Part shown: positions 1 through 64,000 of the stretch, piece after piece | Layout of the letters: each line of letters starts with the position of its first letter | Numbering within the stretch: the first letter of the stretch is position 1 | Assembly: GCF_000143415.4 (NCBI RefSeq) | Contig: NW_003314278.1 | Span: forward strand, 1,500,362 to 1,564,361 | Length of the DNA: 64,000 bases | Source of the DNA: Selaginella moellendorffii | Taxonomy: Eukaryota > Plantae > Lycopodiophyta | Direction of reading: 5' to 3' | Notes under the pieces: model-generated | Databases searched by the model: none | Told to the model about the DNA's origin: nothing | The model's input: only the letters and a program-made list of their open reading frames with translations | Position numbers and translations under genes: made by a program

Positions 1-88
1 GGGGAGCTCGAGGTTTTGCGCTACTGAGCTGGTCCAAATCTTCATTTCTACAACAAAAGAACAAAGTGATCCCAATATATGTTTACTA

Positions 89-645
89 TAAGCTCTTGAG
101 TTTAGACTTCCTGAGAGGTCATTCAACCCAGTACTATTTAAGCTCAAGGACATTTAACCCCAAGTATCCTAATGACCCTTAACTAATTAGAACTATTTAT
201 GAGCATTTTCCTTTTATATTTAAACCCTATGAATTGTTTCTCAAATCATTCTTTTTGGTTATTTATAATTTACCACACTTCCTTGCAAATTCATGCCCTT
301 GTGAACGTAAGTTAAAAGCCACACTCTCTTGACACTCTACCCTCAAGTCAAGCTCAACTGAAGCAAACTAGACTTGCTAGATATCAATTAACATGTGGTG
401 CGATTCCTTTACCTAACCAATAGAGTTAGACACAAGACCCTTTCTAATACTAAATGTAAGCTCTTGAGTTTGAATTTCCCATGAAGTCACCTAATCCAGT
501 ACTATTCAAACCTAATGATGATTAACCCTAAGTATTTCAAGACCCTTAATCAATTGAAAAAGGGGGTGCACTTTTATTTATGGGCCCTTTCTCTTTATAT
601 TTGAACCCTATAAATCGTCTCTTAAATCGTTCTCTTTGGTTGCTT
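89..645. repeat. Diverged direct repeat of ~180-190 bp, two copies (~89-265 and ~457-645)
   Basis: Both copies begin taagctcttgagttt and share ccagtactatt, gacccttaa, tttatattt-aaccctat and aaatc-ttct-tttggtt blocks in the same order. Confidence 0.75.
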
Positions 646-1482
646 ACACCCACAAAGACTACAAACCTTTTCTTCTACTGCGATAAATACATATGCTGCT
701 AACCACTTAAACCATATTCATAAGATGTTAAATCCCATTATCACCCTATTACAATTGGCTATCACTGCCTTCTAATATTCATTTATTAGAGCATTGTCTT
801 TTATCATTCTTGCAATTACTATTCCCAAACAACATATTCACTTTTATCACTTCATTCCTTTGGAACTTTGAGAGCAATTAAGCTATGTTTTCAACACTTT
901 CTAGAGGTGAGGAAGACTTAAGTTAGAGTCCAAGTATGTGGTTCTTTTATTTGGTTTTATATTTCTATCTTCTTTTTTCTATTTTTCCTTTATTTTTCTC
1001 TTTCTTCTCTTTTTTTGTTTTATTTTCACTTTTCTTTTCTCCACTTTGTTTCCTCTTATTCTAGTGTCTAATTCTTTTATCAAGTTTTTTCATGTGGTTT
1101 CCTCTTGACTCTAAAACTTTACACTCTCTTTCTTTTTCTTGTTTTCTTTTCTTTATTTTTCTTTAGTCACTTCTCCTTATAACAGTTATTGATATTAGGT
1201 ATCACTTTGAAGTTTACTTTAGCACTTTGATTGTGGGTTCTTACACACGATATAGTTTTTGTGGTTGCTTGTTAGGAGATGGCTTATAGTTGTGTGAGAT
1301 TTCCTAGAATATTCCACTATTGGAATATTCTAGGGGTGTGGTGTAAGGGTATATTCCCTTTCTTCCCCATTTTCTAAGGTAGAGAGTTAACACAAAAGAT
1401 ATCTTTGAGCAGGATTTCAGAGTACGAGAGAGTGTTCTCCCCACCATTGAGAAACTTCCCTCTCAACACCATTGTTTGTTCC

Positions 1483-1880
1483 AAATTCCATCCAAAGTTC
1501 TTTAGGCCTTTTTAGATTATAAAGTGTGTGAATGAGGTGGCCTATAGGTTGTAATTGTTAGCATCATTCTAAGTTTATGATGTCTTCCATGTTTCAGAAT
1601 TGAAACTCTATATAGGATCTCTAGCAATTACTACTTCATTTAGTATTTCTCTCCTTTAGAAAGTTTGTGAGCATCATATGGTCAAGATGGCTTATCACAA
1701 CTTGTGTTGATGATGAGTTCCTCATTTTCGAGTTTATTAGGTTGGAATTGACTTTACTACAAATACATGGATCACCTAGGATCAACATGAGTTCTTATGT
1801 GAGACCTTCCAATAGACTCCAATTTACTAATAAAAGCTAAGGGACTAACTAAACCTTTTTTCCAAGAGGGGTTATAATGT
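1483..1880 (+). mobile_element. Decayed Ty3/Gypsy retrotransposon: integrase C-terminal region plus polypurine tract/3' LTR start
   Basis: 1483-1611 translates to KFHPKFFRPF*IIKCVNEVAYRL*LLASF*VYDVFHVSELKLY, matching the Gypsy integrase motif GPFxI..VAYRL.LP....HPVFHVSxLK. A PPT-like ttccaagagggg is followed by TGT at 1878. Confidence 0.75.
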
Positions 1881-3081
1881 TAAGAGGTGATCTATAGAGG
1901 CAAAGCATAGACAAAGTGGAAGGAAATATTTAATAAAAGCTTTTATCACAATTTTTTCTCTTCTTTCTTTTTTCTTCTTGTTCTCTCTTTCTTTTTATGT
2001 CTCATAATTGAATCCAATATAGTTGTTTAGAGATTTACACTCATAAAAAATTATATATGAAGTGATAACACCATTTTTGCGATAATGTTTCCATTATATA
2101 ATGGCTTAAAAACCCCATATTTTGCACTAACTAATGTAGTGTTTCCCAAAAGAATGTTAGCTTTCACCATAAAGCAATAGTGGGTATGTATCTATAGTTT
2201 GTTCTTGAATCTATGTATGCACATTTTTTAAATTTGCTATTAGGCAATTGTTATAGTGTTCAAAAAAAGTTTGTAGACTTCATTTTCTTGAGTGTTGAGA
2301 TTTCTTCATTTAACAAGGAGTTAACAGATTTGCTATTTGACAATCTTGTTTTTGGTTGCTGCTAGCACTTGAGAAAGCTAATTATCAAAAACTAAATAAA
2401 ATTTTCTTGTTTATATGTTCTTAAGAAATTGATAAAAGTGTAATAAAAAATATAACCTTGGTTTACCCACGTTAGTCTCTAGATTGTTGTGAAGTGGTCA
2501 AAGCAAATGTAGTCTTGCTTGTGCATGCTTCCATTCTTCTTAGTCTTTTTTCTTTTGTGCTATTTTACTTGCGTCCTTTTTGTTTTTAATATTCAAAGGA
2601 ATCTTCTTGGCTAGACAATAAGCACATCTCCTCTTTAGGTAGCACTTAGTGTATAACTTTGCATAGTTCTGGAAACCACAAAAAAGACAATCTTTATATT
2701 TAGTACATGTTTGATTTCCAAAGGGGCAATTGTATTGCTTCATTTGCTGTCATAGGCTTTCTTGACTCTCAAGAAAACATTTCTGAGTGTTAGGAAAACT
2801 TCAATTTTAGTGGAGACTTGCATATTGGTTTTCTACCATTTTCAATTGAATTGAGCAGTCTTCATTTTGTTGGATTTCGTTAGGATATTCATGATTTCAC
2901 CATTTTCATCTCTTTCTCTTCTTTTTGGTGTGTTTCTTGGCATTTTTTACTTGGATTTCGGCTCTTCTCACGATGTCTTCTATTCCACCACGGTTGTCAA
3001 TGAAAAATTGGAGATTTTAGTGAAGTCAAGCTGTGATTTTATTGCAAGTACAAGAGAGAATTTAGTGAAGAACTAATTGTA

Positions 3082-3181
3082 NNNNNNNNNNNNNNNNNNN
3101 NNNNNNNNNNNNNNNNNNNNNNNNNNNNNNNNNNNNNNNNNNNNNNNNNNNNNNNNNNNNNNNNNNNNNNNNNNNNNNNNN
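3082..3181. other. Assembly gap (N run)
   Basis: Run of 100 N. Confidence 1.
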
Positions 3182-3790
3182 TCTGCATTTAGCAATGTAT
3201 TTCTCACTTGGGAACAAGCTACTGAACACACGAATCAATTAGAAACTAACTTGAGACCTTCGATCCCTAAGAAGGCTCATGTGATTGGTCATGAATAAGG
3301 ATAGGCTTGACATTACTAAAATACTCCGAGTCTTAAGTAAATAGATATGCATTGGTGATAGGCTGAAATACAATAGAGATAAGGATAAGGGTCAAGTGCT
3401 AACTCTCCCCCTTAATTACTCTTACATGGTGGCAACTACCACTTCTTCCTGAGTTTTGACTGTCAAGATTGTAACCTCAAATGCTAAGGTCATAATCTTA
3501 ATTGTCAGGAAAATGCTCAAATATATGGTTAATCTGTTGTGCTTCACTTGTTGATAAATTATTAATGACATTAACTATATAAAGGTTCATCTTATGGCAA
3601 CAAAGTAAGCTATTATCAATGTGGATAAACAAGCAACTTTATTGAATGATATTTTAGATATTAAGAATTTGAATAGATCCCTACGTCCTTACAAAGTATG
3701 AAAATGAATCTTACTTTTTTTCAAATATGTGATACACTAAAAAAGGAACAACAACATAATTTACATATTACATCAGGAAAGATGGCCAAG

Positions 3791-3904
3791 GCAATAATTT
3801 TTCTAGATAGCAATACTATTACTTGGTAGAGCAAATGCTAATTTGTTATAGCTTTATCTTCTATAGAGTCTAAATGCTCCACCTCTAAGGAAGTAGTATG
3901 GTTA
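3791..3904 (+). mobile_element. Decayed Ty1/Copia RNase H fragment
   Basis: Translates to AIIFLDSNTITW*SKC*FVIALSSIESKCSTSKEVVWL, resembling the Copia consensus GxxISWxSKKQxxVALSTxEAEY...KExxWL. A separate minus-strand PPT-like aagggggagagtta lies at ~3400-3413. Confidence 0.65.
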
Positions 3905-4159
3905 CTCCTTTTTTTGTCAAAGATTGGTTTTTCCTAGGATTTGACTCTTCTTTACAATAATATCAACACTACTTGAGAAATGATTTATACAAGTTTAAAT
4001 ATAGAAAAAAAGGGCTCATAAATAAGAATGCATCTTTTTTTTCTAATCAGTTAAATATCTTAAGGGTTTTCTTAAGTTTGAATAATACTAAATTGACATT
4101 TATTTATATTTGGTATTAAAGGAGTTTTGAGTTTTACTTTTGTGACTAACTAAGAAAAA

Positions 4160-4460
4160 CATATATTGAGATTGACATTTAATAAGCATTTTAAATTGTA
4201 TTGATTGGCTAAGGGAATTTGTTGATATTGATATCTATTAAGCATTTTGGGTGTTGATAGGGGTCATGTTGAGATTGATATTTAATAGATATTTTGGGTT
4301 TATTGATGGATTAGGGAAATCACATTATGTGTTGAGATTAATATTTAATGGGCATTTAGGGTGTTGATAGGGGTATCGGGTTTGACTCTGTTAATTAGTT
4401 AAATGAATCACACCATATATTCAGATTAATATTTAGTAGGCATTTTGGGTGTTGAGTACA
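4160..4460. repeat. Degenerate minisatellite (gttgagattgatatttaatgggcattttgggtgttgatagggg-like units)
   Basis: About five diverged copies of gagatt.a.atttaat..gcatttt(gggtgttgatagggg). Confidence 0.7.
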
Positions 4461-4543
4461 TTGCCTAGAGGTTTATTTAATCAATTATTTATGTTTTAAG
4501 TACCAGAACCACTATACTTAAAGATATATGGCACACATAAGTT

Positions 4544-4664
4544 AGAATTTAAAGCACATTAGGTTTATAAAATTACTTAAACCTTCCTTTTATTCAATAC
4601 TGGCATACAGAATTTAAAGCAAATTATTTGATTAAAAATTACTTAAACGTTCCTTTTATTCAAT
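4544..4664. repeat. Tandem duplication of ~65 bp
   Basis: agaatttaaagca...aaaattacttaaac-ttccttttattcaat occurs twice in tandem. Confidence 0.8.
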
Positions 4665-5608
4665 GAATATACTCTAATATTCAATACATTTTTCAAACTT
4701 ACACTCTTGGGCATTTGATTCTAATGCATCTCTTAATTGAGTCATGAAGAATCTCAGTGCATAACTGTTATATCATGAATTAATAATCTTGTTAAACTGT
4801 TATTTCTTGCTCTTGACATGCACCCATAACATGACATACATTGACAACTACGATAAAGAAAGGCATGATGGTATCTTGCTTTACACATCAACACTTTTTT
4901 GAGAATCCCTGGAGGAATTCAAGCCACATACTTGTAAAGCTGAATATCTTAGACTAGTGAAAGTTAAAATATTAAGGTACGAGGACACTGTGTCTATTAT
5001 TCTGTATTCTCTCTTGACGAAATGAGTAAAAGGCTTCACGAGAGTGTTTTGCTCGATGGGTGTATGTTAGATCAGTTCTAATTCTTTGAGAGATTTTGTA
5101 GATCCCCAAAGTCATACTAGTGAAGAAAATTATCTCTCTAGTTAAAAGAAGTGCTTGGCTAAAATCCTTTGGCTTCCTTTTTCCTGACTGAAAGCACTCT
5201 ACGTATAACGGAAACAGTTTTAGCTCCTCCAATTACCTCAAGAGAGAGAACATTCACCTCTTCTGCAAAGCAATTTCTGGGAAAAATTCTTTATTCTGAT
5301 AGCTCTGGCTACTTTCCACCATCGCATGGAAAAAACATGCTTGAAAAACCTTCCGTGGTGAGCTTGAATATTCCGCTGGGACAAATCTCCATGAATGAAT
5401 ATTCGAGCATTTGGATGAAAAATTTAGCCTTTCAATATTGAATTTAGAATAAAAGATCAAACTATTTACTGCTATAAGCTCAATTCTTTGCCCCGTCAAA
5501 GCAGCCCCTTCGTTCGACTTCTGTACGAATCTCAAACTTGCACGAGTTTCTCGTGGTTGAAAGTTTTCCTTCAGGAATCCAGATTGGTTTTTTTCTTGAT
5601 TTGGTGCT

Positions 5609-8036
5609 ATGACGGAGGAGAAGCAGCCGCTCCTCGATCACTACCAGCATCGCCCAGGTTCCAGCGGCAGGGCATCCGCGCTCCATCCCAAGTGCCCGGG
5701 ATGCCGAGTCGCCCATCTCCGGGACAAGAACGCGCCAGTTCCCTTCAAGCTCCTCGTTCTCCTCGGATTTGTGATCCTCGCCAATGGTAAGATTTAAGCA
5801 AGCTCTCTCCATTCACAATCTAATCTTCTCTCTCTCGATTCGATTTGAAACAATGGCAGCGCTTCCAATCGCAGTAGTCTACCCCTTCCTCTACTTCATG
5901 GTAGTGTACTATACCGGCCACGCTTGTGTAAGTTTTTTTTAATGGATTCTCCATCGCAGATAGAAGATCTACACGTTGCCAAGCGGAAAGAGGACATTGG
6001 ATATTACGCTGGATGGATCGGTGAGTTGGAGATCTGAGGAAGAAATGCCAAAACTTGACCTGCAAACTCAATCTATAAGCGACATTTAACACTTCTTTTG
6101 TTGTCTTGTCCAGGATCATCTTTGATGATTGGGCGAATGCTCACTGGAGTCCTCTGGGGCGTCATAGCCGACAGATATGGTCGAAGGAAGGTCATGGTTT
6201 GCGGCATTCTCTCAGTGTACGTAGCATCGATCGACATAAGTCCTTCCAAGAATGACTGAACTCTTTGCAGGGTGGTTTTCAACACCTTGTTTGGGCTTAG
6301 CACGAGCTTGTGGATGGCTCTGCTCACGCGATTTCTCTTGGGAGGTTTCAATGGAATGCTTGGAACCGTCAAGGTGAGCTATCAAAGTTTCAAGACTAAG
6401 CAATCAAAGTACGTTTGTGCTTATCGACAGGCATACGCTTCCGAGATCTGTAGCGAGCAACATCAGACGATAAGCATGTCAATGGTGCGTAAACTTTTGC
6501 TCTCAAAGCCTTGAAATTCTATGTTTCTAGTGCAGGTTAGCACGATGTGGGGATTTGGCCTTATTATCGGACCAGCTATGGGTGGCTATCTAGCACAGGC
6601 AACTGACTTCTCGAATTTCTCAAGTTCCGTGATCTCATGTGAATTTTTTTTCTCGTCCTTACAGCCTGCGATCAAGTATCCAAACATCTTCAAATCCGGG
6701 AGCTTGTTTGCGAAATTTCCTTACTTGTTGCAAGCACTTGGCGTCCTTGTGTTCGCATTGATAGCACTGGTTATGTGCTTCTACTTGCCGGTACGTTGCT
6801 TAGTTTCCCAAGTTCTCGGACAAAAGATCACGGAAAAGCTTTTGTGCTGTGTGTGGGGGTCAGGAAACACTTCATAAAGATCACACTTCTCTTGAAATTG
6901 ATGAGGAGGACACAGGCAAGGATCACATTGCTGTGGAGAGTGATACAAAGGAGAAGCAATCCGAATCCATCTTTAGAAACTGGGGATTTATTTCCTCCAC
7001 AATGGTCTACTGTGTCTGGTCTCTACACGACATAGCTTACACCGAGGTACATTTCACGACAATCATAGAGATTTTCTAAAATCACTCTGAATATTTAGAT
7101 CTTCTCGCTGTGGGCCGTGAGTGGAAGATCATACGGTGGACTTGGTTTCACGAGCTCCAACGTTGGACAAGTTCTTGCAATATCCGGTGCGTTCTATCAC
7201 TTAGACTGGATCGTCATTGTTTACTTCTTTCTTTTTATTCACAGGCTTGTCTATGCTTTTGTTCCAATTGACTTTGTTTCCTATCTTTGCAAAGTGGCTC
7301 GGGCCGATCCGGTTGACACGAGTACCAACAGTAAGCGATCACGCTCTTATCAGACTCTCCACTTTTTTGTTCCTTTCTCTTCGCTCTAAAGATTCTCTTG
7401 CATTGCAGCTAGTAGCAATTCCTATATTGACGGCGTATCCATTCTTCTCAAAACTTCACGGGAACTCTCTCTGGGCGATACTTCTCATCGCGTCGATCAC
7501 CAAGTTGATTCTGGGTGTAAGTTAAGCTCCTCCTGGATTTTGCTTCTGATTTTGCTCGATTCCAGCAAGCCACATTCACGGGCTCCTTCATACTCATCAA
7601 CAATTCAGTGGTAAGCCGATTGTCTCATATCCCGCCCCATTCAGTCATACTAAACAAGTGGCTTTGTCCAGAAACAAGCGCAAAGAGGCGCCGCCAATGG
7701 TTTCTCTCTGAGCATTGTGTCACTGTTCAAGGCAATTGGCCCCGCGGGTGGTGGCTCAGTGTAAGTGTATTATATGCGCAAAATCTCTTTCACGCGTGAG
7801 ACTAATTTGATTTGCATTTCAGCTTTGCGTGGTGCCAAACAAGGCAACACACCTGGCTTCTCCCAGGTAAGAGGATTACATTAGAATGATCTCTGGGAAG
7901 TATATAATTTTTAATCTTCAATGATACAGGTGATCACCTCGTGTTCTTTTTCCTCAACTTCTTTGCGCTTCTCACGGCGCTCATGACATGCAAGCCATTC
8001 CTTCCATCGTCCACGGCCCACCCTATACTGGAATAG
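5609..8036 (+). CDS. ZIFL: ZINC INDUCED FACILITATOR-like MFS transporter, many short introns
   Basis: Exons encode [98 protein letters not shown] and C-terminal DHLVFFFLN...PILE*, all typical of plant ZIF1/ZIFL. Introns are GT-AG, with one GC-AG. Confidence 0.92.
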
Positions 8037-8219
8037 ATCAAACTTTCCAACTATCAAGCAACCAAACAAAAAGGAGAATTCTTTAAAGAAATACGTGTTC
8101 AAGAAATATCAAGCAACCTCTAGAGAAAGGGAATTGTAAAATATCCGCTTTCGTACGTACTTATCCGGCAATGCGCTGTCGAAGCCCCATTGGCGAAGCT
8201 CCGGTCTACGGTCGGTGAA

Positions 8220-8335
8220 CGCAAACGCGTCAACGCAACAGGGGGTTTCAGGCCACCACGTGCCGCCATCTCTCGCGTCGATCTGCCCGATGGACGGCCG
8301 GCGTCGTCACACGTGTTGGGCCTCCACGTCAACAC
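8220..8335 (+). promoter_or_regulatory. Cluster of CGCG-box, W-box core (GTCAA) and G-box (CACGTG) motifs upstream of the U-box gene
   Basis: aaacgcgtcaac at ~8224, ccacgtg at ~8256, cacgtg at ~8310 and ccacgtcaac at ~8324. Confidence 0.4.
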
Positions 8336-8684
8336 TTCCCTCTGTTTCGTGCCGGCTTCCCATTGTCTCTTTAGGGCTGGGAAGAGCGGTGTTTTATTGG
8401 CGTGCCACCCCTTCCTCGTTTTCCATCGCTCGCCGAGCTTTCCTTCTCGTGATTGCCAAATTCGAGCGTCTCTATTCTTTTCTCTCTTCGCACAGGCCAA
8501 TCGATCGAGCGAGGGATACTGTTCCATTCCAGGCGAGGACGAATTCGTGATGAGCGAGGGAAGAATTCGTGGATTCCCGGTACCGCTTCTCTTCTCTGTT
8601 AGGCACTCAATCCAGCCATTGTCATAGTAGTAGCACAGAGTCCCCTACGAGCTGGGCATTTCCTTCGTAGATCATCGCTCTGGG

Positions 8685-9911
8685 ATGGATCAAACCGATC
8701 TTCATCCAGTGCCTCCACCCGAATTTATCTGCCCAATTTCTCTGGAACTAATGCGGGATCCCGTAACCGCTTGCACAGGCGTGACATACGATCGGAGCAG
8801 CATCAACAAGTGGCTCGAGCGCGGCCAGGATTGCTGCCCAGCGACGATGCAACCGCTCCACCAGAATCACTCGCTCGTGCCCAACAACGCGCTGCGGAGT
8901 CTCATCCATCAGTGGTGCGAATCGCATTCCACCACCAGCGACCTCTTCCGGAGCTCCACCAGCCCGATCGACAGGCCGCACATCCTCCTCCTGCTAGACA
9001 GGATCCAGAGAGACCCTGCCAATGTTGACGCCCTCTCCAAGCTCAAGAGCAAGGCGCGGGAGAGCACCAAGAACAGCCGAGCTATCGTCGACGCCGGCGC
9101 CGTCACCGTCCTGTCCGGCGTTCTCAGTGCTCCGTATCCCCAGGACGCGAGGGATCCTCCGGACAAGGCGTGGCTCCAGCCGATTGAAGAGGCAATCGCC
9201 ATCCTCGCCTATCTTCCCGCCAGTTACAACTCGCGAAGAGCCCTAATCTCGCCCAAGCCCCTCCGTTCGATCTCGTGGATTCTGTGCATGGGTTCCCCGC
9301 CGGGAATGATGAGCGCGATAGCGGTGCTAGATGGCCTAGCCAGCGATAAGGGCGCCCAGATCGCCATCGGATCGATGGCTGGGGTGATCGATGGTCTCGT
9401 CGCCATTCTGCGCCGGAATGGCAACCAGGTGTTAGTCAATTCCAGCCTCAGGGCATTGCTGGGCATTTGCTTGCCACTGAGGAACAGGGCTAGGGCGGCG
9501 CGCGCCGGCGCCGTGGCGGCGCTGGTGGAGCTCCTCCCGGACACCAGCGGCGGCGTGGCGGAGCACATCTTGATCGTGCTGGAGCTCCTCTGTGGCTGCG
9601 CCGAGGGCCGGGCGGCGGTCGATGATCACGCGCTCGCGATCCCGGCGATCGTGAAGAAGATTTTGAGGGTGTCGGACTCCGCGACTGCGAATGCGGTGGG
9701 GATTTTGTGGGCGGTGTGTAGGGACAGTGGGAGGAGTAGCGCCGCCATGAGGGATAGGACTGGCGGATTGGGATTGTTTGGGAAATTGCTACTGCTGCTA
9801 AGAAGGGATGTGAGCCCAGGGACGAGGCACAAGGTGATTGATATTCTAGACAAGGTCTACAATGCACGAATGGATCTCTCCTCCTCGCCACCACCGCCCG
9901 CCTCTTTGTAG
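8685..9911 (+). CDS. U-box/ARM-repeat E3 ubiquitin ligase (PUB, CMPG1-like class), intronless
   Basis: U-box PPEFICPISLELMRDPVT...TGVTYDRSSINKW...CPAT...LVPNNALRSLIHQW, followed by ARM-like repeats (AGAVAALVELL, LELLCGCAEGRAA, KKILRVS). Confidence 0.95.
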   Translation: MDQTDLHPVPPPEFICPISLELMRDPVTACTGVTYDRSSINKWLERGQDCCPATMQPLHQNHSLVPNNALRSLIHQWCESHSTTSDLFRSSTSPIDRPHILLLLDRIQRDPANVDALSKLKSKARESTKNSRAIVDAGAVTVLSGVLSAPYPQDARDPPDKAWLQPIEEAIAILAYLPASYNSRRALISPKPLRSISWILCMGSPPGMMSAIAVLDGLASDKGAQIAIGSMAGVIDGLVAILRRNGNQVLVNSSLRALLGICLPLRNRARAARAGAVAALVELLPDTSGGVAEHILIVLELLCGCAEGRAAVDDHALAIPAIVKKILRVSDSATANAVGILWAVCRDSGRSSAAMRDRTGGLGLFGKLLLLLRRDVSPGTRHKVIDILDKVYNARMDLSSSPPPPASL

Positions 9912-10147
9912 AGTAACCCCGCGATTTTTCCTTCTTGTAAAATTCTTTTGCCGTTTAAACCATAGGATTGTGTATTCTCTCGGGCGTTGATTTTTAAGAA
10001 TGTGTAATGTAAAAAACTCTTGGATTTCCTCTTCCTCGTCCCTTCCTTGATTATAAACGCTTTGTATTTGTCGTGTTGCTCCTATTTGGTGTCAAATCGC
10101 CAGAAATTCAATAGTTCCAAAGACTTTGACATCCCTGAAAAGCTTAC

Positions 10148-12055
10148 ATGCAATGTGGCAGTATGAACGATGCCAGACAGGCTTTTAGGAAGATAATCCC
10201 ATGCAATGTCTACTCTACAAATACAAAACTGTCAGCATATGCCCAAGCGGGGTATCTGGATGACGCGTGGCATGTGTTTCTTGAATCGCCAAAGAGGGAT
10301 GCACTGACATGGACGTGCATTTTGCAAGCTTTTGCGCAAAGAGGCGTTGTAGAAAAGGTGGCGGTGTTGATCGAGCGAGTGCCATGCCACAGCACACTCT
10401 GCATGAACACTTCCATTTCAGCGTTTGCGAAGACTGGGCATTTTGATCAAGCGAAAAGCTTGTTTTCGAAGATGCCAGAACGTGACACCGTCACCATCAA
10501 TGTGATGATCCAAGCTTTCGCTAGCGAAGGAAGCTTTGCTTCTGCAAAACACTTGTTTGATCACGGTGCTACTGCTGCCAGGGACATGATCACTTGGAAT
10601 ACGATTGTTTCTATGTACTCCCGCAATGGGTTTCACAAAGAGGCGTCGGATATTTTCATGAAGATGCCAAGATGTAATCTCATCACTTGTAATTCCATCC
10701 TTAAGTCTTTGAGTATAGATGATGCAAGAGACTTGTTCAGAAAATTCGAAGAGCGAGACGTGATCACTTGGAACACAATGCTTGAAGTCTATGCCCAAAA
10801 CAAGGAGGAAAATACAGCAAGAACACTGTTTTCGAAGATGCCATTCTGGGACCTTATCTCTTTTACGGTTTTTATCACAGTTTTTGCATCAAATGGCCGT
10901 GTTGAGGAAGCAAAACGATTATTTGACCAAGTTCCAGCCGCCAGTGTGGTAACATGGAATGTGATGGTCTCGGCATATGCTCAAAACGGTCACCTTGGAG
11001 ATTCTCTACAAGTTCTCTCAAGGATGCCAATGAAAAGTCTCGTCACCTTTAGTGTGATGATAGGCATCTATGCGCAGTGTGGAGACGTGTTTAAAGCCAA
11101 GGAAGCCTTCGAGTCGATTTCCACTGGACGGGAGCACTCGTCTTGGACAGCATTGATCCAAGCTTTCGTGGACCACAACTATAATCTCAAGGAAGCAAAC
11201 TACATCCATACTTTGATGCCTTATCACAGTGTTGTATCGGTCACTCTTGGAATAGCCATCCATGGCCGGAGCTCCAATCTAGAATCTGCGAAAAAATGTT
11301 TTGATTATTCTCCAGAGAGGAACCTGGTAGCTTGGAACTGTCTCATGGCAGTCCTGGTACAAAATGAAGATTATAAAAGAACGAAGGCTGTGTTCGATCG
11401 AATGCCCTCTTGGGATACAATTAGCTGGTCAACCGTGCTCGTTTACAGCTCTCACGATTTGGATGGATCGGAGTCTCTGTTTGAGAGCATCCCAGAGAAG
11501 ACACTGAGCTCCTGGAACGCAATCTTATCCGTGCATGCTGAGCATGGAGATCTATCCAAAGTCATAGAGGTTTTCCAGAGAATGAAGGCCAGAGACGTCA
11601 TCTCGTGGACGTGTTTGATCACAGCTCATTCCCACGCCGGAGATGGTGTCAAATCGCTCAAAGTTTTCCAAGAAATGGTAGTGGAAGGAGTGAGGCCAAA
11701 CCGGATAAGTTTCATGAGCTTGTTGGTCGCTTGCAGCCATTTGGGATGGATAGATCAAGCTCTTGAGTGTTTGTGGAGCATGCAACTTGACTATGGGATA
11801 GATCCAGCCAGGGAGCACTATAGTTGTGTTGTGGATATGTTGGCGAGAACTGGCCAGCTGACAGAGGCTCAACAGGTTATAAGCTTTTTGCCAGGATGTC
11901 CGGTTGCTTGGGGAGCGCTGCTTGGAGCTTGCAAGCTTCAGTGTGATGTTGGTGTTGGAGAGGATGCTGCAAAGCATGTTTTTGAGCTGGACCCCTCCAA
12001 CACTGCTCCTCACGTTTTATTGCAAAGCTTACACAAATGTGTTTTTGTGAGGTAG
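10148..12055 (+). CDS. PLS-class PPR protein with C-terminal E domain, no DYW
   Basis: Tandem ~31-aa repeats (A..LF..MP.RD.VTWN...YAQNG) and end motifs PNRISFMSLLVACSHLG, HYSCVVDMLARTG, WGALLGACK, LDPSNTAPHVLL. The ORF starts mid-repeat with no clear transit peptide. Confidence 0.88.
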   Translation: MQCGSMNDARQAFRKIIPCNVYSTNTKLSAYAQAGYLDDAWHVFLESPKRDALTWTCILQAFAQRGVVEKVAVLIERVPCHSTLCMNTSISAFAKTGHFDQAKSLFSKMPERDTVTINVMIQAFASEGSFASAKHLFDHGATAARDMITWNTIVSMYSRNGFHKEASDIFMKMPRCNLITCNSILKSLSIDDARDLFRKFEERDVITWNTMLEVYAQNKEENTARTLFSKMPFWDLISFTVFITVFASNGRVEEAKRLFDQVPAASVVTWNVMVSAYAQNGHLGDSLQVLSRMPMKSLVTFSVMIGIYAQCGDVFKAKEAFESISTGREHSSWTALIQAFVDHNYNLKEANYIHTLMPYHSVVSVTLGIAIHGRSSNLESAKKCFDYSPERNLVAWNCLMAVLVQNEDYKRTKAVFDRMPSWDTISWSTVLVYSSHDLDGSESLFESIPEKTLSSWNAILSVHAEHGDLSKVIEVFQRMKARDVISWTCLITAHSHAGDGVKSLKVFQEMVVEGVRPNRISFMSLLVACSHLGWIDQALECLWSMQLDYGIDPAREHYSCVVDMLARTGQLTEAQQVISFLPGCPVAWGALLGACKLQCDVGVGEDAAKHVFELDPSNTAPHVLLQSLHKCVFVR

Positions 12056-12109
12056 ATACATACAGCTTAAGACACTGACGTCGTAAACCGACAGGAAATT
12101 ATTTTCTTT

Positions 12110-12432
12110 ACAATAACCACTGTGCGGCCATTCCCTCAACCTGTGTCTGAGAACAAAACTACAGGACTCACCTAAAATCGGAGCAGCCCATGCGAAACAA
12201 TCTCCCCATCAATCTCTCCAAACTTGAGATGCCCATCAACCCTCTTACAGTCGCCAGTCCTGAGCCCCTCGATCGCGGGAGCAAAGTCATCTCGTTTGAC
12301 CAGAAGCGGCACAAAGATCCCCCTCGTCTGTCCCAGCCATTGTTTGGCTGGTGAAGAGTAAAACTCGTCATCGTCAAGCCACACCATTGCGTTTGTTTTC
12401 ACGGACCCTTCAGCCAAATAAATGCAAGTCAT
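12110..12432 (-). pseudogene. Truncated copy of an unidentified gene family (paralog of 22400-23230)
   Basis: PAIEGLRTGDCKRVDGHLKFGEID, then an intron ending acacag and an exon starting gttgagggaatgg, the same layout as at 22830-22990. Confidence 0.6.
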
Positions 12433-13089
12433 AGCTATGGCGGCCGCTATGACGAGCTATACCAGCTAGTCAGTGGAAAGCTAAAAGAGAGGAGGACTGA
12501 TGGACGAATGCCACCACTAAACACTCTTCGAGTAGTGGCAAAAAAGGCAGCAATTGCTTTTGATCACTGCTGTGAGGTGGGTTCTCAAGAGGTATGTCTC
12601 TAATCTCTCTTAGTTTTGAGTATTGTGCTTTTTCTTGATTCGTATTTGTATAGAATTCTTGGATCAAGAGAGCAACATCTGCCGTGAAATTGTGGCATAT
12701 GTTGGGAAAGCATGTGCGGAGATCAAAGGTGTCCACAGTAATGATCAGCTTGTGGCAAAGCAAGCTACATTAGTTGTTGTAGTAGGCAAAGTGAATTACT
12801 CAACACTTAGTTGATTGGAATCCATCATAATAATTTCCTTGCTACAAGAGCTTGTTGATTAGAAGCTGTAGAGCACAAGGGATCATGGGCTCTAAGAGGC
12901 AGCAAGTAGTATGCAGTGAAGTTAACAGATGACAAAAAGCAACTAGTAGCCAATTTTTAGTCAAGTAAGTACATCTCACCTTTCTTAGTGAAGTTCTAAG
13001 TCTAGTTGAACTATTGTTTAGGTCAGCATCATAATTAGTTTTAAGTAGGCTGCATTTTATGCACTGAAAATTCAAAGAATTATCCATTT

Positions 13090-13582
13090 TAAGTTGAACT
13101 GGTGGTTACTAAGTAGTATGCACCTTATGCATTTGAGTTTAATTGACTTCTATGTTGAAGTGGTTCTATCATAGTTGTTAAGTAGTATGCATTTGCTACA
13201 CTAGTATGTAGTTGAATTCAGTGGTCAAAGTGGTTTTATCATATGGTATGCACTATTCTGATTGAATTTAGTGGTCTTAGAAAGGTTTTGTTATGGTTCT
13301 TAAGTAGTATGCATTTTCTACACAGGCATCTAATTGAATTGAGTGGTCAAAACTATTTTTCATGGTTCCTAAGTAGTATGCACGTTTTGCACTTGTATTT
13401 GATTGAATTAAATGGTCAAAGTGGTTATGTCATAGTTCCAAAATAATATAAATACTTGATTGTATTCAGTGGTCAAAGTGGTTCTATCATGATTCCTAAG
13501 TAGTATGCACTTTGCACTTTCTATACTATTATCTAATTGAATTCAATGGTATCATGGTTCCTAAGGAGTATGCACTTTATAC
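13090..13582. repeat. Tandem repeat of ~60-70 bp units, ~7-8 degenerate copies
   Basis: Recurring attgaattcagtggtcaaagtggtt.tatcatggttcctaagtagtatgcac. Confidence 0.85.
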
Positions 13583-13949
13583 CATCAATATTGATCAACT
13601 TAGATTGCTACATTTAGTGTGATGTAACTTTTATTTAACCTACTTTTGTTTATAATCTAGATAACAAAAGAGTATCACCAAACAGCACGGATATCAAGCA
13701 TGAGAGCCTTGTACACTGTGACTATGGACTATATCAAACACATTGGCTTGACTAGTTTTTAAATATAGACTCATAAAACTTTTTCAAAGTTATATAAAAC
13801 TTTTACCACAACCCATCCAAATATCAATATTTGTCTTTGAATATTTGAGATTTTGAAGTTGTGTTGTTGACTAACTTTAACATATGCTACTTCTTGTAAA
13901 TGTGATTGCAAGTATCAAAAGTCAAGTCCTTCTGAATATTCTTTTCATA

Positions 13950-15225
13950 CTACCACAACAATAAGTGGTTGATATTGTTATTAATCTTTAGCTAAGGTAG
14001 TTGAGAAATTGGTTTTCACATGTACACTTGGCCAAAATAGAATTCCTAAATACTATTAGTTAAACATACTTAACTTGGTTAGATAAACTTATTTGTTACC
14101 TTGCATTTATGTGATATTAGCACAATGCTAGCTTATTATATCCGTTAAAACACTTTCCCTATCATTCCCTATATGTTGGTCATGTTTCTATTATATTGGC
14201 TATTTATAGAAAGTGTTTAGATAGCTAGTGAGGCATATCTAAGGAATGTAAATATTTATCCTAAACACAATAGTATTATTCCCAGATTAAGATTAGAAAT
14301 CTAACACCATTCCACATTTAATAAGTTTTTAAGCTTGTCTAAGAAACTTACTCTTTCGACTACCAGAGAGTGATTTTATAAGAGGGGTTATTGGGGGTCC
14401 TAAATGTATAATATATGTCGGGCATGGCTGACCAACTTGAGATATTGTTTAGCTCTTTATTGGGCATGTTTATCCTTGTTTTGCATCCAATTTAAACCTC
14501 TTCATACCATGTTAACTGGTGGAGTACCTATATAATTGTGCTAAGCTATTAATATGTTGAAATAATATATCCTTGTGTTAGGCCACCAATATGTATGCAA
14601 AACAAAGCCAAACAAAATCTAGCACTATTTAAGCATATTAGTGGCCTTATATGTAAAATAAAGCCAAATAAGTTTGGCATTATTTTAACATCTAAATGGC
14701 CTAACACGAAGATATAAATTTTTCACTATTTAGCATGGTATAAAGCTTTGGTTTAGATTCAAGCTAAATGCAGAATAAAGATAGACATACCTAAAGGGGA
14801 GTTATACAAAATCTTATATTGGTTAATCATATTAAATCTACCCACTATCTAAAAACTTATTAATATAGAATGGTGTTATATTGCAAATTTTAATGTGGGA
14901 ATAACACCATTGTGTTTAGGACAATTTCTATATTTTGTAGATATATTTCACTAATAGATATAGATACTTTTTATAAATAGCTAATATGATTGAAATGGGA
15001 CTAATATATAGGGAATGATAGTGAGAGTGTTTTATGGTAAGTTATCATTTAGGAAATATTGAGGGATTAAACTTAATATCATGGGGGTTTCAAACACTAG
15101 CAAATACAAGCTAACAAATAACACTTAGGAATTCTGTCCTTATACTCTTTTAGCCAAGTGCACATATAAAGATTAGTTTCTCAACTACCATAAACAAAAA
15201 TATTTACCTCCTACTATTATGGCAA
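13950..15225. mobile_element. Long imperfect inverted repeat (foldback; possible MULE/FB-like non-autonomous element)
   Basis: Arms pair as reverse complements: 13996-14050 with 15125-15189, 14148-14332 with 14849-15033, 14425-14498 with 14750-14829, and 14540-14590 with 14688-14735. Confidence 0.75.
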
Positions 15226-15869
15226 TAAATGAACACCATAAATTTTTCTAGATTTATTACCTTCACAATGGTCTAAACTAAACTATATATTGATAAGGAC
15301 ATCAATCTTCTCAAATCACAAATAAGTTGCACCAACTTAAATAAGTTAGGGGACTATACACAAAATGTATTAACACTTAGACACCTTATAACTGTTGTTG
15401 ATAAAGAAATGACTGATGGAGTTAATCATTCTTGCTATTATGAGAGTCATCTAACTTACCAAAAAAATGATATGCCTTTACCCATAGGTGATATAGAGTA
15501 AGAAGCTAAAAGCCCTAACCCTCCTAAGTAAACAAATTAAACTTATTAGTAAAGTTTAGATAAACTATTGTAGAGTTGTTTACATAATCACACCTTTTTA
15601 ACAAAATTAAGAACATCAAAAGAAATACAAGTTATATAACTAATCAATAGTAACTATCCCATAATTAAAAATTTCACCATACATATGAAGTGTCAAAGCC
15701 AATCTGCCTATATTCGCCCAAACTCAAGAGTAATTGATGGACAATATTAAAATCATAAATAAAGATATATGAGAGACATTGATGAGTAAACCTTAAATTA
15801 GAGCACATGTTAATAAAATGAAGCAAAAGCCAAATTAGAAAATGCAAGTTAAGCCTAACATAGCAACCT

Positions 15870-17087
15870 CTCTCATAGAGTACCTGATCAAGCTCTCATG
15901 GTCTCAGGTATGAGCAGATAGCATCTATCGTCTTCTCAAAAGCTAGTGTGAAGTGTGCATTGGATAAAGCCTTTTCTTTCTTAAGAGTGTGAGCTTTTTC
16001 AAATTGTTCAGCCAGTATGCTATTGCCTTCTATAAAAACAGTCATGAGGGATTGAGAGCCTCCACTTGCCTAATCTCCTAGATACAACTTTGTTATATTC
16101 TTCCTTAGGTGCTGCAGTATTTACATGTTCTTCTGTGCTTGATTCTAGCATTGTTTCATCCTTGTCAAGGAGATTTCTTAGACGAATGGCCCCACAGCTC
16201 GACTAGAACTCATCAATGGCATCAAATAGATCTTGCTCCAGTGCTGGTAGCTTGAGCTTCTTGACAGTATCCCATAAGAGAGTGAAGTAATTGGCATTTC
16301 CTGTCTGGTGGTTGTAATACTTAGCTGTCTTGTAGCTATCTATAATGTTCTCCCAGTATCTCTTATAACAATGTCCATCACACCCAGTTTTCTCAGCAAG
16401 CTTTGTTAGCAAGCTGGAGCTGGTTGACACTTTTCATGAGCTGAGAGGCTCTGCCTTGCAAGATACTCTCCTCTTCACATCAATTAAAGCATGAGTTTCA
16501 ACTGAAGTCCAGTTGCATCCTCTTTTCTACCTTGACGCTGGATCATCTTCAAGCTGCTCCACATCAGCTACTTCCTCAGCTGTTGCTTCTTCAGCTGCTG
16601 ATCCCTCAACACTCACCTATAGTCTCTCAACTTGATGAAAATGATGTAAATGCATTCTAGGAATATCTGGATTGGAGCTGAGATTGCACACACTATGCCT
16701 CATCCTTGTCCACTGTCTGATGCTCCTCCTCCCCTCATTGAATCGTAAACTGCAACACAAAAAACTGAGTGTCACAATCGTTGAATGTCAGTTGACAATC
16801 ATGAGCAGTGTGGCATAGTGGCACTGGATTTGGCATGGTGGCACTGGATCTGGCAATCAAGCTCCAGCAATCAAGAAGCTGTCCTCGATACTTACAAGTT
16901 AAGTGGCCTCTCCAAGGTACTTAACTGGCAAATTTTTAAAAGTAGTTACTGTAAATTTTAAGGTTAATGGTAAGTATAAGCAAATTAAGTCCTCAAGAAA
17001 AGTACTTATACTTAGCTTAAAGGTTTGAAAATTCCTTAAATTTCACCCTTAACTTTAAGAGTAAGTGTTAGTGCGAAAAGGCCCTAA
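15870..17087 (-). mobile_element. PIF/Harbinger DNA transposon remnant: Myb/SANT(trihelix)-like ORF pseudogene and one terminus
   Basis: Minus strand 16527-16203 reads KRGCNWTSVETHALIDVKRR...S*KV...CYKRYWENIIDSYK...NYFTL...KLPALEQDLFDAID (Myb_DNA-bind_4-like, with an internal stop). The terminus gttagtgcgaaaaggccc ends at 17084 and is followed by TAA, as expected for Harbinger ends. No matching second TIR was found. Confidence 0.6.
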
Positions 17088-17639
17088 TCCTGACTTAAGT
17101 TTAGTTAGCTATATTTAACAGAGACTAATAGTACTCACAACTGTGGTTGGGCAGTAATTTCCATTAGGTCCTAACAAATGATGAAGTCAATAGCCACCAC
17201 AATACACGTCATTAGAAGATCTATAGTATGAGAAAGTAAATAAGCTGAATTGTAGCTAATAATCACCCATACCTTTCTTTAATGTCAATAAGATTCATAT
17301 ATAAAAAATTTAACTAAAAAAATGTAAAAAAAAGTGCACATAATATTTAATGGGTGATAGCAATTCTAAATAATTTGTTGCACATTGCATTGTAGCAACA
17401 CTTAGTTTGTTTGTTTATTTAAATCTTATTTTTTTCTTTATAAATACTTATTGGTTTTATAGGCTCTGAATTAATACAAAATCAAAAGAAAATAAAACAT
17501 TTTTCATATTATAATTAAATCTTTGTTGATTTAAAATATCTAACTCAACACAGTTTGGCCCAAGTTGGGTGCCCCTCATGCCCAAAAGGCACATAACCTC
17601 AAGCTGCAAAAGAGAGAAACAATGCAGGCTTTGAAGCCA

Positions 17640-17790
17640 CAAAGTTCCTTATGAAGGTAAGAGAAGTTCTCAACCATGACCTCATCCAAATGTACTTCAG
17701 CTTGTGGGAGTTTGGAAGATTCTTGCAAGCCTAAAACGTGCTGCGGGTGAGGCAGCTGTTTGAGAGGATGCCTAGGAACTTCGGGGCACA
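17640..17790 (+). pseudogene. PPR N-terminal fragment
   Basis: NHDLIQMYFS, a frameshift, CGSLEDS, then VRQLFERMP, with an in-frame stop. Confidence 0.45.
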
Positions 17791-17849
17791 AGGAGCAGGC
17801 GTAAACTTTGGAAAATTCTAATGCATGATTTGAATTGAGCATTTTTAAA

Positions 17850-18093
17850 NNNNNNNNNNNNNNNNNNNNNNNNNNNNNNNNNNNNNNNNNNNNNNNNNNN
17901 NNNNNNNNNNNNNNNNNNNNNNNNNNNNNNNNNNNNNNNNNNNNNNNNNNNNNNNNNNNNNNNNNNNNNNNNNNNNNNNNNNNNNNNNNNNNNNNNNNNN
18001 NNNNNNNNNNNNNNNNNNNNNNNNNNNNNNNNNNNNNNNNNNNNNNNNNNNNNNNNNNNNNNNNNNNNNNNNNNNNNNNNNNNNNNNNNNNNN
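17850..18093. other. Assembly gap (N run), flanked on the right by (TA)n
   Basis: N run, then atatat... from 18094 to ~18141. Confidence 1.
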
Positions 18094-19479
18094 ATATATA
18101 TATATATATATATATATACACATGCATATATAATATATATAGACTTTACACCATCCTTCCCTCCAAAAGATGAAAAGCTGATGATAATAAATTAGATGGA
18201 ACATTTGAAGCTTCCGATAAGTGATTATGGATTGCCAAAAGAACCTAAAGCTCCCATGGAACCACTAATGTAATTGCTAATAACCATGATAGAAATAAAA
18301 CCTAAAATTATAGCATAAATGTCAGTTGACTACAAAATCTTCATGAACTAGCTGTATATTTAATTGCTAAATGCTCAAATTAACCTCAAAGCCATAACTA
18401 TAAACCAAAACAAGAGAGTTCAAGAGCCACTATAGTCTATAAAACACTATTGCAACAAATGATATATCCCATTTTTAAGTCTGCACCATTAATCTAGACT
18501 CATAATCATTAGTAAAACTTGCCTCTATTGTCTTCCTTTTTCTCAACCTCTAAAACCTATATTAACTCGGACTTATAACTTTTGTCTTTGTCCAATGTTA
18601 TATATAGAAAGTCAAACTCACTCCATTTGTTCTCCATATCTTGTTATCCCTTTCTTGAAAGAAAAAAAAATTCTGAAATATTATTATTTAGATTTGTTTT
18701 GCTTGTCCTTACTCCACCATTTATATTCGGTTTCACTTTATTATTGCATCCATTCAACTTCACTATATTGGGGTTAGATATTCTATTTAAATTCACTATA
18801 CTTATCTTCACTTCACAATCTATATCATTTTAATATTGTATCTATTTGTTCTCACTTGATCATTAGATACAAACTCCTGTCCTACCCCTTTACCCCCTCT
18901 TTTTAAGAAAAAAACCTTGAAGAGTTGGGGCAAGAAAAAATTAAAATTAAAATATTATAGAAGAAAACAAAATTGATATATAAGGAATTTTTAGCAAATG
19001 GTAAAGTGAAAATAGGGAAATAAGAAAAGAAAGAAATATGCTCAAAGCTTCAAGAACAAAGGACCTTCTGTTATAAAATACGTTAATCACCACAAGATAA
19101 GTAAGAAAATCATATCACTAAACCTTTAATATGGGAAAATCAATAAAAAAATCCACACTCTTAAAGGAATATAGAAGTTCTTTAATAGAAACTATAAAAC
19201 AAAAGCATTTAATGGCACTCATAATGAAGGATATACACTCAACTTAAAACTTTAGCAAAATTGATATAACCTTTGGAATAAGGGAATATTTAACACTATA
19301 ATTAATCAAAGACTCCACCAATAAAGCAAAAGTAAGATTTTTAGCTCATATACTTAACATCTAGATTAGTATGAAGAAAACAAAATACATTCAAACCCAA
19401 TATTATATTAAGAAAAAGAATCATAAGAGTCATAAATGATTAATATATTATGAGAAAAAATACTATTAATGAGGAAAAA

Positions 19480-19812
19480 AAACATAGGAACATAAGAAGG
19501 TGGTTTAAGCCTAAAAATATACAAAAAGGTTAGGAAAGAGTAAAAGACAAAGAAAAATAATCAAATGATAAATTAAAAGATTAATACCTACCATGTGAAA
19601 TCTCTAATTTGTATCTAAGTTAATTCTTAAAGTAATCAAATTCCTGGTCAATAAAAATCTATTGAAGCTTATAAACATCTTCTTCCCATAAACTCAATCT
19701 TCAAATATTTTAGATCTAACATATGTATTTACAACCTTATATATATAAACATTAATAAAACAAATTTGGTTATAGATATTTATTTTAACTGGAATATTTT
19801 TAAAATGGATTA
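19480..19812 (+). mobile_element. Possible highly decayed LINE reverse transcriptase remnant
   Basis: Short pieces in LINE RT order (GGLSLKIYKK, KDKEK, IPGQ, LDL, FGY, KWI) in different frames. The similarity is weak. Confidence 0.25.
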
Positions 19813-22379
19813 AAAGGAAAAGGATAAGGTATTAGCAACTAACAAACTTAAGTTGTGCTTAATATGTTTATATTTAAAAACTTATGTCTATATAAATAAA
19901 ATAAATAAAGTATTTTAAATAAGATATTTTAAGTGATGATAAACATTACCTTATTATTTTCAATGTAATCAATTTTTCATTTGCCTATCTTATTAATTAT
20001 ATAATTATTAAATTTTATTATTTTATTACATAATGAATTAATTTATTCAGTCTAAATTCAAATAATATGGTATATTATAATGTATTAGCACTACTTTTCC
20101 CATTATTCTATATCATGAGTTTTTTGTTTTTTATTTTGCCACTAAAAACAAATTTCTAGGTGTTAAAATTAATGAAAATAATTTTTGTAAAGCTAGCAGA
20201 GAAGATAAAATAATATATATATATTGTCTAAAATTGTATTAATAATATAAATAATATAAGGTAGAATATAAGATATATATTTGATTCATAAAGTAATAGA
20301 ACCATACACCATAACTCATGATATGTTATATATTTTTCCAAAGATTGGAATTTAAAGTATATAAATTTTATTTAAAACAATTTAAAATGATTTTCTAAAA
20401 TATAAAATACTTTAATATGAATTAATAAATATTATTATTTAAATTTATTTATTCCTAAAATTATCAGATAGTTTTAATAAAAAACATTAATTATTATCTT
20501 TAGTATGATTAAAGAAAAAATATATTGTGACTTTATATTAAAAATCTCAATAATAATATGCTTGTCATGCTTGAAACAACCTTGAAATGGCCATAAATTT
20601 TAATCAAACCATCTTATAATTTAATATTTTGTAAAGGTTTCAAATAATATTATATTATATAGTTTATAGAATCTCGTCTCAGAAATACCTCATAAGCAAT
20701 TTTTAATATCTATATGTTTTCACCTTGGCTTACAATGAAAGAAATGTAATATCTTTTCATAAAGAATTGGGTTATTTTGAATATTTAAAGTTTTATGATA
20801 ATTTATAAATGAAGATATTAACATTTTCACCATTCTTATCACTATAATATTTTAAAATGCATAACATAAGTACATTCCATTTGTTAGAGTTATAATTAAA
20901 TTTCAGATTATAAACATTAGAGAAATAAAGTAATACAAAAGTAACTAAAAGATATTTTTTCAAGTTATTTAAAATTAATCATTAGTTACTTTTATAAAAT
21001 AAATATTATATAAACAACTTTGTATTACAAAATAAATGTATTAGTATAAAAACATTAGAAGCAAGGGGATAGGCTAGATAGCTAATCTACAAATAAATAT
21101 ATTTAAATAATTTTATTTAAAAAGTTAAGCCTTTTTTACCAAATATATTCAAAACTTCTTCAGTCAAAATAATCTCCTTTCCAGTAAAAATTTTAAGGTT
21201 TAGCTTCTATTTTCTTTAATGTAGTTTTTTAAAATAGTTATAATTGGCATATTTAGGATAAGAGAACATATTGGATATTGGTCATACATAATGTAGAGCT
21301 TGATGTAAATTTGATTCATTATTATAGGTTCTCATTAAGTATTGCTGATTGAGCATCAATTTATATTAGACAGCAAAAGAGGAGAGATGACAAAAGTAAC
21401 TAAGATTGAGATCTTTCCAATGGCAAAGACACTTAAACTTCGTTGAAGAGAAAGATTGGGACATGATTAAATTATAGGGAATATACTATTAGTTATGGTT
21501 ATTTTGTCTTCTCCTCAACTTCTCATAATTAAGAAAAATTCAAAATTCCTACTTTTATGGCATCAAATAAATTATGTTCACCTTAACAAACTTTTACTTT
21601 AAACATGTGTCATAATCAAAATGGTAAAACTTATATATGACCAACTTTGCTAGTTGCAAATAGTCTTTATGGTATGATGTTCTGAAATGTCCTAAGGACA
21701 CCTTGAAATGCACTCTCTTTAGTGCAAATACTACATAGTCAGTATTCTTAGTCGTTAAGTGCAGTCTTCAATGCCTTTTGGTGCCTTCAAAGACTTTTTC
21801 TCAAGCTAAAAATTAAAAAAACGATATATGAGCTAGTCTTTTTAGAAAACAAGATTTTACCTTCTCTTGCATCATTTCTATATGAATCAAATACAGGGAT
21901 AGGAGACATAACACAGTTGGAAGACTTGAATTGTGGGTGATAGGAGTGAAACACAATGAAAGTGACATGTGTACCATGTTGGAGTTGGACTCAAGCTCCA
22001 TCTCGGACTCAAGTTCCAGCTCAAACATGGACACATGGGGTGAAACAAAGCACTTGTCTCCCTGGGGCATGGTAGGCCATGAGCATCAAAAGGATAGTGG
22101 GGGATAGGAGTGTTGGGCAACCGAAGTTAGACCTCAGGTGGGCAAATGTGTGATAAGCAAAGCAAGCTGGGAGGCACTCAAGGGTGAGGTTGAGTATCAA
22201 AATGTGAAAGATACTCTTAGTAATCGCATGAGCACTATATTCATCAACCATTCCCTCACTTGTGTATAATGAAGTGACAAGACAATAGTCATGTACACTC
22301 ACGTAAAATTGGGGCAGCCCTTCCAAAACATTTTATTGCAAAGCTTTACACAAATATATATTTATGAAAATAGATTATT

Positions 22380-23230
22380 GCAAAAATGTGGAGAATGAGA
22401 TAGTCATAAAATAGGACGCTTTTTTATGATTGACTTTGAGATACTTTTTGCTGTAAACTCCGGACTGTAAACACTCTTCAACGTCTTTGAGCACCTTCGA
22501 TATTCCCTCAGCCTTTCTCTCAAGCTAAAGAACAGCAATATTATGAGCTATTCTTAAGAAAAACAAAAACTCTTACCTCTTCCTTCTTGTCTTGTATTCC
22601 ATTTCCATAATAATCTGTTGAAACTCCACCTTTAACACGCCCTTGAGTGCCTCCCAGCTTGCTTCGATTATCACACAGTTGCCCTCGCTTTCTGATTCTA
22701 AAACACCATTGTGTTTCAGTTCCATCACTCCCTTCTTAAATTCAGGATCATCCACCTCCTTGGCACTATACCAGTTCTTGAAATTTGTCCACAGTGAATT
22801 GAAGCGATGCACAGCGTTCATGAACCATTCCCTCACCTGTGTATAACAAAGTGAGAAAAATAAACAAGACGCTAGCTACAGATAATCACAAACGCAAAAC
22901 CGAGAACAATTTGCTCATCAATGTCTCCAAACTTGAGCTTCCCGTCAACCAACTTACACTCGCCAGTCCTGAGCCCTCGATCGCGGGATTAAGTCATCCA
23001 GTTTGGCCAGCGCGGTGAGAAGCGGTCCAGTACTTGATCCTCTTCGTCTTCCCCATCGTAACGAGGAACCACAAAGCCATTTGTTTTTCGCGCGCTTGGA
23101 GATTCGTCCAGGTCCAAAACCAGCGACGTGCCGGAAACCATCGAGTTTGAGCGCCAGATTCAGGCGAGTTGGAAGAGCAGGGAAGAAGCCTGAACCTTCC
23201 AGAAAAGTTTTTACGCACCACATTCAGTAA
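22380..23230 (-). pseudogene. Unidentified multi-exon gene with a frameshift; a further partial copy lies at ~21750-22280
   Basis: ...KLDDL/fs/PAIEGLRTGECKLVDGKLKFGDIDEQ, an intron, VREWFMNAVHRFNSLWTNFKNWYSAKEVDDPEFKKGVMELKHNG..., an intron, ...KAEGISKVLKDVEECLQSG. It has matching pieces at 12110-12300 and 21795-22280. Confidence 0.5.
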
Positions 23231-25966
23231 ACCCGCAATAGCCTCCCTCCCGCTTAAGTAAAGTTATATTCTAAGGATATGCTCAGATATTTTATTTATT
23301 TTAATTTATAATTAGCACAGGTAATTCTAATGTCTATATCGTCAGAGGAGGGACGATGGCTCTATGCTTCTGGATGCCGCTAGCACGAGAATCCCCATAT
23401 GGATCTGCCATCCAGCGATGAGGAGTATGATGCCTACACAGGCATGGCAGATTATCACGAGTTGGTAACAAAGAGAAGAAAGAGCTTTTGTCAACTACTT
23501 TGTTCTTTTGAAATTGCCTTTAGTAGCACAATGTTGTTTCTTTCGTTCAATGTTCTAGTGACTGAGACAACTTTCTATTTTGTCTTGCAGATTCAGATCC
23601 CAACATTGTTGGAGAGAACCATCCTGCAGCCCTGCATCCCTGGCCGCCATGGCCATCAGTGGCACAGGCTGGGAGCTGAGCGTGCCACAGTCAGGAAGCT
23701 CAGTTGCACAGCCATTAGGGCTGTAACCACAGCCATGACTATTGCTGAGAAAGTGTGGTTGAGCTCGGTCCACTTGACTGACCACATAAATATACAGCTA
23801 TCATAATTTAATGAAAAACTACATATAAATTAGTGTGGACTTTCTTCTTTTGGAACAATGGCACGGTAATTATCAACTGCCAACATTAAGCATGGTGCAA
23901 ATGTACTTCCCCATGCTATCAAAGTAAGTATATAAAACATACTTTTTTTACCTTTTAAGTTATATTTTATTGACTTTGCAAACATTTACTCGTTAGCAAC
24001 AGAGCACAATCTTGATGAAGTCAATGTTTTGCTAAGCTCCTTGTTTGAATTGAGTTCCACCACGACAAAAATGAAGCCCAATTTGGCACTAAAGCTTGAC
24101 TCTGTGTATAAGATTGTATTTACAGTCCACTTATACCCAACTGAAGAATATGGGACTACATGAATGCAATACATTATTCACCTCGCTCTGGTCCCATTGG
24201 TAGCCACCTCTGTATAGAAGGAAAGAAAAGGTATATAAACCTACCCATGCAAATAAATTATACCCTGTGCATTGTCTATATGATTTTTTCCAGTGATGAA
24301 CTCCAAAAGAACGACTGGTATCATGCTTTAAAATGGGCATTGCAAGACTCTATAAACAGCACGACCAAAATCTGAGAGCTTGGGATAATGCTCTCTGAGT
24401 AAGATGTGAAATCCAGGAGGATTTTCTTTGTCATGCATATTTTGGTAGCTCCTGCAAAGTTATTTTCATCATTGCATTCCAGCCCAATGGTTCCTTGTCG
24501 GTCAACACATCTGCATGCAAGGCTTACTCAGTTTTGTATGTAGAAAACAATACAAACTGTGTAATTGATCTTCCAGGTTCATATACCTGTAGAAACCAAG
24601 CCTTTGATCGCCATCACAACAATAACCGATTATCCAAACTCCTGCCAAGAATCTTAGGTTGAATGTCTGTTTCTTTCCAGCTGCTTCACTGCCATGATCT
24701 GCAACCAAGGAGAAAAACATGTTAGATAAAACCAAACAAGAAAGAAAAAACTGGTTTTTGCAAGAGAGAAAGAACACCAAACCTGGCCACTATATAGATA
24801 TGGCCAAAGCCTCTTTCACTGATTATACACTTTTATGTAAGCTGGAGCCACCATTTTGTCTTGATGAGAGGACCTCTTGTTGCTTTTCTTTGCTCGCCAC
24901 CGAGCAAGGCTGGCCAACATGATGTAAAGGAACCACAGGACGGGCTCTTGAGCTGGACAGTCGAGAGGCGGGCAGTCAAGAAGAAAGTGCCACTTCAGCG
25001 AGCTTGTTTGTCTCGGTTTGAGCAGCTCCTGCCTCTCGATCTTGATGCTAGAGATGTCCTGCCTTGGCAATTGCAAGTCCCCTTGTATCTGCGAAACAAG
25101 ACACAAGACGGTTAGCCATCTTGCAAATCCGTGGTTGCTGTCATCCCAAATCACTCAGGACAACTGACCTCCCGCGGCCTTTTGATTAAAACATGCCTAA
25201 TATACCAGACAATTGGACACAAGATTACAAAAAACTTGGTGACATATAGTAGATGGCACATGTGCTTGTTCCAACCAGCGCTTAATAACAATGTTTCATT
25301 ATTGGCACAATTATCATTTTAAATTGTGTGTCTACGTGCTTTGCCGGTTGGGAAGTAGCACTTGTTTTCTAATCTAAGTCGGCCTTTCAATTGACGCTGA
25401 TATCAAAATCTAAATCTCATGCGACAAGGTGCGAATTTAGAAGACTCTCCAAGCCATTTCTTACCGAGTCTCTACTCGAATAAGAAACTGAAAACACTGG
25501 AGAGATCTCCAGCGTTTTTGTTTGCTTGGCACGAATAAAAGAACATACAGCGAATTCTTAGCAACTCGTTTCTTTGATGGTTGTAAAAATGTGGCTCGTG
25601 AATTGCAGTACTGCAACACTTGACATACAAGAAACCATAGGCTATAGCCATAGGCTCACCTGTCAGACTCAGAAACGATAGGATCACAACTGGAGTATCA
25701 TATAATCTTACGGTACACCGTTTCGATGTCTGTATAGCATATAGATGAGCATATTCCATGGCAAGATCGAGAGTAGCAAAAATTGATTTGGTTCTTTCGA
25801 TCGCTTCAAACCTTCGGGTCCTTCGCCTTGACATAAATGATCTGCACAGTCCGATACCAGAGCTTTAACACTGTAACTTCATCAAAGCGATGAAGGATAT
25901 CCATTGCGCGTTCTAAAGAAGCACAAGAGGAGAAGAAAGAGGATGCGCTTGAAGCGATTGAACTTA

Positions 25967-26234
25967 CCTCGGGCATTGGCTCGGAATCATCCGAGACGAT
26001 GAATCCTTGCAGCAATGCTGCTGCTCCTCCGGCGATCAGAGGCGACCCAGGATGATTTCCAGTGATCCTAGCTCCGGGAAATCGGGAAGAAGAAGAGATC
26101 AGCGCGAGAGATGCGGCGGGCGCGAGATCGGGAGGCCCAACGTCGTCGTCGTCGTCTCCACACGCGCACGGACGCGGCGCCACGAAACTGTCCAAGGCTT
26201 TGAATCGATCGTCGCTGCTATCGATCATCGACAT
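25967..26234 (-). CDS. Possible first exon of a hypothetical gene (downstream exons not resolved)
   Basis: GC-rich ATG ORF MSMIDSSDDRFKALDSF...EPMPE ending at a canonical GAG|gtaag donor. No recognisable domain. Confidence 0.3.
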
Positions 26235-26873
26235 GGTGTTGCCTCCCCGCGATGTGATTAAGCAACGAATCGATAAAACAATTTTGCGGATTTCGCGGGC
26301 ACCGGGATTTAAATACCTGTTTGTTTTTCCAGCGTGGCTGACGGCGACTGCCGAGTGGGCGGCAGTCAGCTTGCGGTCAGCGAGAACACCGGATAGAATA
26401 TGCTATCTCCGCTTGTGCCACGCAAGAAGCACGTGCGCGCCCGTGTCGGCACGTGTCCTCGCGCTGGTAGCGAGCGTGCTGCGGCTTTCGCCGTGGCTCT
26501 CCTCTTTCCAAATGTGGTGGCGCTGCTACATTTGGCGGTGGTGCCAGAGGTGACGCCTGGTTTCGTGGACCACCACCATTTACTCTTTGTGTTGGTTGGA
26601 AGAGAGAATCTTCGATGGCGTCGCATTCCCCAGCTGAATTATGTTGGTACCCTCTTAAGCTTGTTAGAATTTGTCATAATATTATCCATTTCTTAAACAT
26701 AATAATAAATAATATGAAACAAGCCAGATATCTTTTAATAATAATAGTACTATTATTATATTTATTACTCATATAAAACAAGGAACGTTTCTTATTCTAG
26801 CTAACGTAATAAACGCTAAAATGAGATCAAGCGATGGAAGCTCTGGAACGCTTTCCTCCTTTTGAGAGAGTCT

Positions 26874-27294
26874 TCACCTGGGAACAGTAATTCCTGCACA
26901 AATCAAAGCAAAACATCAATACTTTTGAGATTGAGACGACGATTCAAAGATGAACCATCCAAAACGTACCTTGGCAAGTGAAGCCCGAGGGGATGTAGGA
27001 CGAGTAGCCGCAGGCCTTGGGAATGGCCAGAGCGTTGTTGAGATTGATGCTACTAAGCTGGGATTTGGCGTAGACGAGCGTACTGCAAAGGCAGCTGGGA
27101 TTGCTGCGGTAGGCCATCATCGCGGAGCAGCAACTCGAGGTAACCGAGCCCGAGCCAGTGGCCGCCGGGAGGCAAGCCTGCAGATTCGTGAACTTGCTAG
27201 TGTCGCACGACTGACCCAGCGCCGCTCGAGGCGAGGACGCGAGGAGCGCCAGCGCCACCACCGCCACCACCGCCACCATCTTTGACAGCTCCAT
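26874..27294 (-). CDS. Non-specific lipid transfer protein (8-Cys motif), 2 exons
   Basis: Signal peptide, then C..C..CC..CLC..C..C. Donor caag|gtacg at ~26969, short final exon GITVPR*. TATA-like tataaa ~120 bp upstream. Confidence 0.9.
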
Positions 27295-29304
27295 TCTCTT
27301 AGAGATCTAGAGTCTAGCGCGAGAGAGATCGGGAAGCGAGAATGTAAGAGATACTTTTCTGGAATGGAAAATGTGAAGGAATGATCTTTGGAGCGATCTT
27401 GGTGGCGAGAGAGTTTATATACCCTGGAAAGCCATTAAAGTTTTAGTCCCAGACAGCTAGACCAAGCTTACCAAACGCTCTCCAACCTTCATCAATGCCG
27501 CGACGCCGACGCGAGAAAAAAAGGAAAGCTGTAGAAAACTAAGTTCCAACCTGTGTTGGAACGATAAATATGTTGGGCGATTGGATCTAGAAACGGACGG
27601 TCGCCAAGAATCAAATTTGAATCTTCCATTCCACAGTCGGATCAAGGTTGAGCTAAGGAAGACGTGGTCAACACGGCCGAGAAACAGCCCAACTGAGCGC
27701 GACCTTGACTTGCTACTCACTGTTGTGGTGCGGAGCTCCTCCTTTTGCTTTGGCAGCTCCTTGAATTGAATTCGATGCGGCCAAAAACTCTTTGGTTGCA
27801 TTGTCATTTTCTCACGAGTACAAGTATAGGTGGAAGAAGGGAGAGAGATCCAGGGTCGCCTCCAAGAGTCCGGAAGACAAAGATTATTGCGCGTCGTCAA
27901 ATATCTCCCAGAGAGAGTCTGCATCGGGGCTACGTGTCGATCGAGTTAATTGGCCCGAGAACACCAAAGTCATTCTTGTCGATTCTTACAAAACGCTACA
28001 AAGTCCTGCAAGCTCTAATTACATTGAATCTCTTCATCAATTCAATAGTGTAAGACGACAGCAGGGGCATTTGCAGAGGCACAAGCTTTCGAATCCGGAG
28101 GAGCTGGGGATTTGAAATATTTTCCCGGGAGCAACTTGGGTCCCAAAAAACGGCCCGTGGCAAACAATTCTTGAGGCTTGGAAAAAAAAAACTACCAAGA
28201 AAAAAAATAAAAACAATGGTCGTGTCACACAACTACGTTGGCAACTGTTGCAACTGGAGAAACGATCAATGCCGCCTACAGGAGCAGCAGCAAAGGATGA
28301 TATGATAGAATTCTTAAAAAAGATGCCATTGGGAACTGGTGAGTGCTGCTTGTTGCTGGTTTCACCACTTTTTCATTGTTGTTACTTTCGCCACCTTTTG
28401 CTTCTTCATCTAGGCAACAAGGGAAAAAAAAGGAGAAATTTTTTGCACTTTTCTATCTTATAAGATCTTAAACTCTGACATCCATTTTGTGTTATATCAC
28501 TTTTTTTCTAAAAATCTGTAAAAATAGGATTAGGCACTGATAATCTAAGCCGGATCGCTGCCGGAAGCTTACGGTTCAGTTCGACATGGCCAGAGAAGAT
28601 CGATACACAATCAAAGATTCTCCAAAACACACAGAGATATTCCCTTGCACAGCGGGGACGTGTCAATCGTCCGTGCGACAGTGTTTGGTAAGTAGCCAAA
28701 GCGTGTGTGGTCCCCAAAAATACAAAAACAAAACAAATAAAACAATTTCGTATTTCTACCCGGTGGGTAGAATAGTAACTCGTAAAAATAAACCAAAATC
28801 CCCGTCCGAGATAATAGTAACTTCTGCTGCCTGCGCCAATAATATTAATAAACAAACATCCAAGACAGTGACCTGTGGGCCGGTTAGGGCAAAAAAAAAA
28901 AAAGCTACCCCTCCAATAATTCAAGCCTGGGCCTTTGCGGACGCCAGACCTCCTCTCCAATCCGCTGGACGGTGTCTCCTCCATTCATTTGGTATGTTTG
29001 CTTTACCTATCTATTTTATTGGTTTCCTTCTTTCCTCTTGTCTAGGCTTTTGCTTTTGGGAGTGGGATTGATCCATCCTTCCCTCGCCTCTCGCGGGAGG
29101 GGAGCGAGCGAGCGCGCGCGCGAGAGAGAGAGAGAGAGAGGTAGTGCGCTCTCTTCCTTCTTCTTTGATCTTCCCCTTTCTTCTTCCCTTTCTCGCCTCG
29201 CCCCTCGAAACCCCCAAATAGCCACCATGATCCCTCGTTCTGTGTAGAGAGAGCTCAAATCTTCTTCCTCCTCCTCCTCGGTTCTCCGATCGATCACGGC
29301 GGTC

Positions 29305-30297
29305 ATGACTGCTGGTAAGCGCCCAAGGCTGATGATGAGGAGGACCGTGAGCGTTGCCTCGCTCGGAGCAGGAGCAGCAGCAGCAGCAGCAGCAGCAGGA
29401 GGATGCGGTGGAGAAGTGGCAGCGGCCGTGGCTGCCGGATCTGATCACCCTCTATCGGCCGATCACCAGTTCCAGCGCCCCCAGCATCCGCATGTTGTTG
29501 TTCCACACCAGGTGATCGGCTTCGCAGCGCCCACCGAGGATCCATCTCCGTCGGCGGCCACCACCCTGCCTCCCTCGCCCGCCGGTACGAAATCCAGGCC
29601 TTTCTCGGGTCTCAGCATCCTTGCGGATCCCAGCAACAAGGAGCTCGGGCCCTGTTCTCCTCACGGGAAGGTCGGCCTGGGGATCGTAGCGGCATTGGAC
29701 AAGGACGAGTTAAGTGGTTCTTCTTCGCCAACTTCGGTGATCCGATCCTCCTTGGCCCAGGCCGGCGTCGTCGCTCCTGCGAAGAACTTCCACTACCATC
29801 AGTCCGCTCGCTACAACATGCACGACACTCACCAGCGCAAGCACAAGGATGCCGCCGACTCCGCCACCTTCCACCTTTGCCTCGAGGCCAATTCCACCAA
29901 GTGCGCGCTCCGGCCGTCGTTCACCACGCTCGGCTTCCTGGACTCGTGCTACCAGTGCAAGCGGGACATCTCTCACGGCCGAGACATCTTCATGTACAAG
30001 TACGTGCACCGCTGCTGGCTCGCTGTGCTCGCTTGCTCGTTGCTTTGTTTCGTTGCCTTTCGATTTTTAGCCAGATCTCGCGCTCACACGAGTTTGCTGT
30101 GTGTGTGTGCCTGCAGAGGTGACAGAGCATTCTGCAGTGCTGAATGTCGACACCAACAAATTTTGAACGATGAGCGTTTGGAGCGAAGAGAGAAGTGTAC
30201 CTCAGCGGCGCTCAAGCAGATGGGGAGTGTTCCTCAGCAGGTTCGTCACAACCAGCGGGCCAAAGTTACACCGGCAACCACTGCTGCTGCTGCTTAG
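29305..30297 (+). CDS. FLZ: FCS-like zinc finger protein (FLZ/DUF581), intron 30000-30116
   Basis: FLDSCYQCKRDISHGRDIFMYK|GDRAFCSAECRHQQI, plus the VGLGIVAAL motif and an N-terminal GKRPR..MRRTVS motif. Contains (GCA)n poly-Ala. Confidence 0.93.
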   Translation: MTAGKRPRLMMRRTVSVASLGAGAAAAAAAAGGCGGEVAAAVAAGSDHPLSADHQFQRPQHPHVVVPHQVIGFAAPTEDPSPSAATTLPPSPAGTKSRPFSGLSILADPSNKELGPCSPHGKVGLGIVAALDKDELSGSSSPTSVIRSSLAQAGVVAPAKNFHYHQSARYNMHDTHQRKHKDAADSATFHLCLEANSTKCALRPSFTTLGFLDSCYQCKRDISHGRDIFMYKYVHRCWLAVLACSLLCFVAFRFLARSRAHTSLLCVCACRGDRAFCSAECRHQQILNDERLERREKCTSAALKQMGSVPQQVRHNQRAKVTPATTAAAA

Positions 30298-30608
30298 GAT
30301 GGGGTCACAGCTTCTCTCCCGATCAACGTCGCTCTAATTTTGTGTATTATATTGTCAAGAAGAAAAATTTTTGCAAAGCGGGGTATCATGGAGGCAAGGA
30401 TCAAAGCTGTAGCCTCCATAAGAGTCAAGTCTTTAAGCACGTAATAACGAAAAAGAAAAAAAAAAACAAGGTGCTGTTATATATGCTACTTCTACGTACC
30501 TGAAGGCTCGGAATGAGAAAAAAGCTGTGCAAGCCTGCACGAGATGCGAGTGCAATGATGCTCTACACTGATTCCTGGAGAGTGGTGGTGAGTACTTGTT
30601 ACACCACC

Positions 30609-32641
30609 TCAAGCATCTAACAGTGCGGAGGTGGAAAGCGTAAGCAGATGGTAATCCAATGTCCGCAAATTCACCTGGCACTCATCGATGTTAGAACCAA
30701 ACAAACAAACGGTCTGAACAAGTTACCAGCACGGCGGTTCCCGAATCACAAAAGCGCGGAATCGAAATGGCCCTCACCGATTTCCCTTCAACTTTTTGGA
30801 AGAAGAAACAGTCAGTCGGTGGCAAGAAACTGGGCCAAGCAGATATACATACCAGTAAGTAAGCGAGACATACAGCTCCTCTGATTTCCACAGAAGTAAA
30901 CATGTGGACATTTGTCCAGAACGAACGGATCCTTATCGGTGTATGGGTAACAGCCTGCTCGCAGCACAGAGTGAACGATGTAATTTGCGTGACAGCATAC
31001 CCAGTGTATCAGGAGCTGTAGGCGCAATATGTCTCCAGCGCAGTGATCTTTCCATAAGCTCGAGGACATCTTTGGCTTGCGAGTACTTGTCAAGATCATC
31101 GACATTTTGTCCAGATGTGCCGAGAAACCTGAATGCTAAAACACGGAACTTGTTGATCCCCGAACAGTAATATCAAACAGAGAACACTTACTCTATACCG
31201 TCCAGTTCAAATCGATGAGGATTTGTCGCAGGTAAAAAGGTACAGTAAGCAGAAGCTCCAGGAAAAAGACACTTATGCAAGGACTGGAACAGTGTTTCAA
31301 TTGTGGTGGTCATATCAACAAGCATTTCATACCTGCTGGGGCAAAGTAAAGTTTGCAGGGTCATTTGCTCCGGGCATAATATCAACTGGCATTGCTGCTG
31401 CTATCTGTTACAAGCCCAATGTCAGTAGCAAATGCGAGTGCACGGACTTACTTGAGTTAGCACAAGGTCGAGCTCCTTCACTGGTTCAGTCAACCTCGCT
31501 TGGTCCTTGGCGGAAATAGCCTGCAAATGCTAATCAAAGTGAACAAGAGCATATAAAATGTTTTTTTGGAAGACAAACCTGCCCAGCGAGTAAGTTATAT
31601 TGCATATCAAGAGAATTTCCCGCAACTATCAGACGAACGACCTGAGCGCTCAACATTTGCTCCTAAACAATAAAGATCACATAAATTTTGATATATTCCT
31701 GTTGTCCGTTTACCTGTTCGTCACCCAAATGACCAGTAAGGTGATCAACCAAGAGCTGTAGTTGCAAAGGGTCACAATGATCACTACCAATCCTCAAGCC
31801 AGAGATGAAAGCGACATACTTGTCCTCTGAGAAAAGACGCGATCAGACGCAAAACTTCAAGTATAGGCAGGCTCGCTTGCCTGTGATGGAAGGCAAAGGT
31901 GGCTGAGGTGGTAAACCGGGCTCGATAATTTCTTGTACAAAGAAGTCGCCGTCCTTTCCTGCCGCTCCACAAGCAGCAATGACAATGCCTGCGAGCAAAA
32001 AATGTGATTTTTTCCGAACACTTGGTCCTAAAGATACATACCGGTAACATAATTCGAGGGCACAACCACGCTGCCCACGAGCTTCACGCGACCACTCTCA
32101 TCTTCTAGCACCAAATAATCATCTGGATGCATGAAATTAGAAGCTGTTGCGAGTGGAAGCTTTGAGCGCTGCAGGAGAAAAGTGTCACACAACGAAGAAA
32201 AGAAAAGTGTATGGTTACCTCTTTTGCGTATTCATCCAGAATAGATGGCTTGAGCTTCATCTGCTTGTAGATCGTTCCAATCACAACGCAACGCTTTCCA
32301 TCTTCCAGTCCCAAGATCGGACAAACTACGAAGCAAAAAAAACAGCGATGCCAACCCGAGAAGAAAAAAGAATCTCTCACCTGGAACACCAGGAAAGCCG
32401 GATTGAACGAGCGAGCTGAGAACTCCACGAAGCTTGTGCAGCCGGCAGTAATAGAGGTGGCTGTACTGCTGGCCCTTGTACCGCTGGACGCGCCGCTCGA
32501 AATCTTCATCCTGGGCGGCGCAGCAGCTAGGAATGCCGAAAGCGATCTTGCGAAACCGATTTCACGCACCTTCCGAGTGTATCGCGCCTCCTTCCTCTCC
32601 AGCGGCGGGGCGTCGTCCACCTCCATCGCCACTGCCGCCAT
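30609..32641 (-). CDS. POLD2: DNA polymerase delta small (B) subunit, multi-exon
   Basis: [109 protein letters not shown]. Confidence 0.93.
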
Positions 32642-33456
32642 AGCCACCAAGAACCCTAAAAACCAAACTAGCCGTTTGGAAAACCCCCGTCGATAATACA
32701 GGCCGAGCAAAGCACTGCGAGATCCATGGAATTGTTTAGTCCCCCCGAGAAGGACAAGGCCCCAACAGCACTGTGAATCGCGTGAATCTTCTCCTGGCCC
32801 CGCCGAATTGATGAGAATTCATGGAGATCGAGGGCCCCCACAGCCCAAGAATCGCGAGCTCTCATTGTCAAAGCACCATACGGACTTGGATTGGGGGACC
32901 CCATCGCTTCGCTCGCGACATAAAATCGCGTCTCATCGCCCTCGCCCACTTGCTTTTGTTCGTTTCTTCCTCTCTCTACTTTTTTGGCTTTCGCCATAGC
33001 CAAGAGAGCATAAACAAATGCCAGTGGCCCACGTCACCGCGTACGAATCACCTGGCCGGTGTGTGTACGGCGGGGGGTGGCCATGGCTGGCCATGGCTCC
33101 ACGTGACGGGCGCGGCCCCACTGCGCTAGCAGACGGAGCATCGAATCTCCCGCGCGGGGTCCATGAAGTGACGCCACCTGGCCCCGCAGCCGTCATAATA
33201 TCCACCATGCCGTCACCGTGGTGCCATAGCCTCCACTTTGCAAATAAAATGGGGAAGGGAAGAACTTTCACACACCTCTCTCTCCCCCTCTCCTCCTCTC
33301 TGTCGGCAGGAAAAATTTTAGGGGTCGATCGAAAGCTTGGGGGATGCGACTGGGATCGCGGGTTTTGAGCGAATTGAATTCCCTGTGTCACGCAGACGCG
33401 ATCCTCACACAAACGATTTGGGTGGATCGATTCTCACACCCCCAAGGAGCGCACAG

Positions 33457-34074
33457 ATGATGATCTCCAGGCAGCGGGAGCGCATTTCGAGCAATCTGAC
33501 GTGCTTGATCCGGGAGCAGCGCGGCAAGAAGATCGGATCGTGCGTGGGATCACGGCGGGAGAAGCTCTTGGGGCTCAACACCAGTCCCGCGGGCTCGGCG
33601 GATTCGACCAGTGAATTGATCGAGGAGGAAGTGTGGGCGGTGATGTACCCGGAGGAGATCCAGTGGGACGATCAATTGCGGCGGCACGAGAGCAATCGAT
33701 TGTTCCGGGCGTGGATGTCGGCCAACTGGGAGGGAAATGGGAATCTTGCGAGCCCATCTCCCAATTCTTCGCGGCGATCGACAATCCAGCGCGCCGACCC
33801 CATCAATGTGCCCGATTGGACCAAGATCCTCCAGCAGAAGCGCAAGAGCGCGGGATCGCCCGAGCTGGAGCTGGAGCTCGCCGACGAGGAGGAGAAGGAG
33901 AATCACGAGTGGATTCCGCCGCACAAGCTAGCTGCGAGGCAAGACGCGGCGCGAATTCGCACGAGCTCCATGGTCGCCTTCTCGGTTCTCGAGGGCGCGG
34001 GCAGGACGCTCAAGGGCAGAGATTTGAGGCGAGTGAGAAACGCGGTGTGGGCGCAAACCGGCTTGATTGATTGA
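33457..34074 (+). CDS. Senescence regulator S40 family (DUF584), intronless
   Basis: PINVPDWTKIL, WIPPH, FSVLEGAGRTLKGRDLRRVRNAVWAQTG. First ATG of the ORF is at 33457. Confidence 0.92.
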   Translation: MMISRQRERISSNLTCLIREQRGKKIGSCVGSRREKLLGLNTSPAGSADSTSELIEEEVWAVMYPEEIQWDDQLRRHESNRLFRAWMSANWEGNGNLASPSPNSSRRSTIQRADPINVPDWTKILQQKRKSAGSPELELELADEEEKENHEWIPPHKLAARQDAARIRTSSMVAFSVLEGAGRTLKGRDLRRVRNAVWAQTGLID

Positions 34075-34198
34075 TTGGCGTACGGATTAGGTTGTTGGGG
34101 TTGTACGGATTGTTTTCTACCCACTTTAGCTAAGAACCCTAAAAGGAGATCAGTGTATTCTTCTCTGTCACTGTGTGATCTTCGAATGGTGTGCTCCA

Positions 34199-37006
34199 AT
34201 GGATGCTCGCGGCGGCTTTGTGGCGGTCAGGGATCCTCGCGGGAAGAATTACGAAGCCCTAGTGGCTCTTCTCCGAGAATGCAGGGTCTTGAGCGATGGC
34301 CGGCGCATCCATGCCAAGATCCGCGACCACGGGCTCGATAGGGATGTGTTCTTGGGAAATTTGTTGATCCAGATGTATGGGAAATGCGGCAGCGCGGAGG
34401 AGGCATCCAGGGTTTTCCAAGAAATGGCGCGCAAGAACGACTTCTCGTGGACGCTCATGATCGGCGCCTACACGCGCAACGATCGCCACGGCGATGCGGT
34501 GGATTTCTTCTTCCGCGCGATGGCCGGCGAGAGAGTGGAGCCAGATGCCTTCGCGTACTCGGCGGTTCTTGGCGCTTGTGCTAAGATGGGAGCTCTCGAT
34601 CGAGGTAAGGAGATTCACGCTAGGATTATAGCTTGTGGAGCTGACACCGACCTCGTCGTCCAGAATGCGCTCGTGAGCATGTACGCTAAGTGCCGGAGCT
34701 TGGACGATGCATGGGGAGTTTTCCAGAAGATCAGGATCAAAGACGTCGTGTCTTGGAACGCGATCATCTCTGGGTATGTCTTTCACGGCCACGCTCGCGA
34801 AGCTCTGGGTGTTTATCATCGAATGCTGCTGGAAGGTAGCGAGCCGGATGCTATCACTTTCTCCACAGTTCTCAGCGCTTGTTCGAGCATGGGACTCTTG
34901 AGCCAAGGTAAGGAGCTTCACGCAAGGATTGTTTCCATGGGACTCGACTCAAACTTGACTTTGCAGAATTCTCTCGTGAACATGTATGGCAAGTGCAAGG
35001 ATCTGGAGAGTGCGAGGAAATTTTTCGACGGGATGACGCTGAGAGATTCCAGCTCCTGGAGCGCGCTCTTGGGAGCGTACACGCAACAGGGTCATGGAAA
35101 GCTAGCGCTCACGCTCTTTCAGCGGATGGACTTGGAAGGTATAGACCCGGATGTTTTCACTTTCATTGCGGTGTTTAGTGCTTGCGCTAAGGTTGGAGTG
35201 TTGGATCAGGGCCGGAGTATTCACGAGCGGTTTCTAGCAGCGGGCTTTAAGCCTGACGTCGTGACGGGCACTGCGTTGCTGAATATGTTCGCAAAGTGTC
35301 GCAGCATTTCGGACGCAAAGAACGTTTTCGACCGCATGGAAACGAAGAATCGTGTCACTTGGAACGCTATGCTGGCGGCCTACGTTCAAACCGGGGGTAA
35401 CCAAGCTGCTCTCGAGCTCTTCAAAGTCATGGATAGAGAACCGGACGTGTTTACCTTCTCGACACTTTTCTCTGCTTGCTCAAACTTGCGCTCGCTGGAT
35501 GCCGGCAGAGCTATCCACAAACGACTTGGTAAGTCGCTGGTTTCGGATTTGATTCTACAGAACGCCCTGCTAAACATGTATTCCAAATGTGGCAGCTTGG
35601 CCGACGTACGAAAAGTTTTCGAGAGCATGGACAGACGAGACATTGTTTCGTGGAACGCAGTTATCGGTGCACACGTTCTTCACGAACAGTTCAGGGAGGC
35701 TCTCAGCTTGTTCAAGAGCATGAAGATGAAGCCGGACGCCATCACATTTGCTATCGCTCTCACGGCCTGTGCGAGTTTAGAAGCACTTGAAGAAGGCAGG
35801 GAAATTCACAGGAAGACGGTGGAAGCTGGACTGGAATCGGTTACCATGGTGCGCAATGCACTCGTAACCATGTACGCAAGATGTGGAAGCCTCGAGGATG
35901 CACAGGGAGCTTTTACGGGCACGGTATACAGGGACGTGGTCTCCTGGAGCGCCTTGATAGCAGCACACGCTCAGCATGGACAAGACTTGGAGGCCATCAA
36001 AGTCTATCGCCGGATGAACTTGGAGGGGATTGAGGCAGACGTCTTCACGTTTGCCAGCATTTTGAGCGCGGTTTCCTCTCCGGGTCTTCTACCGGAAGGA
36101 AGAACTGTCCACAGGCAGATTATCTCTCGGGGACTCGAAAGCGATACAGTCGTGGGGACTGCGCTCGTCAACATGTACGCCAGGTGTGGAGACGTGGTTA
36201 CTGCCAGGACGAACTTTGACAACCTCTGCTCGAAGAACATCGTGTCCTGGAACGCGATGATAGCGGGCTACGTCCAAGCCGGATCCAGCCAGGAAGCCTT
36301 GCTGCTCTACGAGAAGATGCAGCAGGACGAGGCCAAACCGAAAGCAGACGGACTCACCTTCGCCAGTGTCCTGGCTGCGTGTTCCAACCTCGGAGAGATT
36401 TCAAGGGGACGAAAACTCCACGACGACGTCGCTGCCAGTGACTTTGCCGAGGATCTGATCGTCCAGAACGCTCTCGTCGACATGTATGGGAAGTGCGGCA
36501 ACTTGGTGGAATCCAGGAACGTCTTCGAAGGGATCAAGAGCAGGAGTGTGATCTCCTGGACGTCGATGGTCACGGCGTACGCTCGGCACGGCCATGGAGC
36601 CGAGGCAGTGGAGCTGGTCTGGCGGATGAGCTTGGAAGGCGTGGAAGCCGACGACGTTACTCTCACCAGCATCCTTCAGGCTTGCAGCCACTCGGGCCTG
36701 GTGGACGCCGCTGGCAGCGTGTTTGGCACAGTGGTGAGAGACCAGGGGATGGAGCTGAGCATCGAGCACAAGCTGTGCTTGATGGATCTGCTGGGACGCA
36801 CCGGGTGGATCGAGGAGGCCGAGGAGTTCCTGGCGAGCAGCGAGGATCTCAAAGCTCGCGCCGCGTCATGGACGAGCTTCCTCAGCGCTTGCGAGCGCCA
36901 GAGCGAGCAGGGGAGAGCGGGCAGAGCGGCGAGAGAATTTGGGCGTTTGCATCCCAGGGAGAGCGCCAAGTTCGTCATCCTCTCAAACATGTTACACGCG
37001 ATTTAA
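34199..37006 (+). CDS. Large PLS-class PPR protein with E domain, no DYW, intronless
   Basis: Repeated P-L-S triplets (NALVSMYAKCGSL.DA..VF; DVVSWNA.I; PDA.TF..VL.AC) ending ACSHSGLV, MDLLGRTG, FVILSN. Confidence 0.93.
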   Translation: MDARGGFVAVRDPRGKNYEALVALLRECRVLSDGRRIHAKIRDHGLDRDVFLGNLLIQMYGKCGSAEEASRVFQEMARKNDFSWTLMIGAYTRNDRHGDAVDFFFRAMAGERVEPDAFAYSAVLGACAKMGALDRGKEIHARIIACGADTDLVVQNALVSMYAKCRSLDDAWGVFQKIRIKDVVSWNAIISGYVFHGHAREALGVYHRMLLEGSEPDAITFSTVLSACSSMGLLSQGKELHARIVSMGLDSNLTLQNSLVNMYGKCKDLESARKFFDGMTLRDSSSWSALLGAYTQQGHGKLALTLFQRMDLEGIDPDVFTFIAVFSACAKVGVLDQGRSIHERFLAAGFKPDVVTGTALLNMFAKCRSISDAKNVFDRMETKNRVTWNAMLAAYVQTGGNQAALELFKVMDREPDVFTFSTLFSACSNLRSLDAGRAIHKRLGKSLVSDLILQNALLNMYSKCGSLADVRKVFESMDRRDIVSWNAVIGAHVLHEQFREALSLFKSMKMKPDAITFAIALTACASLEALEEGREIHRKTVEAGLESVTMVRNALVTMYARCGSLEDAQGAFTGTVYRDVVSWSALIAAHAQHGQDLEAIKVYRRMNLEGIEADVFTFASILSAVSSPGLLPEGRTVHRQIISRGLESDTVVGTALVNMYARCGDVVTARTNFDNLCSKNIVSWNAMIAGYVQAGSSQEALLLYEKMQQDEAKPKADGLTFASVLAACSNLGEISRGRKLHDDVAASDFAEDLIVQNALVDMYGKCGNLVESRNVFEGIKSRSVISWTSMVTAYARHGHGAEAVELVWRMSLEGVEADDVTLTSILQACSHSGLVDAAGSVFGTVVRDQGMELSIEHKLCLMDLLGRTGWIEEAEEFLASSEDLKARAASWTSFLSACERQSEQGRAGRAAREFGRLHPRESAKFVILSNMLHAI

Positions 37007-37155
37007 AATGGAAGCTATTCTCGTCTAAATCTAGCAGATTCCCGTTACAGAATATTCCTGTTCTGCGAATATGCTCTGACAAATGTAGAGAATATTCTCT
37101 GGAAAGTTTTTCTGTACGTGGCAACGCCAGGCACGATCTTCTCACTCGTTTTCCC

Positions 37156-40127
37156 ATGGGGGAGGATCGTGAACAGGGGAAAGCGGCTGGGGTCGCGGAT
37201 AAAGGAGACGGGACACCGACATTTGGGATGCAAGAATTCTCAGGGGAGGAAACCCTAGGATCGGCAGCAATGGGCGATCGAGGAGCTGAATCCGAGGCGC
37301 GCGGCGGCGATAGCAGCAGCGGTAGCAGCGGCGACGGCGCGAGGATGGATCAGGTTTTCCATTGGCTGCTCCATTGGCCTTTCATTCTCCACGCCGCATT
37401 GGTCCTCGTTGTGGTGTGGATTCTTTCGCTCCTGGGGATAAATCACGCGATCGTCCCTGTCGTTGGCTTCATCTTTCTCTTTCACGTAAGTGGCTGGCTG
37501 GTCGCTCTTGGAAATTTTTTTTTTCTAAGATAGAATTTTGGATTTCTAGATTGAGAGACGCCATCGCGAGAAGTGGCTCCGGCGGATTCGCCACGAGGAG
37601 CGAAAGCACGCGTTTCAAAAACAGGTATGTGCTGATTGATTGGTCGATCCAGTGTTGTCGGATTGGAGCTCAGCAGCGTGCTGCAGTTGTTATCAGACTT
37701 TGAGAGTGTCCGGTGGCTCAACGAGACTCTCGCAAGAGCATGGCCAGTTTTCCTGGAGAAGTTTGCGTCTCAGGATTTTCTAGCTCCACTCATGCCGTTT
37801 TTCCTGGCCAAGTACAAGCCCTGGACAGTGGTATGTATGTTCTTCGTTTGGTGTTGAATTTTTTCGGAGGAGGTCACGTTTTTCTCCACTCTACTGGCAG
37901 CAAGATGGTGTACTGCAAAGCTTTGCTCTGGGAAGAAATCCACCCATGTTTGCGGGCATGCGAGCTCTGGATCCTTCTGGGACGGATGACGACGTGGTAA
38001 TGTTTCTTGCGAGTTTTTAAACTTCGTTCTCCTAAACTTTCATGTATTTCTTTCAGGTCTTTGAAACTACTATGGAATTTGTGGCAGCTGATGATATGAG
38101 CGCGGTGCTCTCTGTTCAGCTGAGAAAGCGCCTTGGAGGGCTCTGGACAAAGTTACATATCTCGAAGCTACATATTGAAGGAAAGGTATTTGTCTGGTGC
38201 TTTTGGCTGAATGTTTGTAGAAAACTTTTGTTTTGTTTTGAGAAGGTTCGTCTTGGAGTGAGGTTTCATGGGGGATGGCCATTTGTTAGTCGTCTCCGGA
38301 TCAGCTTCGAGAGTGCGCCTTACGTCCAGATCGAAGCACGGCCGCTCTCGACGTATGGGATGGACATGGCTGAGCTTCCTGGAATCGCAAGCTGGCTGGT
38401 AGATAATCTGTCACTCTTTTGTTTTGTTTGTGATAAGCTTTTTGCTTTTCTCTTTGTTCTGAATAGGACACGATGCTGATGGATGCGCTAGAGGACTCGG
38501 TCGTGAAGGTTAGAAGGTTATGCACGATTTTGATTTTGATGATCATTGATTTTTATAGCCAAACATGCTGGTGATAAATGTCGAAAAGATTGCAAATAGT
38601 TGGGCGACATCCGAGTACGCAACTCTTCCAAGTGGTAATTACCTCATTCAAGCCGTGTGATAGGCTTATGATCGGCTTGTTTGCAGCGGAGTCCGCGCCT
38701 CCGGTTGCTGTTGCTGTAGTTGAAATCCTTGAAGCAACACAATTAAAACCGGCTGATGTCAATGGTAAGCTAATATTCATGGATTTTATTTCTGAACCTT
38801 TTCTTTGCTTTTTGCTTTTCGTTCAGGATTGGCGGATCCTTTCGTGAAAGGAGTACTGAACACTAATCGTTTTAAAACGTCAATAAAGTGGAAGACTCTC
38901 AATCCCAAGTGGAGAGAAGTATTTCGTTTGCCCATAAGAAGCTGGGAGATCCAAAACCGTATGATGTTTCACGTGAGGGACAAAGATCTCTTTCGGGACG
39001 ACAATCTCGGGTTTGTGCACTTCTAGTTTGGGATTATGAGACGCTTGTGATTGATGGCGCTACTTTATGAACAGGTATTGCGACGTGTTACTGGCGAAGT
39101 TTAGAGGCGGCGATCGGCATGAAGTTTGCTTGCCCCTTAAAGGCGTAAAAACTGGCCGCATCACTTTCGCAATTACGGTTGAGGAAGCACCCGATTGTCA
39201 ACTCGAAGTGGTAAATTTTGTGGTGATGACGATGATAGTGGTGGTTTTATTCATGATGTTGATACCTTGCTGCAGGAGGTATCGCCTAGTACAAGGCTGA
39301 CTACAGATGGAGATGAATCTTTACCTGATTCACTTGGCTTGGATCATTACGAAATCATTGACACTGGCGTGAGTGCCTCGGGAATATTTTCTATAATGAG
39401 GCCCGGAAAGGCAGTGCAAAAGAAGTGGCGTGGTAGAAAAGGAAGGAAGCTCGATGAAGATGTTGAGTTGCCAGACAATACTCTCTTCAGTGGCAGCCTC
39501 GAGCGAGAGTCCGAATCTAGTGACAGCGAGGGTGACAAATCCGGCCAACCCGGGGGGAAGGCGAGGTTCTGGAAGTGGAGCCACCGTGGACCCCGAGATA
39601 AAAAGCTCGTATCCGGAGAGCTGGTTAGCATCAGCGAGAAAGGAGGACAGATGAAGCTGCGAACAGTTATCGACACGGACTCTGCTGTGACTTCTCCAGC
39701 TCCAGCTCCGGAAGATTCGACGCCAGCATTGTCTTTACCAGATAAGGCCGCTGCTAAACCAAGCGACGTGAGAACCGACTTGACTCCCATCTCTTCTGGC
39801 GTCCAAACTGGCACCAACAGTCAGGTTCCAACACCAAAGCTGGCAGAGGATTCAATGCGAGCCAGTGACGGGCTGGACGACGCTGAATCGCAGGAGGTCT
39901 CCCCCGGCCGGCGATCAATGAGAATAAGGGACAGGGCCAGGGGTGTGGTGAAGCAGGCCGAGAGGACAGCGTCCCATATCGGGCACTCGTTGTTTGGTCG
40001 CAGAAGCGGGAAAGATCTCGTCGCAACTCCCCGGTCAGACAACGCAGAGCCGGAGCAGCAGCAGGGGGTTTGCTCGCCAGAAAGATCCAGCGCAACTACT
40101 CCTACCTCTGATCAACACAGCAACTGA
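37156..40127 (+). CDS. N-terminal TM, SMP- and C2-domain protein (NTMC2 type 6-like), multi-exon
   Basis: Hydrophobic N-terminal segment, LSDFESVRWLN, LGRNPP, ELPGIASWL, PNMLVINVEK, C2 domain (ADVNGLADPFVKG, KTLNPKW, VRDKDLFRDDNLG), then a long disordered tail. Confidence 0.88.
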
Positions 40128-40252
40128 GGATGGATGGATAGCTACGTACGAGAGCGTTATCAGCTAGTTATGATCCGGACGAGTGCTCCTATACTGGATC
40201 GAGACGGCAGGACCAGCAAGACCAGCAAGACCAGCAAAGGTTGGATTTTTAT

Positions 40253-41314
40253 TCACTTCGGGTGGCCGAACCGAGCAGGAACAACCAGCGGCTGCGGAGA
40301 CGAAGTCGAGGACGAGGAGACCAGCCTCAAGGAGCTGATGAGGGGCCGGAGCTGCGCGACCTCGTCGTCCGACTTGAGCAGGAAAGGGTGGTGGAGCAGC
40401 CTGGCGGCGGACGGGCGCTGCGAGGAATTCTTCTGGAGGCAGCTCCGGATGAAGCTCTTGAACTCCGGCGACGCGTCCGGGGGTGGCGAGGGAGGATCCC
40501 CGAGGCAAATCGCCCAGACGAGCGTCGGCCAGTCGGGCTTCTGGCCGGGGGCGACGCAGGGGAAGTAGCCAATGGCGCACTCGAGCAGCGTGAGGCCGAG
40601 GCTCCAGATATCCGCGGAGGAGTCGTAGTGGCCGCCGTGACCATCCGGGTCGAATCTCTCGGGGCTCATGTAGGCGCAGGTTCCAACGAAGGAGTTGCAC
40701 TGGGCGAGAGTGTGCGCGAGCTGGGTGCTCACTCCAAAGTCCGCGATCTTCACCTCGTTCTTCCGGTTGAGCAGCAGATTGGAGGGCTTGATGTCGCGGT
40801 GGACGATCTTGTTGGCGTGGAGGTACATGAGACCCTTGAGCGCCTGGCGCGTCACTCTCGCCAGGAACCTCTCGTCGATGGTCTTGCGGGCGGCCAGGAC
40901 GTTGGCGAGCGTACCTCCGTCCATGAACTCGAGCACCAGCGAGATCTCGCCGCCGCGCTCGAAGACGCCGTAGCACTGGACCACGTAGGGGGATCTGGCG
41001 GAGAAGCGGCGCGTGATCTCGATCTCGCGGACGATGAGCTTGCGCACCGCCGGGTCGTGCTTCTCCTGGATGATCTTGAGCGCGTAGAGGGTGCCGGTGA
41101 TGCGGTGGCGCGCCTTGTAGACCTTGCCGCCGCTGCCATGGCCGAGGATCTCCAGGCGCTCCAGATCCTCGAGGAGGACGTCCCTGCTGGTGGCGCTGCC
41201 GAGAGGATTGGATTGCTGCGGCAGTGGGAGTGGGAGTGGAGGCTTGGCGAAGCCGGCGTCGCGCGCTGGGATGGGGAGCTTGAGACTTGGGCGGAGGCTC
41301 TTCTTCACCGGCAT
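40253..41314 (-). CDS. MAP kinase kinase (group D-like, MKK7/9 type), intronless
   Basis: D-site KKSLRPSLKLPI, GHGSGGKV, HRDIKPSN, DFG, activation loop T-x5-S (TLAQCNS) and VGTCAYMSPERFDP. Confidence 0.93.
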   Translation of the reverse strand: MPVKKSLRPSLKLPIPARDAGFAKPPLPLPLPQQSNPLGSATSRDVLLEDLERLEILGHGSGGKVYKARHRITGTLYALKIIQEKHDPAVRKLIVREIEITRRFSARSPYVVQCYGVFERGGEISLVLEFMDGGTLANVLAARKTIDERFLARVTRQALKGLMYLHANKIVHRDIKPSNLLLNRKNEVKIADFGVSTQLAHTLAQCNSFVGTCAYMSPERFDPDGHGGHYDSSADIWSLGLTLLECAIGYFPCVAPGQKPDWPTLVWAICLGDPPSPPPDASPEFKSFIRSCLQKNSSQRPSAARLLHHPFLLKSDDEVAQLRPLISSLRLVSSSSTSSPQPLVVPARFGHPK

Positions 41315-41420
41315 GGTAGGCGCGACTCGCGAGAGAGGAAGTGAGGGGAAATCTATGAGATCATTGCTCCTCCTCGCGGAATTGGAAGAGTAATTGGGGA
41401 GGAAGATTGGAGCTGCGAGC

Positions 41421-41459
<39 letters not shown>

Positions 41460-41558
41460 AGAAGTCTTTCTTCCTGGAAGGAATGGAGATCCCTCTTCGT
41501 TGTTCTTGCCTCGTCCACGTCAGCCGAACCCCACCTAAATGCGATAAAAACTCCGCGG

Positions 41559-41625
41559 TTTAGGGTTAGGGCTGGCCATTTTAAATTGGGGAATATTCTC
41601 TAAACGTGGCGGCATTTTAGGGTTT
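41559..41625. promoter_or_regulatory. Telo-box motifs (TTAGGGTT) in the divergent MKK/EEF1AKMT1 spacer
   Basis: tttagggttagggc at ~41559 and ttttagggttt just before the ATG at 41626. Telo-boxes are typical of plant translation-related promoters. Confidence 0.55.
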
Positions 41626-42587
41626 ATGGCGGGGGAGGAGGACGATTCTCCTCCGGCGCTCAGCGTCCACGCGCTGGAGGCTTTGCGGGATTTCATGCGG
41701 GAGAGGGATTGCGGCGGTGCTGGCGACGGCGGCGAGGGTAGCGTTGGCGAGGATTGGGGCTTGAGCCAGTTCTGGTACGATGATTTTACCGCTCGGATCG
41801 TGGCCGAGGAGGTCGTTAGGGTGATTGGCGATGCGCCAGAGCGCTCGGTAGCGTGCATCGCATGCCCGTCGCTCTATACGATGCTCAAGGTACGAAGTTC
41901 GAGGAGATTGAAACGCTCTGTTTGTTTTTATCCTTCTTGTTCTTTTGTTCTCTTTTGTGTTTTTCTACGCTCAGCTGTGCTGGATCGATGTGCGCAGAAG
42001 ATCTATCCAGGCATTAGAGCGCATCTCTTCGAATACGATCGTCGTTTCGCTCGTCATGGCAGTGACTTCACTTACTATGACTACAACCATCCAGAGGATT
42101 TGCCTGGACATTTCGAGCACCGTTTCTACGTCGTCGCTGCTGATCCTCCCTACCTTGTAAGAAAAAGCGAGAGAGAGAGAAAAAGAGAAAGAGAAATGGA
42201 TGGAGCTAGAGTGACCATCACCTCAACGTTGTTGCTCTTTAACCTTTTTCTTTTGCAGAGCGAGGAGTGCCTTGAGAAGACCACCCGGGCAGTGCAGTTC
42301 CTGTCCGAGGACCATCAGAAAAGTCCAGTCCTCTTGTTGACAGGTTTGATGCAAGCTTCGTCACCCCCATGAGATGGGACTTTTGCTTTTCGTGTTCTCG
42401 CGTCCTGGGCTCATTCGGTGTATTTGGGTGCTCAGGATCTGTGCAGCAAGAACGGGCTTTCTCCCTCCTGGGAGTACAGCCGTGCGGCTTCAGGCCGGCT
42501 CACAAGCACAAGCTCGGGAACGAGTTTAAGCTCTACACGAACTACGACCCCGGGGAAAATGTAGGAGGCTGGGAGCTTAAAGAGTGA
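41626..42587 (+). CDS. EEF1AKMT1: EF1A lysine methyltransferase 1 (N6AMT2/Efm5 family), 4 exons
   Basis: LSVHALEALRDF, EDWGLSQFWYD, ACIACPSLY, LFEYDRRF, YDYNHP, ADPPYL/SEECL, LLLTG, FRPAHKHKLGNEFKLYTNY. Confidence 0.92.
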
Positions 42588-43085
42588 CAGTATGGTATGT
42601 TGGCTCAACCGTGCTTGTGATCTCTTCCACTTTAACTTCGTCCGGCTCTGTCGTTCTTCAGGCACTTTGTTTTCGTGGCCCCTGTCCAATCACTGGTGAC
42701 GTTCTCGGGCCTGGGACAGCAAAGGATAAGGTGCTCCGTGTGAGTCTTTTGAGCTGGTTTCGTTCTCTACAATGATCGGCTGCACTGCTTTGCAGCGTCA
42801 TCCCCTCGTTCTACGTCAGCAAGGTCCAAGCCCCGAATCGTTTGACAAAGTGCTGGGGTAGTCCTCTCTACTAGTGCTCTGGCAGCTGAGCAACGCCACG
42901 AAAGAAGTTCCAGGTGCCTGAAGAGACGTGACTTTCTCGTCGCTTCCAAGAGTCAAGATTTTACTCTGTGGACGGAGGAGTCTGCTCCAAGCTCGTGAAG
43001 GAGGTCAGGACATCTTATCCTTGGTTGAAAGCCCGAGCATCTGAACATCTTCTCGTACCAATGCCAGGACTTTTAAGAGCGTCTG

Positions 43086-44707
43086 TCATGCCATGATCTC
43101 CAGATGCCGCTGCTGCCGCTCCTTGATCGCTAGCATGTTAGAGAGCAGGACGTACGTCCCGGCCTTCTTCTGGTTGAGCTCAAGCACCTCACTGGCGGCT
43201 TTCTCTCCGCGGGACAAATCCCCGTGAGTCGAGCAGCCACCCAGGAGCGTCTTCCAGGTGATATGATCCGGAAGAACTGGCATGCTCTGGATGAGATCCT
43301 CGGCCTCTCGCAGCTGCCCGGACCGAGCTAAAACATCCACCATGCACTTGTAGTGCTCCAGCGCCGGCTCCATCCCTCGATCATAACTCATGGACCAGAA
43401 GTTCTCGAGGCTCTCTCGGACCTTCCCACCTCGGCTACACGCGGCCAGGATGGCGGACAGAGCAAACTCGTCGGGGTCCTGGCCGTCGAGCTCCATAGCC
43501 CGGAAGAGATTCACGGCCTTGTCGATATGCCCGACTTGGGCATACCCGGCTATCAGCGCTGTCCAGCCGATCACGTTGGGCGATTGGGGGCTCTCATCAA
43601 ACACCGCCTGGGCTTCTTGGAGCTGCCCGTTCTCGGCGTACGCCACCACCATCGTCGTGGAGCATTTGTCATCGCGGTCCCGAACCGGGATGGTGGGAAG
43701 ACTTCCGTGGCTTGCAGCATTTGGCCTTGCTTGGCATAGGCCTGTACCATGGCCGTCTTGGCAACCACGTCCTTCTCGGGCATAGCGTCGAAGACCACCT
43801 TGGCCTGGTCGAGTTCCTTTGCGTGTGCATGGGCCAGGACGAGGAGGCTATACGAGACGACGTTGTGCTCTGGGAGTGTGTCGAAAAGGTGGCGGGCCTC
43901 GGCTCGGTTCCCCGACTCCACAAGGGCTTGGATGAGGCAGTTCCAGGAGACGAGATCTGTGCGTGGAAGCCGCTGGAACATCTCGCGAGCTTCTTCAAGG
44001 TGCCGCCTCTCGGCAAATGCGAGGAGTAGGACGTTCCAGCACATGAGATCTCGCTCCGGCATTTGATCGAAGAACGATTTCGCGTGTTCGATGTTTCTCG
44101 CTAGTGCAAATGCCTTCACCATCACAGTCCAGGAGAAGAAGTTCCGCTGCGGCATTTGATTGAAGAACTCGCAGGCGGCGTCAAGATGCCCGCACCGGGT
44201 ATGTGCTTGAAGCAGCGCAGTCCAGCACACGACGTCTCTCAGCCGCATCAACTCGAAAACTCTCCTGGAGTTTTGGAAGTCTCCCATCTGAGTGGAAGCC
44301 ACTAACATTGCCGTCGAAGCTATGACGCTGTGATACGCCATCCTCTCAAACGAGGCTTTCGCCAACTTAGAATGCCCGCTCTTGGTAAATGCTTGAACCA
44401 GCGAGATCCAGCAAGAAGAACTCCTTTCCGGCATCGAATCGAACATCTTCTTCGCCTCTCGCGCATACCCATTGAGCGCATACGATTGAAACAGACACTT
44501 CCTGGCGCTGGGCTCCGGCTCTGGAATCCGATCAAACACCGCGCGGGCATCCTCCACACACCGACATTTTCCATACGCGTCGATCAAAGGGCCCAAGATC
44601 CTGGAGTCGCTCGCAAAGGGGCTCGCGCGGAGATGGGAATCGATGGCTTTGAGCTTGCGGAGATCGCTACCGCACGACTTGATCCTTGTGACCCATTCCC
44701 ACCACAT
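43086..44707 (-). pseudogene. PLS/E-class PPR gene with a single 1-bp frameshift near 43697
   Basis: ORF 44707-43571 (PPR repeats) switches frame at ATEVF/xTIPVRD into ORF 43652-43086 (ACSRGG, HYKCMVDVLARSG, WKTLLGGC, YVLLSN). Confidence 0.8.
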
Positions 44708-44911
44708 GTAATGCTAGGATATATGCCGCGCGTCACACCCTATATGTGCCGCGCGTCGCGAATACATACCGCCCGGCTCGGTCGATCGTCCGAGAAAATT
44801 GCCGCGCGTCACCGACTAACTACCGTGCGGCTCGATGGCGGCCGGGATAAATGCCGCGCGGTACGTTCGTTTTGGTTGATGCCAGGCGTGCTAGCACTAG
44901 GGGAAGGAAGG

Positions 44912-47013
44912 ATGGAGGCATATTCGCGGGGATTCGCTTCTCTGGCGTGTTCTTCGCTGCCCAGGAATCTAAGCAGCGCTAGGGCTCCACCATTCCATTC
45001 CTCCGCGGATTCCTTCCTTCGCTCCCGGATTTCGTTCGTTCTTTTCTCGCGGGGGCGCCGCGGGGGCGTAGGGCGGCAGCCATTGCGGACGCTGTTCATG
45101 GCGCCCAGGGACGATCTGGAGATTGTTTCCGGGGATGGGGAGCTGCGCAGCGAGATCCTCCACAACATGCCCACGGTGAAGAGGCGCAAGTACCGCGCGT
45201 TCCCGGTGATTGGCAGCAACCGGCATGTGGAGACCGTCTTCGCGGCATTCTACCGCCATCGGCCCAAGATGAGGTTCCGGAGGGAGTGCTTGCGGATGAT
45301 CGATGGCGGCACTGTGGCGCTGGACTGGCCGGTCATGGGCGAGGATCGCGACGCCGCCAAGTGGAGAGAAAAGCTTCCATCCGATGCTCCAGTTCTCATC
45401 TTCCTGGTAAGAACACTTCTCTCTCGTAGAGTTATAGTTTTTTCCTTCTTTTCTTGCATGCTTTGCATGGTTGGAGCTCTTTCTTTTCCATCGTTCTCGA
45501 GGAAGAGTTCTTCGTTGTTTCTTCGAGAACGACGTCGAGCTTGCCAAGTAGTTTTTCTCGTTGTTTCTTCGAGAGCCACGTAGTTCTTCGTTCTTTCTAG
45601 AGCTTGCCAAGTAGTTTTTCTCGTTCTTCGTGTTCTCGATAAGAGTTCTTCGAGAGCTTGCCAAGTACTTCTTCGTGTTCTCGATAAGAGTTCTTCGTTG
45701 TTTCTTCGAGAATCACGTAGTTCCTCGTTAGTTTTTTCCTTGGAGTTCTATGTTTTTTCTTCAAGAGTTTGCTACGTATTTCTTCGTGTTCTCACGGACT
45801 TCTTTGCTCTCCTCAGCCAGGACTAACTGGAGGAAGCCATGACTCGTACGTGAAATACTTGGTTTCAAGAGTTCGAAACATTGGATGGCACACGGTGGTA
45901 TTCAACAGCCGTGGCTGTAGTGACAGTCCAGTTACGTCTCCAAAGGTACCAAAGAGGAACGAAATGCCTTTGTGGTTATTTGATTCTTCTTCTCTTTCGT
46001 TCGTAGTTCTACTCAGCTTCTTTCACAGAAGATTTGAGACAAGTCGTGAGATTTGTGGCGTATCGTTTCCCCGAGTCGAGGATCTACGCGGTCGGATGGT
46101 CGCTGGGGGCCAACATTTTAGTGCGTTATCTCGGCCAGGTTCGTGTCGTCAAGCACAAACTTTCCGACTTGGTTTGTAATTGGCAGGAGGGAGAAAATTG
46201 TATACTCAGTGGCGCAGTGTCCCTGTGCAATCCTTTTGATCTTGTGGTTGCAGACGAGGATTTTCGCAAAGGTTTCAACAACATCTACGACAAGAGCCTT
46301 GCAACGAGCCTTCGGACAATCTTTAGAAAGTAAAGTCACAACGTTGAGTTTCCTTCGTCGTTGTCTGTAATTCGCACTGCAGGCACGCGGCCTTGTTTGA
46401 AGAGATCGGTGGTGAATACAACATTCCTCTGGCGGCCAATGCAAAAACCGTGAGACAGTTTGACGAAGGATTAACTCGAGGTAACGAGTACTTAATAAAA
46501 CCTTGAACTTACACTGTGTGTTTTGGCTTTCGTAGTTTCGTTCGGCTACAGGTCAGTGGATGAATACTATGCCGATGCCAGCAGCTCGAAATCTATCGAG
46601 CACGTCAAAGTCCCATTGTTTTGCATCCAGGTCTTGTTCCTTTCATTTTTGTTTCTAGACAATCTCGTAAAACTCTTCCATTCCAGGCTGCCAACGATCC
46701 TATTGCTCCAAACCGAGCCATTCCTCGTGCAGCAATCAAGGTACGAGCTTTACTCGTGGAAGGAAAGCAATGTTTTTCAAACGAGTTCTTTGTCCAGGAG
46801 AATCGCAATTGTTTGCTCGTGGTGACACCGAAAGGAGGCCACCTTGGCTGGGTCGCAGGCCAAAACGCCCCGTTTGGAAATCCATGGACAGACACTGTGG
46901 TGGTGGAGTATCTGGAAGCAGTCGAGTCGCTCTACAGGGATAGAAAATCAATCCAGAGGGAGCAAGTCTCGAGAAAAGAGGACGATCACGTCGAGATCGC
47001 TTGCGCCACCTAG
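44912..47013 (+). CDS. EMB8/ABHD1-3 (YheT-like) alpha/beta hydrolase with a putative transit peptide, multi-exon
   Basis: NRHVET, RRECLRMIDGGTVALDW, PGLTGGS, NSRGC, GWSLGANIL (catalytic Ser), AANDP (Asp), GGHLGW (His). An alternative start is at 44879. Confidence 0.92.
45490..45790. repeat. Degenerate tandem repeats inside intron 1 of the EMB8-like gene
   Basis: gagcttgccaagta x3, gagttcttcgttgtttcttcgaga x2 and ttcttcgtgttctcgataagagttcttcg x2. Confidence 0.75.
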
Positions 47014-47099
47014 AGCGACGCGGCTGCTCGTTCATAGCTATCGATCGGTGTGTACATAGAGACGATTCTTTCATTCATAAAGAAGAAAAGCGAGAGCTT

Positions 47100-47879
47100 T
47101 CACGCAAACCCGACGAGAGCGCTCGCGAATTCTTCCGGGAGCTCGATCTGGACGTCGATTCCACCGTCCTGGATGAAGCAAAGCTCTCCATTGCGAAGCT
47201 CTTTGGATGTTTTGATGGTAGCATCTTTGAGAAGCTCGTGGTCGCCACACATGCAAAGTGTCGGCTGCGTGATTCTGTCCACCAAGCTCTCGACTTTGAG
47301 AAGAAGAGGGAGCTCCCGCGCCCTGGGATTGCTCTGGAGCATCTCCAGCAGCCTCGAAGCTCGAGCGTGCGGCGGCATTTTGTAGCTTGGCTTTCCCGGC
47401 ACCTTGTTCCTGATCTTCCAGAACTTTATCACGGCTTTGAGATCCTCGTCCTCGAAGTCTGGAGCTTCCGGCACCAACTTCTTCACGCTCTCGTCTAGAA
47501 TCGGGACCCCCCACAGTGCCAGCTTCTTCACACTCTCCGGGAAATCCACCGCAAGCTGCATCGCTATGGCTGCTCCAATGTGATGACCCACGACAATGCT
47601 TGGCTCCGAGAGAGTTAGCAAGGGAATCGCTTCAAAGACGTACCTCGTGATGGTCTCGAGGCTGACTTCGCAGTGGAAGGACTCGCCATAGCCTGGTATG
47701 TCTATCGCCACTGCTTGGTATCCTCGACTTGCCAGCAATGGCATGACGGGCTCCCACATCTTTGACGAGCTTGGATGCTGGTGGAGAAGAAGAAAACTTC
47801 CCAGAGAATTCCCTTCCGGATCGGCGCGGCGATAGTGAATCTGGCCATCGCTCACGGAGACGTAGCCTTTTCGGATCAT
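47100..47879 (-). CDS. Intronless microbial-type alpha/beta-fold hydrolase with a GHHIG elbow
   Basis: 259 aa: GQIHYR, LLLHQHPSSSKMW, AIDIPGYGES, VVGHHIGAAIA, PESVKKL, ITQPTLCMCG, E.PEEF. It has all the Abhydrolase scaffold landmarks, but His at the nucleophile position. Confidence 0.85.
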   Translation of the reverse strand: MIRKGYVSVSDGQIHYRRADPEGNSLGSFLLLHQHPSSSKMWEPVMPLLASRGYQAVAIDIPGYGESFHCEVSLETITRYVFEAIPLLTLSEPSIVVGHHIGAAIAMQLAVDFPESVKKLALWGVPILDESVKKLVPEAPDFEDEDLKAVIKFWKIRNKVPGKPSYKMPPHARASRLLEMLQSNPRARELPLLLKVESLVDRITQPTLCMCGDHELLKDATIKTSKELRNGELCFIQDGGIDVQIELPEEFASALVGFA

Positions 47880-47961
47880 TTTCCACTGTGTAGTAGCCTA
47901 GAACAGTAGTCAACTCAAAAAACAAAAAGAAGAATGGGGTCACTATAACAAAACAACTTTG

Positions 47962-49844
47962 TCACGTCTCTCTGGTTAACCTCCTGGCTGTTGAAGCTGC
48001 TTGGAGTAACGCCATGGCGGTTTCGTCGTTTTTGAGTATCTGTGGCATAAAAAAGTTTCTTGAGAACAGAGAAAAGATAAGCATGAAAGAGCGCACCTCA
48101 GCTTTCGCTATATTGTTGAGCTGTTCTTGGCGTTTGATCTGCTCCTCCAGATCGAGTATCTTCCTAGACTCGGCTTGAATAACTTCATCCGTGCGCCTAT
48201 GACAAGGTGACAATGTTGCCTGACACTGGAGCTCGAAAAAACACTACTTACAATCTCTCCCTTTCGAGATCCGCACCATGCTTTTGTTGTTCTTTAATCC
48301 AGAACTGGTACTCCTTGGCCATAGCTTCCGCATCTTCCTGGAAAACTGTGTGAGAAGCTTTGTAACAATGAAATGACAAAGAATTACCTGTAGATAGTCT
48401 ATAAACTTTCCGAGAGGACTTATAGCTTGGCACAGAGCTTGAATGCTTTCTCGTAACTTTTGCAACTGTTCTACGCACGAGTATTTGGTACCGAAGGAAT
48501 AGACGCGAAAAGATACCTCTCACCTCGTCGCGTTTGCTGTCCGTCTCGACCTTGGTTCCACTTGGCTCCGTATACACTTCAGACAATTCCTCATCCTGGA
48601 CGCTGTTCTTATCTGTGGGAACAATATCAGACACTTTTTCTATCGAGCTAGAAAAATAAAAAAGGAGAATCACAGACATTATCATCTTTATCATCCATGT
48701 TTGAGCCCCGCTGGTTCTACCTGGAATTTGCCCAAGTCCGTGATCCTCAGTTTGTATCGGAGCTGCAACAAACACTTCCTGGAGCGACTAGAAAACCACA
48801 AAAAGAAGAAGCTGACCTTGGTGGCTGAGATCCAACTCTGTGGAAGCCATGCTCTCCGCTACAGCATCCTCTTCTTGCTCGTTCACAGCCCCAGGCGAAT
48901 AGATAACTTGTACCTTGGTGGCATCCACAGGCTGTGGTGGTGTGGCCACTTCTTGGGTCCTCGTCTTGTTGGAAAGCTCTGCCGCGTCGGGAGAAGGACT
49001 GTAGATGGACCTCCTTAGCTTCTCGGATGATACAGACTGACTCGAGGAGGCGCTTTCACGAGATATGAGTCCACTGTAAAGCAATGCAAGTAACTTCGCG
49101 ATCAAAAAGCTAAACCATTGCACAAAGAGGTACCTATGATCGGATGAAGGCATAAAGTCTCCAGCTAAACAGCGGTAGACAGCTTTTGCAGCTTTTTGGC
49201 TGTCTGTAGTGGCTGCTTGAGCCAGCATCTGTTCATAGAATTTTGTTTTAGTATATTTTTCCAAAGCATCAACAGCTCTTCACTGGCCTGCAAGAAGACG
49301 TTGGTTTGCTCGGGTTCCAGCCCAGCCAGAATCTGTACGAAAGCCAAGTAGAAATCTCGAGGCCAAGATGGAAGAAACGAAAGAAAAAACGAAGGTATAC
49401 CTTGGCTGGACGCACTGGAACGTTCGCATTTAGCGTAAGGCCAACGCAGTTGATGATCTTCGTGAGATAACGCAACTTAGCGTCCTTGTCCTAGAATTTT
49501 GACAAAGAACAATGCGAGGCTTCAATGCAAAGAACAATGCGCGAGGAAACAAATACAAAAGAAAGTACCTTAAGCTCCAATGGAGCAAGCTCGTCGGCTG
49601 CGAAGAGTCCCTCTGCAAACCCGGTGCGTCGCGTAACCTGGAAACCAAGAAATTCTATTGCTCCAAAGAAAGAACTAGAAAAAAGAAAAACCGGGAAGAC
49701 AATGCCGCAAACCTCAGAGACGATGTCGTGGAGGAATCGAAATGGCGGGCGCTTTAGCAGCGCCTCCGTGAGCTTTGGACGCTTCACGATTGGATCGATC
49801 CCGTGCTGGAGGAGGCGCTGCGTCGTCATCCAGTAGGCCTCCAT
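47962..49844 (-). CDS. IFT54: Intraflagellar transport protein 54 / TRAF3-interacting protein 1 (MIP-T3), multi-exon
   Basis: N-terminal KRPKLTEALLKRPPFRFLHDIVSEV, GFAEGLF, KILAGLEPEQTNVFLQ and C-terminal KLRESIQALCQAISPLGKFIDYLQED. Confidence 0.92.
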
Positions 49845-49903
49845 TTTCTCACTCTCCTTTTCAAAAATTAGGGCTCCTCCCAAAGTTTAGGGTTCTTGGC
49901 GCA

Positions 49904-50266
49904 ATGTCTTACGACGATGTAGAGATCGAGGACATGGAGTGGAACGAATCGCTCACGGCGTACACCTATCCCTGCCCTTGCGGCGATCTCTTCCAGATCA
50001 CAAAGGTAAGGCGCGGCGCCCGCTCGATCGCCTCGCCTCCAGTTGCTTACCCTCGCTCTCTCTCTAGGCGGAGCTCAAGATCGGCGAGGAGTTCGCGAGG
50101 TGCCCAAGCTGTTCGCTTTATATCAGAGTGATCTACAACGCGGTAAGTCGATTCGAGTGTGTTGTTCTTGCGCTTCCTTCGCTGAGTGTGATTGTTTTGG
50201 CAGGAGGATTTCCAGGAGGAGAAAACTCCCATGAAGAAGAGCGCGCCAGTTCTTGTAGCATCTTAG
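49904..50266 (+). CDS. DPH3: Diphthamide biosynthesis protein 3 (KTI11, CSL zinc finger), 3 exons
   Basis: MSYDDVEIEDMEWN...YTYPCPCGDLFQITK|AELKIGEEFARCPSCSLYIRVIYNA|EDF... Confidence 0.95.
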
Positions 50267-52113
50267 CGATCGAAGCCTCTCTCTCCTGTGAGTTCTTAGA
50301 TCGATCACAGCATTTTGTCTAGTGAGATCAGCTTAGTTCTAGCGGCAAAACTAGATTTTGTTAGAAGTTTCACAGTGGAACACGCTAGAGAAAGGAAGAT
50401 CTTTTCGCTCGCTTCTCTAGAGAGATCGATCGCTTTAACTTCTCTTGCTTGGCCGGGACCATAGAAAACTCGATCATCCATCGTCCACGGGCGCAGTGGC
50501 CAAAACAGAGACGATGGAAGCGACACCTCTCCTAAACAACAAAGGCGTCGGCTTGTTTGCTTTCGCCGTTCCATCTTGTCCCACGCCCATCAAGAAAGAA
50601 GAAGAAAAAAAAAAGCATAGAAAAAAAAGCCCTTTTAAGTACAAAAATACCTTTTTTGATTAAAAAAAAAAAAAAGAGTACCAGATAAAAAAACACCCAA
50701 GAAACTTAAGCTCTCTTTCAGTCCAGTCCTATATCTCCAGTAGCTGGGCGGTATTGCTTGTCTTGATCCTTGCATTGTGTCCTTGTCACTGGCAGCCTTT
50801 GGGCGAGCAAGGGCCATGATTTCTTTCGTGTGCCCGAGCTGATGCTTTGGAATATTCTCCGCCGGGCATATTCCCCGGGAATAATCTCGCGAGGAGCTCG
50901 CGAGCAAGGAGAAAAACAAGTCCTTTGAATGCGTTTCGCCTATGCTGGCAATGATGTCTTCTTAGCAAAGCGCTCCTCCCGTGGGGACCCCAGAAAAAAT
51001 TCTAGTTTTTCCTCTTTGCTTTCGTTGCTACGCTTGGATCCAAGCGAGTAGGAAAGTGGAAGAACAAAGCCAGCTCGCGCGAGCAGGGAGGAATTTTCTC
51101 CTTCGCCCCAGCCAGGGCTCCACCAGTTCTTCGCGAAAAAAAAAAAAAAAAAACATCAAATGGTTATCACATCGCGCACCTAGAATCGTACGAGCTATGG
51201 TGGAAATTCGAGGGTGGTAGAAGAAAATGGATGGAACTTGGCAGAAGAACACAAAGCACAGCGTTTTGGATGAACTTTTTCCCGTTTCTGCAACTTCACG
51301 ATTTTTCCCTCTCGATCATCAATGCCAAACAATCTATTATCAATCTCCAGGAGACACGCTCGCTCGATCGAGGACGATCGAGGATCGTATTTATGAGAAG
51401 CTCGAAACTTTCTACTCCCTCTACTCCCGGGAGTTCTACCATGAGATCTTTGGCGATTTTCTCACACTTGCCAGCATCGTTGGTTGCTACCCACCTGGAT
51501 TCGCGAACGCTCAAGTCGCCGCATCTCTCGCCGCGAGACGCGCCCGTTGGTTCCCGGGATGAGCTCAACGATGGAACTTTTGTAGAACATCTAGCTCGCA
51601 AGCAAAGTCGGGAATCTCTTTTTCTTTCTTTCCGGGAGAGCTGCGTGGATCGATTCGATACTTACATTAGAGAGGAGGAAATACAAGCAAAGAAAAAGGG
51701 AACCAAACGATCTTTTGGAGAAAGGGAGAGATGATCTTGGCCAGCAATGCGCCTTATGATCTTGGAAGAAGTAGAGGAAGAGGAGAAGTCGCGCGAGAGA
51801 GATGACCCCGGCGTGTTCTTCATCTGTGTGTTGGTGACACGTCTGGGAAAATTCGGCTTGACTTGATTGCGCCGATCGATCGAATCGATGACTTGGAGAT
51901 ATGTACGAAAGCTCTGGAGATCACCACCGCTTCGCAACAACATCAAACTTGGTTCTTGGAACACAATCTCCTCCCCGGTAACTATTACGAGAGTAAGATC
52001 GAACGAGAGAGAGAGAGAGAGAGCACTTGGGAGGAAGAAGAAAAGCTTGAAAACACGAAAACTAGGCCTAGGGAGGATGGCTGCGAGTAGACGAATGTTT
52101 CCTTCTTTCTCGA

Positions 52114-53240
52114 TCACGGGTGGCCATGGTGCTGGTGTGGAGGATTGCTGCGGAATGATCCCAAGGCCTTGAGCGCCGAGCCCGCTCTAAGCACGTATTG
52201 GTGATAGATCGCTGCCGCGGCAGCTCCAATGAAGGGGCCGACCCAGAAAATCCACTGGAAAAACAGAGAAAAACAGAGGATTAGACCATGAACGAACAGA
52301 GCTCTCTTCCTCTCTCTCTCTTGTGCTTACTTGATCGTCCCATGAAACACTCTTGTTGAAGATCACCGCGGCTCCAAAACTCCTCGCCGGGTTGATGCCC
52401 GTTCCAGTGATTGGAATGGTGGCCAAGTGAACCATGAACACCGCGAATCCGATGGGAAGAGGAGCCAGCACCTGGAAAAACATTTCCCACACGAGCGCGA
52501 CAGCAAGAAAACGATCAAAATCTCTGTTTTTTTGGTGTTCTTCCGAGAAAAAAGGAGGGAGGAGCTCGTGATTCTTACCGGGACGTGCGAGTCTCTGGCG
52601 ACGCGCTTGGGATCCGTGGCCGAGAAGACGGTGTAGACGAGAACGAAGGTGCCAATGATCTCGGCTCCCAGCCCGGTTCCCGTGCTGTAGCCCCGTGCTC
52701 TTGCCACGGAGTTTGCTCCTCCCCCCTGCTGGACGTAGAAGCTCTTCTGGAAGCCCTTTGCGAGGCCGCAGCCAACGATCGCTCCCAGGCACTGCATGAT
52801 CATGTAGAAGATCGCCCGGGGCAGCGAGACCTTGCGGGCGACGAAGAGGCCGAAGGTCACAGCCGGATTGATGTGTCCTCCTAGAGAAGTTTCAAGTTAG
52901 AAGATCTTCTAGACAGCTTGTGCTCGATCGGAAGAAGAGTGGAGAATTCACCTGAGATTCCTGCAGTGCAGTAGACAAGCACGAAGATCATGCCTCCAAA
53001 CGCCCACGCGATCCCCAGGAGGCCGACGCCACCGCAGTTTGCAGCGTTTCTCGAGTGGCCGATGACTGTCTGGACGGTGATGTAGAGGAACAAGAGCGTG
53101 GCCACGAACTCGGCAATGCCGGCTCTGTAGAAGGACCATGAGCCAAACTCTTTGGGATCCACAAGCCGGGCCGGCGGTGGCTCCTCGTAATCCTTGGCCG
53201 TCACGAACGCCTCCGATTCCTTGCTCGCGTCCTTGGCCAT
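52114..53240 (-). CDS. PIP2: Plasma membrane intrinsic protein, PIP2-type aquaporin, 4 exons
   Basis: [45 protein letters not shown] and C-terminal KALGSFRSN. Confidence 0.96.
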
Positions 53241-53677
53241 GCTCGATCGATCGCAGTTCTTGGGCGAATTCGAATTGGAGGAGGGGAAATGCGAGAGATG
53301 GAAGAGGGGACCTCTGCTTCCTGGCACACACAGAGTCTTATAAGAGAAAAAGCTAAAGAAAAGTTGGAGCTTGGCTTGGCTGGCGCACTCACAAGGCCGA
53401 GAGAGTGAGAGAGAGAAAGAGAGAGATAGAGGATCCTAAGAGAAAGAAAGAGGAAAAAAATTTCCTATCTTTTTCTTCTTTTGCCCCTTTTCGAGTTGAG
53501 CGCTAAGATTGGATCACACTATAGCTTTGGAGATGTGACGATCAAACACTCCGAGAATCACAGTGGAAGCGGGAGCTTTGCTTTTAGGTAAAGCTGCTCT
53601 CGTGATTTTAATCGTCCCGGGTTTGTGCTCGTGGTAAAAGCTTATCTTTTATACGAGGCCAGTGACAGGAGAGACGG

Positions 53678-54210
53678 GTGGTCCCCTCACTGACGCCGTC
53701 ACCTATGGCCGTCAAAGGGACCACGACCGCACACTTGGCATGGATTACATTGAGAAAAATATTAGAATATTCCTGCTTTGGATCAATCAATTTTGATCAA
53801 TACAAGAGTTTGGCTGTATTGTTTTCGTGAACCCTATCGTATCTATCTCTCCTTCTTGCTTGAAGGGTCTAGAGTTTGCTAGAAGAAGAGATCTATTTAA
53901 TGGAACTTTGGCATGTTGGTCCCCCCCTGGAAAACTCCCAAGTGTTTAATTCGCCATGTTTCGTACATAGGGCGCGCCGTACGTGTGCATGGCGGGCGCG
54001 TCCGTACGATGCGAGGGCCATGTGGGCGCCCGTACGCCCGAATCAGGCCCGTTGGGGCGCCCTAACGGTCGGGGCCCTGCCAAATTCCCGGCCGAGCACG
54101 GGTGGGGCCCACCGCTGCCACGTGAGCGCTTCCTGACGCCAGCTGGGCGCACGGGGCTGGTCCCATCCGACCGACCATGTGGCCTCCAATGCTGCGCTGG
54201 CACGTCGGCA
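53678..54210 (-). promoter_or_regulatory. GC-rich upstream region of PIP2 with TCP-type sites and a G-box
   Basis: GTGGTCCC at 53678, GGGACCAC at 53717, GTGGGGCCCAC at 54102, CACGTG at 54119 and GGTCCCAT at 54159. Confidence 0.5.
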
Positions 54211-55892
54211 TATGCATACACACAAACACACAACAGGGGAGGGCCTTATCAACAACATTCTTACTGTGATTTAAGATATGTTTAGCGCCACTTTTTAATC
54301 TTTGTTTTGGTTTTCTTTCCTACGTCGTTGCCACTGAAGGAGTTGGCTAGATGTCAAGCGTCATTTTAGGGCATTAAGCTGGATTTCATTATCAGTCGCC
54401 CTCAAAGGTGGCCGCACTTAGTTGTTTATGGTTATGATGATAGGGAGTTTCTTCTCTTTGAGCGGTGGTCTTTAGTGGAGTGTTTTGTGGAGAGGGAAGT
54501 GATCATAGCAGCTAAAACCACAGCCTCATCCGATTCCTCTCCACTCAGTGGGCGGGGACAAAATTGTACGTGGGTTTGAAAAGCTAGAGATGGAGAGATT
54601 TTGTGCAGAGAAAAATTGTATAATAGTAATGAGTGAACTTTCTGAGATTTATATCATATAAATCTTAAACTTTTTTTTTTGAGAACTTTACAATTTAAAT
54701 AAAAACTCATTTAGGAGTTATGCATAAAATATTCTTCATACAAAATTGCTACATTTAAAAAACAAATTCCACCTTTATATGGATTATTGAGTTTTTTAAT
54801 TATATCACTTTATCACATTGCCATAAAACAATATTATTTATATTTTAAATTTTCTTTTCTTTTATTATTATTATATTAGAAACATTATCCATTTTTGAAA
54901 AAAATAAATCAGTTCCAATATTATATTTAATATTTTATTTAATATAAGGTTTTTGTGATCCATAAGGAAATGGTTATCCATATAGTGAAAGAAAAGTTAC
55001 ATAAAAACATAAGTTTGTCATTTCAACTATATGCTTCATGACATTATAACTATATTTTATGATTATATGGTATAATAAATTTAAGTAGAAAATAAAATTT
55101 TATAAAATAATAATAAATAACTTAGTTACTAGCTAGTCCAAAAAAAATGCATTAATCAATTAAAGATCAATCATTAAAAAATATTAAAAATCAGTCATAA
55201 CTTGATATTTTTATGCTCCAATTAATAGCTTCTTGATAAATGAGTGAGAAAAAGTTATCTACAATAAAATTATACTAAAAATTGTTTAAAAAAATTCATT
55301 TAAATATAAAATTTTGAAGTAATTTTTAATATAATAAGTATTTTGTGTTAAATAGTTATCTCTTTGCAAGCACATTCCTAAATTTTTTAAAATTAACATT
55401 AGTCAAAAGCACTAATAAATAATTAACCTCACGTTGTACACAAAATAGGTCCACAACAATCACAAACAACTCTACTCAAGAAAAGACTTGGTGAAAATGC
55501 AAGAACACCAAGATATACAAGCATCATCTTTAATATAATAGTTAAGCTATTCAATATCATAATTTAACAAAACTGTAAAATAGTTTATATTTTTTTAATA
55601 TATATAAGGATTTTGACATGGATCTGGTCATATTTTATTTTGGAGAGTTCTTGCCTATCACTTCAAAGATGCAAAAACTGGAAATTATTAGAAGATTATC
55701 ACCTTAGATGCAAGTTATATATTTTCTTTTCTTTTAAATTTTTATAATTTTTGTAACTATGCCATATTAATATGTATATATGTATGTTATTTTTTACATT
55801 AATATTATCACAAATTGAAAGAATGTAAAGGATGACTAAAATTCAATAGATCACACATGTTATTCTTTAAAAACTTAATGGTTGATAAGAGT

Positions 55893-58527
55893 TCAATTCT
55901 TATGATCCAAACCTGCACCATACCTCCATGATTCTACAATCCGTAATAAAAAGTAGCTTTGGTTTTTAGGTAGCATCGTAGCTAAAACTCTGCTTTGACA
56001 AACCAAGGTGTCAGAGGCTGAAAGCTCAAACGCATATGCTTACAATGCTGGAGAAGCAATCACGCTGGATAGCATTGTGTAGAGTCCAAGGCTCGCAAAA
56101 TGAATCATCCAGTCAGCAATGGATGCCAAACCCACCTGCGATCACGCTTTTAACACATGCAAAAATCAAGTTAACAAATCTAAGCCTACCTGTTTAAAAA
56201 TCTGAGGCAGAAGGCTTGGCCTGGTTAGCATAATCGATCCCAATGTCATAGCAAGTGGAAAAAACTGTATCACATCCTTAAAAAAAGAGAGAAAAAGAGA
56301 TCAAAAGTAAGAAACTACGAAAATTGTATAGCAAAATACCTGGAGGAAAGGCCGAAGAACGGGATCCCCGAGTTTCTACATGCCACAAAGTTAGAATCAT
56401 TGAGACAAGGATCTCTCACTCCACCTCCATGCTTTCGAACGTTACTGAAAGGAGCTCGTTTATGAAGGAAGACGAAACACCAGCATCAGGTCGCACGGAC
56501 ATGGCCTTTTGCAGCAGCCATGCTCCACTGAGATTGGGCTGGAAGCCAAGAACGAGATTGATTCAATCTGTATGAATTTGGATATCTCTTACCATGTAAG
56601 GATTCAAGAGCGAGAGGCTGTTCTTGTCCAGTTTGTCAGCCTCCAAAGCCTCGGTAATCCCTGTAAATCAAGTCATATAATTCACCACCTGGATCTTCGC
56701 TTACCATTTGAAAGCCTTTGCAAGTTCCTTGCTATGCTCGCAAAACCACCAAACGAAACCGGAGATTGGATCCCGCTCGCGTCGCCAACTTGCAAAACTC
56801 TGTCGAAAGCTGCGGGCAAAGGACTGCGAGAAAAAAAAAGTGGTTAGCAACGAAACACGAATGAAGAGAAAAATGTGTCTAGATTTACCTGCTTCTGTAA
56901 GTTGGAAAAATTCCAAAGAGAACGCGCAGGACCTCGAGATCCTCAAGTTTCACCGCCTGGTATAATGCAATGTAGCGAAAGTTAAAAAGAAAGGAATGTT
57001 ACTGACTTGGTATTCGGGCATTCGGTCCCAGTAATCTTCAAGCATGTCTTCGAGAGATGGACGACTGGCAGTCGCGTCCATGTATGAAAACATGTACGTG
57101 GTGCGATCTCTTGGTCCCGAGCCTGCTGGAAATGCCTGCTAAGAAAGTAATTTAGCCGAGAGAGAAAGGAAAGAACGAAGAACAAAGCAACCTCCCAAAA
57201 GTATTGAGTTTTCGAGTTCTTGATGGTTGTGAATGGAGAATTTGTGTAGATGATATCGCTGGTAGTGTTGGCATGGAATCCACGAGCACAGCTCCCTACC
57301 ACAAGGCAAACTCCATCCGGCGGACAACCTCTTCGTATCTAGATCACCAGAAAAATATCTTCAAACTTTTGATGTGATGAAGTTTCAATGTTGACGTTAC
57401 CTGGCGAACAATCGGAGAGAAGTTTCCCATGGCATCGAGGACAAGCCTTGACAAAAGAACTCGCGCATCATCGAGTGATATGATCTGACAAACAAATAAA
57501 AATCACGATGAAGAGAAAATTAAAAAGGATGGAAACTTACAGCACAATCGTTGTAAACAGCAATTTTCGAAGCTCCTGTTCCCTCGATAATCACTCCTCC
57601 GGCTTCCACAAATCTTTTCTTTAGCGTTTCGATCAAACGAGCTGGCCTGGAAGAACAAAAACAAAAGAAAAAACTTGAATTAATGACAAAGGTCGATCGA
57701 AGGAATTCACTACTTGCGAGATTCCAAGGTTGAGGATGTTCTTCACCCAAAGCTCCGAGCCTCCATCGAAGCCACAACGATTCTGATAAAAATGAGAACT
57801 CAAAGACGGAAAGAAACGAGCAAGAATACCGGATTGAACTCAGCGGATATAACGCTTTCCAGCTCCGCGGGAGTAATCAATCCAATGTCAACAAGCTCTT
57901 GGATCTCTTTTCTAGAAATGTTCCACTCTTGCGCACGCTGCAGCAATAGCGAGATCAAACTGGAGGTTATCAACGAGGAAGAGAAGAAACTACGCACCCC
58001 TCGCAAGACGTTCTTCTCCACGACAGCAACCTTGAATCCTTTCAATGCAAGTGCTGCCGCGAAGAAAATCCCAAGCGTTCCACCACATACCACCACGTCG
58101 AATGCCATGGAAACTTCTCTCGAATTCGTCGGGCATTGAGCGTCGTGACGAGTGACAATCTCTGGAATAGTTCCTGAAACATTCAAAGAATCTGGTTGGT
58201 CTTTCCACGAGAAGAGAGAGAGAGAGAGAGCACCTGATGCTCTAGACCGCAGGCGAAACCACAAATCGTCCAAACGCTTGAGCGCTTGATATGTGGAAGC
58301 ACCACCCGCGCCTCCAGCCTCGCCATCGCTCACTGCTATGCTATCCATGATTCTCTGGGAGAATTGCGAGCTCCATGGTTGAGCATTGAAGAATCGAACA
58401 CACATACCTGGGTTCTGGACTTGGTAGCAGCCACAGAAGAGGTAGAGCAACAAGAAACTCTACCGCAAACGCGGCGACGCATTGGCGCTCTTCGTGGCAG
58501 CGCGGCGAATGGAATGGTAGTCGCCAT
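55893..58527 (-). CDS. CruP: CruP-like (CruA/CruP lycopene-cyclase family) FAD-dependent oxidoreductase, likely plastid-targeted, multi-exon
   Basis: GEAGGAGGASTY, FDVVVCGGTLG, QEWNISRKE, DAMGNFSPI, DGVCLVVGSCARG, QYFWEAFP, QSPLSFGG, LRPFLQDVIQF and C-terminal WRYGAGLD. Confidence 0.88.
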
Positions 58528-58703
58528 TCCTATGCCCTTGTTGACCATTGTTGACTTTAAAGCATAATCAGGGAATTGCTCATGCACACGTGCTCATGAC
58601 CCTTTTTTTTTTCTTTTGTGTTAGAAATTTGTTCCATTAAAGAAAAAAATAATCTCCTTCTAGTTTCGGTGGTTTACACTTTAGTCTTCTAAGCTGTATA
58701 TAT

Positions 58704-59850
58704 CTACCTCGCAAAAACACATTTGTGTAAGCCTTGCAATAGGAAGTGAGCAGCAGTGTTGGAGGGATCCAGCTCAAAACCATGTTTCGCAGCATCCTCT
58801 CCAACACCAACATCACACTGAAGCTTGCAAGCTCCAAGCTGAGCTCTTCAAGCAACCGGACATCCTGGAAAAAAGCTTCTATGTCAGCTGGCCAGTTCTC
58901 GCCAACATATCCACAACACCTCCCTGGCTGGACCTATCCCATAGTCAAATTGCATGCTCCACAAACACTCAAGAGCTTGATCTATTCATTCCAATGGCTG
59001 CAAGCGACCAACAAGCTCATGAAACTTATCCGGTTTGGCCTCACTACTTCCACTTCCATTTCTTGGAAAACTTTGAGCGATTTGATACCATCTCCGGCGT
59101 GTGATGAAACACGTCCACGAGGTCATATCTCTGGCCTTCATTCTCTGGAAAATCTCTATGACTTTGGATAGATCTCCATGCTCAGCATGCACGGATAAGA
59201 TTGCATTCCAGGAGCTCAGTGTCTTCTCCCCGTCTTCTCTCAAACAGAGTCTCCGATCCATCCAATTCGTGAGAGCTGCAAACGAGCATGGTTGAGCAGC
59301 TTATTGAGTCCCAAGCGGGCATTCGATCGAACACACCCTTGGCGCTTTTATAATCTCCATTTTGTACCAGGACTACCATTAGACAGGTACGGTTCCAAGT
59401 TCCTCTCTGGAGTTTGCTTCCTTGAGATTACAGTTGTTGTCCACGAAAGCTTGGATCAATGCTGTCCAAGACGAGTGCTCCCGTATACTCGAAGGCTTCC
59501 TTGGCTTTAAACACGCCTCCACACTGCATATCAGCACACTAAAGGTCACGAGATTTTTCACGAGAGAAATTGTAGAGAATCTCCAAAGTGACCCCTTTGA
59601 GCATATGCGGAGACCATCCACACTAGTGGCTGGAACTTGGTCAAATAATCGTTTTGCGTCCTCAACACGGCCATTTGATGCAAAAACTGTGATTAAAACC
59701 GTAAAAGCGACGAGGTCCCAGAATGGCATCTTCGAAAACAGTTTTCCTCCCGTAGACTTCAAGCATTGTGTTCCAAGTGATCATGTATGCTCTTCGATTT
59801 TTCTGAACTCAAAGATTCAAGGATGGAAAATTACAAGATCTTCATGAAAA
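58704..59850 (-). pseudogene. Degraded paralog of the PPR gene at 10148-12055
   Basis: Near-identical blocks (EHSSWTALIQAFVD, KTLSSWNAILSVHAEHGDLSKVIE, LDPSNTA) interrupted by many small deletions and frameshifts. Confidence 0.9.
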
Positions 59851-60319
59851 TATCCTACACAGTATTCCATACTGTCTATTTCGAAAAATTATTTTGGTCC
59901 TTTAATAGAAATCTGACGAATTTAGATTACGACAAAACGAACAACAAATTCCAATGGCATCTTTCTTGTCTCCAGTGGTGTCTTCTTTTCTTGTGTCCTG
60001 CCTGTTTGTCACTGTGGGTTTGATCATCTAGTATGGGTCTAGAGTGGCGAGTGGTAATTTCATCCTCTTGAGCAGCACTGACTTCGCCTCCCACAATCCA
60101 CATCCAAGGCTTTCGCGGGAATGTGGTGATGGCAGATCAAAGAGCACTAGTAGCTCCTTCCAAGGTCTTCAACTGTTCCTTCCAATACTAGCCACAATAT
60201 TCCATACCCGAATCCTGTGAGTACGAGGAACCACACGTATGATTTCGTGCTCGTTCCGCAACGGAACCGCTGGTGAAGCCCACGTCGTCCTCTCGCTGGT
60301 TGATATCATCCAGCAGTAC

Positions 60320-60570
60320 CATTGATTTGATCAAATGCAAGCTTGGCGGCGTACACATTCCCGTTCCGGGCATAGACCGAGAAAAGAATCGCCCACGAAA
60401 AAGAGTCTTTGTTCTGGATTCCATCGAAAATCTCCCGTGCCAGCTCTGCCTTGTTCTACACAAACACATCGTCTGGATCCACCAGAGCCATCATCCTTGA
60501 ATGGACATCACGCAGTGCTGGAACTGTCTTGCGAGATCTAATCAGCTGCAAACACTCCGCCCTTCCATCC
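60320..60570 (-). pseudogene. PPR N-terminal fragment
   Basis: HVHSRMMALVDPDDVFV*NKAELAREIFDGIQNKDSFSWAILFSVYARNG. Confidence 0.65.
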
Positions 60571-60960
60571 ATAATTTCTCTTCAAAGAAAATCACATCAT
60601 GGAATGCTATGCGAACTTATAGATATAGGCAGAAGCTACAACGTTGAGATGAAGCTCACTGGAAAAAAGTCCATGCAATTGAGAAGCTTACAAGAGGCAA
60701 GCAAGAAAGTGTTTCGTTTCTCTATCTGAACCAGGAACTAAAGCAGATGCCCAAACATCCTTTGTTGCCGGGTATACATGTATAAGCTCGCCCGATTCCT
60801 TCGTTACTTGTAAAGTGGATTGAAAAGGATTATGCAATGCTGTTCGTTGGAACCTCTACACTCAAAGCACAACAACGCGGATAATTAACCAGAGAGTTCT
60901 TACTGTAAGCTTTTTCAAGGATTTGCTACAAGCATGCCTGAATCATCAACTTCTCTTTTG

Positions 60961-61396
60961 TCATGGAAAAGTGTAGCCTGCAACGACATTGAACAAAAGG
61001 TCAGTTCTTTTATCACCAGCAGCAGAAAGGCAAAATGAAAGTGAGAGAGTACTAACTTCCGCACTGATAGTTGTGAGGTAGCTCCCAGTTGCACTGCTTT
61101 GCGATTTTAAGAGCGGTGTTGAGCAGATGCTCAGTGATCATTTTGGTGACATCTTTGGTGATCTTGGAACAGAGGCAGTCGAGCTGGGCGCTCCTCACGA
61201 ACTTGCAGCACTTGGATGACGGTTTGGTTCCAATGAGCACGGCAGTCATGCAATTCCCGGCGAGGCCATTCACTTGGCTATCGCAGTCGAGAGTCGCGTC
61301 ATCGTCGGCAGCAACCTGGATCAGGAACAGAGAGATCAAGAGCAGGAAAACTCCAGAGCACAGGACAAGAGTCGCCCGGGGCTTGATCGTCTCCAT
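60961..61396 (-). CDS. Lipid transfer protein-like (8-Cys motif), 2 exons
   Basis: Signal peptide, then C..C..PSSKCC..CLC..C..C. Intron after CG, final exon (S)YTFP*. Confidence 0.85.
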
Positions 61397-61894
61397 TTGT
61401 GCTGCTCCCGCGCCGGAGGACGAAGGAGAGACACTCGACACTGGGGAGCGATCTAGCAACGAACTCGAGAGAAGAGCAGCATTTATCTGTGATCGGTTTC
61501 CATTGAAAGGAGTTTTTTTTTCGGATGGGTGGGCTGAGCACAAATCTGGTGCTGCACAGCACGTTTATTCCTAGAAAGCAACCTTTATATATTTTCTTAA
61601 ACAGAAGTGCTGATTATTTTCGGTATTGAAATAAGCGAAATAGTGGTCTACTCCAAGTATCTTTTCTTTCTTTGAACTTACCTTAATTGCATACGGGTAA
61701 AGCCTTCATTCCACTCTACAAACACAAGAACCTCTCACGGAGGAGCTGCGGAACCTTGGGAGTAAATCAACTCGCGAACACTGATCTATCAGTCTCATGC
61801 CTCACAGTGGGATAGATAGATAGCTCAAGCACTCATGAAACAGAACAACAAAAAGGCTTGCCTCGAATATAAATAACCAAAATAAAAGGAGAAA

Positions 61895-62198
61895 AGATGG
61901 CATCGCCTGGAACGAGATGATTCAGGCGTATGCCCGGTTTGGGCATCTTGGCCGGGAGATGATGGATCTTCGCCCGGGGCGCACCGACGACGCCTCGCGC
62001 ATCGACGACGCCTCGCGCATCGCGATGATCCAGGGCGCCGGGAAGCTGGGCAGGATCCGCGACGGAGACGATCTTCGCCAGCGTCACACTCGATCGCGTC
62101 GCTTACAACGCGCTCCTCACGCTATGCCCGTGCTGGGTTCGTCGACGCCACTAGGAAGATCTTCCACACTCTGGACGACGAGGAACGAGATTTTTTAA
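61895..62198 (+). pseudogene. Short GC-rich PPR fragment with an internal 18-bp tandem duplication
   Basis: DGIAWNEMIQAYARFGHL, AMIQG, DRVAYNALL, DATRKIFHTL in shifting frames; gacgacgcctcgcgcatc occurs twice. Confidence 0.6.
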
Positions 62199-62229
62199 GA
62201 GAATAATCTAGCTTTTTAATTCGTGTTCC

Positions 62230-63965
62230 TTTGCTCTCTCTTTCTTTTTATTTTATTGTAGAATTTGTTCTATTTTTTAAAAGAAAAAATAATTTGGGCG
62301 GTTTACAGCTTCAGTGCTCTAAGTTGTATACATATACCTCGCAAAAGCACATTTGTGTAAGCTTCGCAATAGGACGTGAGGAAAAAACATCCTCTCCAAC
62401 ACCACCATCACACTGAAACTTGCAAGCTCCAAGATGAGCTCCCCAAGCAACCGGACATCCTGGCAAAAAGCTTATAACCTGTCGGGCCTCTGTCAGCTGG
62501 CCAGTTCTCCCCAACATATCCACAACACAGCTATAGCGCTCCCTGGCATGGATCTATCCCATAGTCAATTGTTGCATGCTCAACAAACACTCAAGAGCTT
62601 GATCTATCCATCCCAAATGGCTGCAAGCGACCAACAAGGTCATGAAACTTAGCCCAGAGAGAAAAGGAAAAACGCTATCGCAAAGAGAAGGAGGCCTAAT
62701 TCTTTCTGACGCTGCCCATCGCTCACCCTTTCGATCGCTAGTTTGGCCTCACTCCTTCCACTGCCATTTCTTGGAAAACTTGATTTGACACCATCTCTGG
62801 TGGGAATGAGCTATGGTCAAACACGTCCACGAGATCATGTCTCTGGCCTTCATACGCTGGAACACCTCTATTACTTTGGATCGATCTACTCGTCATGGAC
62901 AGCATTGATCCAAGCTTTCGTGGACAATCTCAAGGAAGCATATTCCAGAGAGGAACTTGGTAGCTTGGAACTGTCTAATGGTAGTCCTGTTACGAAAAAA
63001 GCGCCAAGGGTGTGTTCGATCGAATGCCTGCTTGGGACTCAATAAGCTGCTCAACCGTGCTCGTTTGCAGCTCTCACTATTTGGATGGATCGGAGTCACT
63101 GTTTGAGAGAAGACGGGGAGAAGACACTGAGCTCCTGGAATGCAATCTTATCCATGCATTCTGGGCAGGGGGTCCCGTCCAGTGGAATCGACTCGAAGGC
63201 TTCCTTGGCTTTGAACACGTCAGATGCTTATCATCGCACTAAAGGTGACGAGAATTTTCATGAGTGAAAATGTAGAGAATCTCCAAAGTGACCGCTTTGA
63301 GCATATGCTGTACCCATCACATTCGATGTTACCACTAGTGGCTGGAACTTGGTCAAATAATCGTTTTGTTTCCTCAACACGATAAAAACCGTAAAAGAGA
63401 CAAGGTCCATCTTCGAAAACAGTGTTCTTGCTGTATTCTCCTTGGGCATAGACTTCAAGCATTGTGTTCCAAGTGATCACGCTCTTCGATGCTTCTGAAA
63501 AAGGCTCTTTCATCATCCATACTGATGGAATTACAAGAGATGAGATTCCATCTTGGCGAAAATATCTGATGCCTCTTTGTGAAGCTATAATGGTAAAACA
63601 CAATTATTTTTCCTTTGCCCAATTCGAGAACATAATTTGGTCCTTTATTAGAAATCTGGTATGAATTTAGATTACGACATTGTATAAATTGATGGACGAT
63701 TCATCCTTCACAACAAATTCCAATGGCATCTTTCTCGTCTCCAGTGGTGTCCTCTCTTCTTGTGTGCTGCCTGTTTGCACAAGCTACTGTGGGTTTGCTC
63801 ATCCAGTATGGGTCTACCACAGTGGCGAGTGGTAATTTCATCCCCTTGAGCAGCACTGACTCGCCTCCCACAATCGACATCCAAGGCTTTCGCGGGAATG
63901 GCACTGCTCGTCTCCTCTCGGTGGTGATGGCGGATCAAAGAGCACTAATAGCTCCTTCCAAGGTC
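62230..63965. repeat. Segmental duplicate of ~58600-60170
   Basis: Shared flanks beyond the PPR part, such as gaatttagattacgac, acaacaaattccaatggcatctttc, catccaaggctttcgcgggaatg and gatcaaagagcacta-tagctccttccaaggtct. Confidence 0.88.
62334..63590 (-). pseudogene. Second degraded paralog of the 10148-12055 PPR gene, with an internal inversion and an insertion
   Basis: Same blocks as 58704-59850. Segment ~62889-63165 is in the opposite orientation, and ~90 bp of unrelated sequence is inserted at ~62652-62741. Confidence 0.88.
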
Positions 63966-64000
63966 TATCCTTACATCAACTATTGGATTGCAAACATTCC

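Follow-up and report, generated by a model that had tools for sequence, protein, structure and literature searches.

Probable descent of a histidine-elbow alpha/beta-hydrolase gene of Selaginella moellendorffii from bacteria by way of streptophyte algae

How did a lycophyte come to carry a compact, intronless alpha/beta-hydrolase gene with histidine where the catalytic nucleophile normally stands, and what might its product do? The question is raised by one locus in a 64,000-nt window (the whole stretch of DNA analysed here) of Selaginella moellendorffii contig NW_003314278.1. The original prediction, drawn from sequence alone, was a gene transfer from a microbe to a lycophyte, with a product that has either non-canonical chemistry or a ligand-binding role without catalysis.

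A transcribed nuclear gene between spliced neighbours

The open reading frame proved exact as predicted, a clean 259-aa frame with an ATG start (Table 1). It is 98% identical to S. moellendorffii protein P0001 and matches Abhydrolase_1 (Pfam PF00561) with an E-value of 1.7e-14 and 54.5 bits against a cut-off of 25.8. Its intronless structure between intron-rich neighbours was borne out by RNA-derived contigs from 4 studies, which cover and span the unspliced frame and from which the neighbours' introns have been removed. These contigs reveal at least 7 GT..AG introns in the plus-strand ABHD gene (45405-46796) and at least 6 CT..AC introns in the minus-strand IFT54/MIP-T3 gene (48039-49134), and none has a joint inside 46796-48039; the joint at 48039/48097, with CT..AC ends, is the boundary of the terminal IFT54/MIP-T3 intron. 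Spliced exons of both neighbours translate free of internal stops, the IFT54/MIP-T3 product terminating in '...ARRLTRET' and the ABHD frame ending at 47013. Orthologues of these two genes (L004) carry Pfam MIP-T3 and Pfam Abhydrolase_1, respectively. The spacing is tight, with 82 nt from the IFT54/MIP-T3 stop to the hydrolase ATG and 86 nt between the convergent ABHD and hydrolase stops.

A second haplotype (GL377686.1) has the same synteny, namely MIP-T3, hydrolase, ABHD and PPR. Contamination was rejected on two grounds. Both haplotypes keep this gene order, on a 459-kb scaffold, and RNA contigs run continuously into the spliced plant neighbours. The two hydrolase haplotypes differ by 7 synonymous and 6 non-synonymous changes (n = 13; pN/pS 0.25, binomial p = 0.015). 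GC3 is 0.665 in the hydrolase and 0.69-0.76 in neighbouring PPR ORFs, and the composition of the gene shows no anomaly relative to the host. In S. moellendorffii the hydrolase is a genuine nuclear gene, transcribed and under selective constraint. As anticipated, it has no targeting peptide, for the chain enters strand beta1 at residue 2 and bacterial homologues have the same starting point; the product is a 259-aa cytosolic-type alpha/beta-hydrolase-fold protein without an N-terminal extension.

Table 1 Features of the hydrolase locus, in window coordinates
Feature	Position	Strand	Basis or remark
Single-exon CDS, His-elbow alpha/beta hydrolase	47100..47879	-	259 codons + stop, ATG start; ORF listing
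Last coding exon and stop codon, upstream IFT54/MIP-T3 gene	47962..48039	-	RNA joint, spliced translation
Last coding exon, convergent canonical ABHD neighbour	46796..47013	+	RNA joints, spliced translation
Oxyanion-loop motif H33-Q34-H35-P36, replacing HGxP	47772..47783	-	Read from sequence
Nucleophile elbow G98-H99-H100-I101-G102	47574..47588	-	H100 at nucleophile position; alignment and model
Acid position E215 after strand beta7 (G212-D213-H214-E215)	47235..47237	-	Family alignment
G239-G240-I241-D242, loop after beta8	47154..47165	-	I241 at canonical catalytic His position

Altered catalytic positions and a mostly bacterial family

An AlphaFold2 model of the hydrolase (pLDDT 92.5) has a strand and helix order that fits an eight-stranded fold with a strand-turn-helix elbow and a cap after beta6, spanning residues 132-200. 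Residue 100 lies in the turn joining strand 94-99 and helix 101-112, and Foldseek gave TM-scores of 0.7-0.83 against many solved hydrolases. The predicted HQxP, GHHIG and GGID motifs are all read from the sequence, and alignments to solved enzymes place the latter two. GHHIG aligns onto GHDRG of Alr0039 (3qyj) and GRDIG of Cif-like 1 (7jqx), and H100 therefore occupies the place of the nucleophile Asp. A profile-PDB alignment sets the family segment 'gagvdv' against 'TGHWL' of Cif-like 1, which puts I241 in the place of the catalytic His; residue 241 is Met in the other haplotype. The same kind of alignment pairs E215 with the acid Asp of esterase Est1 ('GrdD'). The triad is non-canonical, as predicted, with His for the nucleophile and Ile for the post-beta8 His. 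The loop following H33-Q34-H35-P36 consists of S37, S38 and S39. A metal site formed by H33, H99 and H100 was considered and not adopted; canonical HGxP and GH-D-x-G enzymes likewise conserve H33 and H99, and no other support was found.

By sequence comparison, the Selaginella protein is a member of a large, mostly bacterial and functionally uncharacterised alpha/beta-hydrolase subfamily. This His-elbow subfamily is unnamed and is defined here from the matches of an exhaustive search (8014 at E <= 1e-3, 566 at E <= 1e-10) and represented by family alignment A3. Its hallmarks are the elbow G-H-H-x-G (consensus GHHTGA), LLHQ[ST]P, an acid kept after beta7 and loss of the canonical His; G-x-H-[TS]-G occurs in most of the best 150 of the 8014 matches. 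In A3, the nucleophile column holds His in 105 of 118 rows and the acid column Asp in 88 and Glu in 25 of 118. H33 is kept in 112 and Q34 in 86 of 114 rows, and the serine columns after HQxP hold S38 in 95 and S39 in 90 of 114. In the I241 column, His is not among the four commonest residues, which are V, T, I and S. Bacterial-type rows, representing more than 100 diverged bacterial clusters, conserve H100 at 95% and H33 at 98%, with Asp at the acid position in 81%. The prediction of an uncharacterised bacterial or fungal subfamily thus holds for bacteria, by homology search and family alignment; no fungal member was seen.

Selaginella retains 40 of 48 family-conserved positions (83%), within the bacterial range (mean 0.85). 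Among family residues of the cap region, W154 is retained and three are replaced (G147L, A190L and D195K), and the W-x-H cap motif of bacterial and Klebsormidium rows reads R-A-R (alignment A1). The substrate of the Selaginella protein, or any activity, may therefore differ from that of the bacterial enzymes. The gene clusters around bacterial members are catabolic and include ABC importers (SBP_bac_5), amidohydrolases and luciferase-like monooxygenases, a loose theme seen in Pfam-annotated contexts; raw-ORF neighbourhoods of Dehalococcoidia loci showed no obvious shared operon. A language-model feature search and an ESM Atlas structure search returned only generic bacterial alpha/beta-hydrolase clusters. 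Our searches turned up neither a solved structure nor a curated family model of the subfamily, and no paper on it; a literature search on GHHTG or His at the nucleophile elbow yielded nothing relevant.

Among solved structures, the best sequence matches are Asp-nucleophile hydrolases (epoxide hydrolases, Cif-like enzymes, fluoroacetate and haloalkane dehalogenases, and Alr0039; 3qyj, 7jqx, 3r3u and the sEH C-terminal domain), with E-values of 7.9e-11 by phmmer and 3e-36 by family profile. They have fold, size, cap domain, the H of HGxP and the 'GH' before the nucleophile in common with the Selaginella protein, but in the latter the nucleophile Asp is replaced by His, the HGxP Gly by Gln and the catalytic His by Ile. 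We rejected the NCBI name 'bifunctional epoxide hydrolase 2', for the protein has no elbow Asp (GxDxG), no post-beta8 His and no N-terminal HAD phosphatase domain; a single domain of 259 aa with beta1 from residue 2 leaves no phosphatase domain, and 'bifunctional' is therefore unfit. Assignment as a haloalkane or fluoroacetate dehalogenase was also rejected (NCBIfam NF002938, 51.2 bits against an equivalog cut-off of 241), and all 25 NCBIfam models among the matches listed scored far below their own cut-offs.

The highest Foldseek TM-scores among solved structures (0.82-0.83) belong to Ser-His-Asp esterases and perhydrolases (P. fluorescens aryl esterase 1va4/3hea, 1zoi, chloroperoxidase F 1a8s and Est1 6eb3). 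Their post-beta7 acid aligns, and the Selaginella protein is without their elbow Ser and post-beta8 His. Membership of the plant MES/SABP2 or KAI2/D14 families was rejected on the absence of these same two residues; DAD2 matched weakly and in the elbow segment only (E = 0.46). The protein thus lies outside the plant MES, KAI2 and epoxide-hydrolase families, as had been proposed, their defining Ser or Asp and His residues being missing.

Streptophyte relatives and the descent of the gene

The nearest homologues come from streptophyte algae, namely Mesotaenium, Spirogloea, Closterium and Klebsormidium (39-46% identity). A careful maximum-likelihood tree (IQ-TREE) gave the order (Klebsormidium,(Selaginella,Zygnematophyceae)), the same branching as the species tree, with supports of 94/84 (moderate) at the Klebsormidium node, 99/92 for Selaginella plus Zygnematophyceae and 99/96 for the Zygnematophyceae clade. 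A quick tree of 121 rows recovered Selaginella with Zygnematophyceae (SH-aLRT 97) and left Klebsormidium unresolved. Klebsormidium is represented by a transcriptome only, and P0007, P0008 and P0077 are placed by tree position only. Glu215 is present and Tyr77 missing in all named streptophyte rows, P0077 having Asp at 215, and loss of Gly147 is common to Selaginella and most Zygnematophyceae rows and not to Klebsormidium; these shared derived states fit the same order. The Closterium orthologue has an intron of ~0.84 kb and adjoins a TFIIB-domain gene, and is therefore algal sequence and not a contaminant. From this single clade with Klebsormidium and Zygnematophyceae, in species-tree order, we infer that streptophyte algae carried the gene before the origin of land plants.

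Union of Selaginella with the nearest bacterial clade was disfavoured (AU p = 0.027, for a group chosen after the tree was seen), and an algae-only clade with Selaginella outside, a near-miss topology, was not rejected (AU p = 0.25), so that Selaginella may branch either within the algae or next to them. Chloroflexota and Actinomycetota sequences surround the streptophyte clade, whose ultimate origin is therefore probably bacterial; neighbouring rows are from Dehalococcoidia, Nakamurella, Pseudonocardia and Steroidobacteraceae, and support at the deeper nodes does not exceed 88/81. A locus search with a single peptide pattern (A4) returned a few Dehalococcoidia loci and mostly Bradyrhizobium and actinobacterial loci; the latter two match residues 11-123 only and were left out of the tree. 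Selaginella was the only land plant among annotated proteins returned from protein databases clustered at 50% or 90% identity. Word-index protein searches proved insensitive, the alignment search missing 5 of 7 of its own input proteins, and their blanks were therefore not counted as absence.

The account that we consider probable is an ancient bacterial acquisition by an early streptophyte, followed by vertical descent and land-plant losses, with a putative His100-Glu215 dyad as the centre of the protein. A single entry from a bacterium into an early streptophyte (most likely) would have been followed by descent through streptophyte algae to Selaginella and by loss from most land-plant lineages, as read from the clustered protein databases. 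Of the microbe-to-lycophyte transfer first proposed, the bacterial ultimate origin probably stands, given the nested clade, and the lycophyte recipient is not supported. Judging from the tree, lycophytes did not acquire the gene themselves, and direct passage from a bacterium (or fungus) into the lycophyte lineage after land-plant diversification is very unlikely. An overwhelmingly bacterial family, an intronless gene between intron-rich neighbours and the isolation of Selaginella among the annotated land-plant proteins returned all speak for such a passage, but the closest homologues are algal and not bacterial, Selaginella is sister to Zygnematophyceae with Klebsormidium outside, the AU test disfavours joining Selaginella to the nearest bacterial clade, derived residues are common to Selaginella and the algae, and GC3 is host-like. 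The maximum-likelihood tree largely contradicts the predicted microbe-to-lycophyte transfer, with streptophyte algae as the closest homologues in species-tree order.

Passage from a zygnematophyte-like alga to Selaginella, or separate uptake by both from one unsampled bacterial lineage, would account for the patchy land-plant distribution and for an intronless Selaginella copy beside a Closterium copy with an intron. We regard it as decidedly improbable, for Selaginella branches as sister to the whole sampled zygnematophyte group rather than within it, and keeps ancestral His100, Gln34 and Trp154, which are changed in most or all sampled Zygnematophyceae rows. Vertical inheritance of an ancient gene, eukaryotic or plastid-derived, without any horizontal transfer and with loss nearly everywhere but in streptophytes, is improbable, if somewhat less so. 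The streptophyte clade does behave vertically, and the deeper nodes of the tree name no donor clade. Against this, chlorophytes, red algae, glaucophytes, cyanobacteria and any other eukaryotes are missing from the matches with a nameable source, and the bacterial neighbours that could be named belong to Chloroflexota and Actinomycetota, not to cyanobacteria; many more losses would also be needed than with a single transfer.

Ancient acquisition of this kind has parallels. MAG DNA glycosylase (PMC5570899) and Tm-1-like (PMC5028733) are reported to be bacterial genes acquired by streptophyte algae or the land-plant ancestor, likewise streptophyte-only among eukaryotes and nested in bacterial diversity. 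Unlike these two, the His-elbow gene is kept in our searches by one land-plant lineage, Selaginella, and we found no paper on it in the literature searched.

A putative His-acid dyad

Several proteins of this fold have lost a triad residue, among them the GID1 gibberellin receptor, ABHD5/CGI-58, NDRG and neuroligins. The Selaginella protein likewise keeps the hydrolase fold with canonical catalytic residues replaced. Unlike those proteins, it shares a fixed His-elbow and acid pattern with hundreds of diverged bacterial clusters, which is not lineage-specific decay and speaks for an alternative catalytic centre. In place of the missing canonical His, elbow His100 would reach toward Glu215 to form a His-acid dyad, which may act on a small substrate beneath the cap as general base or acid. 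No covalent acyl- or alkyl-enzyme step would occur, unlike in Ser and Asp hydrolases. Selaginella retains the bacterial-type centre. In Zygnematophyceae the elbow His has become Gln.

The main functional alternative shares the same descent and makes the protein a ligand binder, receptor or scaffold, with a pocket but no turnover. The canonical nucleophile and canonical His are both missing, Gln or Glu is tolerated at the elbow in the sister algal lineage, and in the Selaginella cap region G147, A190 and D195 are replaced, with R-A-R at the W-x-H stretch. Plants have, moreover, repeatedly recruited the alpha/beta-hydrolase fold for receptors (GID1 and D14/KAI2). However, the strong conservation of the elbow His and acid Asp across diverged bacterial clusters and the catabolic setting of bacterial members suggest an enzyme in the family, and Selaginella itself keeps H100, E215 and most family-conserved positions. 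A non-catalytic role is therefore conceivable, though we think it unlikely.

Only tentatively do we suggest the fullest form of the catalytic reading, in which the subfamily would represent a hitherto undescribed mode of catalysis for the alpha/beta-hydrolase fold. From the post-beta8 loop the general-base His would have moved to the nucleophile elbow, pairing there with the beta7 acid in a two-residue centre without a covalent intermediate. Selaginella may keep this centre from streptophyte algae, and in Zygnematophyceae it may have been disabled by the change of His to Gln, with a C-terminal tail gained.

These results strike one false positive off the list of recent transfers from microbes to plants. 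What takes its place is a dated case, namely a gene of probably bacterial origin that streptophyte algae already had and that survives, as searched, in one land-plant lineage. The public name 'bifunctional epoxide hydrolase 2' fails on three defining features. A sizeable uncharacterised family of bacterial enzymes is flagged, with a residue pattern directly testable by mutagenesis and crystallography; if the dyad is true, it would be a new catalytic arrangement in one of the best-studied enzyme folds.

Gene structure and transcription

ORF listing places the hydrolase exactly where the original prediction had put it, on the minus strand, and transcript contigs from four runs, one in each of four studies, bear out an intronless gene between intron-rich neighbours. 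Because these contigs splice out at least seven GT..AG introns of the plus-strand ABHD gene and at least six CT..AC introns of the minus-strand IFT54 gene, they are RNA-derived; they cover the hydrolase and its flanks without a single joint, and the spliced exons of both neighbours translate cleanly to stops at 47013 (ABHD) and 47962 (IFT54). The hydrolase region is transcribed; since the contigs carry neither strand nor transcript ends, this does not establish an independent hydrolase mRNA. Contigs run unbroken from the ORF, over IFT54's last intron, into upstream IFT54 exons, and the hydrolase transcript may begin within the 3' region of IFT54 or be carried on that gene's mRNA, two arrangements that look alike in these contigs. 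A single 3575-nt contig from run X2 spans all three genes, and the 3' ends of the convergent ABHD gene and the hydrolase must overlap in antisense.

Locations of the hydrolase, its motifs and features discussed in the text (window positions unless a locus is named)
Feature	Location	Strand	Detail
Hydrolase ORF	47100..47879	-	ATG start, 259 aa; ORF listing
H33-Q34-H35-P36	47772-47783	-	Read in hydrolase sequence
G98-H99-H100-I101-G102	47574-47588	-	Read in hydrolase sequence
G239-G240-I241-D242	47154-47165	-	Read in hydrolase sequence
Joint-free stretch	46796-48039		Covered by RNA contigs
IFT54/MIP-T3 to hydrolase interval	47880-47961	-	82 nt, from IFT54/MIP-T3 stop codon (47962-47964) to hydrolase ATG (47879)
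ABHD to hydrolase interval	47014-47099		86 nt, between canonical ABHD stop (47013, +) and hydrolase stop (47100, -)
Long intron of ABHD neighbour	45405-45816	+	One intron of 410 nt; others 48-61 nt
Low-GC stretch	54400-54999		Sharp drop to 0.287; window mean 0.445
MIP-T3 gene model, older Selaginella assembly	L004:6038-8248		248 nt overlap into hydrolase ORF (8001-8780)
Bacterial contexts with ABC importers, amidohydrolases and others	L086:4696-8557; L088:4841-7927; JGI contig of P0012		

A S. moellendorffii protein annotated 'bifunctional epoxide hydrolase 2 isoform X2' is 98% identical to the hydrolase and of equal length; NCBI's isoform label implies a longer isoform X1. Scaffold GL377686.1 (459 kb; L004) carries the gene for that protein among the same neighbours as in the window, with MIP-T3/IFT54 upstream in the same orientation, a 479-aa ABHD gene convergent with it, a PPR gene and others; 97-98% identity across 15 kb identifies the two loci as haplotypes. 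Their hydrolase coding sequences differ by 7 synonymous and 6 non-synonymous changes (pN/pS 0.25), replacements being rarer than the neutral expectation (binomial p 0.015, from only 13 differences). The overlap of the MIP-T3 model with the hydrolase ORF at L004 reflects either conflicting annotation or an isoform made by read-through. Base composition is host-like, with a GC3 of 0.665 beside 0.69 and 0.76 in two PPR ORFs.

Catalytic positions and the His-elbow subfamily

Pfam Abhydrolase_1 matches the hydrolase well above threshold (E 1.7e-14; 54.5 bits vs cut-off 25.8), as do Hydrolase_4 and Abhydrolase_6 above their own. In phmmer alignments to PDB chains, 'VVGHHIGA' pairs with 'VVGHDRGA' of Alr0039 (3qyj) and 'VGRDIG' of Cif-like 1, so that H100 stands where Asp-type hydrolases have their nucleophile, and H99 corresponds to the usual His before it. 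A profile of 118 family members sets 'gagvdv' on 'TGHWL' of Cif-like 1 and 'GerD' on 'GrdD' of esterase Est1, which puts I241 at the catalytic-His site and makes E215 the counterpart of the post-beta7 acid. The altered HQxP, GHHIG and GGID motifs first read in the ORF are all present. An AlphaFold2 model built on the 118-member alignment (mean pLDDT 92.5, pTM 0.91) predicts secondary structure that fits these assignments: residue 100 forms the turn from strand 94-99 to helix 101-112, E215 follows strand 207-212, and residues 237-242 follow strand 231-236. Beta1 starts at residue 2, as in bacterial homologues, so the protein lacks a targeting peptide, as predicted. The fold is intact with a pocket-forming cap, and the canonical His is absent; the solved structures nearest to it in fold are generic esterases, perhydrolases, dehalogenases and epoxide hydrolases (TM-scores <=0.83).

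In sequence the protein most resembles epoxide hydrolases and dehalogenases of the Asp-nucleophile type, but it lacks that Asp and their catalytic His, as well as the phosphatase domain that 'bifunctional epoxide hydrolase 2' as a name implies. It also lacks the Ser-His-Asp signature found in plant MES and KAI2/D14 proteins.

An exhaustive HMMER search of 1.84 billion representative proteins returned 8014 matches at E<=1e-3, 566 at E<=1e-10 and 14 at E<=1e-30. Among the best 150 of the 8014, the majority carry G-x-H-[TS]-G-[AGS], most commonly GHHTGA, and LLHQ[ST]P is usual, and in their tails the customary post-beta8 site lacks His. In A3, an alignment of 118 single-domain members, the elbow position (H100) is His in 105 of 118 rows and in 95% of bacterial-type rows; H33 is conserved in 112 and Q34 in 86 of 114 rows, the acid position (E215) is Asp in 88 and Glu in 25 of 118, and the canonical-His column (I241) most often holds V, T, I or S. 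Judged from these alignments, His at the elbow is the hallmark of the group, which we define as the His-elbow subfamily (elbow His, HQxP loop, beta7 acid kept, no His after beta8, conserved cap residues). Many relatives (P0022, P0040, P0043, P0045, P0051, P0078 and others of ~560 aa) are tandem two-domain proteins of ~550-600 aa that carry G-x-H-T-G in both halves (GDHTGA, GAHTGA, GTHTGA), with the elbow His constant and the residue before it variable.

Selaginella retains 40 of the 48 positions that are >=70% conserved in bacterial rows (0.83, against a bacterial mean of 0.85, sd 0.06), and is therefore an ordinary member overall. It shows four of the five features defining the subfamily and the cap-residue feature only in part: its cap carries G147L, A190L and D195K, and alignment A1 has R-A-R where bacterial and Klebsormidium rows have W-x-H. 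No NCBIfam model came near its own cut-off on the hydrolase (best 51 bits vs 241). The best PDB matches to the whole family profile have Ser or Asp at the elbow in every alignment shown, and those to the elbow segment alone have GGSWG, GHSRG or GHDIG. Full-text literature searching turned up no publication that mentions GHHTG or a nucleophile-elbow His, and the subfamily appears uncharacterised.

Probable descent within streptophytes

The closest homologues come from Mesotaenium endlicherianum (P0005; 46% identity on matched stretches, 40-42% on the whole aligned domain), Klebsormidium subtile (P0009), Closterium (P0018, P0112, P0129) and genes with SM000... identifiers, which we take to be Spirogloea muscicola (P0050, P0100, P0165); five Closterium strains hold further paralogues. 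Among named bacterial sources, the closest proteins belong to Dehalococcoidia, Nakamurella, Pseudonocardia and Steroidobacteraceae. In a quick tree built on 121 rows, Selaginella grouped with nine zygnematophyte-type sequences (SH-aLRT 97). A careful IQ-TREE analysis (LG+C20+F+G4 PMSF, 63 rows, 262 columns) resolved (Klebsormidium,(Selaginella,Zygnematophyceae)), in agreement with the accepted order of divergence among those lineages, with ultrafast bootstrap/SH-aLRT supports of 94/84 for all streptophytes, 99/92 for Selaginella plus Zygnematophyceae and 99/96 for Zygnematophyceae alone. Residue characters lend independent support to the streptophyte grouping: Glu215 occurs in all named streptophyte rows vs Asp in 81% of bacterial rows (the unnamed row P0077 keeps Asp), Tyr77 is absent from all streptophyte rows, and loss of Gly147 is common to Selaginella and most Zygnematophyceae rows, Klebsormidium not included.

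Forcing Selaginella into the nearest bacterial clade, 16 rows including Actinomycetota and chosen after the tree was seen, cost 11.6 log-likelihood units (AU p 0.027); a near-miss topology, an algae-only clade without Selaginella, was not rejected (p 0.25). Contamination as the source of the algal copies is ruled out by the Closterium gene, which has a ~0.84 kb intron and adjoins a TFIIB-domain gene on a 220-kb contig. Taken together, the careful tree, the shared residues, the AU result against bacterial union and the genuine algal copies point to vertical inheritance across green algae and land plants, within the streptophytes, which is the pattern that the original prediction had itself named as its refutation. 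The original prediction of a microbe-to-lycophyte transfer accordingly fails: its subfamily assignment was right and a bacterial ultimate origin is plausible, but recipient and timing were wrong. Any transfer entered an early streptophyte alga, not a lycophyte. Since a very diverse bacterial family surrounds the streptophyte clade, and no other eukaryote is among the matches, one ancient origin from bacteria is the most economical explanation.

Every search was of protein databases, with sequences clustered at 50% or 90% identity, and none brought up a land plant besides Selaginella; on that scope, loss of the gene from most land plants is presumed. Its evolutionary history resembles that of genes reported to have passed from bacteria to streptophyte algae or the land-plant ancestor, such as MAG glycosylase (PMC5570899), although the Selaginella gene survives, as far as seen, in one land-plant lineage only. 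Two Dehalococcoidia MAGs (L005-L009) hold family paralogues in different tree subclades, STL-CHL33 at three loci and KatS3mg060 at two. Zygnematophyceae orthologues P0005, P0007, P0008, P0018 and P0112 have Gln (once Glu) replacing the elbow His. The same proteins bear a low-complexity C-terminal extension of ~100 residues or more, with a similar basic motif at its end (such as ...EKKRPTFRGLLKGKFS and ...KERIKSFFRGKSTA); Selaginella and Klebsormidium have no such extension.

Possible function

Bacterial family genes lie beside a peptide/opine-type ABC importer (SBP_bac_5), luciferase-like monooxygenases and a GntR regulator in Pseudonocardia; beside an SBP_bac_5 gene overlapping the hydrolase gene start, a methyltransferase and Amidohydro_1 on a metagenomic contig; and beside a branched-chain-type importer, a cupin, Amidohydro_2 and Amidohydro_1 on another. 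The Nakamurella context is unlike these. Such catabolic clusters fit an enzyme whose substrate is a small compound taken up by import, and suggest catabolism of a nitrogenous one.

Selaginella and most of the subfamily retain both the His at the elbow and the acid after beta7. With the usual His missing, the elbow His, with its longer side chain, would fill the space between elbow and acid and pair with Glu215; the resulting His-acid dyad would activate water or a substrate group, with no acyl- or alkyl-enzyme intermediate. That the hydrolase is such a His100-Glu215 dyad enzyme is a tentative proposal, possible but short of probable. Its main rival, a non-catalytic binder, is nearly as likely, and draws on the altered Selaginella cap, on the Gln or Glu at the Zygnematophyceae elbow and on the known habit of plants of converting the alpha/beta-hydrolase fold into receptors. 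While the claim of a recent transfer falls, what is left is an old relic gene and, with it, an uncharacterised variant, open to testing, of a classic fold's catalytic centre.
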